IMG/VR virus record: IMGVR_UViG_3300042275_000518
Span: 125,902-189,901 of that record
Strand: one strand, 5' to 3'
DNA from: a virus
Lineage: Duplodnaviria > Caudoviricetes
Length of the DNA stretch: 64,000 bases
Shown: positions 1 through 64,000 of the stretch, piece after piece
Layout: each line of letters begins with the position of its first letter
How positions within the stretch are numbered: position 1 is the first letter of the stretch
The notes under the pieces: model-generated
The model's database searches: none
Told to the model about the DNA's origin: nothing
What the model saw: the letters and a program-made list of their open reading frames with translations, nothing else
Made by a program: the position numbers and the translations under genes

Positions 1-2693
1 TATTGGATTGCGTTACCCATATTTTAATTTTGTTCAGTTAAGCTCGCTAAACTTAACTCGCTTTCGCAGCTCATACTTTCATATGAGATCAGACTATATC
101 TTCATCCTATTATTCTAATAGGAGCTTTCCGTTTCCACTCGCTTGAGTGTACTCTACTCCTCCCAATTTTATATCTTTGAGATTTTCGATAGTCGTTGAA
201 CTTTCTAAAATTTTAATTAATTTATCTATCCTCATGGTTGTTAAATTCTTAATTTCTAGAAAATTATAACCTTTAGATAGTGCCTTCTCTTTTTTTGTTT
301 TATCTACAAGTCGTCTGTGTTTTAAATCATCATCTGTCATATTTCATTTCTTTTTATAGTGTTGTTGTCCGTGCAATTCTAATATTAAATTAAATTTAGG
401 TATATAAAAATCAAAAGGTCTTGATTTCAGATATTCATCGGTATCGATCTTGAAATTAAATATACTTTCTATTTTAATATTATTTTGAAAATATTTTTCT
501 GGCCTAGACATATTTTCATATTTAGAACACTCCGGACATCCTTGAAAATTATATTTATGTTTTCCTGGTAATATTTCAAAATCACCATGTATTGGACACG
601 TTACTATAATTTTTTTATTCATATTAATATACTCTGTTTTAGAATAGTCATATTTATTTTCGAATATATTATTACAAATATTAGTGAATTTATTTTTTTC
701 TAACAGATTTCTTTTAATATTATCTTTTTGTGTGTTTTCCATACCACATTTTTCACAACCACCATGTATAGTTGCAAAAAGATGATTGTTTGGTGTTACT
801 AAAAATTCACCATGTTTTATACAATTTATTCTTACTTTTTTCTTATTATGTTCATAAACTGTATTTTCATATGTAAATCTTTTACTAAATTTTTCTTTAG
901 ACTTGTTTATAAAACTTTCAGTTGTAACTTTAATCGGCATAATATGCACCTCCTATAAATTATTGTTTATAGTACTGAGTTGCATTTCTTAAAATTTTAG
1001 CTTAGCTGCTGATTGTCTTCGTCATTACACGGTCAGAGTTTCCAGCAATTAGAAAAGTGATTATTCCCAGGCAGTTACGCAATAGTTTACCAGGGATTGT
1101 TTCCATTTATGTTCAGTTAAGTTCGCTAATCTTAACCCGCTTTCGCAGCTCATATTTTCATATGAGATCAGACTATATCATCATCTTTTTATAAAGATGT
1201 CTTGCGCTTCCACTCGCCTGAGTGTACTTCCTTTCGGAATAGTCGTTGAACGTTCCTCTTAATTGAGGCTTCGCTGCTGATTGTCTTCGTCATTACACGG
1301 TCAGAGTTTCCAGCAATTCACAAGATTTTACAATATATAATTTCTTATATATGGGACAAAATTTATCCTGTTTCAAATAGTTGATATTCGCCTTTGTTGG
1401 GAATATACTTGTTGAAACTTTTTGATTAATGTGGTTGATAAAGATAACAATAATATTTGCTTCTTTACATGGTTGTACTAATCTTTTCATTCATTATGTT
1501 CAATTAAGCTCGCTAGACTCAACCCGCTTTCGCAGCTCATACTTTCATATGAGATCAGACTATATCTTCATCCAATTTATATATTGGAGCTCCTTGTTTC
1601 CACTCGCTTGAGTGTACTCTACTCACTTCCATCTTTCGATGTGTTTTCGATAGTCGTTGAACTTATATTATTTCATAATATAAGCTGCTGATTGTCCTCG
1701 TCTTTACGTTAGGAGTTTCCAGCAATTAAAGAAGTTTCCTATTGTATATTACTATACAATGAGCCAATCACTTAGCTGTGTGTTTGCTTTTGCTGCCGTT
1801 GTCTTTCATGTTACGAATGTTCGTTAAACATTCTCTATATATTTCTATATAGAACAGACTATATCATCATGTTAAAACTATTTAACATGCCTTGCGCTTC
1901 GAACTCACTTGAGTCCTACTCTACTCAGTTATTCATTCAGATTAAGTTCTGAATTATCTTTTCGATAGTCGTTGAACGTTCCTCTTACTTAGTAGAGGCT
2001 TCGCTGCTGATTGTCTTCACCATTATGTGGTCAGAGTTTCCAGCAATTCACAAGGTTTTCTATTTAATAACAATAATAATTTATTATTAAAAAGGGCCTA
2101 CATTTTTAAGCCGACATTTGTCCAGACATTTCATCTGAAAACATATCATCTCTTGGCATCATCATTGCTGCAGAGTCAACTATCATAATAGTTGGCGGTA
2201 GCATTGTTTTTAATTGTCCAGTTTTATGGTCGATAAATCCCTCTTTGTTTTCAATTGTAAGTTCTTTCTTATACTTCAATTTAAGAGTTTTAATTTGCTT
2301 AACCATTTCTAAGACAGTTTCGGTTGCAATACCTGTTTGTTTTACTGTAACCTTTTCATCATACTCTTCATCCGTTAGGCCTGTTACGGCTTTAATACGT
2401 GCTTCACCATGTGATTGCTCAAAGTCTAATATAAACAAAGAACTTTGTTCATATCTCTTTAAGATATTTCCAGCGATTTGAAGAGCCATTGTTGATTTAC
2501 CTGAACCTGGTTTTCCGATAATTGTGACAACTTTTCCAGCGTCAATACCAAGATTAAGATTGTGTCTGCCACGATTACCGTTTAAGTAATCTAAAATTGG
2601 CAAACCAGTTTTAATCATCATTTGGTCATCGGCATAACCGAATTTAGGATCATCAATGATTTCTTTTAATTCTCCTATAAAATTTTTTCCCAC
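1..2693 (-). CDS. recA: RecA/UvsX-like recombinase, spliced. Exons 2109-2693, 1774-1802, 1365-1491, 1089-1103 and <1-17 (continues beyond the window)
   Basis: Walker A GKPGSGKS, LDFEQ, Walker B IMIVDS. GTG start at 2693 after GGAGG. Removing four introns gives a continuous frame ...SGQMSA|TTAAKANTQL|MKRLVQPCKEANIIVIFINHINQK...YLKQD|ETIPG|GNAIQY, with RecA-type INH and PGG motifs. Confidence 0.9.
18..1088 (-). mobile_element. Group I intron 4 of recA (1071 nt) carrying a homing endonuclease
   Basis: Core motifs flank an ORF. Intron 5' segment ATTGCGTAACT can pair (P10) with 3' exon GGTAACGCAAT; terminal G at 18. Confidence 0.9.
110..940 (-). CDS. Intron-encoded homing endonuclease (CxxH/CxxC zinc-ribbon repeats plus C-terminal PD-(D/E)XK/Vsr-like domain), 276 aa with one TGA=Trp at 344-346
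   Basis: ORFs 344..949 and 110..340 are in the same frame, separated only by TGA AAT. FDFYIP..ILELHGQQHYKKK[W]NMTDDDLK..DKTKKEKA..GYNFLEI completes the nuclease domain. SD GGAGG, ATG at 940. Confidence 0.85.
1104..1364 (-). mobile_element. Group I intron 3 of recA (261 nt, no ORF)
   Basis: P1 GGAU/GUCC, conserved core, terminal G at 1104 followed by the 15-nt exon GAA ACA ATC CCT GGT. Confidence 0.9.
1492..1773 (-). mobile_element. Group I intron 2 of recA (282 nt, no ORF)
   Basis: P1 AGCU/GGCU, same P/Q/R/S core, terminal G at 1492; the junction CT|A forms a Leu codon before ATG AAA AGA. Confidence 0.9.
1803..2108 (-). mobile_element. Group I intron 1 of recA (306 nt, no ORF)
   Basis: 5' exon ends in U (GGCU pairs with intron GGCC). 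Core AATTGCTGGAAAC..AATCAGCAG..TTCAACGACTA..GATATAGTCT, terminal G at 1803, frame restored. Confidence 0.9.
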
Positions 2694-2788
2694 TGTGTTT
2701 CCTCCTCTAGTAATAATATTATGTTTCGGGATATTTAAAGCTTTCAATTCTGAGTTATATGCTACAACCATTACATCAACTCAAGGTT

Positions 2789-2796
2789 ATAATATA
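2789..2796 (-). promoter_or_regulatory. Early-type promoter motif TATATTAT (representative). Also at 4285, 9818, 15121, 19072, 28174 and 31148, all - strand
   Basis: Recurs at the heads of minus-strand operons; resembles phiKZ/AR9 early promoter motifs. Confidence 0.7.
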
Positions 2797-2820
2797 TTAT
2801 TATAAAAAAATATGAAAATG

Positions 2821-2832
2821 AACAATTATTTA
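2821..2832 (+). promoter_or_regulatory. Late-type promoter motif AACA-N6-TA (representative). Also + strand at 3412, 4336, 15157, 16313, 31752, 32295, 35208, 36150, 55671, 58794; - strand at 956-967, 9566-9577, 30201-30212, 31715-31726
   Basis: The same spaced motif recurs about 15-60 nt upstream of start codons; it resembles the AR9 non-virion RNAP late promoter consensus. Confidence 0.75.
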
Positions 2833-2857
2833 TAATGAATATAAAACTAGGAGTGAT

Positions 2858-3208
2858 ATGATGGAAACTACAACTGTTATTTATATACTTGGAAAATTAG
2901 GTTATACAACTGACGTATGGTCAGGTTATAACGACATTCCTTTACTTACAATGCTACAAGATACAAATCTTCTTATTCATCCTGAATATATGAGAATAAA
3001 ATTTAATACAACTCAGGAAATAATTGAAATTGTATATGGAAAACAAACTGAAACTGGATTTATATCTCATGATGGTTCAACTACAAATTATGAACCTGAT
3101 AGTTTTATTCCTTTTTCTGAAGTTTGTGCAATAATTACTTCTGTATATAGATCTCCTTATGGAACTTATTATACAAAATTTTTTGGAAGTAAAGATAAAA
3201 TGCAATAA
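2858..3208 (+). CDS. Hypothetical late protein, paralog of the 16.3-18.6 kb family
   Basis: SD GGAGTG, upstream AACA-N6-TA; shares the KFNTTQEII / FIPFSEVCAII pattern with 16351-18628 genes. Confidence 0.75.
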   Translation: MMETTTVIYILGKLGYTTDVWSGYNDIPLLTMLQDTNLLIHPEYMRIKFNTTQEIIEIVYGKQTETGFISHDGSTTNYEPDSFIPFSEVCAIITSVYRSPYGTYYTKFFGSKDKMQ

Positions 3209-3438
3209 TAAATTAAGAATACTTTTTTAGTATTCTTTTATTTTATTTATTAATTTATAATAATAATTAATATATAATATAAATTATTATAATATTATTA
3301 TTTTATTATAATATTTATAATAATATATTCGAATTCCCCCTTATTATTAATTATTTGTTTTTCAGATATATAAACTTTTAAATTCTCAAAAATAAAAGTT
3401 AAAAATTAAATAACAAAACATTATATCCACAAAGGAGG

Positions 3439-3774
3439 ATGAAAATTATGTTTGAATCGATTTATGAAATTCTTATTATTATATCATTATTACTAGGTAT
3501 TGTAGGTACAGTTGCAGGATGGTTTAAGTCTGAAAAAGCTAAAAAGATTGCAAAGAGTACAAATTATGTTAAAGACCAAGTTGAAAAATTTGTATTAGTT
3601 GCTGAGAATCTTCAAGGTATGACAGGTCCTGAAAAGAAAAAATATGTTATGCAGGCTGTAGCTGAAAAAGCACAATCAATGGGTTACAATGTAAAAGCAG
3701 AAGAAATTGACAAAACTATTGAGAATGTTATTAACATTACAAAACGAGTAAACGTAAAAAAAGAAGAAGAATAA
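3439..3774 (+). CDS. Phage holin, LL-H-like (start may be 3448)
   Basis: Single N-terminal TM helix followed by VAENL..GPEKKKYV..EEIDKTIENVI, typical of LL-H family holins. Confidence 0.65.
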   Translation: MKIMFESIYEILIIISLLLGIVGTVAGWFKSEKAKKIAKSTNYVKDQVEKFVLVAENLQGMTGPEKKKYVMQAVAEKAQSMGYNVKAEEIDKTIENVINITKRVNVKKEEE

Positions 3775-3780
3775 AAAAAA

Positions 3781-3810
3781 AAGAATGATGAGGAAACTCA
3801 TCATTTCTTT
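3781..3810. terminator. Bidirectional intrinsic terminator between convergent genes
   Basis: Inverted repeat AATGATGAG-GAAA-CTCATCATT flanked by A and T runs. Confidence 0.75.
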
Positions 3811-4241
3811 TTATAAAGAGACATTAATTGTGGTCCTCTTCGACCATTAATTTCAACAAATTCAGTTGGAATTAATTCTGGTCTGTGAACACCAGAAACA
3901 TAGACATTTTCACGTCCACGTTGATCTTTAAGAATTTCAACATTTTTCAAAGAAGATTTTTTTATGATCTTCTTCTCTTTTAAATTAAAGTATCCATTTT
4001 GGACTGGAACTTTAATTTCTTTAAGATTTTTGTCATTACTTCCTAATGAAACAGTTCGCCCATTAGGTAAAACAACATAATCCCAAGCAGGTGGAGATGT
4101 TACACCACCTTTATAAACTAAAAATGTAAGCTTTTGATCTGCGGAAAAGACAACTCTTGAATCTTTTCCATATGTATCAAGCCTCTTCGATTTTTTATCA
4201 AAGATCCCCCATACAACTTGTAATGATAGAGTTTTAGACAT
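3801..4241 (-). CDS. Hypothetical early protein ending in TGA TGA
   Basis: SD GGAGGTG, upstream TATATTAT motif; the stop lies inside the terminator hairpin. Confidence 0.75.
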   Translation of the reverse strand: MSKTLSLQVVWGIFDKKSKRLDTYGKDSRVVFSADQKLTFLVYKGGVTSPPAWDYVVLPNGRTVSLGSNDKNLKEIKVPVQNGYFNLKEKKIIKKSSLKNVEILKDQRGRENVYVSGVHRPELIPTEFVEINGRRGPQLMSLYKKK

Positions 4242-4384
4242 TTAAAACACCTCCATTTTATAATTTATCTTTTACTCCATATTTATAATATATAATTTAA
4301 AAATGATATTTACCATTTTTCTTTTAAAAGAGACTAACAATTATTTATAAACATTAGTTTCACCATTAAATAGGAGGTAAATAA

Positions 4385-5878
4385 ATGAAAATAGTTACAA
4401 CTGATAGTTTTACAAAGAAAATTAAAGAAAAATTTAATACTACATATTCTGTATTGGGAGAGTACAAAGATCAGTATACACCAATAGAGATTAAATGTAA
4501 TAAATGCAATAATATATTTAGTATCACACCAAAATCCTTACTATCTAAAAATAAAGGAACTTGTAGGTATTGCGCTTCTAGAAAAAATACAGATCAGTTT
4601 AAAAAAGAGGTATATGATTTAGTCGAAAATGAGTACACTGTATTAGGAGAATATGAAACAAATAAAACTCCAATACGTATAAGACATAATAAATGTGGTC
4701 ATGAATATATGACTACTCCTATAAATTTCTTAGGTCTAAGCAATAGAAAAGGTCGTAGGTGTCCCAAATGTGCAAATAAAAATCAAACAACAGATGATTT
4801 TAAGAAGCGTGTATATAAAATGGTTGAAAATGAGTACACTGTATTAGGAGAATATGAAAACTCAGATACAAAAATTTTAATGAAACATAACACTTGTGGT
4901 CATGAATATAATGTTAGAGCTGGATTATTTTTATATAATAATCGCAGATGTCCTAAATGTTGTCCAGTTCAATATGGTTCTTCATATAAAGAAAAAAATC
5001 TTCAAAATTTTATTGAAAGCATATATGATGGAGAAATAAAAATGAATGAAAGATTTTACTATGATAGTGAAAACCCAAAAAAATATTATGAATTAGATAT
5101 TTATATTCCTGATATAAAAATAGGAATTGAATTTAATGGTCTAGTATGGCATAGTGATTCTAAAAAAGATAAATATAATATTTTAAATAAGATGAACCAT
5201 TTTAACAATGAGGGTATTAGAGTGATAAATATATTCGAAGATGAATGGGATCAAAAACAGAATATTGTAAAAAATAAAATTCAAAATATTCTAAATGTTT
5301 CTAATCTTGATAGAATATATGCTAGAAATACAGTTATACTAAAAATAAATAACGAACAGAAAAAAGAATTTCTAAATAATTTTCATATTCAAGGTTCTGA
5401 TAATTCAAGTATTAAATATGGGTTATTTTATAAAAATGAGCTAGTCGCTGTGATGACTTTTTCTAGACTGAGGAAAGTGCTAGGAAGTAAACCACAAGAT
5501 AACTATTTTGAATTATCTAGATTTGCAACTTCAAAAAAAGTCGTTGGAGGGTTCAGTAAATTATTAAAAAATATTATAAAAATGCATCCAGAAATTCATA
5601 ATATACGAACATACGCAGATCTTAGATGGAGTTCAAAAGATGTTAATATGTATCAATCTAATGGTTTTGTATTAGATCATATCTCAAAGCCAGGCTATTT
5701 TTATTGCGATAATTTAAACCGATATCACCGTTTTAACTTTAGAAAGAATATATTAGAAGAAAAATTTCCAGAATATTATGATAAAAACCTAACTGAGTTC
5801 CAAATTATGGATAAGACAAATTATTATAGAATTTGGGATTGTGGAAATTTAGTTTACGAAATGAAAATAAAAAGATAA
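4385..5878 (+). CDS. Free-standing homing endonuclease (zinc-ribbon repeats, PD-(D/E)XK domain, Hef-like C-terminal domain)
   Basis: Repeated YTVLGEY..HNKCGHEY..RCPKC units; ELDIYIP..IGIEFNGLVWHS; C-terminal ELSRFAT..YADLRWS..RIWDCGN. Confidence 0.8.
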   Translation: MKIVTTDSFTKKIKEKFNTTYSVLGEYKDQYTPIEIKCNKCNNIFSITPKSLLSKNKGTCRYCASRKNTDQFKKEVYDLVENEYTVLGEYETNKTPIRIRHNKCGHEYMTTPINFLGLSNRKGRRCPKCANKNQTTDDFKKRVYKMVENEYTVLGEYENSDTKILMKHNTCGHEYNVRAGLFLYNNRRCPKCCPVQYGSSYKEKNLQNFIESIYDGEIKMNERFYYDSENPKKYYELDIYIPDIKIGIEFNGLVWHSDSKKDKYNILNKMNHFNNEGIRVINIFEDEWDQKQNIVKNKIQNILNVSNLDRIYARNTVILKINNEQKKEFLNNFHIQGSDNSSIKYGLFYKNELVAVMTFSRLRKVLGSKPQDNYFELSRFATSKKVVGGFSKLLKNIIKMHPEIHNIRTYADLRWSSKDVNMYQSNGFVLDHISKPGYFYCDNLNRYHRFNFRKNILEEKFPEYYDKNLTEFQIMDKTNYYRIWDCGNLVYEMKIKR

Positions 5879-5888
5879 ACCTTTTGGT

Positions 5889-6927
5889 TTATCTTTCTTT
5901 TGTATCTTGTTCCTGCGTATATGCAGTTTTTAAACTACGTGTTATCAGATCTGATTTAATTCCAGAACCTAATAAATATACATTCATCGTGTTAATTGTA
6001 GTTGATCTTGTTAAATCATTTTCTAAACTGTCAAGACTTACATAACCATCTTTTGCAATACTTCTATACATATCCTGCTTAGCAACTTGATTGTCTGCAC
6101 GAGGTCCTAAGAACTCTTTCAAAACAGCATCTGCATTTAATGCGGTCAACATAAAAGTTTCTGGGTCTGATAAAGATGCAACTTTTGATTCACCTTTAAC
6201 AGTACCAGTTTTTAATGTTATATCTTCTGTATCAAACGCATAACGATTTTTCTTAGCCAAGAGTTGCTGTACGCGCTTAATGTGAACATCGTTTTATGTT
6301 TAATCGAATTCGTTATTTCCGATTTGCTTTCGCACTCATATTTTCATATGAGACCAGACTATATCTTCACCCTTTCGGGGTTCCCAGTTTCCATCCACTT
6401 GGATGTACTCTACTTTACTATATTTCAAGCGTTTCGATAGTCGTTGAACGTTCCTCTTAATTGAGGCTTCGCTGCTGATCGCCCAATCTTTCAGATTTTC
6501 AAACCTTCACGATTACCTTTGCAGGTTGCGTTGTGGTTCTGAAAGCTCTAAGGGGTTTCCAGCAATTAAGGGAATTTTAGTTGAGCTAGTATTTCAACCC
6601 AACAGGTACTCTCATTTTAGTCCTTATTCCATCTGGGTCATTATGACGGTACCAAACATATTCTTCTAATGGTATTTTTAGATATTCAGCCGCGCTTTTA
6701 ATCTGAGTCATCTTCATTTCTTCAAATGGTAGTTGGAACATTTGAATTGTATCGTCTAATTCATGACCCATACTATTTGCCCATTTTTCAAATTCATCAT
6801 TTGACATTGTTTTAAACATACCTTGATATCTTTTATAGTTTGCCATTTTATCATTATCCATAAGTTTAACAACTTCAAGAACCATGGTTTCTATTTTTTG
6901 TCTCTTCTGAGGTGTAAGTTTTCCCAT
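5889..6927 (-). CDS. Multisubunit RNA polymerase beta-like C-terminal subunit (probably virion RNAP), spliced: exons 6597-6927 and 5889-6289, 243 aa
   Basis: Splicing gives KMRVPVG-Y-VHIKRVQQLLAKK, resembling the beta C-terminal VG..Y..KL region. The small split-subunit size fits phiKZ/AR9-type RNAPs. Exons sum to 732 nt in frame. Confidence 0.75.
6290..6596 (-). mobile_element. Group I intron in the RNAP subunit gene (307 nt, no ORF)
   Basis: P1 GUUGGGU/GCUCAAC, conserved core, terminal G at 6290; T|AT forms Tyr. Confidence 0.9.
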
Positions 6928-8249
6928 TAGCTAACACTCCTTGCAAATTTTTTTGCATCTTCTTTAGATTTAAATCGATGAAAAGCTCTGTGAGACCATC
7001 CATACCAAAGTTGCTCATCTTCACTGAACCCAACCGATACTACATCTGAATCTGGACTACTCGGTTGTAGCTGGGTTAAGTTTCAAACTTTTGTATATTG
7101 TTTTAAGTCTTTATCTAAGCCAATATAATAATTTTCTTTCGTATATCAGCTATAAAAACCTTCTAAACCTTTTTTCTCTGAAGGTTTATAATAATATATT
7201 TCACCGTTTATGTCAATAGTCTTATTATTTTCTTGAAGCATTTCAGTAGCTAAATAATCTTCAATAGACTTAATCATAGCACCAGCTTTATTTATAGCTT
7301 CTTTAATCTTTTCATTATATTCAAGTCTTTCAATTGCTTTATAAACCATACTATTCATACTATATCTTGGATCTTCATGTTCATACTGTATTGACACTTT
7401 AAAAGGCATTTCTTCATATCCTTCTACCATAAAAGATCTTAAAATATGTTTTCCAATTTTTAAGCGATCAACATCCGCACGAATTTCATTAAGTTTCCCT
7501 GATAAATAATCGCGTTTTTCCTTTTCTGAAAGATCCTGTTTTTTGCTGTCATAGCTCATATAAACTTCAGCTTCCATTATGTCTCTTTCATTTTCAGATA
7601 AAGCAAGATCAAAACCATCCATGAAAAATTTAGCAAGTTCCATAACATATGAGTATGGTACTTTTGTAGTATTTTTTCCAGCTTTCTTTTCCCAGGTATC
7701 AGTTAACAAATTGTATATATTTTCAAATCTTTTAGTTTCTGTTGCTTGAGGATCATCTGGAGTACCAACCCAAAAATTGATTGGATGGCTTGTTCCTTCA
7801 AGCATATTTCCATTTGGAAGAGTTTTTCTTAAAGTCCAAATTTCTTTATCTGGATCTTTTAGTTTAACAACTAGATTTATGTCTATATCCGCAGTATTGT
7901 TGAACTGGAAACCTGACATTGAACCAATTAATCTCATATGAACTATTTCAAATTTAAAGTTCAATTGTTTACGCCATTCATCTAATATATTCATAATTTG
8001 TTTTTTAGCTTCAGGTCTCATTTTTTCATTTTTATCGAATAAGTCTTCTGACCGTGTATTTTGTATAGGATCAAATACTGATTCTTTAATTATATCATTC
8101 CTGATTTCTTCAAATAAATTTAGCGACATCCCAGGATAAATTATATTTTTTTCAATTTTTCTTTTAAGGGATTCACTTATAGAAACAAATGAAGCTAAAT
8201 CTTTTGAATCATCATACATCTTTTGTAAAGTTTCTTTTAATGTTTTCAT
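6927..8249 (-). CDS. Pol-beta-superfamily nucleotidyltransferase-like protein, 440 aa with TGA=Trp at 7146-7148 and 7083-7085
   Basis: LIGSMSGFQFNNTADIDINL (GS..DxD). Reading both TGA as sense extends the ORF 73 codons (..VGFSEDEQLWYGWSHRAF..FARSVS) to a TAA overlapping the next ATG (TAATG). Confidence 0.75.
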
Positions 8250-8256
8250 AGTTTCA

Positions 8257-9543
8257 CTATCCCTTCTGTATAACAAGAACAAAATAAAAAAATACTGCAT
8301 TTTTTAGTTTTGCCTGTTGTGTCTTTCCAAAATTTAAATATTCTACACTGTAAGCTTTTAAAAATTCTTCTAGCATCTTTTTAACATTTAGCATATTTCT
8401 ATCTTTTGTATTAGGACTCTTAAATATTTTTAGTGATGCTGTTAAGAATGTTGGAGTTCTTAAGTCTTTTGCTGAATACTTGGTTCCTGTATGTGAATCT
8501 ATATTGAATAAAAAAGATCCAATAATACTCTCGATAAAATCTGGTAGTTGTCTGTATTTGTTATCAACTATTTCAGATACAGTGTTTTTAAGTATATCTG
8601 TATATAGACCTGAATATTTATAACTTCCATATGATTTTGTTTTATCAACGAATCCATATTTAGCAGCAATTTCAATTAATTCTTCATCGATTGGAGATTT
8701 AAGCAATCCACTAACAGCTTTCTTAACCATTTGGTCTTTAACTGCTGCGTCACTTTTAATATCACGAGCAAAATCTTGCCCTTCACTATCATCTGTACCT
8801 TCAAAAGTACTGTCTTCAAATGGAAGATACTTTCCCTTGTTCTTTTGATACTCATTGTATATAGATTTCATGAAACTTGAAATTCTACTTTGAATACCAG
8901 CGGTATAGATAACGTGAATATCTTTATCGCTAATCATATCAGATGTTAAAGTTGGTAAATAGTTTTTAAATGAACTATCAGCCATCTTTTCTAACACACC
9001 AATAACACTGCCTTGTTTTTTAATATCAAAGCGTTCGGTTAAGTTTTCAATAGTATACATCATTTGATCTTCATTCACACCATATTTAAAATGTCTAAAA
9101 ACTACACTTGCATATGGTTTATAAAATGCTGATAAATAAAGCATCTCAGCTTCTTTTTTCTTATTTTGACTATACAACTCGCCACTTGCTAATATTAATG
9201 GAATAGAAAATATCATCTGATCCATTAATTGAAAGTTTCCAAATTTAGAAAAATATGGAGATTCTTTAATAGCAGCAGTAATTTCTTTTTTATCAATTCC
9301 GAATATTTTAAGTATATTGTCTTGCATATCATCATTAATTAAAAGCTGACGACCAACAATATTTGTTTGTAGAATATTTGAGTTCTTATCTGCAAATTTA
9401 GAAAGTTCTCTCATAAGTGGATTTAAAAAGATGCTTTTCTTAGCAACTGCCTCTTTAACTAATGGCCTAATTTGGTCATTAATCATTGTTGCAGCTTCTA
9501 ATTCTTTTTTAGTAAAAGTAGCTTCTTGTAGTATTTCTGCCAT
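8257..9543 (-). CDS. Hypothetical 428-aa protein, first gene of a late operon (possible virion protein)
   Basis: Long ORF, SD AAGGAG, AACA-N6-TA at 9566-9577. Confidence 0.8.
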   Translation of the reverse strand: MAEILQEATFTKKELEAATMINDQIRPLVKEAVAKKSIFLNPLMRELSKFADKNSNILQTNIVGRQLLINDDMQDNILKIFGIDKKEITAAIKESPYFSKFGNFQLMDQMIFSIPLILASGELYSQNKKKEAEMLYLSAFYKPYASVVFRHFKYGVNEDQMMYTIENLTERFDIKKQGSVIGVLEKMADSSFKNYLPTLTSDMISDKDIHVIYTAGIQSRISSFMKSIYNEYQKNKGKYLPFEDSTFEGTDDSEGQDFARDIKSDAAVKDQMVKKAVSGLLKSPIDEELIEIAAKYGFVDKTKSYGSYKYSGLYTDILKNTVSEIVDNKYRQLPDFIESIIGSFLFNIDSHTGTKYSAKDLRTPTFLTASLKIFKSPNTKDRNMLNVKKMLEEFLKAYSVEYLNFGKTQQAKLKNAVFFYFVLVIQKG

Positions 9544-9625
9544 GATATCATCTCCTTAAGTCATATAAATAATTGTTCAGCGTTTAATACGTGATAGATA
9601 AAAAAAGAAACCCGAAGGCTTCTTC

Positions 9626-9781
9626 TTAGACAAAAATGATTAAAGCAACAATCATTAAGATTGCCAACAATAATCCTAATGGATTGCCTTCTTTTAATGC
9701 ACGCACTATACCAGTTATAAACATGATAAGAGCAAACACACTAAATGAAATTATTATCCATAAAATTGCTGTCTCAGTCAT
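9626..9781 (-). CDS. Small two-TM membrane protein
   Basis: SD AAGGAGG before ATG 9781; two hydrophobic stretches; early motif at 9818-9825. Confidence 0.65.
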   Translation of the reverse strand: MTETAILWIIISFSVFALIMFITGIVRALKEGNPLGLLLAILMIVALIIFV

Positions 9782-9875
9782 AGTAGATTCCTCCTTTATC
9801 TTACTATTTTCATATTTATAATATATATCTATAACATACCCAATTTCAAAAAAAAAAAGAAACCAGAGGTTTCTT

Positions 9876-10250
9876 TTATACTCGTTCATATGTTGAATTG
9901 AAAATGTCTTTGCTTACAACCCAACGGTCAGTAGGACTTGCCGAAACAATGAAATCACCAGGTTTAGCTTTCAATTTAGCTCCCCAACTTGTTTCAACGT
10001 ATGTCATTTCTTCTGCAAGTTCTACATCAACAATTACTTTTTTCTTTCTCCCAATTCCTTCTGAAACTACATCATAATTCTTTTCAAATACGCTTGATTT
10101 CATAGGCCATACTTCACCTTCGACACCTACCATGCGATAGTCTCCCTTGTCATATGGTGCTGGACCTTCTTTTGTTTCTTCTGTTCCACTTGTTTCATAG
10201 ATGCTAAATTTAACATCTACTGCTTTTTTGTAAGCTTTAAATTTTTCCAT
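9876..10250 (-). CDS. PGDYG-like protein
   Basis: Duplicated motif GDYRMVGVEGEVWPM / PGDFIVSASPTDRWVV..F..TY. Confidence 0.65.
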   Translation of the reverse strand: MEKFKAYKKAVDVKFSIYETSGTEETKEGPAPYDKGDYRMVGVEGEVWPMKSSVFEKNYDVVSEGIGRKKKVIVDVELAEEMTYVETSWGAKLKAKPGDFIVSASPTDRWVVSKDIFNSTYERV

Positions 10251-10260
10251 AATTTCCTCC

Positions 10261-10575
10261 TTATTTTATTCTTTCAATATAGATAAATACTTTATTACTA
10301 TTTTGTAATCTAGTAATCTGTGCAAACATATCTTGTATAGATTTAGCATTCATTGCTATGTTTCCAACATTTTTGATTTGCGAATTTGTGACAGTATCTG
10401 GTGTATATTTTTTAACGTCTCCAACTCTCATAAAATCAATGTCTTCAAAAATTTCACTGATACCACGATAGTTTTGTGTTATTCTCTTTCGTATAACAGG
10501 TTCCAAATTATTTTCGTTAACAACTTGAATATTTTTAACTACACCATTATTTTTTTCATATACTTTAAAATCCAT
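10261..10575 (-). CDS. Hypothetical protein
   Basis: ORF with SD GAAGGAGG in the operon. Confidence 0.65.
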   Translation of the reverse strand: MDFKVYEKNNGVVKNIQVVNENNLEPVIRKRITQNYRGISEIFEDIDFMRVGDVKKYTPDTVTNSQIKNVGNIAMNAKSIQDMFAQITRLQNSNKVFIYIERIK

Positions 10576-11122
10576 AATTGCCTCCTTCATACTCTCTTTT
10601 TATTTTCTTCTTATCTTTTTTAATTGTTTTCAATCCAATTTTTAAATCGTAAACATCAATAATTTCAAATAATGATGTAAGCAATTTAAGAGTATCTTCA
10701 TGAAATACTCGATTATCCTTCGTTTGTAGATGATAATCTAATGGCATGTGTCGGTTCCAGTTTCCTTTATTGTATATCTTTCCAGCACCAATAAAATCGG
10801 CAACCATTTCTAGGACATACTTAAAAGGGACTTTTACACCATATACTTTTCCGTTCTTCCAGTCAGTCCAATACTCCCAATGATGTTTGTTCTTATTGTG
10901 GTGGTTTTGCCATGCATAAGAGTATCCTAGTTCACGTTTCTCAGCATCAATAGGACTTCTATTACCTTGGAAGTATTTGGCACTTCTGAAAAATTCTTTA
11001 AAGCTAAATTTAGAATTGTCATGCATCAAACCCTGCCAGAACAACCCCATTTTCCAACAATACCACATGATAACAAATTTGTGTTTTGTTATTGTTACTA
11101 AATGTTTCCAATATCTACTCAT
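10565..11122 (-). CDS. HD-like (DUF5662-type) phage protein
   Basis: HK..HDNSKFS..WQNHHNKNKHHWEYW..EMVAD pattern. Confidence 0.7.
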   Translation of the reverse strand: MSRYWKHLVTITKHKFVIMWYCWKMGLFWQGLMHDNSKFSFKEFFRSAKYFQGNRSPIDAEKRELGYSYAWQNHHNKNKHHWEYWTDWKNGKVYGVKVPFKYVLEMVADFIGAGKIYNKGNWNRHMPLDYHLQTKDNRVFHEDTLKLLTSLFEIIDVYDLKIGLKTIKKDKKKIKREYEGGNYGF

Positions 11123-11124
11123 AA

Positions 11125-11859
11125 TTACGTTCTTATCTTTCTTGTATTTAAAAAGTTTAGTGTTAGACCTGCATTAAGATGCAATAATAATTTTTCGTCA
11201 TCTGTTAGTTCTTCTTTAACACGCATGACCATATTTTGAGTTACCTCAACGCCATTTTCCATGGCAGTAATCAACATATCTTTTGTTATATAATCTAGCT
11301 CTTTAATCAATGTTTTATCTTTTTCAAAAGCTATCTCACACATTTTTGGTGTTTGATGATGATATTTTATTTCTTTTATATACTTTGGTTGCTTTTCTAA
11401 TATTTTTTCAATAGAATCATTGCTTAGCTGCGGGTATATATCTTCAAAACCAATCCATCTAAAATTATTACTCAAAGCTGTTTCTATTTCATCTGCAGTA
11501 TATGAGTCAAATAAATGCTTATTGAATACATTATGTTTCTTACAAAGTTGCACAATTTCAGGAATCTTGTATGTATCCTCTTTCAGCAAATTCAAACCCC
11601 TTGTATCTGATTCTAAAAGTTCTACAAGCTTTTCTATTGACAACCTATTTACAAATTTTTCTAATGCAAAGAAACCTTGCTTCATAACATTGTATAATTT
11701 CAGTATGTCTTCTTCCGTAATCCATTCTGGTAGTTCTGATTGTTTGGATAAAACTGAAATATATGCAAAATTTTCATCCAGCATTTCCCTAGTTACTTCC
11801 TCGGGTTTAATTTTTTTATCAATTTTTATAGCTTCATCTAAAAATTCTTTCTGTGTCAT
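11125..11859 (-). CDS. Helical-repeat hypothetical protein (DUF4116-like segment)
   Basis: QTPKMCEIA-type repeat; C-terminal DDEKLLLHLN resembles the shared tag. Confidence 0.65.
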   Translation of the reverse strand: MTQKEFLDEAIKIDKKIKPEEVTREMLDENFAYISVLSKQSELPEWITEEDILKLYNVMKQGFFALEKFVNRLSIEKLVELLESDTRGLNLLKEDTYKIPEIVQLCKKHNVFNKHLFDSYTADEIETALSNNFRWIGFEDIYPQLSNDSIEKILEKQPKYIKEIKYHHQTPKMCEIAFEKDKTLIKELDYITKDMLITAMENGVEVTQNMVMRVKEELTDDEKLLLHLNAGLTLNFLNTRKIRT

Positions 11860-11862
11860 ATT

Positions 11863-12765
11863 CTACTCCTCTCTGATACTCTCCAATAAGGTATCATTAA
11901 ATTTTTGATTTTTAAACATTTTGATTTCCTCTTTATATGGTGGTAAATCCCTTGTTGTCAAATCTTCTGTTAGAGGTATATAAGGTGTTTCCAATATTTT
12001 TGGCACATTAACGAAATCTGGATGGTTGACAATATGGTTCAAAGCTTCAAAACCAATATTACCAAGTCCGATATTTTCGTGTCGATCTTTTGCAGCACCT
12101 TTAACGTTTTTTGAATCGTTGACATGAATTACAGAAATATATTCTTTTCCTACAATTCTGTCAAACTCTTCTATAACACCATCGAAATCATTTTTTGTAT
12201 CATAACCTGCATCGTGGGTGTGGCATGTATCAAAACATACAGAGACTCTTTCTTTGTCTTCGACTAAATCAATAATCTTTGCAAGTTCCTCAAAAGTTCT
12301 TCCAACTTCTGTTCCTTTTCCAGCCATGGTTTCAAGAGCAATTTTAACATCTAATTCCTTAGTGTTTTCAATTACTGCATTTAAACCCTTTGCAATTAGT
12401 TCGATTGCTTCATCTGGTGTTTTCTTTAAACGTGCTCCTGGATGCAATACAATTTGTTTAGCTCCAATTACTGCAGTTCTCTGAACTTCTTCTGTTAAAA
12501 ATTTAACTCCAAAGTCATGATTTGTTTCATTTGCTAGGTTTATAATATATGGTGCGTGCACAACTACATTTTCAGGTGAAATATTATTTTCTTCCATTAA
12601 GATTCTACCTTCTTCGATGAGCATTTCATCTGTTGGTCTCCTCTTTGTATTTTGTGGAGCTCCTGTATATATCATAAAAGCGTTTGCCTCATATGAAAGT
12701 GCTTCTTTAACAGCTCCTAAGAATTGTTCAGTACTATTCATAGAAACGTGACTTCCTAATATCAT
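11863..12765 (-). CDS. nfo: Endonuclease IV (AP endonuclease)
   Basis: [64 protein letters not shown]; Bacilli-type sequence. Confidence 0.95.
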
Positions 12766-12777
12766 ATTATTCCTCCT

Positions 12778-13152
12778 CTAATAATTTAATTTAAACCAAA
12801 ATTTTGCAGTTTCATCGTCTGGAAAATCTACAAATTCTAATGTTACATCTGGAGCGTATATATGAGCTGTATTAAGAAAGTAGAAATATTCAGCCTCACT
12901 ACTTCTATAATCAACATTCCATAAATAACGACCTCTTTCGTCAATTTTAATTAGTAGTCGTTTATCTCCAATTATTATCCGTTTGATTGCTATTCTAATT
13001 AATTTTTTAATTTCAGCATTATCAATTTCAATACCATCTATTGTAAAATTGAGGTTTTTAATATGCTTGCTATTATCAACAGTTTCAAATAAACAGTAAA
13101 AATAATCATCATCATAACTAAATTTTGCAAGTGTATATATCATAAAAATCAC
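12778..13152 (-). CDS. Hypothetical protein with C-terminal tag (FPDDETAKFWFKLNY)
   Basis: ORF in early operon; similar N- and C-termini to 13157-13459. Confidence 0.7.
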   Translation of the reverse strand: MIFMIYTLAKFSYDDDYFYCLFETVDNSKHIKNLNFTIDGIEIDNAEIKKLIRIAIKRIIIGDKRLLIKIDERGRYLWNVDYRSSEAEYFYFLNTAHIYAPDVTLEFVDFPDDETAKFWFKLNY

Positions 13153-13156
13153 CTTC

Positions 13157-13459
13157 TTAATAATTTAATTTAAACCATAATAATGCGTCTTCGTCATCGT
13201 TGAATTCATGAACATCTTTCAACATACAATTAACAAAGCTAATAGTCATACTGCGACCATAATAGTTTATATAATATACATATTCTTCATTATGAATATT
13301 AAAGAATTCTCTTCCTGTAAGAGGTTCATCTATTTTAAAACTTCGAAGACCTGTTCCCCTTAAATGGTCAGCAGGGGTTATTTCTTTTTCTAATCTAACT
13401 AAAGCATTTACTTCTTGATTTTTTGAATCATCATTTATTTTTATAACTGTATAAATCAT
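13157..13459 (-). CDS. Hypothetical protein with C-terminal tag (FNDDEDALLWFKLNY)
   Basis: ORF with SD. Confidence 0.7.
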   Translation of the reverse strand: MIYTVIKINDDSKNQEVNALVRLEKEITPADHLRGTGLRSFKIDEPLTGREFFNIHNEEYVYYINYYGRSMTISFVNCMLKDVHEFNDDEDALLWFKLNY

Positions 13460-13526
13460 AATAACCCCCTAATAATTTAACATCCATAATTTTCTCCTAA
13501 AAATAAGATATCCATCGGATATCTTA

Positions 13527-13817
13527 TTATAATTTTAAAAATAATAGTACTTCATCATTTCCCTCAAATAAATTAAGTATTTCCTCATCCACTGCGAGTA
13601 ATTCTTTTTCAACTTTGGACAGAAAATCTATTATAAATTCATTTGTGAGCTGATATGCATAATTCAGCAAGAATATTTTTGCTGTTGTAAATGTAGCACC
13701 GTCACTCTCATTCAAGAAACCTATTAGTTCAAATATTCGGTCAGGTTCATCACTAAAATCAGTGGAAATGACCATATGCTCTACAAGTTCTTGAAACTTT
13801 GATTTCATTGCTCCCAT
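13527..13817 (-). CDS. Hypothetical protein with C-terminal tag (NDEVLLFLKL)
   Basis: SD GAGGTG; terminator hairpin at about 13503-13527. Confidence 0.7.
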   Translation of the reverse strand: MGAMKSKFQELVEHMVISTDFSDEPDRIFELIGFLNESDGATFTTAKIFLLNYAYQLTNEFIIDFLSKVEKELLAVDEEILNLFEGNDEVLLFLKL

Positions 13818-13867
13818 AATTCACCTCGAATAAATTAATATATAATTAATTTTTCCGAAGTTTTTAA

Positions 13868-14233
13868 TTAATTATAAAAATCCGTTAGTCTAATAAATAA
13901 CCTAATAGGTTCGGATAATATTATACTTTCATCATTGAGTATGGTGAATAGAAAATTATACATGTCATAAGGTCTTCTACCGAAATCACAATATCTATTA
14001 TAATATTTTATTAATTCATCTGTAAATATACTGACAAATTCTTCATCTTCCTGTAATTCTTTTCTGATGTATTTTATATTTCTGATATCTTTTCTTATTG
14101 ATGTTATTGCTTTTTCTAAGGTAATATATTCATATGATAAGAATGAGATATCAAGATTTCTTTCAAGTGCATCGATCAAATCTTTTCTTCCACTTTTGTA
14201 TACTGCATCGATATACTTTTTTGTATATTTCAC
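13868..14233 (-). CDS. Hypothetical protein, paralog of 14297-14671
   Basis: N-terminus YTKKYIDAVYKSGRKDLI matches YTKKYINAIYDSRRKDLI; C-terminal LFIRL. Confidence 0.75.
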   Translation of the reverse strand: MKYTKKYIDAVYKSGRKDLIDALERNLDISFLSYEYITLEKAITSIRKDIRNIKYIRKELQEDEEFVSIFTDELIKYYNRYCDFGRRPYDMYNFLFTILNDESIILSEPIRLFIRLTDFYN

Positions 14234-14296
14234 TATTTCCCTCCTAATATCTTAATGCTAAAAATAATCTTAAAATATAATTAATTTTTCTGGGGT

Positions 14297-14671
14297 TTAA
14301 AAGTTTAGTCTAATAAATAATTTGATATCTTCTGATTTTAAGCTATCAGCACTATTTATAATCCTATCTAATATAAAAGAATTCATAATCACATTAAATA
14401 TATCAGAATTTTTATTAGCTTTTCTATATGTTAGCTGCTGAAGAAGCTCTATAAATGCTTCAATAAATTTCTGAGAATTCTGAACTTCTTCGCTCAAATT
14501 AAATACTTCAAATGGTTCGAATCTAACAATCTTAATTGCTGCATCAACTGTAATTTTATCAATTGGAAGCATTGGGATATTGTGTGGAATTAAATCATTT
14601 TCAATTTTTTCAATTAAATCTTTTCTTCTACTGTCATAGATTGCGTTGATATATTTCTTTGTATAACTCAT
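14297..14671 (-). CDS. Hypothetical protein, paralog of 13868-14233
   Basis: Shared N-terminus and LFIRL C-terminal motif. Confidence 0.75.
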   Translation of the reverse strand: MSYTKKYINAIYDSRRKDLIEKIENDLIPHNIPMLPIDKITVDAAIKIVRFEPFEVFNLSEEVQNSQKFIEAFIELLQQLTYRKANKNSDIFNVIMNSFILDRIINSADSLKSEDIKLFIRLNF

Positions 14672-14683
14672 TTTATTCCTCCT

Positions 14684-15088
14684 TTAATAATTTAATCTTA
14701 AATATAGTTCTAGTTCTTCTGTAATGCTTTCAAATCTTAGCAATGCTCTTTTTATAGAATTCCAAAAAATAACATCTGTATAGTCTTCATTTTCTTTTAC
14801 TAATTTTAAGAATAAATCTAAATCAATAATATCTGTATAAAGCATTGTGTACATAACGCCATCTATTTCCTCGTTTTTAACAAGGTCCCTAGCTATTTCT
14901 CGAATAGTTAAATCTAATCGATTTGGATGGTCAAGTTTAAAAAATTCCATGTAATCTTTGTTATGTGTACCATGCTCAACTGAGAGTAGTTCAAAATTTC
15001 CATCAGTTGTATCATTATAGAACGTAATAAGTTCTTCGCACATAATCGCTATTCTATTACTATAATCTTGCATTTCATCAGCTCCCAT
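14684..15088 (-). CDS. Hypothetical protein with C-terminal tag (EELELYLRLNY)
   Basis: First gene after the early motif at 15121-15128. Confidence 0.7.
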   Translation of the reverse strand: MGADEMQDYSNRIAIMCEELITFYNDTTDGNFELLSVEHGTHNKDYMEFFKLDHPNRLDLTIREIARDLVKNEEIDGVMYTMLYTDIIDLDLFLKLVKENEDYTDVIFWNSIKRALLRFESITEELELYLRLNY

Positions 15089-15217
15089 AATTTAATCTAC
15101 CTTTCCTAATATCTAATCTTATAATATATAAATATTTAATTTTTTATAAATCTTAAAACACATTATTAAGGACTCTCATTGTGTCCTAAAAATAAAACGA
15201 AAAGGAGAAAAAGTACA

Positions 15218-16276
15218 ATGAACAGTAAAAACGGGCAAGGTGCCAAAAACACAGCAACTCAAAAAAAGACATTTGGGTATGCATGCGGGGATATTGAAAC
15301 GAGAAGTTCACTATCACCAGAAGACGATTTCAAAATTTTTAATGAGGTCGCTTTCAATTTTAAACGTCTTTATATTAAAGACGGAGTTAAGTTTATCGAT
15401 GGTTTCTATAAAGGAAAGGACATCGAAGAGTTAATGAATAATGAATATTATCTGATTCATACTACAAAAATCAGAGACAAAGAGTATGTATTTAATGATA
15501 TCTTATTCACAAGTATTTACAATGTCGATTTTGAAACAAGGGATATCACCTTTAAAGTTATTCCACTTGCAAATGAAGACAAGAGAGAAGTATTTTACTC
15601 ATACTTCAAGAAAGTCTATAAGGAAAAGAAAATCGAAAGTCCTTATAAAGAATTTGAGTTAGACGAGTCAGTTGAGAAAGAGTTCTTATTTAAGTATCTG
15701 TATGAATCATTAGAATTTGAAACAGATAGTAAATTAGCACCGTTGAAAAACACTATTCTTGACATGCAGTTAGGAAAAGTTAAATCCTACAAGGAAATTA
15801 TCTTTGGCGCACTTAATATGGAAAAAATGATTCAAGACTTCTTTGGATTTATCAAAGAACAAAAAAACAAAAAGAGTCCTGACATCGTAAGGGATATTTA
15901 TATTTATCATATTTATGAATATAGACACTATTATCCATACTATCAATATCCATATTATTATTTAAGTTCAACTCCAACATGGACAACAACTACTACTGCA
16001 ACACCAAGTTGGAACTATAACGCTCTAACTAGTTCATCTACAACTTTAACAGGTACGATGAGCGGCGATTTAACTATGAATTCTGGTGTGGCAACAACAG
16101 GTTACAGCACTACACTAAATGAATTAGATGCATTAGACGCAACAACTTCGTATTATAGTACTGCGACTACTTCATCAACTTCACAAGATTTCTCATTAGA
16201 ATATGAAGGAAGCATGGACAACAAGATTGACGATTTATATTCAAAATTATCAAAAATCAATGAAAATAACCTGTAA
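15218..16276 (+). CDS. Hypothetical protein with Tyr-rich and Ser/Thr-rich low-complexity C-terminus
   Basis: SD AAGGAG before ATG 15218; YIYHIYEYRHYYPYYQYPYYY followed by S/T tracts. Confidence 0.75.
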   Translation: MNSKNGQGAKNTATQKKTFGYACGDIETRSSLSPEDDFKIFNEVAFNFKRLYIKDGVKFIDGFYKGKDIEELMNNEYYLIHTTKIRDKEYVFNDILFTSIYNVDFETRDITFKVIPLANEDKREVFYSYFKKVYKEKKIESPYKEFELDESVEKEFLFKYLYESLEFETDSKLAPLKNTILDMQLGKVKSYKEIIFGALNMEKMIQDFFGFIKEQKNKKSPDIVRDIYIYHIYEYRHYYPYYQYPYYYLSSTPTWTTTTTATPSWNYNALTSSSTTLTGTMSGDLTMNSGVATTGYSTTLNELDALDATTSYYSTATTSSTSQDFSLEYEGSMDNKIDDLYSKLSKINENNL

Positions 16277-16350
16277 GGGTTATTTTCTCTTTTATAATTA
16301 AAAGCATAGTGAAACAATTAATTATATGAATCAAATTAAGGAGTGATATT

Positions 16351-16701
16351 ATGACAACAGCTCAAATCACAGAAATATTAGGTGTAAGCAATTTAGACGC
16401 ACGTGTTTATATACCAGAAATGGATTTTATCAGCTATGGCAAAGATAAGAACGTGACCTTCTCAGAAATCAAAAGAGTTAGATTTTTCTTTGATACTACG
16501 AATGAGGTTCTAGAAGTTAGTTTATGTCGTCCATACAGTGAGAATCTTTCTGATATTCCAGCACATGGTCAATATGATATTATAAATCACAAAGGTAAGG
16601 ACTATGTTTTCGAATATTTAGTTGACGCAAATGGAGACCTTATTGTTGATTATTATGGTTTTGAATCTATAATGCTTATCAATTTAAGGAAGGTGAATTA
16701 A
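16351..16701 (+). CDS. Late paralog family member 1 (hypothetical)
   Basis: Tight operon after AACA-N6-TA at 16313; FFDTTNEVL motif. Confidence 0.8.
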   Translation: MTTAQITEILGVSNLDARVYIPEMDFISYGKDKNVTFSEIKRVRFFFDTTNEVLEVSLCRPYSENLSDIPAHGQYDIINHKGKDYVFEYLVDANGDLIVDYYGFESIMLINLRKVN

Positions 16702-16702
16702 T

Positions 16703-17032
16703 ATGACAGCACAAGCAATCGAAGCAGTATTAGCTGAACTTAATGCACAATTCACTGGACTATATGACAACACTGGATATCCATGGTTAGAAGCAGACCA
16801 CATCGCATCTATTGTATTAGCAAACAACGAAAGTTTATATCCAGACAAAACAGAGCAAGTTAAATTTGATACAGTTAATGAAATTATGTATATGAGAAGC
16901 GGAAATTATGTTGATGACGTATTTGTTGAAGACTATGTGTCATCTGCAATAAATTACAGTTTAATTGCAGCAATTATTTTGGTTCAACCGGAACATAGAA
17001 AATCTGCATATAAATACGGCGCTCAGGTATAG
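16703..17032 (+). CDS. Late paralog family member 2 (hypothetical)
   Basis: KFDTVNEIM motif; SD AAGGTG. Confidence 0.8.
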   Translation: MTAQAIEAVLAELNAQFTGLYDNTGYPWLEADHIASIVLANNESLYPDKTEQVKFDTVNEIMYMRSGNYVDDVFVEDYVSSAINYSLIAAIILVQPEHRKSAYKYGAQV

Positions 17033-17042
17033 GAGGTATATT

Positions 17043-17669
17043 ATGGAAATTACTACATTACAAAATATGCTTACTAGTATGAGCATCCCTGAAAACACTT
17101 GGGTAAGCGATAAGGAATTATTCCTCGTAAATCTTCCAAGTGACGGGAACCATTACAACCACTATTATGAACAAATGCTTTACTTTGATACTACAAACGG
17201 AGTATTGAAAATTAAATTCTATAACTTCCGTCTGGCGAGTTCAAAATTCTTTTCAGTAGAACAAGTTGACAGTACTAATTTTAATATTAAACATAACACA
17301 TTTGGATACTATGGAATAGATGAAAGAAAAGACCTAGGAAAAATGAGAAATCCAAAAGTTGGCGATTATGTATACACTATTAATTCGGCAGGAGCATATA
17401 TTGCAGCCTCAAAAATTATTGCAATAACAGCATCAACGATGCAAATTGAAACAGCACTAACAATTGGCGCAGGTGAAAAACTTTGCTATGCAGATGGAAC
17501 GGTATTAGTACCAGGTGTATCTATGTTTAATCCAATTGAATCAGGAGATATTTTAGAATCACTTGCAAATGATAGCCAAATTCTATACAGAAAACCAAAA
17601 ACAATTTATACAGCAGATGATTATATATTCGTGGACAATATAAACGGATTTTCTTTAATAAGATACTAA
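17043..17669 (+). CDS. Late paralog family member 3 (hypothetical, with inserted domain)
   Basis: SD GGAGGT before ATG 17043; YFDTTNGVL; insert containing PKVGD. Confidence 0.8.
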   Translation: MEITTLQNMLTSMSIPENTWVSDKELFLVNLPSDGNHYNHYYEQMLYFDTTNGVLKIKFYNFRLASSKFFSVEQVDSTNFNIKHNTFGYYGIDERKDLGKMRNPKVGDYVYTINSAGAYIAASKIIAITASTMQIETALTIGAGEKLCYADGTVLVPGVSMFNPIESGDILESLANDSQILYRKPKTIYTADDYIFVDNINGFSLIRY

Positions 17670-17681
17670 GGGTGTGCACAT

Positions 17682-18260
17682 GTGAAGAGAGAAGAGTATG
17701 AAGAAATAATGAGTGGACTTAAAATGGATGAATGGTTAGAAACCACACAAGATATATATCTAAAATCCGGCATGAGTTTTCATTCAGACCCAGAGCACAA
17801 AAGATATCTATATCAGAATAAGAAAATCTTAGTACAGCACGGAACTTCTGAATTATACGGAGACAGACTAAAAGGGCTAAGAATGGTCTCTGGTGATTAT
17901 ACCACTCTCACATTCGACAAAGAACAGTTTAAATTTAATTTTAGACCACCAAAAGTCGGAGACACTTTAATATTAGTTGAGAATGGAAAAATCATAGCTT
18001 CTTCTCCTATAATGGAAATAAACGGTGATATAAACGGATACAGAATCACACTTGCAATTCCGGTGCCGATGAGAAAAAACGTTATTGTATCGTTCTACGA
18101 CACAAATATATACAGAGAAAATAAATCATATTGCATGCACAATACTCTTGGGCCTGGTGTGTTTAAGTACTATAAACCTAATCCAAGTAAAAAACAATAT
18201 AAAAATGAACCATATCATCAAATTATAAAAATCAAACAGATAGAAAGAATTGAGGTGTAA
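17682..18260 (+). CDS. Late paralog family member 4 (hypothetical, with inserted domain)
   Basis: Insert containing PKVGD..IIASS.I as in 17043; C-terminal YHQIIKIKQIERI. Confidence 0.75.
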   Translation: MKREEYEEIMSGLKMDEWLETTQDIYLKSGMSFHSDPEHKRYLYQNKKILVQHGTSELYGDRLKGLRMVSGDYTTLTFDKEQFKFNFRPPKVGDTLILVENGKIIASSPIMEINGDINGYRITLAIPVPMRKNVIVSFYDTNIYRENKSYCMHNTLGPGVFKYYKPNPSKKQYKNEPYHQIIKIKQIERIEV

Positions 18261-18262
18261 GT

Positions 18263-18628
18263 ATGACACAAAGCCAAGTAAATTATATACTATCCACAAA
18301 AGGACTTCCATTAAACCAATGGTTGACACTCGAGGGAACTTTTAAATATATGACTATGAACTCGGATAAGAATTTATATTACTATCCACAAGCAGTTCAA
18401 TTTTATTTCTCGCAAAGAAACTATTTACTAGTTAGAAATACAACTGGAAATCCAACACTTTATACAGGTGGAGCGGTTCCAACAGGTTCTGTACTTATCC
18501 CTCATGATGGAAAACAATATATGGTACAATTAGAAAAAGGTGGCAAAATTGATGCTTCGGCTGATGCTGCTGGTGTATATCACGATATAATTTCATATGA
18601 GAGTATATCTGGCATTTTCTACAAATAA
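18263..18628 (+). CDS. Late paralog family member 5 (hypothetical)
   Basis: C-terminal YHDIISYESISGI. Confidence 0.8.
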   Translation: MTQSQVNYILSTKGLPLNQWLTLEGTFKYMTMNSDKNLYYYPQAVQFYFSQRNYLLVRNTTGNPTLYTGGAVPTGSVLIPHDGKQYMVQLEKGGKIDASADAAGVYHDIISYESISGIFYK

Positions 18629-18657
18629 AAAAAAAAGATAACCGAAAGGTTATCTTT
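18627..18657. terminator. Bidirectional intrinsic terminator
   Basis: AAAGATAACC-GAAA-GGTTATCTTT between convergent genes. Confidence 0.8.
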
Positions 18658-19048
18658 AAACTAACTCCTTGAGTTTAATTTTTTCAATTAGCTCATCATT
18701 TGAAGAGTTAATCAAAAATGTAGCATTTTTACCTACTTTAAAGCCATAGTTTTTATTACTATGCATACTGACAATGGTAGTTATAATATTAACTAGCCTA
18801 TCAATATTTGTAATGCTTTCTTTGGCTTCTCTTCTCATATTAAGAGTAAGTTTTAATTTTGATGCTAATTTTAGCATCTTTGCACCACTTAACTTCTCGA
18901 GTTCTAATACGTGGTAGATATCAGAAATTAATAAGTCAAGTCTAGATAAATTTGCCAACGCCTTTTCTTTGTTCTTGTTTAGCCTATCTCTTTCAGCAAC
19001 AAGTTCTGCTTTGGACATGCTAAAGTATTGATTTGTTTTATCTTCCAT
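18656..19048 (-). CDS. Hypothetical coiled-coil phage protein
   Basis: SDIYHVLE..LNMRREAK; early motif at 19072. Confidence 0.7.
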   Translation of the reverse strand: MEDKTNQYFSMSKAELVAERDRLNKNKEKALANLSRLDLLISDIYHVLELEKLSGAKMLKLASKLKLTLNMRREAKESITNIDRLVNIITTIVSMHSNKNYGFKVGKNATFLINSSNDELIEKIKLKELV

Positions 19049-19138
19049 TTTTACACTTCCTTTCTATATTTATAATATATAGATAAATATTAACGAAATA
19101 CAAAAAAAAGAATATCAAAAGATATTCTTTTATTTTTT

Positions 19139-19429
19139 TTATACTCTACGTAAAAATTTTCCGTTATAATACTCACCAATATAGGCTACATTACTTTTAC
19201 GTTTTGCATATTTTCTTGCTCGTGCTTTATTGTATAATGGTCTACTGATATGACCATTCTCGTAATGCACATGGTAGCTAGTAACTTGCGGAGTTGATGA
19301 CAGCATGGCTTTTTGTTCCTCTGTTGGAATAACTGGTTCTAATTCTGAACCGTTCTCGCTGATTTTGTTAATACGAAAATAACGCCCTCTTATGAAAATA
19401 ATTTCTCCCTCTATAACTTTGTAGCTCAT
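19139..19429 (-). CDS. Hypothetical protein
   Basis: Last gene of the long early operon, followed by a hairpin at about 19105-19130. Confidence 0.65.
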   Translation of the reverse strand: MSYKVIEGEIIFIRGRYFRINKISENGSELEPVIPTEEQKAMLSSTPQVTSYHVHYENGHISRPLYNKARARKYAKRKSNVAYIGEYYNGKFLRRV

Positions 19430-19455
19430 TTAAAAACTAATCCCCTTTCTATTTT

Positions 19456-20412
19456 TTATTTTTCAGTAATTCTACTGATGTCATCAATTTTTGCAAATTC
19501 TTGTATATAATATATTGTTCTTGTATCTAAATTATTGCTTTTTTCAGTCTTTTCTGTTAAACCATTGTGGGCATTCATATGTTGATATATTACTTCCAAG
19601 ACTATTGTTTTAATATCCTCTGGCATATCTGATACTTCAGAAAACGCCTTTAGTGCGTACATCGCTGATACAAATTGATGGTTAAAATATCTGCCACCAT
19701 TTTTTGTGATTGACTTTCCTAAGTCATGAAATATTGCCGTAATTTTAAGCACTTTATCATCACCAGCATTTTCTATACACATATTAATATGCTCTTCAAT
19801 GCTTTCTAGATGATATGGTGTATCATGTGGACCAAATAGATTTTTCATTTCTTTTCTATACTCTGGGCCAACATAACCTATAAACTCTCTTAATGAATTT
19901 ACATTAAGAAGCCTAGTATAAGTCATTCCAGGTATAAAGAAATTAGTTTCTCCTTTTACGATTATATCGTCACAATCAACTCCAACTCGTGGAATTTGAA
20001 CTGTTTGATACATTCTCATTAGTGCATCAAATGGAACTTGACTTTCTTCATCTTTACTCTTATTATTTTGCTTAATAACAGAGAATGGTTCGACAAATAT
20101 TACAGCCCTAACATCAACTTTTCTTGACATTTTAGGTAGTATTGTATTATAGAAATATTTTCTCTTCTTTCTATTTAAATTTGTCGCATCATAGATAACG
20201 TCTCCTATTTGTATGCTGTCATCAATTCTATTATGAAGTTCGTTAAATACTAATTGATGATCAGCTTTCTCTTGTTTTTCAAGAGTATTAAATAGTTCTT
20301 TCCTAATTTTATCTGAGCTCACGGTAATGTGTTCTGTCATCTTAGATGTAAATCTTGATTTACCTGAACCCGAAGCTCCTATTAGGAAAAGGAGCTCATT
20401 TCGTTTGTTCAT
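19456..20412 (-). CDS. Polynucleotide kinase (AAA_33 P-loop) fused to an HD phosphohydrolase domain
   Basis: GASGSGKS, SSDKIRKE, YDATNL..R; PYHLESIEEH..IFHDLGK..NHQFVSA..QHM. Confidence 0.85.
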   Translation of the reverse strand: MNKRNELLFLIGASGSGKSRFTSKMTEHITVSSDKIRKELFNTLEKQEKADHQLVFNELHNRIDDSIQIGDVIYDATNLNRKKRKYFYNTILPKMSRKVDVRAVIFVEPFSVIKQNNKSKDEESQVPFDALMRMYQTVQIPRVGVDCDDIIVKGETNFFIPGMTYTRLLNVNSLREFIGYVGPEYRKEMKNLFGPHDTPYHLESIEEHINMCIENAGDDKVLKITAIFHDLGKSITKNGGRYFNHQFVSAMYALKAFSEVSDMPEDIKTIVLEVIYQHMNAHNGLTEKTEKSNNLDTRTIYYIQEFAKIDDISRITEK

Positions 20413-20426
20413 ATGAGAACTCCTTT

Positions 20427-20855
20427 CTATCTTATTTTTATCCACAACTCCAAGTCTTCTGGAAGGTTAGGATTTAATTCTAATAATTGACAGAATTCAT
20501 CAATCTTTTCTCGAACTTTTTCATCTTCGAATTCATGTCTCCGTAGGAATGCTATGAATCCGTTTATTATTTCTAGCACATCTTCACTATTCAAATCTGG
20601 ATAGTCAACAAATGCTAATTCATATACTTTTAAACTACCATGGAACGGGTCAGGCCAGTGAGACTGCACTTCTACATCAAAAAAGACCTTTTCGATTTTG
20701 TCCCTTTCGGTTATATCAAATGATGTTGTAATTGAATCTGTAGGTTTAACCCATGGATACTTTATAGGAATGATTTTCTTCAATATTTCTTGTGCTTTTT
20801 TATGGTCACCATAATACTTCTCGATAACCTCTTGCATAGGAAAATCTTTCTTCAT
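20427..20855 (-). CDS. Hypothetical protein (ends EDLELWIKIR)
   Basis: ORF between pnk and ligase. Confidence 0.7.
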   Translation of the reverse strand: MKKDFPMQEVIEKYYGDHKKAQEILKKIIPIKYPWVKPTDSITTSFDITERDKIEKVFFDVEVQSHWPDPFHGSLKVYELAFVDYPDLNSEDVLEIINGFIAFLRRHEFEDEKVREKIDEFCQLLELNPNLPEDLELWIKIR

Positions 20856-20856
20856 C

Positions 20857-21957
20857 CTATCCCTCTCTTTCGTCTTTAATAAATTTTTGGAAGACCATAC
20901 GTCTAAATGGTTCTCTCCAGGCGTCTCTTGATTTTAATGACAAGAATATCATATGCATTTTAGACTTAGTTTCCGGACTAGTTGCAATAACCTTTCGGTC
21001 AGAGAATTCGCCAGAAGCCCACTTCGCAGAGTATCCAAGCATTTCAGTTTCAAATTCTTTATAGAACGCAAATACTGTTTCAATATTTTCTTTGATATTT
21101 GGATGAGAAACTGCCGAAGCAACTAAATCATCATAAGTATCGTCAAAAATAGCATCCACTACAATTGAAAGCTTTCTGTATGTGAAGAATCTTCCGAAGA
21201 AGATTGCCACATCTTTTGACTTCATAAAATAGTCCTCAGTTTTAACTTTAAGCATATGGCCTGATTTAAATTTAATAACGAATCCTTCAACATCTTTCAA
21301 TTCAGATTGTGCTTTTTCAAGTTCATCTAATGATAGGTCATATTTCTTAACCATTGGAATATCTAATTCTCCTGCAGCAAGTCTAACTGTACTTGGGCTT
21401 AATATTGGTCCGTTTAAAAGAATTATATCATGAAGAATTAATTTTTCTTCTGGGTAATGAATCACTATTTGGTATCTTGGAGATACTAATTCAAATAGAA
21501 ATGTTGCATGTAAAAGTTTCATTTTAGATACTATGAAATCTTTTTGATCTTTATTAAATTTATTCTCAAATAACTCTTTTGCCAATAATGCATGCTCACT
21601 TTCAAAACTTCCTGACGATGCGAATATTAACTCGCCTTCATACAAGAATGTCATGATTAATGAGCCATCCACTTTTTCTTGCACTTCATACTCTTCATCT
21701 TTCCAATCAGAAAGTTGGCGAATATGTTCTGGAAGATCTTCTCTTCCTTCAAGTTCCTTATAATTGAAAAACTTCTTATAAGGTCTTGCTATAATATTAC
21801 CAGAGGAATCTAAAATTAGACCTCTGGCATCCAATGCGCCCTCAATCGACCAGTCAATGCCAAGATGGATATACTTGACAAGATAAAGATCCTTTTCAGG
21901 ATGTTTATTGACCATAAAATATTGTGGGTACTGTCTGTAATGTTCTAATAAATTCAT
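20857..21957 (-). CDS. T4 Rnl1-like RNA ligase
   Basis: ARGLI..ARPYKKFFN, EKVDGSLI (motif I), FELVSP, EGFVI, KVKT; SD AAGGAGG before ATG 21957. Confidence 0.9.
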   Translation of the reverse strand: MNLLEHYRQYPQYFMVNKHPEKDLYLVKYIHLGIDWSIEGALDARGLILDSSGNIIARPYKKFFNYKELEGREDLPEHIRQLSDWKDEEYEVQEKVDGSLIMTFLYEGELIFASSGSFESEHALLAKELFENKFNKDQKDFIVSKMKLLHATFLFELVSPRYQIVIHYPEEKLILHDIILLNGPILSPSTVRLAAGELDIPMVKKYDLSLDELEKAQSELKDVEGFVIKFKSGHMLKVKTEDYFMKSKDVAIFFGRFFTYRKLSIVVDAIFDDTYDDLVASAVSHPNIKENIETVFAFYKEFETEMLGYSAKWASGEFSDRKVIATSPETKSKMHMIFLSLKSRDAWREPFRRMVFQKFIKDEREG

Positions 21958-21982
21958 AATTTTAAATTCCTCCTTGTTATTT

Positions 21983-22528
21983 TTAGGAATCTTTTCCTTC
22001 ATATCCTTTTGTTTTGATAGTAAAACCTTTACTAGTGAATAGTTCGTTAAGCTCATCATCAAAGAATTGCTCAAGCATTGAATCAGGAGAATTAAGTGCA
22101 TCTATCGCGTAATCATAATATTCTAGAACATAATTACCTAACTCATAAAAATATTCATCATTCTCATCAAAAATATTATGTCTTGGATCAGATTCAAGTA
22201 CTTTTTCACCGTTTATCTCATTGAGATACAAATAAACATCTATACCATTATATCTAACCTGATAGTGAACTTCTAAATTTAAATTTAATGATTTTAAATT
22301 TCTAACATCAATGTCCTGACCTGTACTGTTGCTTAGAACTTGGTTAAGCTCATTAATACTCATTCTAATTCTTCTAGGCGGTACAATAGTTTCAACACTA
22401 AAAGATACTTTTGTTTTGTTTACTTGGAACTCTTTTTTCGTAATTCCATTTGAAATGTGCGTCTTAATTTTTTCAAGGGCTTTTTCTAATAGAGAGTCAT
22501 CCTCAAAGTTAATAATTAATTTTTTCAT
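21983..22528 (-). CDS. Hypothetical protein
   Basis: SD GAGGAGG. Confidence 0.7.
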   Translation of the reverse strand: MKKLIINFEDDSLLEKALEKIKTHISNGITKKEFQVNKTKVSFSVETIVPPRRIRMSINELNQVLSNSTGQDIDVRNLKSLNLNLEVHYQVRYNGIDVYLYLNEINGEKVLESDPRHNIFDENDEYFYELGNYVLEYYDYAIDALNSPDSMLEQFFDDELNELFTSKGFTIKTKGYEGKDS

Positions 22529-22551
22529 AATTTTAAATTCCTCCTCTTATT

Positions 22552-22956
22552 TTAAACTATAAAGAATGCACTCCACGATTTTTCATTGAATACATCATCT
22601 AAAAATATTTTTGTTTTTATATAAGCTTCTCCTATACCATAACACAATATGCTTTCAGGGTCTCCTTCAATAATATCCTCACCATCTATAAATCTAGCAA
22701 TTATATGGTATATACTTTTATATTCTTCTTTGAATAGTTGATTCAATATTTTTAAAATTTCTGATTCATTTTCTTCCAAAAACCAATCGGGACCTTCTTC
22801 GTCATCAAAGAAGGATACTTGGAACATTAACGGTTTATGCATTTGAAACTCAATTCGACTATCATCATCTGCAAGAAATTCTTTTATGTTTTTCCATTTT
22901 GTAGGATATACAGTGTTAAATTCTTTAAACAGAATAGCCATTTCATCATATGTCAA
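22552..22956 (-). CDS. Hypothetical protein
   Basis: Acidic ORF in operon, TTG start. Confidence 0.65.
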   Translation of the reverse strand: MTYDEMAILFKEFNTVYPTKWKNIKEFLADDDSRIEFQMHKPLMFQVSFFDDEEGPDWFLEENESEILKILNQLFKEEYKSIYHIIARFIDGEDIIEGDPESILCYGIGEAYIKTKIFLDDVFNEKSWSAFFIV

Positions 22957-23147
22957 TTTTCTAATAATTTTAGTTTCCTCCTTGTTTTAATACTTTTTTA
23001 GCAAACTTCACTATCTTTTCCTTATCTTCTTTTGATAACTCTATTTCGGTGAATCCTGTTAATTGCAGTATCATTGTATATAGCTGCTTTGCTTCTAATT
23101 CTGTAATTTTAATATTTTTATCCATTACTTTTAGTTCCTCCTTTGTT

Positions 23148-23456
23148 TTATTTAACGTCTACTTCTTGTACAACAATTTGAATACATTCCATAATATCAT
23201 TATACCACTCTTCAGGGTCTAATTTTTCTGCTGGAAATTCTTCATCTGTATCCCATCTCATTGCTACGATTCTTCTAGATTCGTCTACAACTTTTTCATC
23301 TTCTTCATGTATCCAAACTTCTTTGAATTTTTCATCTGCAAGTTTTTCAGCATCATCTTTATTAGAAAAAGTATCTAATAACTCCTCTTCCACTGTCCAC
23401 ATTTCTGTTTCTGGACTATCAAATCCAGTAATTTCTTTTACTTGATATATTTTCAT
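23148..23456 (-). CDS. Hypothetical acidic protein
   Basis: SD GGAGG. Confidence 0.7.
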   Translation of the reverse strand: MKIYQVKEITGFDSPETEMWTVEEELLDTFSNKDDAEKLADEKFKEVWIHEEDEKVVDESRRIVAMRWDTDEEFPAEKLDPEEWYNDIMECIQIVVQEVDVK

Positions 23457-23477
23457 AATTTTATTTCCTCCCAATTT

Positions 23478-23822
23478 TTATTTTATTAACTCTTTTATTT
23501 TTTTATTAATATCTGGATGTTTTTTAGCTTTTTCCTCTTTAAATGTGATTTTTCCACCAGAGTTAGCTATTTTAATTTCTCCTATACCAGTGTGTTGCCC
23601 TTGAGTAACCTTATCATCCACCATTATATAAAATCCTCTCGAGGATTTGTACCATTGAGGTGCAATAACTACTGGAAAATTACAAATTTTATTTAATTCG
23701 CTTTTTAGATCTGATACTAATTGATCTGATACTGAGTTTTTAAGTTCATATTCTAATTTTTCAATTTCAGAATTTAGTCTGCCTATTTCTTGCGTTTTAT
23801 TTATATATTCGTCAAATATCAT
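23478..23822 (-). CDS. Hypothetical protein
   Basis: SD GAAGGAGG. Confidence 0.7.
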   Translation of the reverse strand: MIFDEYINKTQEIGRLNSEIEKLEYELKNSVSDQLVSDLKSELNKICNFPVVIAPQWYKSSRGFYIMVDDKVTQGQHTGIGEIKIANSGGKITFKEEKAKKHPDINKKIKELIK

Positions 23823-23839
23823 TCTAAAATCCTCCTTCT

Positions 23840-24067
23840 TTAATAAAGATAATCTCCCTGGTTATCTAAATCATCATAATATTTTCTTTCTGCAAATTCT
23901 TCTATTTCTTCATTTTCTAAAAGTGCACTGCATGCAAACGTTCCATGAAATTTAATAGTTAACCTTTTATAAAACTGACCTTTTTGTATAATATCACCAG
24001 TTATAGGGCATTTAAACTCCTTAGTTGCAGTATGTTCACTTATTTTTGTTATAGGGCCTCTACCCAT
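23840..24067 (-). CDS. Hypothetical protein
   Basis: SD GGAGGT. Confidence 0.65.
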   Translation of the reverse strand: MGRGPITKISEHTATKEFKCPITGDIIQKGQFYKRLTIKFHGTFACSALLENEEIEEFAERKYYDDLDNQGDYLY

Positions 24068-24080
24068 TTAAATTTACCTC

Positions 24081-24425
24081 CTAATGGAATTTTCTCCATA
24101 ACTTAAAATCTTCTTTGTCCATTTCTAATAAAGACTTAACTACCTCAAAAGGAATAACTTTGATATCTGGATCATTTTCGAAAAATACCATATCAAATAC
24201 TACTTGGTTATATTTTGGATGATCTTTATCATCTATAAGTTCTATAACAACTGCTTTAAGATTTTTAAATATTTTTTCAGCAGTATTACTCAAATAGAAT
24301 GAATATGTCTTTTCAGAAATCTTTAACTTTTCTGTTTCGTCAATTTTTTTCATTATATCCATATATTCATTTCCACCGGTTACTTTGATTGAGATCTTAT
24401 TTCTTAATATCTCTTCAATACTCAT
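24081..24425 (-). CDS. Hypothetical protein (ends KEDFKLWRKFH)
   Basis: ORF in operon. Confidence 0.65.
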   Translation of the reverse strand: MSIEEILRNKISIKVTGGNEYMDIMKKIDETEKLKISEKTYSFYLSNTAEKIFKNLKAVVIELIDDKDHPKYNQVVFDMVFFENDPDIKVIPFEVVKSLLEMDKEDFKLWRKFH

Positions 24426-24427
24426 AG

Positions 24428-24895
24428 TTAAACCTTATCCGATAAAAATTCATTATCATTTAGTCTAATTTTTTCTTGTGATTGAATCTCTAAATCATCA
24501 ATCCATTTCTCAAAATTTACTTCGATTAATTCTACAAATTTATCATTGTTTCCTCTTTGCTTCAATCTTTGAACATATGTTTCTTTTGAGTCTTTTGATG
24601 GATAAGCAAGTTTAAACTCAATACCTCTCTCTTGAAGAATTGATCTTACTTGTGGATCCATTGAAATAAATACTGTTTTACCTTCATCGCTTAGTTTTGT
24701 CATTTCAGAAATATAGTTTTCAGGCCATTCTGGACTTTGTTCCTTTGGTAGACCTTTTCTTTCCTCAACTGACATTTCTAATTGTTCTTGTGGAATTACC
24801 CACTTAAAATTACTTGATTCTAAATCTACAAATTTATTTGGTTGTTCTTGTGCAAGAGTTGTCTTTCCAATTCCTGCAAATCCTGAAATAATCAT
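24428..24895 (-). CDS. P-loop NTPase, nucleotide-kinase-like
   Basis: MIISGFAGIGKT, VDLESS, WPENYI, RLKQRGN. Confidence 0.75.
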   Translation of the reverse strand: MIISGFAGIGKTTLAQEQPNKFVDLESSNFKWVIPQEQLEMSVEERKGLPKEQSPEWPENYISEMTKLSDEGKTVFISMDPQVRSILQERGIEFKLAYPSKDSKETYVQRLKQRGNNDKFVELIEVNFEKWIDDLEIQSQEKIRLNDNEFLSDKV

Positions 24896-25089
24896 AGTTC
24901 CCCCTTTTCGATTCCATCAATAATTGTATCTAACTCATCGTCTTCAAGATAGAATACATCTTTTTTATATTTTTTACGTGCTAATGATGATACTGTATCC
25001 ATTAATTGCATGAATCTAAGATCTGGAAATTGCTTCCATAATTCAGTTATTTTTTTCATTAGCGGATCGATTCTTTTAATATCTCTCAT
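24892..25089 (-). CDS. Small hypothetical protein (MRDIKRI..WKQFPDLRF type) ending in TGA with ATGA overlap
   Basis: The stop TGA overlaps the ATG of the next gene (CTATGATT). Confidence 0.75.
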   Translation of the reverse strand: MRDIKRIDPLMKKITELWKQFPDLRFMQLMDTVSSLARKKYKKDVFYLEDDELDTIIDGIEKGEL

Positions 25090-25091
25090 TT

Positions 25092-25439
25092 TTATTCTCT
25101 CCCTCTGAGTTTCAATAGTAGTTTTGATTCTTCACTGAGGCCTTCTTTTATATTTTTATACATATTAATAATAATTTCTGGTGGTGTTATAGTCATATCC
25201 ATGGCTGCTGCAGCTAAGATGTCAGTAAGAATATTTATATAATATTTTCCACCATCATTCTTCCAATCTTCATAAAGTTCTCTCAGATATTTGTAATCAT
25301 ATCCAGTATCTAGTTCAATCTGTAAAAGAGAATCAACTATATGTGAATCATTTTCCATATTTTCCAATAACTTGATTTCTTCAAAACAATTTTCAATCTG
25401 TTGCGTAAAATAATTTACTAAAAATGTTGTAATACGCAT
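25092..25439 (-). CDS. Hypothetical protein (ends EESKLLLKLRGRE)
   Basis: TAATG overlap with the upstream gene. Confidence 0.7.
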   Translation of the reverse strand: MRITTFLVNYFTQQIENCFEEIKLLENMENDSHIVDSLLQIELDTGYDYKYLRELYEDWKNDGGKYYINILTDILAAAAMDMTITPPEIIINMYKNIKEGLSEESKLLLKLRGRE

Positions 25440-25822
25440 TATCTATTGTACCACATTACATGACTATATGATTCATCTAGATTTTGTACTGTATAGATAT
25501 CATCATATTCATATCTACCATCTGAATAGGCACCAGAACCATCATAGTCAATGATACCACCAGATTCGACCATCTTCTTGAATTCCTTCATGGTAAAAAG
25601 GCCACCAATATCTGGCTGTCCATTTATCATCGTTATTTCAGTTCTTTTTTCTTTACTATGGTCTTTGTCATTTGATATTAATTTATTTGATGCACTTACT
25701 CTGCTACGGGACTTAATAACCCCAAAATGCGAATCTTCGGCTATAAATTCAGCAACACCAGCATTCGGTGCCTCAACTTTATATATTTCTTTAACTATAA
25801 TTTCAACTTCATATACTGGCAT
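25439..25822 (-). CDS. Hypothetical protein
   Basis: IIDYDGSG..HVMWYNR phage-type motif. Confidence 0.7.
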   Translation of the reverse strand: MPVYEVEIIVKEIYKVEAPNAGVAEFIAEDSHFGVIKSRSRVSASNKLISNDKDHSKEKRTEITMINGQPDIGGLFTMKEFKKMVESGGIIDYDGSGAYSDGRYEYDDIYTVQNLDESYSHVMWYNR

Positions 25823-25823
25823 A

Positions 25824-26000
25824 CTACGCCTCCTTTTTAGAATGTTCTTTCAAATTCTCCATAGGAACTTCAATTGTTTTAAGTTCCCCTTCCCACTCAA
25901 TATTAACTTTTGGATCAGGCCAAGAATCTTCAACAAATAAACCTGTTAAACCTGCGGCCCAATGATTACCTATGATTTTTACTAAATCGTCTTTTTTCAT
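25824..26000 (-). CDS. Small hypothetical protein (58 aa, KOW/SH3-like), missed by the ORF track
   Basis: MKKDDLVKIIGNHWAAGLTG..KVNIEWEG..EVPMENLK; fills the operon gap. Confidence 0.6.
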   Translation of the reverse strand: MKKDDLVKIIGNHWAAGLTGLFVEDSWPDPKVNIEWEGELKTIEVPMENLKEHSKKEA

Positions 26001-26012
26001 AATATCCTTCTA

Positions 26013-26492
26013 TTAGTCCCAGAACATAGCATGATACTTTTCTAAAAGCATGAAAAGTTCTTTACTATCTTCTTCATAATTTCCTTTATCTGGATATCTA
26101 TCCCAATTCTCATCTTCTTCTAATACACAACTAATAAGGAAACTTATTCTATCGACTATTAGCTCATAGGCCATCATCGCAATTCTTGATGTTTCGTCAT
26201 TTAGAATTTCTGTTTCTTTTAATTGATATAATACTATCGGAGAGAAGCCAAATGCGCGTCTTTTCATATTTTTAATATAATTCTGCAAATATCCCCTTAC
26301 AGATTCCAGCATGATACTATCAGTCATCCACCAAGTAGTAGGAAAATATCCTGTCGCTACCCATTTACAAGTATACCAGAGAGCTCTTGGAAGATACCTG
26401 AAAAATGCAAATATTTTTTTGAAAATATTTCTTCTGTTACTTCCTATTACGACTTTCCAGCCGATAAGAAGCTCTTCAATGCTCCAACGCAT
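26013..26492 (-). CDS. Hypothetical protein
   Basis: SD GGAGG; all Trp codons are TGG. Confidence 0.7.
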   Translation of the reverse strand: MRWSIEELLIGWKVVIGSNRRNIFKKIFAFFRYLPRALWYTCKWVATGYFPTTWWMTDSIMLESVRGYLQNYIKNMKRRAFGFSPIVLYQLKETEILNDETSRIAMMAYELIVDRISFLISCVLEEDENWDRYPDKGNYEEDSKELFMLLEKYHAMFWD

Positions 26493-26501
26493 ATTTTCCT
26501 C

Positions 26502-26774
26502 CTATTCTCGATGAAGTTTATACCATAATAATGCTGCTTCATCGTCCTCAAATTCAAATATATCATTAATTGATATAAATGTAATACCTCCACCTTCATG
26601 AAAAATCTTATCTTCAATAAGTTCTTCAACTTCAAACTCATCACCTTCAAATATAAAATTCTTTGCCTTAATCTCATCTTTTGTGATTACACGACCAAGT
26701 ATTTTTTCTGTTAAAAGTGTTCCATTTTCTAGTCGGACTTTTCTCAAAACTCCATATTTTTTTAGTATCCCCAT
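26502..26774 (-). CDS. Hypothetical protein with C-terminal tag (FEDDEAALLWYKLHRE)
   Basis: SD GAGG. Confidence 0.7.
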   Translation of the reverse strand: MGILKKYGVLRKVRLENGTLLTEKILGRVITKDEIKAKNFIFEGDEFEVEELIEDKIFHEGGGITFISINDIFEFEDDEAALLWYKLHRE

Positions 26775-27067
26775 TTTTGTATATCCTCTTCTATTTTAGT
26801 TGGGTCACCAATAGTTACAATAGGATATGTTTCATGAGGACGTGCTTCGTTATTAATTCTAACAGCTTTAATTTCTATTTTTAGATTATATTTTTCTGGG
26901 TTATAATGCATTTTTACATCATCAATAACTTCTTCAAAAATATATTCTAATTGCCCTTTTTCATCTAGTCTTTCTGACGCTTCTTTATACAGACTGAGAT
27001 TTGCCCTAGCAACTTCATCTGTTTCTTTGTAGTGCCACCAGACTTTGTAGTGCATTCCTACTAACAT
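26762..27067 (-). CDS. Hypothetical protein
   Basis: SD GGAGGG before ATG 27067. Confidence 0.65.
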   Translation of the reverse strand: MLVGMHYKVWWHYKETDEVARANLSLYKEASERLDEKGQLEYIFEEVIDDVKMHYNPEKYNLKIEIKAVRINNEARPHETYPIVTIGDPTKIEEDIQKWGY

Positions 27068-27077
27068 ATCTTCCCTC

Positions 27078-27464
27078 CTAATATTGTGACAATAGGTTTG
27101 TAATTGCTTGAAGTAAATCGATACTGATATTGTAGTCATGAAGTAAAAGCGCGCCGTTGAGCTCACTAAATTTTCTGTCATATCTAACCATTACAAAACT
27201 GCCAATTTCGATAGTAACTTCATTTTCATCAATTTTAATATCTATTTCTTCACCGAACTCTTCTTTAAATAATTTTTTAACATCGATTGGAGTAACTTTT
27301 TTGATGTCTAATAATTCTTTTTCAGTTCTCTCTTTTCCAAATGGAATTCTTACATCAATAAATCCGTCTAGGAAATCTGCGTTATAGACTGTCCCCTCAA
27401 CTTTTTGTCCTTGAATCTCAATTTCACTAATACCAACTTTAATTGGTCCTTCAAATGCTTTCAT
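27078..27464 (-). CDS. Hypothetical protein
   Basis: SD AAGGAGG. Confidence 0.7.
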   Translation of the reverse strand: MKAFEGPIKVGISEIEIQGQKVEGTVYNADFLDGFIDVRIPFGKERTEKELLDIKKVTPIDVKKLFKEEFGEEIDIKIDENEVTIEIGSFVMVRYDRKFSELNGALLLHDYNISIDLLQAITNLLSQY

Positions 27465-27478
27465 ATAATTTCCTCCTT

Positions 27479-27787
27479 TTATTTTTCTCCACTTATATAA
27501 GTGATAGTTGTTACAAAATAATCTTCTGATAAATCATTTTTAGTTTCTAGTATTACTCCACCACTTTTGATTATATCATTTAGTACAGAATTCAAACCAT
27601 TAAGCTCAGACATATTCTTCCTCTCTATTGGAATAATAGATGTCCTTATATCAAGATCGACATTTTGCAACTTTGCATATACTAGTATTTCGTCTAATAA
27701 ATCTATTTGTGCTTGTAATTCAGGTGATTGGTCTTTTATTGATCTAAGATCTCTTTGTCTTTCTAATAAATATTTAGCTAATTTCAT
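27479..27787 (-). CDS. Hypothetical protein
   Basis: SD AAGGAG. Confidence 0.7.
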   Translation of the reverse strand: MKLAKYLLERQRDLRSIKDQSPELQAQIDLLDEILVYAKLQNVDLDIRTSIIPIERKNMSELNGLNSVLNDIIKSGGVILETKNDLSEDYFVTTITYISGEK

Positions 27788-27788
27788 A

Positions 27789-28136
27789 TTATCTCCTTAA
27801 TTTTAATAATAATTTTAATGACTCTTCATCGATATTTTCTAATTCCTCTGTATCTATAATAAAATAGTCAAAAATATTACGATCAAAGGATTCCCATTTT
27901 TCACTTTCTAACTCATCTATTATAGTTCCTCTATATATGTATCTTTTATCTTCTACATATTTTAGAAAGGGAATAGTTAGTAGAATGTCATCAAATTCTG
28001 AATGACTACTATATAAAATATTATCTTCAAAGAGCATAATAGAAAGTCTGTAATCTTTTTCTTTTAGAAATATGGCTGATTTTTCTTTAACTTCATCTAA
28101 AATTATCGCAATTTTTTTATTTAAATCTTTTTGCAT
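27789..28136 (-). CDS. Hypothetical protein (ends DEESLKLLLKLRR)
   Basis: First gene after the early motif at 28174. Confidence 0.7.
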   Translation of the reverse strand: MQKDLNKKIAIILDEVKEKSAIFLKEKDYRLSIMLFEDNILYSSHSEFDDILLTIPFLKYVEDKRYIYRGTIIDELESEKWESFDRNIFDYFIIDTEELENIDEESLKLLLKLRR

Positions 28137-28214
28137 ACTATTCCTCCTTATTTATTCACACTACCTCATTCTTATAATATATAAATAAAAGAAATATTAA
28201 AAAAGTAATAATCC

Positions 28215-30790
28215 TTAACGGATTATTACTAATTTTTTCTTCGCACGAGTTATTGAGGTGTATAAATGTTTATTTGCATCCTTGCCAAAAACATGACTTT
28301 CATCTATAATGACTACTTTGTCCCACTCACTACCTTGTGCTTTATGGGTAGAAATTACATAGCCATATTCTAATCTATTTATTTGCCTATCTTCTAAAGC
28401 ATCTCTTTCATTGAGTATATATTCCATAACCCTCTTACGGAAGTCTTCAATATCTTCATTATACCCTTTTTTGGTAAGCCATTTTTTAAGTTTGTATTCT
28501 CCATTTGCCATAAAATAAGCTTTTTGGTGCATATCATATGACCATTTATCATTTAGAAATATTCCTGTATCATATATAATATCTTCTGTAATCTCCTCAA
28601 GGAAATCAGCTTTGAAAGATACAACGCCGAGATTAATTTTTTCTTCAAGAACTTTATTAGTTTCTATGCTCCCGATTGTACCGTTAACAAGATTATACTT
28701 TTCCTCTTCATCTAGAAACAACTGCCAGTTATTGACTGTAAATATAACTTTATCACCTTGTATAGGAAGCTTATTTGCAATAGTATCAATACCTTTGTAT
28801 TTTCTAATCTCATTATTCCAATACTTACGAGTTGAGTTAGTCCCACATATAACTTGATCTGCTTTTAGTAGAAGATTCTTCATCTGTACTGGTGTTATCA
28901 TATTCCGATTTAATACTAGAACATCACCATAATCACCATAAGGAATATCCCGACCAGTTCTTGCAAGTGTTGCAAGTTTAATAATTGGGTTATCTTCAGC
29001 CTGACGAACTATTTCTTCAAGGATGTAATTTGGTTTTTCTAAATAATCATTAGACCCCTCTATTGGGGGTAATTGCTTGTCATTCAATTAAAGTCGTTAA
29101 TTTTAATTCGTTCTCTTATGAACTGCTGCATATTTCTATACAGATTGGACTATATCTTCTCCTATAGGAGTTTCCCGCTTCCACCCACTTGGGTGTACTC
29201 TACTAAATTACTATTATATTCTTCATAATAATTATTGAGATTGATTTCGTTATCTTTATTTATAGAATATAAATTGTATTTTTCGATAGTCTCTGAACTT
29301 TTTCCAGATATAATATTATTAATTATTTTCTTAACTCTTGTATTATGTTTATATGGTATTCTAATGAGAGTATATTGTGTATTTTTTACATAATTATTCT
29401 TTATATTATCATTTGTATGTGAGTTTATAAATTTTTCCAAATCTGTATGAAATGCAAATTCAAAATGTTGTCGTCCATCGTATTCTATTATTATATTAAG
29501 TTCTGGTATAAAAATATCATATCTAAGCGGCCCACCACCAACCCCGTTTATTCCCGGAGACCATTCTTGATAAAATTCTATATTATTTTCATTTAATATA
29601 TTTCTAATAGTTCTTATGGCATATGAATTTCTTTTTTCACAGTAGGGACATCTTCTTCCACGTAAAAAATGTGTTGGTGCCACTTTATAATGATGACCAC
29701 AAGAATGTCTAACTTCAATTTTCGTTTTATCATTCTTATATTTTTCTAAAAATGTATAGTCATTTGCATTTTCTAGTTTAGACACTTCTTTTAAGAATTC
29801 CTCATTAGTTTTCTTTTTCGTTCCACCACATACTGGACAACCTCTGCCATTTACTAAATAGGAAGGTTCCATTTCAAATTCAAAGCCACAACTATGTTTA
29901 AATCAACATTTATCTTTATAAGATTTAAATCCGGACAAATAAGTATAACCTTCTGGAATTTCATCTAAAAGGTTTTCTTTTGTTAAATTTTTTCTTTTGC
30001 ATTTTGGACATCCACCCTTTTTTCTCAATAAATCTTTTGGTATTGAGAGAAATTCATGCCCACAATTATGTTTTATAAGAATTTTTGTTTTATTATTCTT
30101 ATACTCATCTAAAACTTCGTATTCTTTACCATATATATCATATACTTCTTTTTTAAAACATTCGAGAGTTTTTTGTTTTCCCATAATATCGCCTCCATAA
30201 TAAAATATTGTTAGCGACTGAGTACAGCTTTTTTCTTAATTAATAAACTGGAACTTAGCTGCTGATTGTCTTCGCCATTACGCGGTCAGAGTTTCCAGCA
30301 ATTCAAGAAATTTATTTTATAGACCCAAGCCAATTTCTAAACCAGGGTCACCTACACCTAAAACTGGTATTCCAAAACTTAATAAATCTTTCATTATCTT
30401 TTTATTTACCATTGAGATCTCATCGACTATAATCAGTTTATAACTTGGTATTGAATCATTCTTAACAAATTCAATTTTCTTTTCTACTATAGTCTCACCA
30501 TTTAATTTTGATTTAAATTCTTTTTCGACAGGAGTATAAACTAGTCTATGAATAGTTGTTGCAGGTAGACCTTTTACAAGTAATACACTTGCAGCTTTCC
30601 CTGTATATGCAACAAACGATATTTGATGTTTCTTCAATCCCAGGTGCTTAGGCAACTTAGATATTAGATAACTTTTACCAGTTCCAGCGTAGCCTGACAA
30701 ATAGAAGAAATTTGACTTTCTTTCTTTATTATTATACCATTCTTCTATAAGATTCATGGCATTCTCTTGGTCTTTTGTAAATTGCTCCAT
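28215..30790 (-). CDS. SF1B Dda/RecD-like DNA helicase, spliced: exons 30341-30790 and 28215-29075, 436 aa
   Basis: GYAGTGKS, AYTGKAA, TIHR, VDEISM; splicing gives motif III GDPG|QLPPI; VRQA, THKAQGSEW, YTSITRA. Confidence 0.9.
29076..30340 (-). mobile_element. Group I intron in the helicase gene (1265 nt) carrying a homing endonuclease
   Basis: P1 GACCCUGGU/GCUUGGGUC, P10 AAUUG/CAAUU, conserved core, terminal G at 29076. Confidence 0.9.
29162..30184 (-). CDS. Intron-encoded homing endonuclease (zinc ribbons plus PD-(D/E)XK/Vsr-like domain), 340 aa with TGA=Trp at 29903-29905
   Basis: ORFs 29903..30184 and 29162..29872 are in frame via KDKC[W]FKHSCGFEFEM, matching sister repeats TKILIKHNCGHEF and TKIEVRHSCGHHY; LRYDIFIP..IEYDGRQHF. 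Confidence 0.85.
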
Positions 30791-30856
30791 CTCTTCACCC
30801 TTTTCTTCACATATAAAAAGTAGTTCAAAGCAATCTAAATAATAAAAAAGAATGCT

Positions 30857-31111
30857 TTATTGCATTCTTTTATCTTTTCTTGACGTTAAAACCCAACCTC
30901 CAATTAGGAGCAGCAAATTAATCCAAGAGAAAACTGCTGAAACAAGTGGTTCATCAAATCCTAGACTTAGTCCAAGACTAATTAATAGTAAACCTATTAT
31001 TAGTATTGCAAAGTTTCTGCTGGTTCTATAGTCACCTTTCATTTCAAAATATACTTCTAAAACAATTACAATTGTTGTCAAAATCCTTACTGATAAAAAT
31101 AATATCAACAT
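30857..31111 (-). CDS. Small three-TM membrane protein
   Basis: Hydrophobic; SD GGAGG; early motif at 31148. Confidence 0.65.
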   Translation of the reverse strand: MLILFLSVRILTTIVIVLEVYFEMKGDYRTSRNFAILIIGLLLISLGLSLGFDEPLVSAVFSWINLLLLIGGWVLTSRKDKRMQ

Positions 31112-31187
31112 ATATTTTCCTCCTATTTTCTATATATTGCTATAATTATAATATATATTTAAAAAATAAGAATACCATAAGGTATCC

Positions 31188-31685
31188 TTATTTTATTTGT
31201 AGGCCTGTTAGACCAATAGTTTTTGTTTTTGTTTCTACGGCTTCCTCTGCACTCTTAACTTTTTTAAATTTTGAAAAATTGATTTTAGGTAATTTAATAG
31301 AAGGAAGATTTAATTTTTTTCTTTCTTTCTTAGCTTTAAGTGGTCTTGTTTGTGCAGCTTTTTTCAAATTTTCCCTAGTAGGCGCCGGAACAGTTGAGAT
31401 TTTCTTAGGTTTTTCCGTTTTAGTTTCCATTCTCTTATTATATCTCGCCGAAATTAAAAGAACGATTATAGTAAATGGTATCATAATCATTAATACAAAT
31501 ATAGCAAATGATTCAAGACTATCTCGAGTTAAACCTAAATACTCTTTAATTTGCACTAACACTGGAATGCTGTAAAGGAACGCAATAATTTGGTCTCCAA
31601 AGAATACAAATCCTGCAAATGTTGCAAATAATGCTAACCAAAATAACACTATAAATACCTTAAAAGTGATAAGTAATGACTTCAT
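31188..31685 (-). CDS. Two-TM membrane protein with basic C-terminal tail
   Basis: SD AAGGAGG; AACA-N6-TA at 31715-31726. Confidence 0.7.
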   Translation of the reverse strand: MKSLLITFKVFIVLFWLALFATFAGFVFFGDQIIAFLYSIPVLVQIKEYLGLTRDSLESFAIFVLMIMIPFTIIVLLISARYNKRMETKTEKPKKISTVPAPTRENLKKAAQTRPLKAKKERKKLNLPSIKLPKINFSKFKKVKSAEEAVETKTKTIGLTGLQIK

Positions 31686-31797
31686 AATAATTCCTCCTTA
31701 CATCTAACTTCATATAATAATTTGTTCAATAATAATTGCTGTCCTATTTGAAACAATATTTTATAAGTGATAAATAAAGTTATAAAGGAGAGATATT

Positions 31798-32253
31798 ATG
31801 AATTTTTGGGATTGGATTGCACAGAACCCAGCAATATTAGTTACTAGTTTAGTCTTAATGGCAACAACAATGTTTACAATATTCGCCAAAGTTATTATTG
31901 GTATTTTCCAACTTGGTGTTAAGTTCCGCCAGGACTATGCGACAAAAAGAGACCAATTAAGATTTGAGTCTGAGATGAGAGATATGTTTAAGGACTACAA
32001 AGAAGAATTGCTTAAAACTGTTATGAGTGCTGCAATGGAAATGATTCGTGAAAAATTAAAAGAAATCAAAGATATTAAAGATGTAGCTCAAACTGTTAAG
32101 ATTATAGAAAAAGAGCTTCAAATCAAAATGCAAAATATGATGGACCGTATCGATGAAACAAAAGCATTGGGTGATAACATCAGAGCACTTAATGCAAAAG
32201 TTGACCGCTTGCAATATGGCCAAAGTGCCGCTCCTACAAGAAGAAAAGAATAG
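31798..32253 (+). CDS. Membrane-anchored coiled-coil protein (possible lysis accessory)
   Basis: N-terminal TM followed by heptad-rich helix; late motif at 31752. Confidence 0.7.
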   Translation: MNFWDWIAQNPAILVTSLVLMATTMFTIFAKVIIGIFQLGVKFRQDYATKRDQLRFESEMRDMFKDYKEELLKTVMSAAMEMIREKLKEIKDIKDVAQTVKIIEKELQIKMQNMMDRIDETKALGDNIRALNAKVDRLQYGQSAAPTRRKE

Positions 32254-32328
32254 CATTGCTATTCTTTTTAATTTTCAAAGTTTTTTATATGCTGAACAAT
32301 ATTTTATATGACAAAAAGAGGTGATATT

Positions 32329-33060
32329 ATGGTGTATTTAAAGAATAAAATAGATATAGATGATTATTTCATCGGCAAGGTTCTAGAAATAGATAGAACA
32401 ACACGTGAAATATCTGTGCATATTCCACAATTAATGCCCGCTATCGCTTCTGAAGAGTTACAAATGAGCGAAATACAGACAACTACAAACACAAAAATAT
32501 CTGGACTAGAATATAGTAATAGAATATCTATAAGAAACTCATTCTGAACCAGACCATTAGATTTCGAAGAACCACTGCCAAAAGTTGGCAGTAAAGTGAG
32601 AGTATGGATTATGGACGGAAATCCGAGAATGGCTTTCTGGGATAAGTTTAATCCAAATAATAACTATGAAGTTATTGATGAAGAAAAATATGCATCACTA
32701 TTTAAATTAAGAATGAACTTACAAGACATCGATATTTTTGAAGAAGATACACTTGTATTTAATCTTCCTGAAAATAGTAGCATTGCATATAATGCAGAAG
32801 AAAAAACTAAAACAATCAATTTAAAACAGTCAGAAAACTATGTGGTAACAGAAATTACACCATCAGCGCCTTTTGAAGGTTTATTATGGTATCATCCAAC
32901 ATCTAAAATATTGAGACTGTATAAAAATGGAAGTTTTAGAAAAATGCTAACTGAAGATGAGGTCAATTCCCTTATTTCAGATTTAAACGATACAATAAGT
33001 AGTTTAAACAGTACAATATCATCACTTGATGCAAGGGTAACTGCCCTAGAAACACCATAG
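32329..33060 (+). CDS. Baseplate gp5/gpV-type OB-fold protein, 243 aa with TGA=Trp at 32545-32547
   Basis: IGKVLEID..ISVHIPQL..NSF[W]TRP..LPKVGSKVRVWIMDGNP fuses ORFs 32308 and 32596 in frame. Confidence 0.7.
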
Positions 33061-33075
33061 AAGGAGGGATAGCAT

Positions 33076-34452
33076 ATGAAATTACTACGTAAAGAACTTA
33101 AGATATACAGAGGAACTTACGCTGAAATCATGGAAGCAGAAACAATTGATATGGCTATCTACTTTGCATGGGACACCAGAGAGATATTTGTTGGAAATGC
33201 ATTAGGTGTTAAAGTTCCTTATAATGGCGGTGAAAGTTTAACTGCAAATCAGGTTAAATTATTAATAGATGAACAACTAACCACTGCAGGAATAGCCGCA
33301 GAAGTTTCAGATATAAAGAGATTACTTACATTAAATAATATAAATTATGCAAATGTAACCTCAATAGCTCAAGAAGCGTTGGATATAGTCAATACATTTG
33401 ATAGCACTCTAATGACACTGGTTAATGACGAAATTAATAGTGTTCTTGCCACTTGGGAAAGCACAACATTAGGTGATTTATATTTCAATAAAGAAGAAAC
33501 ATCGACACTTATAAATACTGAAATATCCACTTTAAGGGATAACGTATACTCTAAGATAGAAATCGATTCAATGGGACTAAATGATATTGCTTCAAATATT
33601 GAATTTCAACAATACAAAGGAGATATATCTAAATACTTCTCAGTAGAAACAATTATTACACAACAAACTGACAATATTGGTTCATTAGCATTAACTGACG
33701 GATTATATAAAATAAATTTCTCAACAGCTGGACAGTCTTTTGTAATAGTTAATGGTAGTGAAGTATCCCGTATAACACCTTCAGGAAAAGTTGAAATTTA
33801 TGATTCAGAGGTAGACACATGGTCAATTTATATAGATACCAATGATGTTGTATCTGTAAATAATATAACTCCAATTAATAATAATATTACGTTAACAGCT
33901 GATGATATTGATGGAACTACATTGAGAGCATGGAATAATGTTCTTGCACAAAATGGAGAAACTTATGTAGGTGCTGTCAATCCATTAGGAAGACACACCC
34001 AATATGATATTGGGGACTACTCTGTTGCATTTGGATATGATGTCCGTGCAATCGGTGATAATAGTATTGCAATTGGTAACCAATCTGAAGCAAATGCAGC
34101 TGGTTCTATACAATTAGGCCAAGGCAATAACACTGTTGCTAATAGCCTTAACGTTTGGGACTATCAACTAGTAAGAAGTGACGGGAAAATTCCACAAGAG
34201 AGAATTATAGAAAGATTTTTCGAATATCAACTAACAATTCAGCCTCAAAACTGGATTAACAACTCATATTCAGCAAATATTGAAGGTATGACAGCAGATG
34301 CCCTAGTTTGGGTTAGCCCAGACGCATCTAGTTTTGATGATTATGGAAAAAATGGAATAAGAGCTGTTTCTCAAGCCCTAAATACACTAGTTTTTGATTG
34401 CATTGAGACACCAACTACCCCAATTACTATAAATATAGTCTGGAGGGTGTAA
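33076..34452 (+). CDS. Tail fibre/baseplate protein with YadA-head-like repeats
   Basis: VVSVNN..NITLTADDI; SVAFG..AIGDNSIAIG..SIQLG. Confidence 0.75.
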   Translation: MKLLRKELKIYRGTYAEIMEAETIDMAIYFAWDTREIFVGNALGVKVPYNGGESLTANQVKLLIDEQLTTAGIAAEVSDIKRLLTLNNINYANVTSIAQEALDIVNTFDSTLMTLVNDEINSVLATWESTTLGDLYFNKEETSTLINTEISTLRDNVYSKIEIDSMGLNDIASNIEFQQYKGDISKYFSVETIITQQTDNIGSLALTDGLYKINFSTAGQSFVIVNGSEVSRITPSGKVEIYDSEVDTWSIYIDTNDVVSVNNITPINNNITLTADDIDGTTLRAWNNVLAQNGETYVGAVNPLGRHTQYDIGDYSVAFGYDVRAIGDNSIAIGNQSEANAAGSIQLGQGNNTVANSLNVWDYQLVRSDGKIPQERIIERFFEYQLTIQPQNWINNSYSANIEGMTADALVWVSPDASSFDDYGKNGIRAVSQALNTLVFDCIETPTTPITINIVWRV

Positions 34453-34453
34453 A

Positions 34454-35182
34454 ATGATTATAAATACGGTTAATTACGGCCAAAGAAATGACAAAACAAT
34501 AAATTTAGTGTCAAATATAGATACTGAAATATTCTCAACTGATGGAAATGATATAATTTTATCTTATTTTCATGAAGATAGTCTATATAATACAATTTCT
34601 GTCTCAACTTGTTTAAATGAAGAAATAATAAATACTATATTACTGGATAAGTTAACTCCATCTACTTGGAACGTATCAGGTATATTAGTCCTATCAGAAT
34701 TAAATATAGCAAGAATCATAGGAACTAATTATAAAGGTGAAACAGATAGTATAGATTTCAAAATATTATATTATCCAGCCGCTGCGAATATGACATTTGA
34801 GTTAGGTGGCGATGGACTTTATATTTTAACAGGTTATTCGAATTCCTCTGTTGCGTATTCATTAGAATTATTACCTTATGGATATATATCAACAGGTGGA
34901 ATACGAGAACTTTCTGTTATAGGTTCAGGGGTTTTCCAAGCAGATACATATTTGACAAGTATAACTCTGCCACATACTATAACTAAGATAGAAAGCAGTG
35001 CATTTGCAAATGCAAATAATCTAAGCAGTTTAACTATTTATGCAACAACTCCTCCTATATTAGAAGGAGACCCGTTTATAAATACTGAAATACAATTAAC
35101 AATATATGTCCCTGTAGAGTCATTAACTGACTATCAAAACACTTGGGGGAATATAACAACGGCAACAATATTGTCACTATAA
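34454..35182 (+). CDS. Protein with C-terminal BspA-type leucine-rich repeat
   Basis: IGSGVF..LTSITLPHTITKIESSAFANANNLSSLTIYATTPP..TIYVP..Y. Confidence 0.75.
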   Translation: MIINTVNYGQRNDKTINLVSNIDTEIFSTDGNDIILSYFHEDSLYNTISVSTCLNEEIINTILLDKLTPSTWNVSGILVLSELNIARIIGTNYKGETDSIDFKILYYPAAANMTFELGGDGLYILTGYSNSSVAYSLELLPYGYISTGGIRELSVIGSGVFQADTYLTSITLPHTITKIESSAFANANNLSSLTIYATTPPILEGDPFINTEIQLTIYVPVESLTDYQNTWGNITTATILSL

Positions 35183-35256
35183 ATTTTTAATATTTAAAAA
35201 ATAGAATAACAATATAATATATGAAATTTTTTACGAAAAATAAAGGAGAGAAAACT

Positions 35257-36090
35257 ATGGATGAAAAAGAAATGCTAAAAGCTGCTAAAGCTACACCGAA
35301 TAGCGAGATGACTCCAGAACTTCAAAAATATTTAGCGGAAGCTAGACAAAGAACTAAGGAAAAAATTAATACTATATTAAGAGCACTAGGTCTTATTGGC
35401 GCTGTTCTTATTTTCTTAGTGACTTTTGATGTTCTGTATGAAGGAACACTATTTGCAGCAATTTTCTCAAGAGCTGATTTTAAAGCTTATTGGGATGCTA
35501 TGACGTTAGGAAAATTCTATGATGACTGGCTTTACTGGAGAACTTGGTTACCTGTAACTTTATTGACTGCTATTTTGGTTTCATTATTTATTATGATGGC
35601 CTATGTTATTGCATTCAACGTTAGAGACCTTATTGCTACTATTAGAAACTTCTTCGGCATTGGTGAAGATGTTACTAAGGAACTTACTGGTGAACTTAGA
35701 GACGTTGCTAAAGAATCAGGTTTGGATAAAGTTACAAGCAAATTAGGTAAAAAGAAAAAAGCTTTATTCGAAGATGATGAAAAAGTTGACCTTTCTAAAT
35801 ACGACCTTTTAAAAGAGGCAGATGAAGAAGAAAAACCTAAACTTAGCAGAAAAGAAGAAAAGCTTATTAAAGAAATTGAAAAACTAAGCGAACCTGATAG
35901 TCAGGTAAAAGAAGAAGTAAAACAACTAGAACCAGAATCACAGGTACCTAAAATGTCTGATGATGAAATTAACAAAAAAATTGATGATATTCTAAATGAC
36001 CAATCTCTAACATCAGAGGAAGCTCAAAGACAAGTGGCTCAACTAGAAGCACAACTTGCTGGAAAATCAACTAAAAAACCATTATTCTAA
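35257..36090 (+). CDS. Membrane protein (2 TM) with charged C-terminal tail
   Basis: SD AAGGAG before ATG 35257; late motif at 35208. Confidence 0.75.
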   Translation: MDEKEMLKAAKATPNSEMTPELQKYLAEARQRTKEKINTILRALGLIGAVLIFLVTFDVLYEGTLFAAIFSRADFKAYWDAMTLGKFYDDWLYWRTWLPVTLLTAILVSLFIMMAYVIAFNVRDLIATIRNFFGIGEDVTKELTGELRDVAKESGLDKVTSKLGKKKKALFEDDEKVDLSKYDLLKEADEEEKPKLSRKEEKLIKEIEKLSEPDSQVKEEVKQLEPESQVPKMSDDEINKKIDDILNDQSLTSEEAQRQVAQLEAQLAGKSTKKPLF

Positions 36091-36092
36091 AA

Positions 36093-36123
36093 TAAAGAAA
36101 TGACTTCGGTCATTTCTTTTTTA
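36093..36123 (+). terminator. Intrinsic terminator
   Basis: AAAGAAATGAC-TTCG-GTCATTTCTTTTT. Confidence 0.85.
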
Positions 36124-36199
36124 TTATTTTTAACGAATGGCATATTTTGAACAATTATTTATATGAAAGAATTTCATTTTTATAACGGAGGTGACCAAT

Positions 36200-38839
36200 A
36201 TGTCAGAAAAAGTTACTCTAAGATTTGAGCAATTCGATGAAGTTGATGATTCCAATGTTGTATATCAGGGACCCATTTCAATATACAAAACAGTTGATAC
36301 TGTGGATGACTTAAAAAATCTGCCAGATGAAGTTGGTTTTCCTCAAATAGAAGATAATGAAGATAATGAAGCTGATATGACAGCTATGCCAAATGTGACA
36401 GTTAAAGTTAAGAATGTTACAAATGCACAGAACTCACAAGACTATCGAGGAGCATATTTTAGATATAATTATGTAACTGGTAGTTGGGGAGAAGTAATGC
36501 TAGGAACTCATAGTCATGAGAATAAAGATGTTTTAGATAAAATTACATCTGGTGACATTGGTTCTTGGGAAGATTTAAGTCAGTATCCAAGCACTATCCA
36601 TGGTGTATCTGGAACAGTTCTTCCAGTCGCTGATGTAACAACTGTTGATACATATTTCTTATTAAAGGGAGCTTCAGTTGAAGACCCAAGAACTTTATAT
36701 ATAGGAATTGAAGAAACAGACATTACAACTAATTACTCATGGCAAGCATTAGAAAAAAATACTAATACATTATTTGTAGATACTACAAATTATTTATTAT
36801 ACAAAGCAGTAAGAACGGTTACAGATGGAGTAGTTGATATGCAATGGTTGAGTATTCCAATGCTTAACGGTGTAAGTTTTCCATTTGAACCTGATATAAA
36901 AGATACATATTTCAGAACTGATTTAAATAAATTATATATATTTGCTGGTGCAAAAGCTGGCGATAGAAAAATGCTTACACTTGAGGTTACAGACCCAGAT
37001 AATAGCGATTTCACATACTCATATGATGTTGCTTGGATGGAACTTCCTGAAAATATGCCAATCGTTCCAGAAGACGTTGAAGCTGGATCGTATCTTGGGC
37101 TAGATAGTGCAAATAAACCTGTATGGAAAAACTCATTTGCACCTACACAAGTATTTCAAGTTAAGAGAATAACAATAGTTAGTGAAAATCCTGGTATTGA
37201 TGAAGAACCAGCTGGAACTATACTTCACGTTGCAGATGTTGATTATGACGCATCTACTGATGAAGTTCTAGTTATGGAGGGAAACTTCTTCTTACACAAT
37301 AGGGATATTATATATGATAGTAATTTAAGAGTTTTAGAAGTTCATGCTAACGAAGGAAGTTTTGATGTTGGCGAAATTATTACAGTTATTATAATTCGTA
37401 ATGGTGCCGCAGCAATCATGGACCAACTTGCCGCTGATTATGTAACTAAAGCTGACGCCATTAGTTTATTGTCAGGTGGTAGTGTAAATCTTCGAAACTA
37501 TGCAACTAAAACTGATTTACAAACAAGAGCCCTAAGAGACCATTATCATAGTGAGTATGCAAGACATCAACATGACCATGATTATCGTTATGCTAATTTC
37601 AAACATACACATGATGAGTATCTAACAAGAAGGAAAGTTCTAGAACTAATTCAAGAACGTCTTCAAATGGACCCAAATACTCTTGATATATTGCAACAAA
37701 TTTCAGATTATTTAGCAGCTAACCAAACAGGTTTATATGATTTTATAAATGGTTTAAACAATGTGGCTGGTGAAGATGATATTGATAATCTACAAGCACA
37801 AATAGACGCGTTACATAATACTTATTACGATGAAACAGAACTTACAACATTCGTTAGTTCTTATATAGAAAATTATTATGGAATTAGAACAGACCAAATT
37901 AGAACTGAGTATACAGACACTTTTGGTGTGCCTAAAAATCTTACTCAGGTTCTACAAGAAATCCGAGACGATATTGATGGTGACCTAAGGGTTATAGATA
38001 GTGAGAACGTAACATTAGATGCTCCTATTACAGTTGAACTTGGACCTGATGGTTATGTAGGTGACTGGGACACTGATGAAGTAATTCCTGAGGGAATGAC
38101 ATTACAAGCTATTATTGAAAGAATAGTGAGAAGAAAAATAGTTCCAACTTATGAAGCACCTGAACTTATAGTAACATTTGATATGCCAGCATTGGTAGAA
38201 ATCGGTGAAACTATTAGCGCTCATATTACTTCATTATATGAAATAAATGACGGTGGTTCACTTGACACTTATAAGGTTGAACTGACATCTGGATTTGAAT
38301 CTAATGTCTTATTAAGTGCAACTCAATTAGCAGATTACACAGGTGATATAACTTTCACAGATGAAGAAGCAACTATTTCAGTTTACGCGACATACAATGG
38401 TGGACCTACAAAATATGATAACTTAGGTAATGCTTATCCAGATGAGAGAATACTTGCTGGAACAACCGAAGTTATTGAACAGGTTTACACACCATTAAGA
38501 GGAGTATTTTATGGTTCTCTTTCAACAGTGGAGACTATTAACAGTACAACTGTCAGAAGTCTATCAAGATATCTAAATACTGATTATACTAATCTCGAAA
38601 TTGATTATACAGTTCCAGTAGGAAGTAGAATGATTATATTTGCTTTACCTGCAATTGAAGGAACACTTGATGAAATACAATATAGAGAACAATTCTATGC
38701 TGATATTCTGCCAAACTTTACAGTTCAACAGATAACGGTAGAAGGAGCAAATGGCGCAGCGGGTATTATTTATAATGTCTATAGTTATACTCTTCCATTT
38801 GCAAATACTAATAAGATGCATTTAAAATTTATTAAATAG
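36200..38839 (+). CDS. Large virion structural protein (tail/baseplate-associated)
   Basis: HSHENKDVLDKI and HxH repeats (HYH..HDHD..HTHDEY) typical of fibre trimers; acidic beta-rich C-terminus. Confidence 0.75.
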   Translation: MSEKVTLRFEQFDEVDDSNVVYQGPISIYKTVDTVDDLKNLPDEVGFPQIEDNEDNEADMTAMPNVTVKVKNVTNAQNSQDYRGAYFRYNYVTGSWGEVMLGTHSHENKDVLDKITSGDIGSWEDLSQYPSTIHGVSGTVLPVADVTTVDTYFLLKGASVEDPRTLYIGIEETDITTNYSWQALEKNTNTLFVDTTNYLLYKAVRTVTDGVVDMQWLSIPMLNGVSFPFEPDIKDTYFRTDLNKLYIFAGAKAGDRKMLTLEVTDPDNSDFTYSYDVAWMELPENMPIVPEDVEAGSYLGLDSANKPVWKNSFAPTQVFQVKRITIVSENPGIDEEPAGTILHVADVDYDASTDEVLVMEGNFFLHNRDIIYDSNLRVLEVHANEGSFDVGEIITVIIIRNGAAAIMDQLAADYVTKADAISLLSGGSVNLRNYATKTDLQTRALRDHYHSEYARHQHDHDYRYANFKHTHDEYLTRRKVLELIQERLQMDPNTLDILQQISDYLAANQTGLYDFINGLNNVAGEDDIDNLQAQIDALHNTYYDETELTTFVSSYIENYYGIRTDQIRTEYTDTFGVPKNLTQVLQEIRDDIDGDLRVIDSENVTLDAPITVELGPDGYVGDWDTDEVIPEGMTLQAIIERIVRRKIVPTYEAPELIVTFDMPALVEIGETISAHITSLYEINDGGSLDTYKVELTSGFESNVLLSATQLADYTGDITFTDEEATISVYATYNGGPTKYDNLGNAYPDERILAGTTEVIEQVYTPLRGVFYGSLSTVETINSTTVRSLSRYLNTDYTNLEIDYTVPVGSRMIIFALPAIEGTLDEIQYREQFYADILPNFTVQQITVEGANGAAGIIYNVYSYTLPFANTNKMHLKFIK

Positions 38840-38867
38840 GACAACGTAGGAAGGAGTTGATAGATAT

Positions 38868-39728
38868 ATGGCTACTGAATTATTTAATGGCTTTATAAGA
38901 CTCGATAATTTTCCATTAGATGAAAGGTCTATCTTCTCTAATTATCAAGATGCAAATGATTATGCTGCGACGGATCCAACTGCTTATGCTGGACAGATTA
39001 TTGCAGTTGTAAACGAAATTGATAGAGAAGTTTCTATATATAATCTTATCTTCTCCTCTGATGAGTCCAGAAATTTTGATTTACAAGGTATTGCTGGTAG
39101 TGGAAACGGGACCGTTGAGTTTATCAATGGCTTAGCTCCTATTGGTGACACTGGGAACGTAATCATTACAGCTTCTGATATTACTATTTCAACAGAAGAT
39201 GCTAGAACTATCGCAGAAGCATTTGCTACATTTGATAGTATATCTGAAACAGAAATTGAACTATTATTTAGTAAAATAATTAACGTTGAACGCATTACAG
39301 GTTTAGCTACAGAACAAATACAAGATCCAAGCGATGCTGTCAACCTAGAATATCTACAACAAACACAAGCAACAATCATGACAGGTGCTACACGAACAGT
39401 TCAGGCAACCCTAACAAATGCTGGCCGTAATAATAGCAGCCCTGATTGGTATGATTTTAAAAATGGTGATATAATTAATAGAATCACTGTAAAAATTATT
39501 GAACCATATCAAGAAGTTGGAATCAGATTAAAAATAGGTTCATATACATTAGTTGAACCTGATGATATATTTGAAACAGAAATTGGAACCTATATAGTCG
39601 AGCCAAGTCTGAAACTATCATTATTAACTCCAAGGTCATTGGAAGTAGTTTTAGACGGTACATCGACAACAGGTTCAGCAACAGTATATATAGAATTTAC
39701 ACAAAATCCTTACGATAGTATACAATAA
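38868..39728 (+). CDS. Virion structural protein
   Basis: FPLDERS..YA..AYAGQIIAV; DAVNLEYL fibre motif. Confidence 0.7.
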   Translation: MATELFNGFIRLDNFPLDERSIFSNYQDANDYAATDPTAYAGQIIAVVNEIDREVSIYNLIFSSDESRNFDLQGIAGSGNGTVEFINGLAPIGDTGNVIITASDITISTEDARTIAEAFATFDSISETEIELLFSKIINVERITGLATEQIQDPSDAVNLEYLQQTQATIMTGATRTVQATLTNAGRNNSSPDWYDFKNGDIINRITVKIIEPYQEVGIRLKIGSYTLVEPDDIFETEIGTYIVEPSLKLSLLTPRSLEVVLDGTSTTGSATVYIEFTQNPYDSIQ

Positions 39729-39953
39729 TGATACTATATTTCTAATAGGGTTCGCCCCTAATATTCGCATCAGCGCTTAATAGAAGTTACTAATCATTAG
39801 AGTTATATTTCAAAGGAGAATTAATTTCATAAAGGGTTATCCTTTAAGGGAAAAATTTTCTTAAAAAAATTTAACTTTTAATGTTTAAATAATTTCTACA
39901 AGAAAAGCGCTCAGGTGCTTTTCTTTTTAATAACAAATAAGGGAGGTTATATT

Positions 39954-40268
39954 ATGATTTATAACAGATTAGATGGTACTTCATCTAAGAATTTCAAAAT
40001 CGGTAAGAAAGGTGTCGAACTACAAGATAATCAAGGAAAGCTTGTAATTCAAGAACACGATGGCCCTGCAAGAGCCGTAGGTATATCATCTATTAGATTA
40101 GATACAACAAATCCAAATGATATTCCGTCAGCAGGTGCTGTAAACGAAGCGATAGACTCAAAGGTTAGAACGATCGACTATGTAAATGACCTCCAAGTTT
40201 ATCAAGATATAATTAATGAATTAAATGAAAATGATTATATATATTTAGAAAAAGGAGGTAATGAATAA
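39954..40268 (+). CDS. Hypothetical tail-associated protein
   Basis: SD GGAGGT; DGTSSKNFKIGK; TAATG overlap with the next gene. Confidence 0.7.
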   Translation: MIYNRLDGTSSKNFKIGKKGVELQDNQGKLVIQEHDGPARAVGISSIRLDTTNPNDIPSAGAVNEAIDSKVRTIDYVNDLQVYQDIINELNENDYIYLEKGGNE

Positions 40269-42889
40269 TGGCATATAGAGCAAATGAAGTTGCTAAACGA
40301 CTTTATATTATTCAACAAAAATTAAGCGAGAATGGTGTATTAACTCTACATCCAGAAACAGTCGCTAGGCAAGTAATTCAAGAAACTGGATTACGATTTA
40401 TACAAGAGCATCAATTAGTACTTGGTGGTACATATACTCCATCTATAGTAGGGCAAGATGGTGGAGAATTTGTAGATGGAACGGATGCGGCTACATGGTC
40501 AGCTAAAATTCTTCAAGGTTCACAAACAGGCAATATCACATTAACATTACCTACTGTATCTGGTACATTAGCATTAGTTGATGACATTCCAGACCTTAAT
40601 TTTCAAGACGGTCTATTAGATGGTAATTTTGATAGAAATACTGGAACTATTTCATTAGCTCCTTACACAACCGCTGCTGCTGGACATTTTAGTTCAACAA
40701 CAAATACTACTGCAAGTGCAACTAATCTAGCATACTCAGGTAACTTTTACACAAATAGTTTATATCTTGCAAATGACGCTAATATTTCTGGTAATCTAAA
40801 TGTTAATGCACTTTCAAGTTTAGATGGTGGAATTGATGTTAATAACAGTGCATTTACTGTTTCGACATCTGGCGCTGTATATGCAGCATCAACTCTTCAA
40901 GTAAATGGTGCTACAACACTTGCAAGTATCTTATATGCAAATGGTGGTATTAATGTTGATTCAGGAAAATTTACAGTTCAAGATGCTACTGGTAATACAT
41001 ATATTGGTGGAACATTAGAAGTTGATGGTACAGCCAATTTAGATGGAGTTGCAAATGTAAATAACACATTGAACGTAACTGGTTTATCAAATCTAAATGG
41101 TGGCATTGCAGTTGACACAAATCTATTTACAGTTAATGGTACAACTGGTGCTGTTGCAACTAATTCAACACTTGATGTAAATGGATTAGCTAGTTTAGAT
41201 GGCGGTATTGATGTTAATAACCTATTTAAAGTATCTAATACAGGTGTGACTGATATTTCTGCAGCACTAAACGTAACTGGTTTAGCTAGTTTAGATGGCG
41301 GTATTGATGTCAATGGTAATGCAACTATTGGAACCAATGGTAACATTGTAACTGCTGGTGATTTAGCAGTAAACGGCGGAGACTTTACAACTACATCTGG
41401 TACTTTCAATCTATTAAATAAAAATTTAAACTCAACATCTGTGGATCAATTCTATACAGTTAATATTGCTGGCGGAACTGATACTGAGGGTTCTTTTGCA
41501 ATCAATAGAACATTAAACCTTGGTAATAATTTAACTGATGTTGTTATTGATGGTAATCTTATCGTTCATGGTACGAATACTATTTTAAATACTGAAACAG
41601 TTACAACCAATGATGATATTCTTCAATTAAGAAGTTCTGCAACCGTTGCAATGACTGGTTATGCCGGTCTTGTTGCAACTAAATATGATGGAACTAATGA
41701 TGGAGCACTAGTATTTGATAACTCTGGTACAGCTTGGGTTGGGGATGTTACAATTAACCCAAATGGATCAATCGCTGATATTAGCATGCAACCAATTGCA
41801 ACCAGAGATGAAGTTATAGCTGATGGTAATCTCATTAAATGGGATGCAGCAGCTAATAAATTAGTTGACCAAGGCGATTATTTATCAAATAATCAAATTA
41901 CAATTAACCCTGGTACGGATTTAATCACTGGTGGTAGTTTCACATTAAATCAACATACAAATAAAACGATTACTCTTGGACATGCTAACATAACAAGAAC
42001 AAATATAACTGGAACTGCAGTTAATATTTCAGCAGATACTGGTGGTAGTTTCAGTGCTATTACAGGTCTTACTTCATCAGCTACTGGACATATTACAGCG
42101 GTAGAAACAACTACTGTAAATATTCCAACTCCAAATGACGCGACTATTACATTAACTGCAGGCGATGGTTTAGGCACTGGTGGAACCTTTACGACAAATC
42201 AAGGAACCAATGCAACTATTACATTTATAAATACTGATAAGGGTTCTAGCCAAAATATATTTAAAAACATTACAGATGGTACAAACACAGCCATTGCTGC
42301 AAATAATAATGATACAGTAACATTTGCTGATGCTGGTCCAATTACTGCATCTGTAAACCCTGCAACTAAAACTGTTACATATTCACATGATACAAGCTCG
42401 CAAGCAAGCGTTAATAATAGTTTAGGAACAGTTATTCAAGATATTACACTAGACAGTTACGGACATATTACTGCAATCGGTTCTTACAACTTAGATAACA
42501 GATATCATACAGAAGCAGAAGTTTCAGTATTAGATGTTACAGGTTCAGATCCAGTTGTTGTAAGTATTGTTGGAAAAGTAGCAAATATTGAATTAGATAC
42601 TGCTTATGGTGATACTAAAAATCCATATGGTAGTAAAGCAGCTAATCAAATTCTTGCATCTCCAAATGGAACAGTAGGAACACCTTCATTTAGAAGTCTG
42701 GTTAATGCAGACCTTCCAGATAGTGGAGTTGTAGCTGGAACATATACTGCTGTTAGTGTAAACTCAAAAGGTTTAGTAACAGCTGGCGGATCAAGTATTG
42801 AAGTTGGAGATGTTAGCGAACAAACACCATCTTCAGAATTAATGATAGGTGGTTTATTCTTCTTAGATGTTGAAGCACCTGCAGTTTAA
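40268..42889 (+). CDS. Tail fibre protein (LASLDGGIDVN repeats)
   Basis: Internal repeats; PSFRSLVNADLP..GVVAGTY..V.VNSKGLVTAG fibre motif. Confidence 0.8.
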   Translation: MAYRANEVAKRLYIIQQKLSENGVLTLHPETVARQVIQETGLRFIQEHQLVLGGTYTPSIVGQDGGEFVDGTDAATWSAKILQGSQTGNITLTLPTVSGTLALVDDIPDLNFQDGLLDGNFDRNTGTISLAPYTTAAAGHFSSTTNTTASATNLAYSGNFYTNSLYLANDANISGNLNVNALSSLDGGIDVNNSAFTVSTSGAVYAASTLQVNGATTLASILYANGGINVDSGKFTVQDATGNTYIGGTLEVDGTANLDGVANVNNTLNVTGLSNLNGGIAVDTNLFTVNGTTGAVATNSTLDVNGLASLDGGIDVNNLFKVSNTGVTDISAALNVTGLASLDGGIDVNGNATIGTNGNIVTAGDLAVNGGDFTTTSGTFNLLNKNLNSTSVDQFYTVNIAGGTDTEGSFAINRTLNLGNNLTDVVIDGNLIVHGTNTILNTETVTTNDDILQLRSSATVAMTGYAGLVATKYDGTNDGALVFDNSGTAWVGDVTINPNGSIADISMQPIATRDEVIADGNLIKWDAAANKLVDQGDYLSNNQITINPGTDLITGGSFTLNQHTNKTITLGHANITRTNITGTAVNISADTGGSFSAITGLTSSATGHITAVETTTVNIPTPNDATITLTAGDGLGTGGTFTTNQGTNATITFINTDKGSSQNIFKNITDGTNTAIAANNNDTVTFADAGPITASVNPATKTVTYSHDTSSQASVNNSLGTVIQDITLDSYGHITAIGSYNLDNRYHTEAEVSVLDVTGSDPVVVSIVGKVANIELDTAYGDTKNPYGSKAANQILASPNGTVGTPSFRSLVNADLPDSGVVAGTYTAVSVNSKGLVTAGGSSIEVGDVSEQTPSSELMIGGLFFLDVEAPAV

Positions 42890-42924
42890 AATATAGTCTA
42901 TTAATAGACTAAAGGAGTGATATT

Positions 42925-44925
42925 ATGGCTAAAAAATTACAAATAAAAAAAGGCACATTTATAGGTGATAGTTTTCTAGGTAGTCCTATAATATATAACA
43001 TAGCCGATACTAGTTTACTTAGTGTCGGTGATGTTGTTGCTCATGCAGATGGGTTACAAGTTGAAAGTAAAATTCTATCGATAGATAGTGCCACGCAAAT
43101 CACTTTAGATAAAAATGCAGTTGCTACTCATGCTGGAACTACATTTACATCATTAATAGATAACATTATAGTAGATACAAGTACGAAATTAAATGGTTAT
43201 ATAGAAGATGTAGATAGTATTGCAAATACTTTAGTCCTAAGGGATACTAATAAATCGATTAATGTTAATGATGTAGTGTTTGATGATAGTGTTTATAGCA
43301 CAACATTATCATCTTCTACACTATCTAGTGATGTGACTATATTATTGCCAGATACTACTGGAACACTTGCTCTTACAGCAGATATACCAGATATTTATAA
43401 TAATCAAATATCATTTACTGCTGGTTCAGGGCTGACTATTGAAAGTGTTGCATCATCATTTACATTAAATCAAAATACTGATTCAACTATAACTTTAGGG
43501 CATAGTAATACTATAACAGCTGGATCTACATCTAATAATGGAAATATAACCTTAGCATATAATGAAACTTTCAAAGTCCCTACTTTAGTGTATGATGCTA
43601 ATGGACATATTACAGGCGTAAGTTATGATAGTCTTACTTTACCAACAGCAGGTGGATATACACATGATACATTTACTTATTCAACTAGCGCTGATACAGA
43701 AACACTTTTAACTAGTATACCTTTAATTACTAATTTATCGGTTAATAATGAAGGACATGTAAGTGCTTCGGAATATAGAAAATTAGTTGCTGGAGATTAT
43801 GTAAATATAACAGCAACGGCTGATGGTAATATTACAATCTCAGCGGATAGTGAACCTTATGTAGCTGGAACTGGTTTAACATTAGATGGACAGATATTTA
43901 ATCATAGTAATTCAATAACTGCCGGAACTGTAAGTGGATCATCAGGAGGAACTTCTTTTGGTGGAACTGTAAACATTCCAAGTATCACTTATGATGCTCA
44001 AGGTCATATTACAGCAACTGGAACTACAAGTATAACTTTACCAGCTAATATAGACACATATTTAAGTTCTATCACTTGGAATAATGGAACTACTTCTGGA
44101 CCTACTGGAACTGCGACTTTAAATGATAGTTCGACAGTTAGTATCCCAGCTATTCCAAGTGCAAGCATAAGTCAGTCCGGTATAGTTACAACTGGATCTC
44201 AATCATTTAATGGAGATAAGACTTTTGATGATAATGTTATTATAAATAAAAACTTAACTGTTCACGGTACTATGACAACTAAAGATACACAGCAAGTGAA
44301 TATAGGGGATAATATAGTTCTTTTAAATGCTGAAGAGGCTGGAGCTCCTAGTGAAAATGCTGGTATTGAAGTAGAACGTGGAACAAGTACTAATGTGAGT
44401 TTATTATGGAATGAAAGTTCAGATAGATGGAATTTTACTAATGATGGAACGACTTATTATAATATTCCTTTACCTACTGAATATAATAACTATGTACATG
44501 ATACATTTACTGGCGATGATTTCAGTATAGATACAGGACCCTTAACCGGAGCAACTGTTATATCTGATCTAAATATTAATCTAACGACTAATACCGAGGG
44601 TCATGTTACTGATGCTAATGCAACGGTTGCAACTAGAAACCTTACTTTAGCTGATTTAGGATGGACAGCACCTGGTAATGGACAACTTACACTAGCTGTT
44701 TCTGGTATTGGTTTATCAGGTTCAGCAATATTTACGGCTAATCAAAGTACAGGTTCAACATTTACTGTAACATCTAACGCAACTACTGCAGCAACAGCTG
44801 ATACAATAGTCGCAAGAGATTCAAGCGGTGATGTGAGATCAAACTCAAGATTTTATTATAATAATAACGCATATACGGAATACAATTCAACCGATAAATC
44901 GATTGATTTTGTATTTACAGATTAG
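42925..44925 (+). CDS. Tail fibre stalk protein 1
   Basis: TYDAQGHIT repeats, NAGIEVERG, C-terminal YNSTDKSIDFVF. Confidence 0.8.
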   Translation: MAKKLQIKKGTFIGDSFLGSPIIYNIADTSLLSVGDVVAHADGLQVESKILSIDSATQITLDKNAVATHAGTTFTSLIDNIIVDTSTKLNGYIEDVDSIANTLVLRDTNKSINVNDVVFDDSVYSTTLSSSTLSSDVTILLPDTTGTLALTADIPDIYNNQISFTAGSGLTIESVASSFTLNQNTDSTITLGHSNTITAGSTSNNGNITLAYNETFKVPTLVYDANGHITGVSYDSLTLPTAGGYTHDTFTYSTSADTETLLTSIPLITNLSVNNEGHVSASEYRKLVAGDYVNITATADGNITISADSEPYVAGTGLTLDGQIFNHSNSITAGTVSGSSGGTSFGGTVNIPSITYDAQGHITATGTTSITLPANIDTYLSSITWNNGTTSGPTGTATLNDSSTVSIPAIPSASISQSGIVTTGSQSFNGDKTFDDNVIINKNLTVHGTMTTKDTQQVNIGDNIVLLNAEEAGAPSENAGIEVERGTSTNVSLLWNESSDRWNFTNDGTTYYNIPLPTEYNNYVHDTFTGDDFSIDTGPLTGATVISDLNINLTTNTEGHVTDANATVATRNLTLADLGWTAPGNGQLTLAVSGIGLSGSAIFTANQSTGSTFTVTSNATTAATADTIVARDSSGDVRSNSRFYYNNNAYTEYNSTDKSIDFVFTD

Positions 44926-44936
44926 GAGTGATATAA

Positions 44937-45125
44937 ATGATTTATTTTTTCGGAACAGGAACTAATCCTAAGGTAGTATTTGGTGGAAGGAATTTAACTG
45001 AAGAAGAGAAAGCTGAGGCAACTCTTGTATTAGAAAATCTACCACCAACTGAAACTCCTGAAGGCAAGAATGCAAAATTTTATATAGACCCTGAAACAAA
45101 AGAATTTAGTTATATATACGAGTAA
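44937..45125 (+). CDS. Small tail-fibre-associated protein (chaperone-like)
   Basis: SD GGAGTG; LP..E.PEGK..FYIDPETKEF.Y.YE. Confidence 0.6.
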   Translation: MIYFFGTGTNPKVVFGGRNLTEEEKAEATLVLENLPPTETPEGKNAKFYIDPETKEFSYIYE

Positions 45126-45134
45126 TTTGATTGT

Positions 45135-45182
45135 TTATTTTTAGAGGGACAATGTTTTATTGTCCTTCAATAAAGTAAATAA
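45135..45182 (+). repeat. Intergenic hairpin repeat copy 1 (copy 2 at 49638-49695)
   Basis: TTATTTTTAGAGGGACAA..TTGTCCTTCAATAAAGTAAATAA occurs twice with different loops. Confidence 0.8.
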
Positions 45183-45202
45183 TTATGAAAGAGGTGAGAG
45201 AT

Positions 45203-45733
45203 ATGATTGAGTGGAGAGATATAGATGGTTTTCCTAGATATGAAATTTCAAATACTGGTTTAGTTAGAAATAAAAGAACCAAACAAGTAAGAAAGACTAA
45301 GATTAGTCATAAGGGTTATGAGATTTTAACTTTATTTAAAGGCGACTCAGGCAAAATATATGGAACAAAGGCTATTCATAGATTAATGGCGGAGTCATTT
45401 ATCTCTAATCCAGAGGAGAAACCACAAGTTAATCATATTAACGGAATTAAAACTGATAATAGACTTGAAAATTTAGAATGGTGCACTAATCAAGAGAATA
45501 CTAAACATGCATATGATAATAATTTAATAAATAAAGATATATTAAATAAATCTCGCAAGAAAGCTTTAAAAGCCAGAAGGAAAAAAGTAGAATGTATAGA
45601 GACTGGTGAGGTTTATGAAGGTGCTAGATATGCTGCAAGATCACTGAATCTGTCAGAAACCAGTGTAAAGAATGCGGCTAATCCTAATAATAGCACTAAA
45701 CATGCTGGCGGATTTACATGGAGATATTTATAA
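45203..45733 (+). CDS. HNH homing endonuclease (NUMOD4-HNH-NUMOD1)
   Basis: [57 protein letters not shown]. Confidence 0.9.
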
Positions 45734-45745
45734 GGTGGTGATTTT

Positions 45746-47590
45746 ATGAGTTTAATAGCGTGATATCCTCTTGACGGAAACGCTGAGGATTATACTGTTA
45801 ATAAGAATGACGGAATTCCTACAAATATAACATATACAAATGGTAAGATTGGCCAAGCTGCTGAATTTAATGGAAGTTCTAGCTATATTGAGATTGAGGC
45901 TAATCACGGTACTTCGTTAACAATATCTGCATGGTTTAAGTCATCTAACATATCACGAGTGCAGGGATTACTTGGAACGTTAGACGAAGGTGTAGGCTCA
46001 AATATTCATATTTACCAAGACGCAACTGGTAAACCATATTTATATTCTAGTGGTAGTATCGCTAGGGATGCCTTATTTAGTAGCGTTTCATTAGTTCAAG
46101 ACGAATGGACACATTTAACATTTATATTCTCACCTAATGGAAGAAGAATCTATACAAATGGTGTCTTAACTGGTTCCGATTCTCAGGATACAATATCGGG
46201 AACTATCGGATTTATTGGTAGAAGAAGTTCTTATTATTGAACTGGGCAAATCAATGACGTCCGTATATATGACCATGCACTCTCACAAAAAGAAATCAAT
46301 GACTTGGCAAAGGCAAAAGTATTACATTATACATTTAATAAAGATGAAGATATAGTTTATGATACTAGTGGATATAAAAGAAATGGAACTAAGATAAATA
46401 GTCCAGCATGGACATCAGATAGTAAAATAGGTAGTGGTGGATATTTATTCGATTATACTAATCCTGATTATATTTCTGTAAATAATAGTGAAGTACTAGA
46501 TTTGGAAGAATTTACTATTTCATTATGGTTGAAGTTTAATTCATTCCAACAATATTCTTCTATAATAGGAAAGGGTACTGGTGGAAATGCTGTAAATTGG
46601 AATTTCACTATATGAAGTTATGCTAATGGAAATATACACTTATTTATAGGAAATGGAATAGATGCATCTGCGAGTGTGTCTACAAATATCACTGATAGAG
46701 TTGGAGAATGGGTACATATTACAGGCAAATTGAATAGTGCTTTAATGTCAATATTTGTTGATGGTGTTAAAAAACAAGAAATACCAACACCATATACTCC
46801 TAATCTAAATGATATTAAGATTTCAATAGGGACTCAATTTAGCTCATATCCTTTTGACGGTTATATCGACGATATTCAAATCTATGCAACAGCACTCTCA
46901 GACTCAGATATACTAGACCTCTATCAAACCCGAGCTAAAATCGATAATCAGGGTAATTTATATGCAAATGAGATTGTTGAGGATTATGAGATACAACCTG
47001 GGTTGACATTAAATGGTTTATATAACAACAATCAACATGTTTATCAGGAAAGAGATATTATTGAAACAACTAGTGATAGTTCTGGGACACAATTTCTTTA
47101 TGATATAACAACTGGTAATTTAAGATTGGATTGGACTTATCGAGATTACTATTACAAACATCAAAACGGTGATATTTATTATAAATATATAGAATTATAT
47201 CCAGATTCTCAACCAATATCTTTAGGATTTGTAGTACTACCTGATAGTAGTAGACCTGAGAGAGAAAATGGTAATATAGGGCCGGGTGAATCATATTCTG
47301 ATACATACTCATACAATTATGATAATTATGAGATATCTTTAGTTGAAGGTGCTAGTGGACAAATAAAAATGAAATATTGGATTGTCCTTAATCTTACACA
47401 AATATTCGGTTCCGGAAATGAACCAATATCTAGTGAAATAGATGTGTATATTAGAGATTACATAACATCTCGCCCTAAATCATCAGGTATAATAAAAACG
47501 AGAGAATTCTCAGAAATAGATACACCAAATGAACCAATGAAAATCTTCAAAGATAAAATACAAATACAAGGATCAATCAAGGAGGGATAA
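45746..47590 (+). CDS. LamG/ConA-like lectin tail protein A, 614 aa with 3 TGA=Trp (45761, 46238, 46613)
   Basis: SD AAGGTGGTG; MSLIA[W]YPLDGN; fuses ORFs 45959, 46304 and 46676 in one frame; GKIGQA..F, NDVRIYDHALS. Confidence 0.85.
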
Positions 47591-47593
47591 ATC

Positions 47594-49633
47594 ATGGCAA
47601 AACTTACAAGTACTGATATATATGGTAGTTTGTATGTACAAGGCGTAACAGCATTAGACAGTACACTTTCTGCCACACAATTTACATCAACAATAGCAAC
47701 GGGTACAGCTCCTTTGATTGTAGCCTCAACTACATTAGTAACAAATTTAAATGCAGATCTATTGGATGGACAACAAGGAACTTATTATTTGGATTATAAC
47801 AATTTTACTAATACTCCGACAAGTTTAAAAAATCCTAATGCTCTTACAATTGCTGGTGGGCTATCTTTATCATCAGGAACAACATATGACGGATCCGCTG
47901 CAGTGACTTTATCACATGCTGATACGAGTTCTGCAAGTAGTTTAACTGCTCTAACAGGTGCCAATGTTGTATCTGATATTGATGTGGATGCTTATGGTCA
48001 TGTTACCGCGATGGCAACTAGAACTATGACACTTGCAGATTTAGGATATACTGGTTCTCCAACTGCAGATAACTATGGATCATGGACGCTTCAAGCATTA
48101 AATGCTGCTGGAACATCTCTTGGCTCATCTGCAATTACAAGTGGAGATATAGCTCAATTTCAAGCTGGAACTAACGTAACTCTTGCTTGGGCTGATGATA
48201 AAATAACTATTTCATCTGCAAATACAACTTATTCTGCCGGAACAGGTTTATCACTATCTGGAACTACATTTAATCATTCAAATGCTGTAACTGCTGGAAC
48301 TGCTTCTGGATCATCTGGAGCGGTTAATTTTGGTGGAACCGTTACTATTCCAAGTATAACATATGATGCGCAAGGTCATATTACATCTAAAGGTTCAACT
48401 ACAATAACTCTTCCAACACCTGATTATACAGTAGACACAGATAGTTATATAAGTAGTGCAACATTTGCGACCGATACTGGTATATTATCATTAACAAGAA
48501 CTGGTGATGTAACAGGAACGGTTACAGTTGATTTAGATGGCAGATATTTATTAGCAGACTCATTTGTTAATAACTATATAACAGGATATACATGGAATAA
48601 TGGAACAACCACTGGACCAACTGCAACTATTACTAGAAATGGTTTGTCTAATTTAAGTGTTAGTGCATTCCCAAGTGCAAGTGCAACTACAAGCGGTGTT
48701 GTAACAACTGGAACACAAATATTTGCTGGACAAAAAACGTTTAGTAATAAAGTTATATTTAATGATGATATACAAGTATTAGGAACAGTTATAACCAATA
48801 ATGTAGAAACTGTATCTACAACTAATGGTATAGTATTTGAAGGTACTGTTGCTGATGAATTTGAAGGAACCTTATTAGCTGGAGCTTTAACATCTGATAG
48901 AACTTATACACTACCAAATGCAAGCGGAACAATTGCTCTAACAGGTAATATTGGAAACGCTACAATAACAATTGCTGCAGGTGGTGGTTTAACTACAGGC
49001 GGAGCATTTACAACTAATCAGTCATCAAATGAAACAATTACAATCGATCATGCTGATACATCAACACAAGCAAGTGTAGATAATAGTGGCTATACTTATA
49101 TACAAGATGTCACATTAGATGGATATGGTCACGTTACAGGACTTGCAAGCGCTACATGGACTCATCCAGATACAAGCACTGTTGGAAATTTGAGCTCAGA
49201 TAATAGTGGTTATACTTATATTCAAGACATTGCATTTACATTTGATGGTGCAGGACATGTTACTGCAGCTTCTGTCGGAACTGCCACATGGACTCATCCA
49301 GATACATCAACACAAGCAAGCTCTAATAATTCTGGCAGAACATATATACAAGATGTTCTTTTAGATGATTATGGGCATGTTACAGGTCTAACTACTGCAA
49401 CTGAAACTGTTGTAGATACTAATACACTAAATACAGCTGGTTCAACTAACTCAGATTCGAAACTATATTTAGTTGGGGCTACATCACAAACGACTAGCTC
49501 GGTTACTTATTCTGATAGTGAAGTATATACAACTAATGGAACATTAACAACTAAAGAAGTACAAGTCGGTGGAACTGCTGCAACAATGAAATACGATTCA
49601 ACAAGTAAATCAGTTAAATTTGTATTTGCTTAA
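47594..49633 (+). CDS. Tail fibre stalk protein 2
   Basis: MAKLTSTDIYGSL; TGTAPL.V.STT.V.NLNADLLDG; D.YGHVT repeats; ends YDSTSKSVKFVFA. Confidence 0.8.
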   Translation: MAKLTSTDIYGSLYVQGVTALDSTLSATQFTSTIATGTAPLIVASTTLVTNLNADLLDGQQGTYYLDYNNFTNTPTSLKNPNALTIAGGLSLSSGTTYDGSAAVTLSHADTSSASSLTALTGANVVSDIDVDAYGHVTAMATRTMTLADLGYTGSPTADNYGSWTLQALNAAGTSLGSSAITSGDIAQFQAGTNVTLAWADDKITISSANTTYSAGTGLSLSGTTFNHSNAVTAGTASGSSGAVNFGGTVTIPSITYDAQGHITSKGSTTITLPTPDYTVDTDSYISSATFATDTGILSLTRTGDVTGTVTVDLDGRYLLADSFVNNYITGYTWNNGTTTGPTATITRNGLSNLSVSAFPSASATTSGVVTTGTQIFAGQKTFSNKVIFNDDIQVLGTVITNNVETVSTTNGIVFEGTVADEFEGTLLAGALTSDRTYTLPNASGTIALTGNIGNATITIAAGGGLTTGGAFTTNQSSNETITIDHADTSTQASVDNSGYTYIQDVTLDGYGHVTGLASATWTHPDTSTVGNLSSDNSGYTYIQDIAFTFDGAGHVTAASVGTATWTHPDTSTQASSNNSGRTYIQDVLLDDYGHVTGLTTATETVVDTNTLNTAGSTNSDSKLYLVGATSQTTSSVTYSDSEVYTTNGTLTTKEVQVGGTAATMKYDSTSKSVKFVFA

Positions 49634-49708
49634 TTATTTATTTTTAGAGGGACAAAGTATTATATGGACATTTTGTCCTTCAATAAAGTAAATAAGGGAG
49701 ATGAGAAA

Positions 49709-49867
49709 ATGAGACCTAATTATGGTAAACAAAGAGAGTTCTGGAATGAATCAGCTAGAGACCAAGAAGCTGGTATGAGTGAAAAGGATTCAAGCAATAT
49801 TTTGCCTTCTGTAATAATATTCTTAGCTATTATAGGAATAGTATTAGGAGCGATTTTCATATTTTAG
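49709..49867 (+). CDS. Small C-terminally anchored membrane protein
   Basis: SD GGGAG; single C-terminal TM. Confidence 0.55.
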   Translation: MRPNYGKQREFWNESARDQEAGMSEKDSSNILPSVIIFLAIIGIVLGAIFIF

Positions 49868-49891
49868 TTTTAGAGAGAAGAGGTGAGAACT

Positions 49892-52800
49892 ATGGCATTA
49901 ATAGCACATTGGCCATTGAATGGTAATACAAATGATATAAGTGGGAATGGATATAATCCAACAACAGTTGGTTCGGTTACATATGTGCCAGGAAAAATAG
50001 GCTCTGCCGGATTATTTGATGGTACTTCAGATGTATGTTATATAAATTCTACCATACAACAATTTGAAAATGTTTTTAATAATAACTCATCTATATCATT
50101 TTGGTACAAACTTAAATCAGCATCAACTGCCGCAGGAGTTTTGGCAATGGGACCTTCAGGAACAAATACCAGATTACATTTAGTAATTAGAGCAGAAGGT
50201 AACTTTGCAATTGGTTTTTATGCTAATGATTTTAATACAACATTCTTTCCAGTTATAGACCAGTGGTATCATTATACAATTATATTAGATAAAAAAAATA
50301 TGAAACAAAGATTATTTATAGATGGTGTGTTTCATAGTGAACGAAATGTATCATCATTTCTAGAAATACCTTCTGGTAGTTCATTTGAACTAGGTGGATA
50401 TTCTGGCAGTGCTGCTTTTGGAGAGTTAAATGACGTTCGAGTTTATGACCATGCACTAACAGATATGGAAATTCAAGAAATAGCTCGTGCTAAGATTCTT
50501 CATTATACATTTGATGATTTCCAAGAACCTACTACTAATCTGATAGGTACAGTAATTGATACTACATTTGAAACTACAACGGGATTATCACTTAGTTCTA
50601 CAGTAACTGTAAGTGACGAAATAAAATTTAATAATCATAAAGTATATAAAATAGAACCAGACTCAGACTCATCTGGATTTAGTATAACATCTAATATTTG
50701 GATAAATCAGGACGATATAGTTAATCTAAGCTTTTGAGTCTATATACCTTCAGATCAAATAATGACAAGAACTTGAGAGATACATAGACATATGCTTCCA
50801 GACGGAAGCTGTATTGGTGGAAATTGTCATCATTATAACAGTATAGATTACACAAATAAAGACTGGGATAGCAATAGTCCAAAGAATCAATGGTTTAGAC
50901 GCGATATTACAATACAAGCGGATCTAAAGGATGGAACTTATACAATTATAAATGGTTTTTGGGCAAGAATATTTGCATATAGTGGACAATCTATAGCAGG
51001 TGATGGTTATTTTTATGTAACGGAACCTCAAATTGAGAAGAAAAATTATCCAACTGAGTTTACTACTCTTTCAAGAATTGGAAACGTAAATGATTATAGC
51101 GGTTTTTTCAATATTTCTAATTTATCGGAAGAATATAGTCCTAGATGAATAACAGATTCTAAAATAGGTGCAGGTGCTTATTATTTTAATGATAGTAATA
51201 ATATTATAAAAAAAATTTCTAATACTATCTACTCCCCAGAAAATATTACTGTAAATTTATGGTTTAAATCATCTGATACAGGTTTTACATCATACCATAT
51301 ACCGTTTAGTTGAGGAAGTCTTCATATAGAAATATCTATAAATACATCTGGTAATATCAGAACTGGCTTTTACATAGACGGAGTGAGACGGGTATATAAC
51401 TCTGGATCGGGTCTATTAGATGGAAATTGGCATATGCTAACATCTGTATTTGATGGAACTCTAATGAAGGCATATATAGATGGAGTCAAAACCGGTGAAT
51501 GATCTCATACTGGTTCTTTAACTAGAATGAATTCTACTTTAAGCATAGGTGAATACTCTGGATATGGTAATAAAAACGCGTATGAAGATGACGTGAGAAT
51601 ATATGCAACAGCTCTGTCAGATGCAGATATATTAGATCTTTATCAAACTCGTGCTGAAATAGAAGAAAGTGGAGTTTTATATGCAAGAAATTTATTATCA
51701 AATGCTAGACCAGTTGCAAATTTACTAGGTACAACAGGGGCAGATGCCTCAGGAAGTGGGACATGGTCTATGAATGCTCATGCTGGATGGACTTGGGAAG
51801 TATCTAACCTATCTCCAGATAGGGAGCATATTTGGCATGTACAGCATACTACAACAGACAATGAAGTATTCTATCCGACAAATTATAATTTTGTACCAAA
51901 AACATATTTAGGAGAAAGGTTTGTATTTATATTTGAATATAAATTTAATTCTACATCAACTACTGGATTTAGCGGAAGTTTTTATCAAGATGGCTGGAAA
52001 CTTCCTGCTGAAAATCAGACAGCTGAACTTGTTTATTCAGAATCTATACCTTTATTAGATGGATGGACGCGAGTTGTATGAATGTATCAAGTAGATTATG
52101 CTGGTACGCCTGTTTTTAGGTTTAATACTGGATATACAACAAATATAGTAGATTTATATATAGATAATATGATGCTTTATAGAGGAACAGAAATTGTACC
52201 ATTTATTAATAGTTATCGCCCAGCAATCCAGCTTCCATCTACATTAGATTTCGCAGGTAATGAAGTTCATGAAACTGGAACTGCTAATTTTGAAGATTTC
52301 TCAACAGTGGGAATTACTGATGGTTTAGTTGGTTATTGGCAATTGAATAATGATGTGAAAGATTACTCAGGAAATAATTATAACGGAACTAATAATGGAG
52401 CGGTATCAAAAGGTGATTATTATTATTTTAATGATGCCGCAAAAATATCTCTCCCAGAGCTCCCATCATTCTCTGAAATTTCTATAATAGCAAAAATAAG
52501 AAGAATTGGCTCCACTAACTGAGAAGGAATTTTTGGTACTGAAGCAAGTATCTTACACTTTCAATTAGAAGCTAGCGGTAAGCTAAATGCATATTTATAT
52601 GGTACTGTTGGGCTAGGCCTAAATTCAGGAACTCATTTTATAACAGCTGACGATAATTGGCATATGGTAGTATTAACTTTTGATAATACAAACTTAAGAT
52701 TTTATGTTGATAACGAATTTGATGCTGAAGCTATAGATGCATCTCCAGGTGGATCTATACCAGCTTCTAGTTTATATCGAATAGGATTATCTCATGATAC

Positions 52801-52957
52801 AACAAGATATTTTAATGGAGATATTGCATACGTAAAACTCTTCAACCGTGCTCTAACCCCAGAAGAAATAGCAATCGAATACAACACAATGTTTAACAAT
52901 GAAGTACAAATACACGAATCAGGCGTTCTATACGCTAAAGATATCAAACAATATTAA
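49892..52957 (+). CDS. Multi-LamG lectin tail protein B, 1021 aa with 7 TGA=Trp (50735, 50774, 51146, 51311, 51500, 52079, 52520)
   Basis: Five ORF-track fragments lie in one frame with only TGA between them; SPR[W]ITDSKIG aligns with SPAWTSDSKIG of protein A. Confidence 0.85.
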
Positions 52958-52969
52958 AGGAGTGATACT

Positions 52970-63262: not shown

Positions 63263-63889
63263 TTATTTAAAGAAATTATTAATTTCTTCTAAATATAATT
63301 TTTCTTTTTCTAATCTTTGTTGCATATAGTTTTCTTTATCTATCATAGGAATTGAATTAACTAATTGATAAAAATTATCTAATTCTGTTTCAGTCCAATC
63401 CTCACGATATTTTAATTCTTTTAATACATTAGTAACTTCTGTATCTAATTTAAAACTTAATACTCCAGTACTCATTAAATTCTGATAAACATAAATATTT
63501 CTCAATAAATATACTCTCATTTTTGCAGCTTTAATATTGCCTATATCTAAATGTTTTTTAAGACTCAATATAAATGAATTTTTCCAATCTTCGCTAGTAA
63601 GTATTGATAATGTAAGATTTTTAAAATCCTGATAAGTAGTTTCATTGTCTTGATATACAGCGAAATCATTCAGATCAAGAGATTCCATTAAAGACATTAT
63701 ATATTCTAATGATTTACTTCTAAATAGAATAGCAGTATATTGCCTTTCGTTTAAAACAAATGCAGAATCACCTTCACGGTGAAAATCACCTCTATTTTTT
63801 CCATTAATTATATAAAAAACATCGTTATCGCTTATTTCACTATCCAGACCTGTATTTTTTGATCCTCTTTGAATTATTAATTTTACCAT
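63263..63889 (-). CDS. Putative pol-beta-family nucleotidyltransferase
   Basis: IQRGSKNTGLDSEISDNDVFYI resembles GS..G....SDxD. Confidence 0.55.
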   Translation of the reverse strand: MVKLIIQRGSKNTGLDSEISDNDVFYIINGKNRGDFHREGDSAFVLNERQYTAILFRSKSLEYIMSLMESLDLNDFAVYQDNETTYQDFKNLTLSILTSEDWKNSFILSLKKHLDIGNIKAAKMRVYLLRNIYVYQNLMSTGVLSFKLDTEVTNVLKELKYREDWTETELDNFYQLVNSIPMIDKENYMQQRLEKEKLYLEEINNFFK

Positions 63890-63895
63890 AATATT

Positions 63896-64000
63896 CTACT
63901 CCATAATTTCAAATTCAATGTTGATATTGGGCGAACCTATACTAGATTCCAATATTGCCCCTGATGTATTAAGTAGAATTGAATCACTAGACGTACCAGT
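63896..64000 (-). CDS. 3' end of a CDS entering from beyond the window
   Basis: Open frame ..TGTSSDSILLNTSG..NIEFEIME TAG just upstream of 63889. Confidence 0.5.
   Translation of the reverse strand, partial: TGTSSDSILLNTSGAILESSIGSPNINIEFEIME

What the first reader, a model, noticed from the sequence alone, without database searches (positions are those of the whole stretch)
110..967. Intron homing endonucleases are double-locked: own late promoter plus one in-frame TGA
Both intron-encoded nucleases (110-940 in recA, 29162-30184 in the helicase) lie inside genes headed by the early motif. Each has its own AACA-N6-TA motif just upstream (956-967; 30201-30212) and exactly one TGA that would cut the protein inside (344) or before (29903) the nuclease domain. 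The two free-standing late nucleases (4385, 45203) have no TGA. T4 intron endonucleases are known to be silenced on early transcripts by RBS-occluding hairpins. Inference: here a recoded stop could serve the same purpose. Only two cases are available, so chance is possible.
Basis: inference. Interest (0 to 1): 0.75.

Follow-up and report, generated by a model that had tools for sequence, protein, structure and literature searches.

The report
Opal-coded intron homing endonucleases, late-expressed
Two selfish DNA-cutting enzyme genes sit inside self-splicing introns of early phage genes; each has its own late promoter and spells one tryptophan with the stop codon TGA, a real pattern here (all four intact intron nucleases of the genome), but the idea is already published and TGA looks like a secondary, lineage-specific layer.

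Summary
The window is the last 64 kb of a 190 kb AR9-like phage record, estimated 74% complete.

- **Location.** ORF 110-940(-) lies in a group I intron (18-1088) in the L2-loop codons of a UvsX/RecA-like gene. ORF 29162-30184(-) lies in a sibling intron (29076-30340) of a Dda-like helicase.
- **Identity.** Both ORFs are Vsr-like nucleases with zinc-ribbon repeats.
- **Promoter.** Each has an AR9-type late promoter word (AACA-N6-TA) 15-16 nt before its start codon. The word is kept in the orthologous introns of relatives.
- **TGA.** TGA at 344-346 sits on a tryptophan conserved in orthologues. TGA at 29903-29905 sits at a variable site.
- **Genome-wide.** All four intact intron nuclease genes carry TGA (1, 1, 1, 4). 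So do 2 of 8 free-standing ones, and 12 of 190 other ORFs.

The "lock" reading is only partly supported:
- Orthologues in relatives have TGG.
- 0 of 79 homologues elsewhere have an internal TGA.
- One intron nuclease has its TGA five codons before the stop.
- A free-standing GIY-YIG gene has three TGAs.
- T4-like hairpins that hide the ribosome-binding site are also predicted.
- No TGA-reading tRNA was found.

Borges et al. already proposed the same logic for Agate phages. This scan has also met the pattern in several other genomes. I class it as a new member of a known kind.

The parts
18..1088 (-). Group I intron 4 of the UvsX/RecA-like gene. The 5' exon ends ...CCCTGGT at 1089. The last intron base, G, is at 18. 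Exon 5 starts at 17.
   Evidence: Rfam partial hits at 945-1047 and 72-123. BLAST to sibling introns at 1000-1050 and 31-159. The exon join gives ETIPG|GNAIQY, as in the relative L008.
110..940 (-). Homing endonuclease ORF of 276 codons from the ATG. It has two zinc-ribbon repeats and a C-terminal Vsr-like nuclease domain. Its last ~30 codons overlap the ribozyme core.
   Evidence: phrog_559 E=8e-34. Orthologues at 64-65% identity sit in the same recA intron. The model's residues 148-269 match Vsr (Z 7.2) and I-Bth0305I (Z 6.8). The C-terminal VEYTQASGNG is shared with the helicase-intron ORF because both read the same core sequence.
344..346 (-). The in-frame TGA, and the only Trp codon of this ORF.
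   Evidence: It aligns with W in HYKKKWNM of orthologues P0123, P0124 and P0141, where the codon is TGG.
956..967 (-). AR9-type late promoter word AACAATAATTTA, with the predicted start site at 956.
   Evidence: Consensus from PMC5312081. The orthologous introns keep AACAAAATATTA.
944..985 (-). Predicted hairpin. The 5' arm (985-977) plus inner stem pairs with the SD region (954-944). The late start site lies inside it, so late transcripts lack the 5' arm.
   Evidence: -13 kcal/mol, z=-1.06, not significant alone. The same architecture with different sequence in L008 has z=-2.56. Occlusion score ranks 6th of 33 late promoters.
1089..2771 (-). Upstream part of the UvsX/RecA-like gene: exon 1 2771-2109, intron 1 2108-1803, exon 2 1802-1774, intron 2 1773-1492, exon 3 1491-1365, intron 3 1364-1104, exon 4 1103-1089.
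   Evidence: Rfam RF00028 hits of 81-111 bits. tblastn with L008 RecA. Frames read. phrog_97 UvsX-like E=2e-22.
2782..2800 (-). Early-type promoter word (AATATATTATAACCTTG) 11 nt before the recA ATG.
   Evidence: AR9 early consensus AAATATATATTAT-N6-G.
29076..30340 (-). Group I intron in the Dda-like helicase gene. The 5' exon ends ...GACCCTGGT at 30341. Exon 2 starts CAATTACCC at 29075.
   Evidence: Rfam partial hits at 30163-30371 and 29126-29246. BLAST pieces. The join gives GDPG|QLPPI.
29162..30184 (-). Homing endonuclease ORF of 340 codons, with three zinc-ribbon repeats and a Vsr-like domain.
   Evidence: phrog_559 E=2e-73, PF14311. Orthologues at 62-67% identity sit in the same helicase intron.
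29903..29905 (-). In-frame TGA at codon 94, in the second zinc-ribbon repeat and at a variable position.
   Evidence: Homologues have Y, N, R, K or T at this position. The code-11 fragment of this ORF is on record from 10 contigs, so the TGA is not an assembly slip.
30201..30212 (-). Late promoter word AACAATATTTTA. The identical 12-mer stands before structural-module genes at 31798 and 32308.
   Evidence: L010 and L012 keep AACAATAAATTA.
30188..30218 (-). Predicted hairpin: GTCGCT (30218-30213) pairs with GGCGAT (30193-30188), which overlaps the SD. An outer extension reaches the AUG.
   Evidence: z=-0.95. The L010 orthologue has 9 bp and z=-2.82.
31141..31160 (-). Early-type promoter word heading the operon that contains the helicase.
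4385..5878 (+). Free-standing long-form paralogue with a late promoter word 37 nt upstream, 4 TGG and no TGA. It serves as the comparison gene.
45185..45733 (+). Free-standing HNH/NUMOD4 nuclease in the late structural block, with 3 TGG and no TGA.

Best explanation
**Shown**
- Each ORF is a mobile Vsr-like homing endonuclease gene in a group I intron of an early replication/recombination gene of an AR9-like phage.
- TGA in these ORFs is a sense Trp codon of this phage's sparse opal recoding, not decay.

**Inferred**
- The conserved control is T4-like. The gene has its own late promoter, read by the phage's non-virion RNA polymerase.
- That promoter sits inside a hairpin that hides the SD or AUG on long early pre-mRNAs. 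The hairpin cannot form on late transcripts, which start at the last A of the motif.
- Because of the TGA, the full-length nuclease is made only when opal decoding works.
- Until then, ribosomes that do start would stop before the catalytic Asp, or before the nuclease domain. They would also stop before they run into the ribozyme core that overlaps the end of the ORF.

**My reading**
I take this TGA dependence to be a secondary, lineage-specific layer. It most likely arose because TGG->TGA is tolerated, or mildly favoured, in selfish, late, low-demand genes once opal decoding exists. I do not take it to be a purpose-built second lock.
For: **Introns and exon joins:**

**Nuclease family and fold:**

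**AR9-like phage:** split multisubunit RNAP genes and both promoter consensus words.

**Late word kept in the orthologous introns:** L008, L013, L010 and L012.

**Hairpins:**. The four intron nucleases rank 6, 8, 9 and 10 of 33 late promoters for SD/AUG occlusion.

**TGA=Trp**
- KYGW, LIAHWPLNGN and SPAW paralogue columns.
- Conserved W of the recA-intron nuclease.
- Open frames continue 77-246 codons after the TGA with no TAA or TAG. Decayed copies in the relative G001 carry TAA.

**TGA share of Trp codons**
- Intron nucleases: 7 TGA / 5 TGG.
- Free-standing nucleases: 4 / 23.
- Other ORFs: 16 / 348.

**Secondary and lineage-specific**
- Orthologues use TGG.
- 0 of 79 homologues elsewhere have an internal TGA, against 157 TGG.
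- The complete relative G001 shows no recoding.
- The GIY-YIG intron nuclease has its TGA at the fifth-last codon, shared with its free-standing paralogue.
Against: - Within the phrog_559 family, the intron-borne members have 6 TGA / 3 TGG and the free-standing members 0 / 15 (my Fisher test on the counts, p about 6e-4). A pure by-product model does not predict that split; a lock does.
- The hairpins in this genome are no better than shuffles (z about -1). Several ordinary late genes score as high.
- No promoter, start site or timing has been measured.
- No opal decoder was identified in the 190 kb, and the record is only 74% complete.
Confidence: 0.5

Rival explanations
1. One reading: TGA is a selected second lock. 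On early pre-mRNAs the host terminates at TGA, so no active nuclease is made and ribosomes never reach the ribozyme core. Late in infection, opal decoding opens the gate.
For: - 4 of 4 intact intron nucleases carry TGA, against 2 of 8 free-standing ones (gene level p=0.06, codon level p=0.017).
- Within one family the split is 6/3 against 0/15.
- All internal TGAs of the three Vsr-like intron nucleases lie upstream of the overlap with the ribozyme core.
- ATGA stop/start overlaps suggest that TGA still terminates in some genes.
- The same logic is published for Agate phages.
- T4 shows that early translation of an intron nuclease harms splicing (Gibb & Edgell 2010, cited in PMC2988022).
Against: - The TGA is not conserved in orthologues.
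- The GIY-YIG intron nuclease has its TGA five codons from the end.
- The free-standing GIY-YIG gene has three TGAs.
- Tail-fibre-like genes hold 20 or more TGAs without needing such a lock.
- A hairpin-plus-promoter control already exists.
- The timing of opal decoding is unknown.
Confidence: 0.35
2. The TGAs are nonsense mutations, and the nuclease genes are decaying pseudogenes.
For: Homing endonuclease genes often decay. This genome has a zinc-ribbon-only remnant (genome 31530-32027). The relative G001 has copies broken by stops.
Against: - The only interruptions are TGA. There is no TAA, TAG or frameshift in ORFs of 24-27% GC.
- The catalytic residues and the C-terminal domains downstream of the TGA are conserved.
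- One TGA sits on a conserved Trp.
- Two 1000-codon late genes carry 7 and 12 TGAs, so TGA is plainly read in this phage.
Confidence: 0.04
3. The host itself reads TGA as Trp (code 4) at all times, so TGA gates nothing.
For: No phage tRNA(UCA) was found. Every TGA-terminated ORF is followed within a few codons by TAA or TAG.
Against: - TGG outnumbers TGA 348 to 16 outside nucleases and fibre genes, in a 30% GC genome.
- There are several ATGA stop/start overlaps, some with an SD in place.
- The relatives end genes in TGA and have no in-frame TGA.
Confidence: 0.08

Closest known systems
TGA-preferring group I intron endonuclease in an early gene of TGA-recoded Agate phages (Borges et al., bioRxiv 10.1101/2021.08.26.457843)
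   Same: An intron-borne homing endonuclease inside an early gene of a phage that reads TGA as Trp in part of its genes. The nuclease prefers TGA over TGG. The authors draw the same inference, that the stops delay nuclease production until late.
   Different: - This is a different phage lineage: AR9-like, with its own multisubunit RNA polymerases and their promoter words.
- Recoding here is much sparser.
- No suppressor tRNA is seen in the 74%-complete record.
- A late promoter and an SD-hiding hairpin can be pointed to as well.
- There are four introns in one genome.
T4 I-TevI / I-TevII / I-TevIII control (late or middle promoter inside the intron plus an RBS-sequestering hairpin; PMC2988022)
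   Same: The nuclease gene lies inside an early transcription unit. Its own late promoter sits just upstream. The predicted hairpin hides the SD only on long transcripts. The end of the ORF overlaps intron structure.
   Different: - The promoter is read by a phage RNA polymerase, not a sigma-redirected host enzyme.
- The hairpins here are weak and untested.
- T4 has no recoded stop.
- Autorepression at an operator was not found here.
I-Bth0305I, the 'EDxHD' Vsr-like homing endonuclease in the recA intron of Bacillus phage 0305phi8-36 (PMC3239194)
   Same: A Vsr-like catalytic domain (Z 6.8 over 92 of 98 residues). A group I intron in the L2-loop region of a phage recA. The spacing from the conserved D to the conserved H is 17 residues in both.
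   Different: - No sequence-level match to 3R3P.
- The N-terminal DNA-binding part is zinc-ribbon repeats (DUF723/DUF4379), not NUMOD/HTH.
- There is a longer insert before the last Asp.
AR9 late promoters and AR9 g190, a gene with its own promoter inside an intron (PMC5312081)
   Same: The same late word AACA-N6-TA and the same early AT-rich word. An intron ORF has its own promoter, of the temporal class opposite to that of its host gene.
   Different: In AR9 the described case is an early gene in an intron of a late gene. Here four late-promoter nucleases sit in early genes, and one remnant carries an early word. AR9 is not known to recode TGA.

Membership tests
Group I intron (Rfam RF00028) | Conserved catalytic core | tested here: met
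   Both halves give partial hits: E=1e-6 and 0.045, and 2e-5 and 4e-4. They are 89-98% identical to three sibling introns that score 81-111 bits. The full model fails only because the ORF splits it.
Group I intron (Rfam RF00028) | Removal restores a conserved host reading frame; the 5' exon ends in U and the intron ends in G | tested here: met
   ETIPG|GNAIQY in recA and GDPG|QLPPI in the helicase. Both 5' exons end ...CCCTGGT and both introns end in G.
Group I intron (Rfam RF00028) | Self-splicing | not testable with these tools
   This needs RT-PCR or in vitro splicing.
Vsr-like 'EDxHD' homing endonucleases (I-Bth0305I type) | Vsr-like nuclease fold | tested here: inconclusive
   AF2 model, mean pLDDT 76. 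Matches: Vsr Z 7.2 (110 aligned, rmsd 3.6) and 3R3P Z 6.8 (92 aligned). These are the top three rows, but Z is below 8. Foldseek E=0.7. Pfam DUF559 scores below its cut-off.
Vsr-like 'EDxHD' homing endonucleases (I-Bth0305I type) | Conserved catalytic Asp / His / Asp | tested here: met
   D180, E191, H197 and D216 are invariant in alignment A1. The D-to-H spacing of 17 equals D196-H213 of I-Bth0305I. The mapping rests on spacing, not on a superposed active site.
Vsr-like 'EDxHD' homing endonucleases (I-Bth0305I type) | N-terminal NUMOD/HTH DNA-binding region | tested here: not met
   The N-terminal region is treble-clef zinc-ribbon repeats instead (PF05265, PF14311).
AR9-type late promoter | AACA-N6-TA/G just upstream of the gene, with the start site at the last base | tested here: met
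   The word lies at 967-956 and 30212-30201. 23.5% of all such words are followed by an RBS plus start codon, against 5.5-10% for control words. Start sites were not mapped.
AR9-type late promoter | The phage encodes the matching multisubunit non-virion RNA polymerase | tested here: inconclusive
   Several split RNAP beta/beta'-like genes are present. Which set is the non-virion enzyme was not worked out.
T4-type translational control of intron endonucleases | A hairpin sequesters the SD on long transcripts, and the late start site lies inside the hairpin | tested here: inconclusive
   Hairpins are predicted in all four introns, with z of -1.06, -0.95, -0.90 and +0.10 in this genome. Orthologues give z=-2.56 and -2.82. 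A rank test against 29 other late promoters gives about p=0.03 one-sided (my rank-sum on the ranks).
Stop-codon-recoded intron endonuclease (Borges et al.) | The phage reads the stop as an amino acid in part of its genes | tested here: met
   7 and 12 in-frame TGAs in 1000-codon ORFs. TGA aligns with W in paralogues and orthologues.
Stop-codon-recoded intron endonuclease (Borges et al.) | The nuclease prefers the recoded codon relative to the rest of the genome | tested here: met
   7 TGA / 5 TGG in intron nucleases against 16 / 348 in other ORFs (p=8e-7).
Stop-codon-recoded intron endonuclease (Borges et al.) | Decoding is supplied by the phage and comes late (suppressor tRNA) | tested here: inconclusive
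   ARAGORN and Rfam find 24 tRNAs but none with UCA. Low-threshold candidates are noise. The record is 74% complete.

The most novel reading that the evidence does not exclude
An AR9-like jumbo phage with no tRNA(UCA) switches on opal decoding late by an unconventional route. One candidate is its own tRNA-Trp(CCA), which carries the U11-A24 state of the Hirsh UGA suppressor. Selection has then placed TGA in every intron nuclease, so that ribosomes on early pre-mRNAs stop before they unfold the ribozyme cores of recA, helicase, DNA polymerase and RNA polymerase introns. This would be a translational timer layered on a T4-like promoter and hairpin.
Probability: 0.2. Interest if true: 0.7.

Novelty: new member of a known kind. 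Interest (0 to 1): 0.38.

Why it matters
The locus gives an independent, well-resolved case of the published idea that recoded stops keep intron homing endonucleases silent until late. It comes from a different phage lineage. There, the early and late promoter words are known from experiments on AR9, so timing can be read from sequence.

Three candidate control layers can be separated in one locus: the late promoter, the SD-hiding hairpin and the opal codon. This makes the locus a good place to test whether the stop codon does anything beyond what the T4-type control already does.

It also sharpens an open question: how TGA is decoded in a phage that shows no suppressor tRNA.

Tried and rejected
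- **Close relatives by the recA exon:** none in IMG/VR.
- **The 'phages' collection:** no close relative of the phage.
- **JGI metagenome relatives:** The genome search could not reach them, so I could not ask whether L008 and L010 recode TGA in their late genes.
- **Suppressor tRNA:**
  - ARAGORN at default and low thresholds, with introns and in mitochondrial mode, gave only noise. The best candidate, at genome 71000-71072, has a mismatched anticodon stem.
  - The weak Rfam tRNA at genome 100025-100087 is a truncated GAA tRNA-like piece.
- **Other decoding factors:** no RF-1 domain or TrpRS.
- **Solved structures:** PDB sequence search with the nuclease profiles found only a zinc-ribbon protein.
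- **DNA-polymerase intron:** Rfam E-value search found nothing. That intron rests on BLAST pieces and on the GGGCAATCCGCAGC core word.
- **TGA=Gly (code 25):** considered and rejected, because the well-aligned columns are W.
- **Four TGAs of the polymerase-intron nuclease:** checked against 183 homologues. All four sit at variable sites, so they say nothing either way.
- **I-TevI-like operator:** I looked for similarity between the promoter and the homing site. By my reading there are 11 of 21 matches in recA and none obvious in the helicase, so I dropped it.
Full report
**What the record is.** The window is the last 64 kb of a single 189,901-bp IMG/VR virus contig with about 30% GC. CheckV rates it 74% complete. 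It carries 24 tRNAs and a tmRNA, and several split RNA-polymerase beta/beta'-like genes. Both promoter words mapped experimentally in Bacillus phage AR9 are present: early AAATATATATTAT-N6-G, and late AACA-N6-TA/G with the last base as the start site (PMC5312081). I therefore treat it as an AR9-like phage.

**The observation at 110-967.** On the minus strand the ORF starts at ATG 940, with SD AGGAGGTG at 954-947, and ends at 110. It has one in-frame TGA at 346-344 and no other interruption. AACAATAATTTA lies at 967-956.

The ORF lies in a group I intron spanning 1088-18:
- Rfam gives partial hits to both halves.
- The flanks are 89-98% identical to three complete sibling introns just upstream, which score 81-111 bits.
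- Removing the intron joins ETIPG to GNAIQY, the RecA L2-loop segment, exactly as in a relative's gene.

The whole gene is cut by four introns, leaving exons of 29, 127 and 15 nt between them. An early-type word ends 11 nt before the recA start codon.

**The second locus.** ORF 30184-29162 has one TGA, at 29905-29903. AACAATATTTTA lies at 30212-30201. The ORF sits in an intron (30340-29076) that splits a Dda-like helicase at GDPG|QLPPI. The helicase is the second gene of an operon headed by an early-type word at 31141. Both nuclease ORFs end in the same peptide (VEYTQ.SG.GKLL), because their last codons read the shared ribozyme core.

**What the proteins are.** Both match phrog_559 (E=8e-34 and 2e-73). 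Each has treble-clef zinc-ribbon repeats followed by a nuclease domain. A model of the recA-intron protein aligns over residues 148-269 with Vsr (Z 7.2) and with the I-Bth0305I catalytic domain (Z 6.8, 92 of 98 residues). These are the top rows but the Z values are middling.

D180, H197 and D216 are invariant. The D-to-H spacing equals that of I-Bth0305I, which itself lives in a recA L2-loop intron (PMC3239194). The TGA falls between the conserved His and the last Asp, so a product ended there should be inactive. In the helicase-intron protein the TGA precedes the nuclease domain.

**Is the promoter word real?**
- AACA-N6-TA is followed within 25 nt by an RBS plus start codon in 23.5% of its 204 occurrences. 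Six permuted or respaced control words give 5.5-10%.
- The instances share an extended consensus, AACAATWWTTTA.
- The 12-mer before the helicase-intron nuclease is identical to those before two structural-module genes.
- The orthologous introns in metagenomic relatives keep the word at the same place: AACAAAATATTA in L008 and L013, AACAATAAATTA in L010 and L012.

So "own late promoter" is the conserved feature, although no start site has been measured.

**What TGA means.** Most genes have none. Two 1000-codon late ORFs have 7 and 12, and a paralogue has 3. Well-aligned paralogue columns place TGA opposite W (KYGW, LIAHWPLNGN, SPAW). In the recA-intron nuclease, TGA is the only Trp codon. It aligns with the W of HYKKKWNM in orthologues of 44-65% identity, where it is TGG. 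In the helicase-intron nuclease TGA sits at a variable position.

The frames stay free of TAA and TAG for 77-246 codons after the TGA, in ORFs of 24-27% GC. Decayed copies of this family in a relative carry TAA. So these are sense codons, not decay.

Several ATGA stop/start overlaps suggest that TGA also still ends some genes.

**Survey of all nuclease genes**.

| Class | Gene | TGA |
|---|---|---|
| Intron-borne, late word | recA intron | 1 |
| Intron-borne, late word | helicase intron | 1 |
| Intron-borne, late word | DNA-polymerase intron (genome 72846-73862) | 4 |
| Intron-borne, late word | GIY-YIG in an RNA-polymerase-subunit intron (genome 120639-121427) | 1 |
| Intron-borne remnant, early-type word | zinc-ribbon-only ORF in another RNAP intron | 1, probably its stop |
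| Free-standing | GIY-YIG | 3 |
| Free-standing | HNH in the tRNA cluster | 1 |
| Free-standing | six others, including 4385-5878 and 45185-45733 | 0 |

Counts and tests:
- At gene level, 4 of 4 intron nucleases have TGA, against 12 of 190 other ORFs (p=3e-5) and 2 of 8 free-standing nucleases (p=0.06).
- Among Trp codons the TGA/TGG counts are 7/5, 4/23 and 16/348 respectively.
- Within phrog_559 alone, intron-borne members have 6/3 and free-standing members 0/15.

The association with homing endonucleases, and above all with intron-borne ones, is therefore real in this genome.

**Why I do not accept the "lock" as shown.**
1. Orthologues of both nucleases, in the same introns of the same genes in relatives, have no TGA.
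2. None of 79 homologues in IMG/VR has an internal TGA, against 157 TGG. The two apparent cases are ordinary stop codons.
3. A complete 265-kb relative with more than 20 copies shows no recoding at all. The TGA layer is therefore young and tied to this lineage's recoding.
4. The GIY-YIG intron nuclease has its TGA five codons before the stop, in the conserved GHIWKY word. It shares that TGA with its free-standing paralogue, which has two more in the catalytic domain. That looks like inheritance or drift, not gating.
5. The fibre-like genes show that TGA gathers in other fast-evolving, exchange-prone late genes.
   - In all four introns the SD or AUG is predicted to pair with sequence just upstream of the late start site.
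   - In this genome these folds are not better than shuffles (z about -1). The four rank 6-10 of 33 late promoters for occlusion.
   - In the relatives the equivalent hairpins are stronger and use different sequences (z=-2.56 and -2.82).
7. Nothing shows that opal decoding is late. I found no tRNA(UCA), RF-1 domain or TrpRS, though a quarter of the genome is missing.

**What speaks for the lock.**
- The split within one family (6/3 against 0/15) is not expected from drift alone.
- Every internal TGA of the three Vsr-like intron nucleases lies upstream of the stretch where the ORF overlaps the ribozyme core. Termination there would keep ribosomes off the core in early pre-mRNAs.
- T4 work shows that early translation of I-TevI harms splicing (Gibb & Edgell 2010, cited in PMC2988022).

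**Odds.** I put about 0.35 on a selected lock. I put about 0.5 on TGA being a tolerated or mildly favoured by-product in selfish late genes that still makes full-length synthesis depend on opal decoding. The rest goes to a constitutively decoding host or to decay.

**Comparison with what is known.** Borges et al. report that in TGA-recoded Agate phages a group I intron endonuclease inserted in an early gene prefers TGA. They infer that the stops prevent its production until late. T4 supplies the model of a promoter plus hairpin. AR9 supplies the promoter words and a precedent for an intron ORF with its own promoter. I-Bth0305I is the nearest characterised nuclease and shares the insertion site.

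This scan has already followed up the same pattern in several other genomes, with the same verdict. The case here is a new member of a known kind. Its particular value is the combination of a readable promoter code, four introns in one genome, and no visible suppressor tRNA.

Noticed in passing
window 1-2771 (-): The UvsX/RecA-like gene is cut by four closely related group I introns within about 170 coding bases. The exons between them are 29, 127 and only 15 nt (1103-1089, ETIPG). Both nuclease-bearing introns, in recA and in the helicase, follow the same exon word CCCTGGT.
   Followed up: partly
genome 99247-99320 (-), outside the window: The phage tRNA-Trp(CCA) has a U11-A24 pair. This is the state created by the E. 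coli Hirsh G24A mutation, which lets tRNA-Trp read UGA (PMC11805395). With no tRNA(UCA) in the record, it is a candidate opal decoder. Whether A24 is simply normal for the host's clade was not checked.
   Followed up: partly
genome 31530-32027 (-), outside the window: A zinc-ribbon-only remnant of the nuclease family sits in an RNA-polymerase beta intron. It carries an early-type promoter word 38 nt upstream and ends at a TGA. This is the mirror image of the late-promoter nucleases and recalls AR9 g190.
   Followed up: partly
window 45746-47590, 49883-52957, 55692-58757 (+): Three paralogous fibre-like late genes hold 3, 7 and 12 in-frame TGAs. The other large structural genes beside them hold none or at most one near the start, so recoding is very uneven among late genes.
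   Followed up: partly
window 6326-6569 (-); genome 32240-32540, ~71787-71838, 123489-123515: Further ORF-less introns or intron pieces of the same family lie in RNA-polymerase-subunit and DNA-polymerase genes. Rfam misses several of them at its gathering score.
   Followed up: partly
genome ~87276-87350 and 96376-96715 (L005:11276-11350; L006:1376-1715): A c-di-GMP-I riboswitch hit (55.8 bits) and a tmRNA gene lie in the phage's tRNA region.
   Followed up: no
G001 = IMGVR_UViG_3300043093_000048 (loci L096-L109): A complete 265-kb relative of 25% GC carries more than 20 copies or fragments of this zinc-ribbon/Vsr-like nuclease family. Some copies are broken by TAA. It has only 5 tRNAs and no TGA recoding.
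   Followed up: partly
window 6927-8300 (-): A 457-codon ORF has two in-frame TGAs (codons 385 and 406) inside a C-terminal match to the Thoeris inhibitor Tad6 family (PF25188, E=5e-13).
   Followed up: no

Follow-up and report, generated by a model that had tools for sequence, protein, structure and literature searches.

The part of recA that encodes the L2 loop is a known target of introns and inteins, and in Bacillus phage 0305phi8-36 the recA gene contains a group I intron that encodes I-Bth0305I (PMC3239194). Phage genes with several group I introns have also been described. Phage Twort has three in orf142, where exon skipping occurs (Landthaler and Shub 1999, as cited in PMC11878797), and the DNA polymerase and terminase genes of the Bastillevirinae each contain two or three introns of the IA-like type (PMC11878797). 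Intron endonucleases of phrog_559 (Vsr-type), a family listed as carrying a VSR domain, also occur in the Bastillevirinae (PMC11878797). In the phiNIT1 reductase gene, two introns flank a small exon, and exon skipping affects up to about 47% of the SIOphi transcripts (PMC11878797).

We investigated the recA/UvsX locus of an uncultured AR9/PBS1-like jumbo phage, which is represented by a 190-kb IMG/VR record with a GC content of 31%. The window, that is, the whole 64,000-nt stretch of DNA that was analysed, opens within the only RecA/UvsX-like recombinase gene of the record. From its sequence, this gene has very probably been invaded four times by mobile group I introns, all within the L1-to-L2 coding region. 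As in 0305phi8-36, the L2-loop coding region of recA is cut by a group I intron with an apparently Vsr-like endonuclease, but the Bacillus phage has one intron and this gene has four. As in Twort orf142, to the extent that the citing paper describes it, several phage-type group I introns lie in a short coding stretch with small internal exons, and skipping between neighbouring ribozymes is an expected side reaction. Twort orf142 contains three introns and encodes a tail tube protein, whereas here four introns interrupt a recombinase gene. The Bastillevirinae examples differ in phage family and in the genes concerned, reach a maximum of three introns per gene and were shown experimentally to splice, whereas splicing here is predicted from the sequence.

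The four-intron recA follows a known habit of mobile introns, one intron above the published phage cases found, and is the densest group I intron stack documentable in a phage protein-coding gene, with the published phage cases found having no more than three. An earlier note on this DNA had called the density exceptional. That description is justified by the one intron in excess of the published phage maximum of three found (PMC11878797), but it is tempered by a related metagenomic phage (L035), in which this region contains three introns and an exon of 23 nt.

Exon-intron layout and the predicted spliced product

The boundaries that the earlier note had claimed for the four introns and their exons all hold, on the minus strand. 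Exon 1 (2109..2693, 585 nt, 195 codons) starts with a GTG at 2693, with a GGAGG motif just upstream and in agreement with the N-termini of homologs; it encodes the Walker A (GKPGSGKST) and Walker B (IMIVDS) motifs, and its 3' end is UCGGCU. Intron 1 (1803..2108, 306 nt) separates it from exon 2 (1774..1802, 29 nt), which encodes TTAAKANTQ plus 2 nt of a Leu codon and is colinear with ATxxAKANTQL in intronless homologs. Intron 2 (1492..1773, 282 nt), inserted in phase 2, is followed by exon 3 (1365..1491, 127 nt; MKRLVQPCKEANIIVIFINHINQKV...NYLKQD), the alignment of which is also colinear. Intron 3 (1104..1364, 261 nt), which like introns 1 and 2 is without an ORF, precedes exon 4 (1089..1103). 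This exon consists of 15 nt, GAAACAAUCCCUGGU, and supplies the L2-loop residues ETIPG; it matches DET(L/I)PG, followed across the junction by GNA, in all intronless homologs. Intron 4 (18..1088, 1071 nt) contains a homing-endonuclease gene (110..940), which interrupts the core in the P6 loop. Exon 5 (GNAIQY...) has 17 nt inside the window, at positions 1..17 and again colinear, and continues for 445 nt beyond the window start. Exon 5, which is 462 nt in all (L015:13457-13918), is continuous to a TAA stop at G000:125457-125459. The earlier suggestion that further introns may lie beyond the window was thus not borne out: there is no fifth intron, because exon 5 runs uninterrupted to the stop. 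The four introns fall within 171 coding nt, and 61% of the gene is intron sequence.

When the five exons (585, 29, 127, 15 and 462 nt) were joined to a 1218-nt product, its translation was a 405-aa protein, and alignment with homologs, which had been proposed as a check, showed it to be colinear and gap-free over every junction with the intronless AR9 g086, LPJP1 and SA1 recombinases. The internal exons of 29, 127 and 15 nt restore the L1/L2 region, as had been claimed, in gap-free alignment to the intronless homologs. The protein was also colinear with about 15 metagenomic clusters that lack introns, to which its exon 1 part is 46-60% identical. The agreement of ribozyme cores, splice sites and restored ORF is far beyond chance. 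A full-length, near-identical protein, a possible product of a spliced transcript, was not found in the protein database.

The product belongs to the RecA/UvsX group, with a RecA-fold ATPase, Walker A and Walker B, the L2 loop motif and family profile matches. Exon 1 matched phrog_97 (UvsX-like recombinase) with an E-value of 1.2e-22 and exon 5 with 5.4e-6, and tblastn of exon 1 matched the AR9, PBS1, LPJP1 and SA1 recombinases, the closest named homolog being the AR9 g086 UvsX-like recombinase. Exon 1 alone scored below the cut-off of Pfam RecA (16.6 bits, cut-off 27), and PF00154 is precomputed for 14 of the 15 full-length homologs. The RNAP beta gene adjoins recA, in agreement with an AR9-like gene order. 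A second, intronless recA was sought in the record and none was found; with one copy only in this 74%-complete record, an extra intronless copy elsewhere in the genome was rejected.

Ribozyme cores, guide sequences and the intron-4 endonuclease

The group I covariance model RF00028 of Rfam (gathering score 50 bits), named in the earlier note as a means of checking the introns, was passed by introns 1-3 at 81-111 bits (93.4 bits and E 1e-22 for intron 1, 81.2 bits and E 5e-19 for intron 2, 111.4 bits and E 4e-28 for intron 3). In intron 4, the P8-P9 part alone matched (34 bits, E 2.5e-6), without a whole-intron score, because the ORF splits its core. When an nhmmer profile was made from the four cores, both halves of intron 4 flanking the ORF matched (E 1.8e-22 and 1.2e-52), and intron 4 is the same ribozyme as introns 1-3, split in the P6 loop. 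The genome as a whole is rich in introns, with 7 RF00028 matches above the cut-off and 5 partial ones. Identity between the four cores is 61-80% and varies with the alignment. Similar cores occur in introns of Staphylococcus, Escherichia and numerous further phage records, and the Rfam alignments, which use the general group I model only, contain a 31-67-nt insert between P7 and P3', where subgroup IA has P7.1/P7.2. The introns are apparently of the ordinary phage (IA-like) type.

A U-ending 5' exon, a P1 pairing, a conserved core and a terminal G, all noticed earlier, were confirmed in each of the four introns, the core of intron 4 through the two-half profile match. The terminal U of the 5' exon forms a U·G pair with the internal guide in all four cases, and every 3' splice site has the terminal G (omega-G). 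The internal guide sequence of each intron is fitted to the exon directly upstream of that intron. P1 is GGCU:GGCC, with the U·G, in intron 1, AGCU:GGCU in intron 2, and GGAU:GUCC, lengthened by AAA:UUU, in intron 3, where P10 is GAAA:UUUU. In intron 4, P1 is CCCUGGU:GCCUGGG (6 of 7 pairs, with U·G at the splice site), and P10 is the long helix GGUAACGCAAU:AUUGCGUAACU (10 of 11 pairs, -11.8 kcal/mol). As read off the sequences, the end of exon 1 is a second possible partner of GGCU, the intron-2 guide.

The 15-nt exon 4 had been thought to serve as P10 partner of one ribozyme and P1 partner of the next, and from this ordered splicing or exon skipping had been deduced. The double role holds, through separate nucleotides: nt 1-4 (GAAA) can form the P10 of intron 3, and nt 9-15 (CCCUGGU) form the P1 of intron 4. 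Because the two helices use different bases, ordered splicing or skipping is possible but not forced by the sequence, and a splicing order fixed by an overlap of P10 and P1 on exon 4 was rejected.

The intron-4 ORF, the sole ORF among the four introns, combines DUF723/treble-clef repeats at the N-terminus with what appears to be a Vsr-like domain at the C-terminus. It matched PF05265 (E 9e-5) and phrog_559 (E 5.5e-27), and PF04480 below the cut-off (E 0.015). I-Bth0305I, in contrast, has NUMOD N-terminal motifs and lies in P5, not in the P6 loop, and a phmmer search of PDB sequences with the intact endonuclease homolog of a related phage (L019) returned no match to the I-Bth0305I catalytic domain (3R3P). 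The frame of the ORF is interrupted by one in-frame TGA at 346-344 (table 11), which aligns with a conserved Trp of the intact L019 and L021 homologs, and the phage tRNA cluster contains no tRNA with the anticodon UCA. Because of the in-frame TGA, the endonuclease may be inactive.

Insertion sites in related phages

Relatives were obtained by a metagenome scan and protein searches, and truncated ORFs and fetched loci were compared; a related-locus search of viral contigs with single protein and alignment queries gave nothing useful. The related phages contain 0, 1 or 3 introns in the recA L1-L2 loop coding region, most of them 0 or 1. Together with our locus they map six closely spaced insertion sites (1, 1', 2, 3, 4' and 4) in a segment of ~170 nt for the RecA DNA-binding loops. 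Site 1 is singly occupied in L026 (77% protein identity), the intron start of which is identical to that of intron 1, and in L031. Site 2 is singly occupied in L020 and L023, and an orthologous site-2 intron is also present in L035. An orthologous intron is the only one in L019, at site 4, and site 4' is singly occupied in L021, L024 and L025; L033 and L034 each have one intron, which lies at site 4 or 4' and contains an insert the size of an ORF. Six of these relatives (L035, L019, L020, L021, L024 and L025) share with our locus the gene and the intron family, at the same or adjacent sites, but differ from it in lacking a site-3 intron and a full set of four. Among all relatives examined, none had site 3 occupied and none had four introns.

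Comparison of the site-4 orthologs showed that one P1 pair, C-G in our intron 4, is replaced by A-U in L019, a compensatory change, and that the 5' region of either intron complements the 3' exon next to it. In the intron tree, intron 2 grouped with the L020 intron (support 0.96), and intron 4 grouped with same-site introns of other phages (weak support, 0.52). Since introns 2 and 4 group with same-site introns elsewhere, intron 4 at that support, a recent tandem duplication of the four introns was rejected. The stack would have been built by separate homing events at a hot-spot, because sites 1, 2 and 4 hold orthologous introns singly in relatives and sites 1' and 4' are used elsewhere. The ORF-less introns may now ride along by co-conversion after cleavage of an intronless allele by the endonuclease of intron 4. 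The locus thus reads as a homing hot-spot filled to an extreme, with no new mechanism. It offers a natural system for how adjacent paralogous ribozymes fold and splice without interference, for the minimum exon length that can serve P10 of one intron and P1 of the next, and for the spread of ORF-less introns beside an endonuclease-bearing intron.

Predicted splicing of the transcript and competing explanations

Under repeated invasion by mobile introns, the RNA would self-splice, most simply 5' to 3' during transcription. The first codon of intron 1 is an in-frame TAA, which would halt ribosomes until intron 1 is removed and would thereby keep translation out of the three ribozymes that follow. 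As in Twort orf142 and SIOphi, exons are likely to be skipped in part of the transcripts. Counting against this explanation are the missing full-length protein match, the missing whole-intron Rfam score of intron 4, the in-frame TGA in its endonuclease, the length of P1 in introns 1-3, which is just 4 bp, the similarity of the four cores, which could mispair with each other, and the 23 and 28 codons that can be read into the core before a stop in introns 3 and 4.

An unlikely alternative is that the stack is regulatory, with sequential or alternative splicing timing or tuning the recombinase through GTP or translation gating or through in-frame skipped isoforms. Skipping of the 15-nt exon is in frame, as had been stated and as the exon lengths bear out, and the frame is likewise kept when exons 2+3 are left out (156 nt), or exons 2+3+4 together (171 nt); the stop codon at the start of intron 1, the possible pairing of the intron-2 guide with the exon 1 end and the exon skipping measured in phage genes (PMC11878797) also agree with regulation. 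However, the stack is not needed for function, because most relatives manage on 0 or 1 intron, the occupancy pattern resembles selfish homing, and the skipped products would lack the essential L2 loop. We consider quite improbable a fully splicing-controlled gate, in which the intron 1 stop, the clearing of the downstream introns in turn and in-frame skipped isoforms, inactive or dominant-negative, would time recombination by stage or energy. If such a gate exists, the skipped isoforms would lack ETIPG or all 57 internal codons, and recombination would start only once the infection had reached a given stage or energy state.

It is very improbable that the gene is decaying, with at least one intron no longer splicing and a dead recombinase that is a mere carrier of selfish elements. 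Three introns without an endonuclease and a fourth with an in-frame TGA would suit decay, as would a frameshifted allele without exons 3 and 4 in the short contig L028 (either a genuine recombinant or a collapse during assembly), but all five exons are intact and in frame with conserved functional motifs, no catalytic-core block, P1 helix or terminal G has been lost, and this is the sole recA copy in the 74%-complete record. An assembly chimera, in which one- and two-intron variants were threaded into a path carried by no phage, can be dismissed almost entirely: the occupied sites do differ among relatives, and L028 joins the 5' end of a site-2 intron to the 3' end of a site-4 intron, possibly by collapse across paralogous introns, but any read is longer than the exons of 29 nt and 15 nt, so that introns 1+2 and 3+4 are physically linked, the introns share just 61-80% identity, each exon occurs a single time and in frame, and a second contig of 4835 nt (L027, from JGI 3300042279), the sample of which may be that of the IMG/VR record, shows the same four-intron locus with one mismatch.

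Gene callers fragment recombinase genes of this kind, and ORFs of 152-262 aa from this recombinase family are present in the protein database.

Exon-intron structure of recA

The recA/UvsX recombinase gene occupies the minus strand at the window start and consists of exon 1 (2693-2109, 585 nt), exon 2 (1802-1774, 29 nt), exon 3 (1491-1365, 127 nt), exon 4 (1103-1089, 15 nt) and exon 5 (462 nt), which extends from position 17 to 445 nt past the window start and ends with the stop codon TAA. The four intervening introns are 306, 282, 261 and 1071 nt long, and the boundaries and group I assignment proposed in an earlier note hold. Introns 1, 2 and 3 scored 93.4, 81.2 and 111.4 bits against the Rfam group I model RF00028 (gathering score 50). 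Intron 4, whose core is interrupted by an ORF in the P6 loop, scored only 34 bits, from its P8-P9 part, and was matched on both sides of the ORF by a profile made from the four cores (5' part, E 1.8e-22; 3' part, E 1.2e-52). The conserved blocks AAUUGCUGGAAAC, GACAAUCAGCAGC, GUUCAACGACUA and GAUAUAGUCU all occur in each of the four introns, and the cores are mutually 61-80% identical. The same note had raised the possibility of further introns past the window; exon 5 is uninterrupted to its stop codon, indicating that the gene has exactly four.

The upstream exon ends in U at every intron, and this U pairs with a G of the guide near the intron 5' end. The P1 helices, formed between 5' exon and internal guide, are GGCU:GGCC, AGCU:GGCU, GGAU:GUCC and CCCUGGU:GCCUGGG for introns 1 to 4, and each intron terminates in G. 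P10 of intron 4, formed with the start of exon 5, contains 10 of 11 possible base pairs (-11.8 kcal/mol). In L019, from a related phage with an intron at the same position, the exon sequence differs and the guide is altered to match: one P1 pair changes from C-G to A-U, the U-U mismatch found here is a G-C pair, and P10 is formed by a different stretch, complementary to that locus's own 3' exon. Such guide changes tracking the exon are those expected of a working guide.

Joining the five exons yields a 405-aa protein, which aligns colinearly with intronless homologues, with no gap at any junction against the AR9, LPJP1 and SA1 proteins and 15 full-length metagenomic clusters (395-424 aa; 46-60% identity over exon 1). 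The junctions read SGQMSA/TTAAKANTQL/MKRLV and NYLKQD/ETIPG/GNAIQY, and their counterparts in homologues are GQMSATAMAKANTQLFKRLV and NYLKQDETLPGGNAPMY. Exon 1 matched by tblastn only AR9/PBS1-type Bacillus phages, Listeria phage LPJP1 and Staphylococcus jumbo phages (34-44% identity), in which the homologue is annotated as an intronless UvsX-like recombinase of 421-433 aa and is followed by the RNA polymerase beta gene, likewise the downstream neighbour here. A second recA-like gene was not found in the record (189.9 kb, 31% GC, estimated completeness 74%), where recA is the sole copy. The window corresponds to G000:C1:125902-189901 of this IMG/VR virus record. These results show four ribozyme cores with exon-specific guides, excision of which exactly restores the conserved ORF.

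It is unlikely that the locus is an assembly chimera. A separate 4835-nt JGI contig (L027) spans the whole four-intron locus with one mismatch. At 29 and 15 nt, exons 2 and 4 are so short that the introns on either side of each must share reads. The connection through exon 3 (127 nt) is the one part that depends on assembly.

Insertion sites in related genes

Across the clade, introns occupy six sites (1, 1', 2, 3, 4' and 4) in a stretch of about 170 nt; four of the six are filled here. Short ORFs in the protein database terminate exactly at insertion sites. Site 1 is occupied in L026 (77% identity to exon 1), with a splice site and intron start identical to ours, and in L031 (63%). Site 2 holds an intron without an ORF in L020 (67%) and an ORF-bearing one in L023 (58%). 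At site 4, L019 (63%) carries an intact 279-aa DUF723 endonuclease, and L021, L024 and L025 (57-61%) have an intron at site 4', 3 nt upstream, between Pro and Gly codons. A single intron with an ORF-sized insert occurs in L033 and L034 (about 60%), at site 4 or 4', which were not told apart. In L035 (54%; JAEIGA010035117.1, L035:766-1679), group I introns fill three sites, namely 2, 4' and 1', the last of these 6 nt downstream of site 1, and a 23-nt internal exon, ATGGCAAAAGCAAATACTCAGCT, is left. L032, L037, L038 and L039 (42-58%) are intronless. Among these relatives, site 3 is occupied in the present phage only.

In a core-based tree, intron 2 grouped with the L020 site-2 intron (support 0.96), and intron 4 with its L019 counterpart at site 4 (support 0.52); intron 3 was sister to these, and intron 1 was more distant. 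The pattern agrees better with distinct lineages, each specific to its site, than with a recent tandem duplication.

In the relative L028, a 1042-nt contig of JGI 3300077319 whose exon 1 is 86% identical to the one here, exon 1 is fused to exon 2; a single 292-nt intron (L028:728-1020) comes next, and then directly exon 5. The intron is a mosaic, its 5' end like intron 2, its middle 94% identical to intron 3 and its 3' end like intron 4, and it opens at the 5' splice site of site 2 and closes at the 3' splice site of site 4; the contig lacks exons 3 and 4, and its frame is out by 142 nt. Either homologous recombination between paralogous introns deleted both exons, or the 1-kb contig is collapsed. 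Under either reading, several of these sites are intron-bearing in this phage population.

Predicted splicing and the intron 4 endonuclease

Splicing of the four introns is predicted from sequence, and the RNA probably self-splices during transcription. An in-frame TAA opens intron 1, and introns 2, 3 and 4 stop in frame after 7, 23 and 28 codons, so that ribosomes would reach the later ribozymes only once intron 1 has been removed; this exclusion may protect ribozyme folding. Exon 4, of 15 nt, had been thought to serve both neighbouring ribozymes and thereby to imply ordered splicing or exon skipping. The dual role stands, with nt 1-4 as the intron 3 partner in a candidate P10 and nt 9-15 as the P1 partner of intron 4; since the two stretches do not overlap, the sequence imposes no order. 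An order might instead come from the crowding of two ribozymes separated by 15 nt. Given cores that are 61-80% identical, exon skipping is plausible, and the end of exon 1 is a possible second partner for the intron 2 guide. Measurements of skipping have been published for Twort and SIOphi (PMC11878797).

Only intron 4 contains an endonuclease gene. Introns 1-3 lack an ORF and are no more than about 1 kb away from the intron 4 site, and cleavage of an intronless allele by the enzyme could lead to their co-conversion. A PIF1/RecD-like SF1 helicase gene (minus strand; N-terminal part 30790-30317, C-terminal part 29087-28215) is also split, by a group I intron of ~1.2 kb (about 29088-30316) with an endonuclease ORF. 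Both intron-encoded DUF723/Vsr-like endonuclease genes have exactly one in-frame TGA, at 344-346 in recA intron 4 and at about 29903-29905 in the helicase intron (both minus strand). The former aligns with a conserved Trp of the intact L019 and L021 homologues. No tRNA with anticodon UCA was found in the phage tRNA cluster, and TGA ends 18 of 142 ORFs of at least 150 codons.

Known systems and other features of the record

Group I introns are standard in phage DNA-metabolism genes. The recA L2 region is a known target, of an intron with the Vsr-like I-Bth0305I in phage 0305phi8-36 and of an intein in M. leprae (PMC3239194), and phage genes with two or three introns, small internal exons and exon skipping have been published (PMC11878797). 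A non-exhaustive literature search returned at least four group I introns per gene only for organellar/fungal genes and cyanobacterial rRNA genes, and none for phage protein-coding genes. The four-intron recA is real and cleanly supported. It is an extreme case of something already known, not a new mechanism, and offers a compact natural test case for how paralogous ribozymes splice side by side and how introns accumulate at a hot-spot.

RF00028 gave seven matches above cut-off and five partial ones in the 190-kb record. The next gene downstream of recA, which is RNA polymerase beta-like, is split by a group I intron (G000:C1:123390-123726, L015:11390-11726, minus strand; 80.2 bits in the whole-genome search). 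Another intron, without an ORF, lies at window 6294-6629 (minus strand, 77.5 bits) between ORFs 6927-6586 and 6260-5889; its convergent neighbour (4385-5878, plus strand) encodes a free-standing endonuclease-like protein of 497 aa, which has treble-clef repeats and weakly matches the Mom family. Other matches were at G000 32280-32534, 71664-71977, 120520-120699 and 72772-72804. The record also contains a tmRNA gene (L013:16376-16715, G000 96376-96715; 156.7 bits) with the tag ANTQELAFA, and a c-di-GMP-I riboswitch aptamer (L013:7276-7350, G000 87276-87350; 55.8 bits) that adjoins a cluster of about 23-28 tRNA genes.
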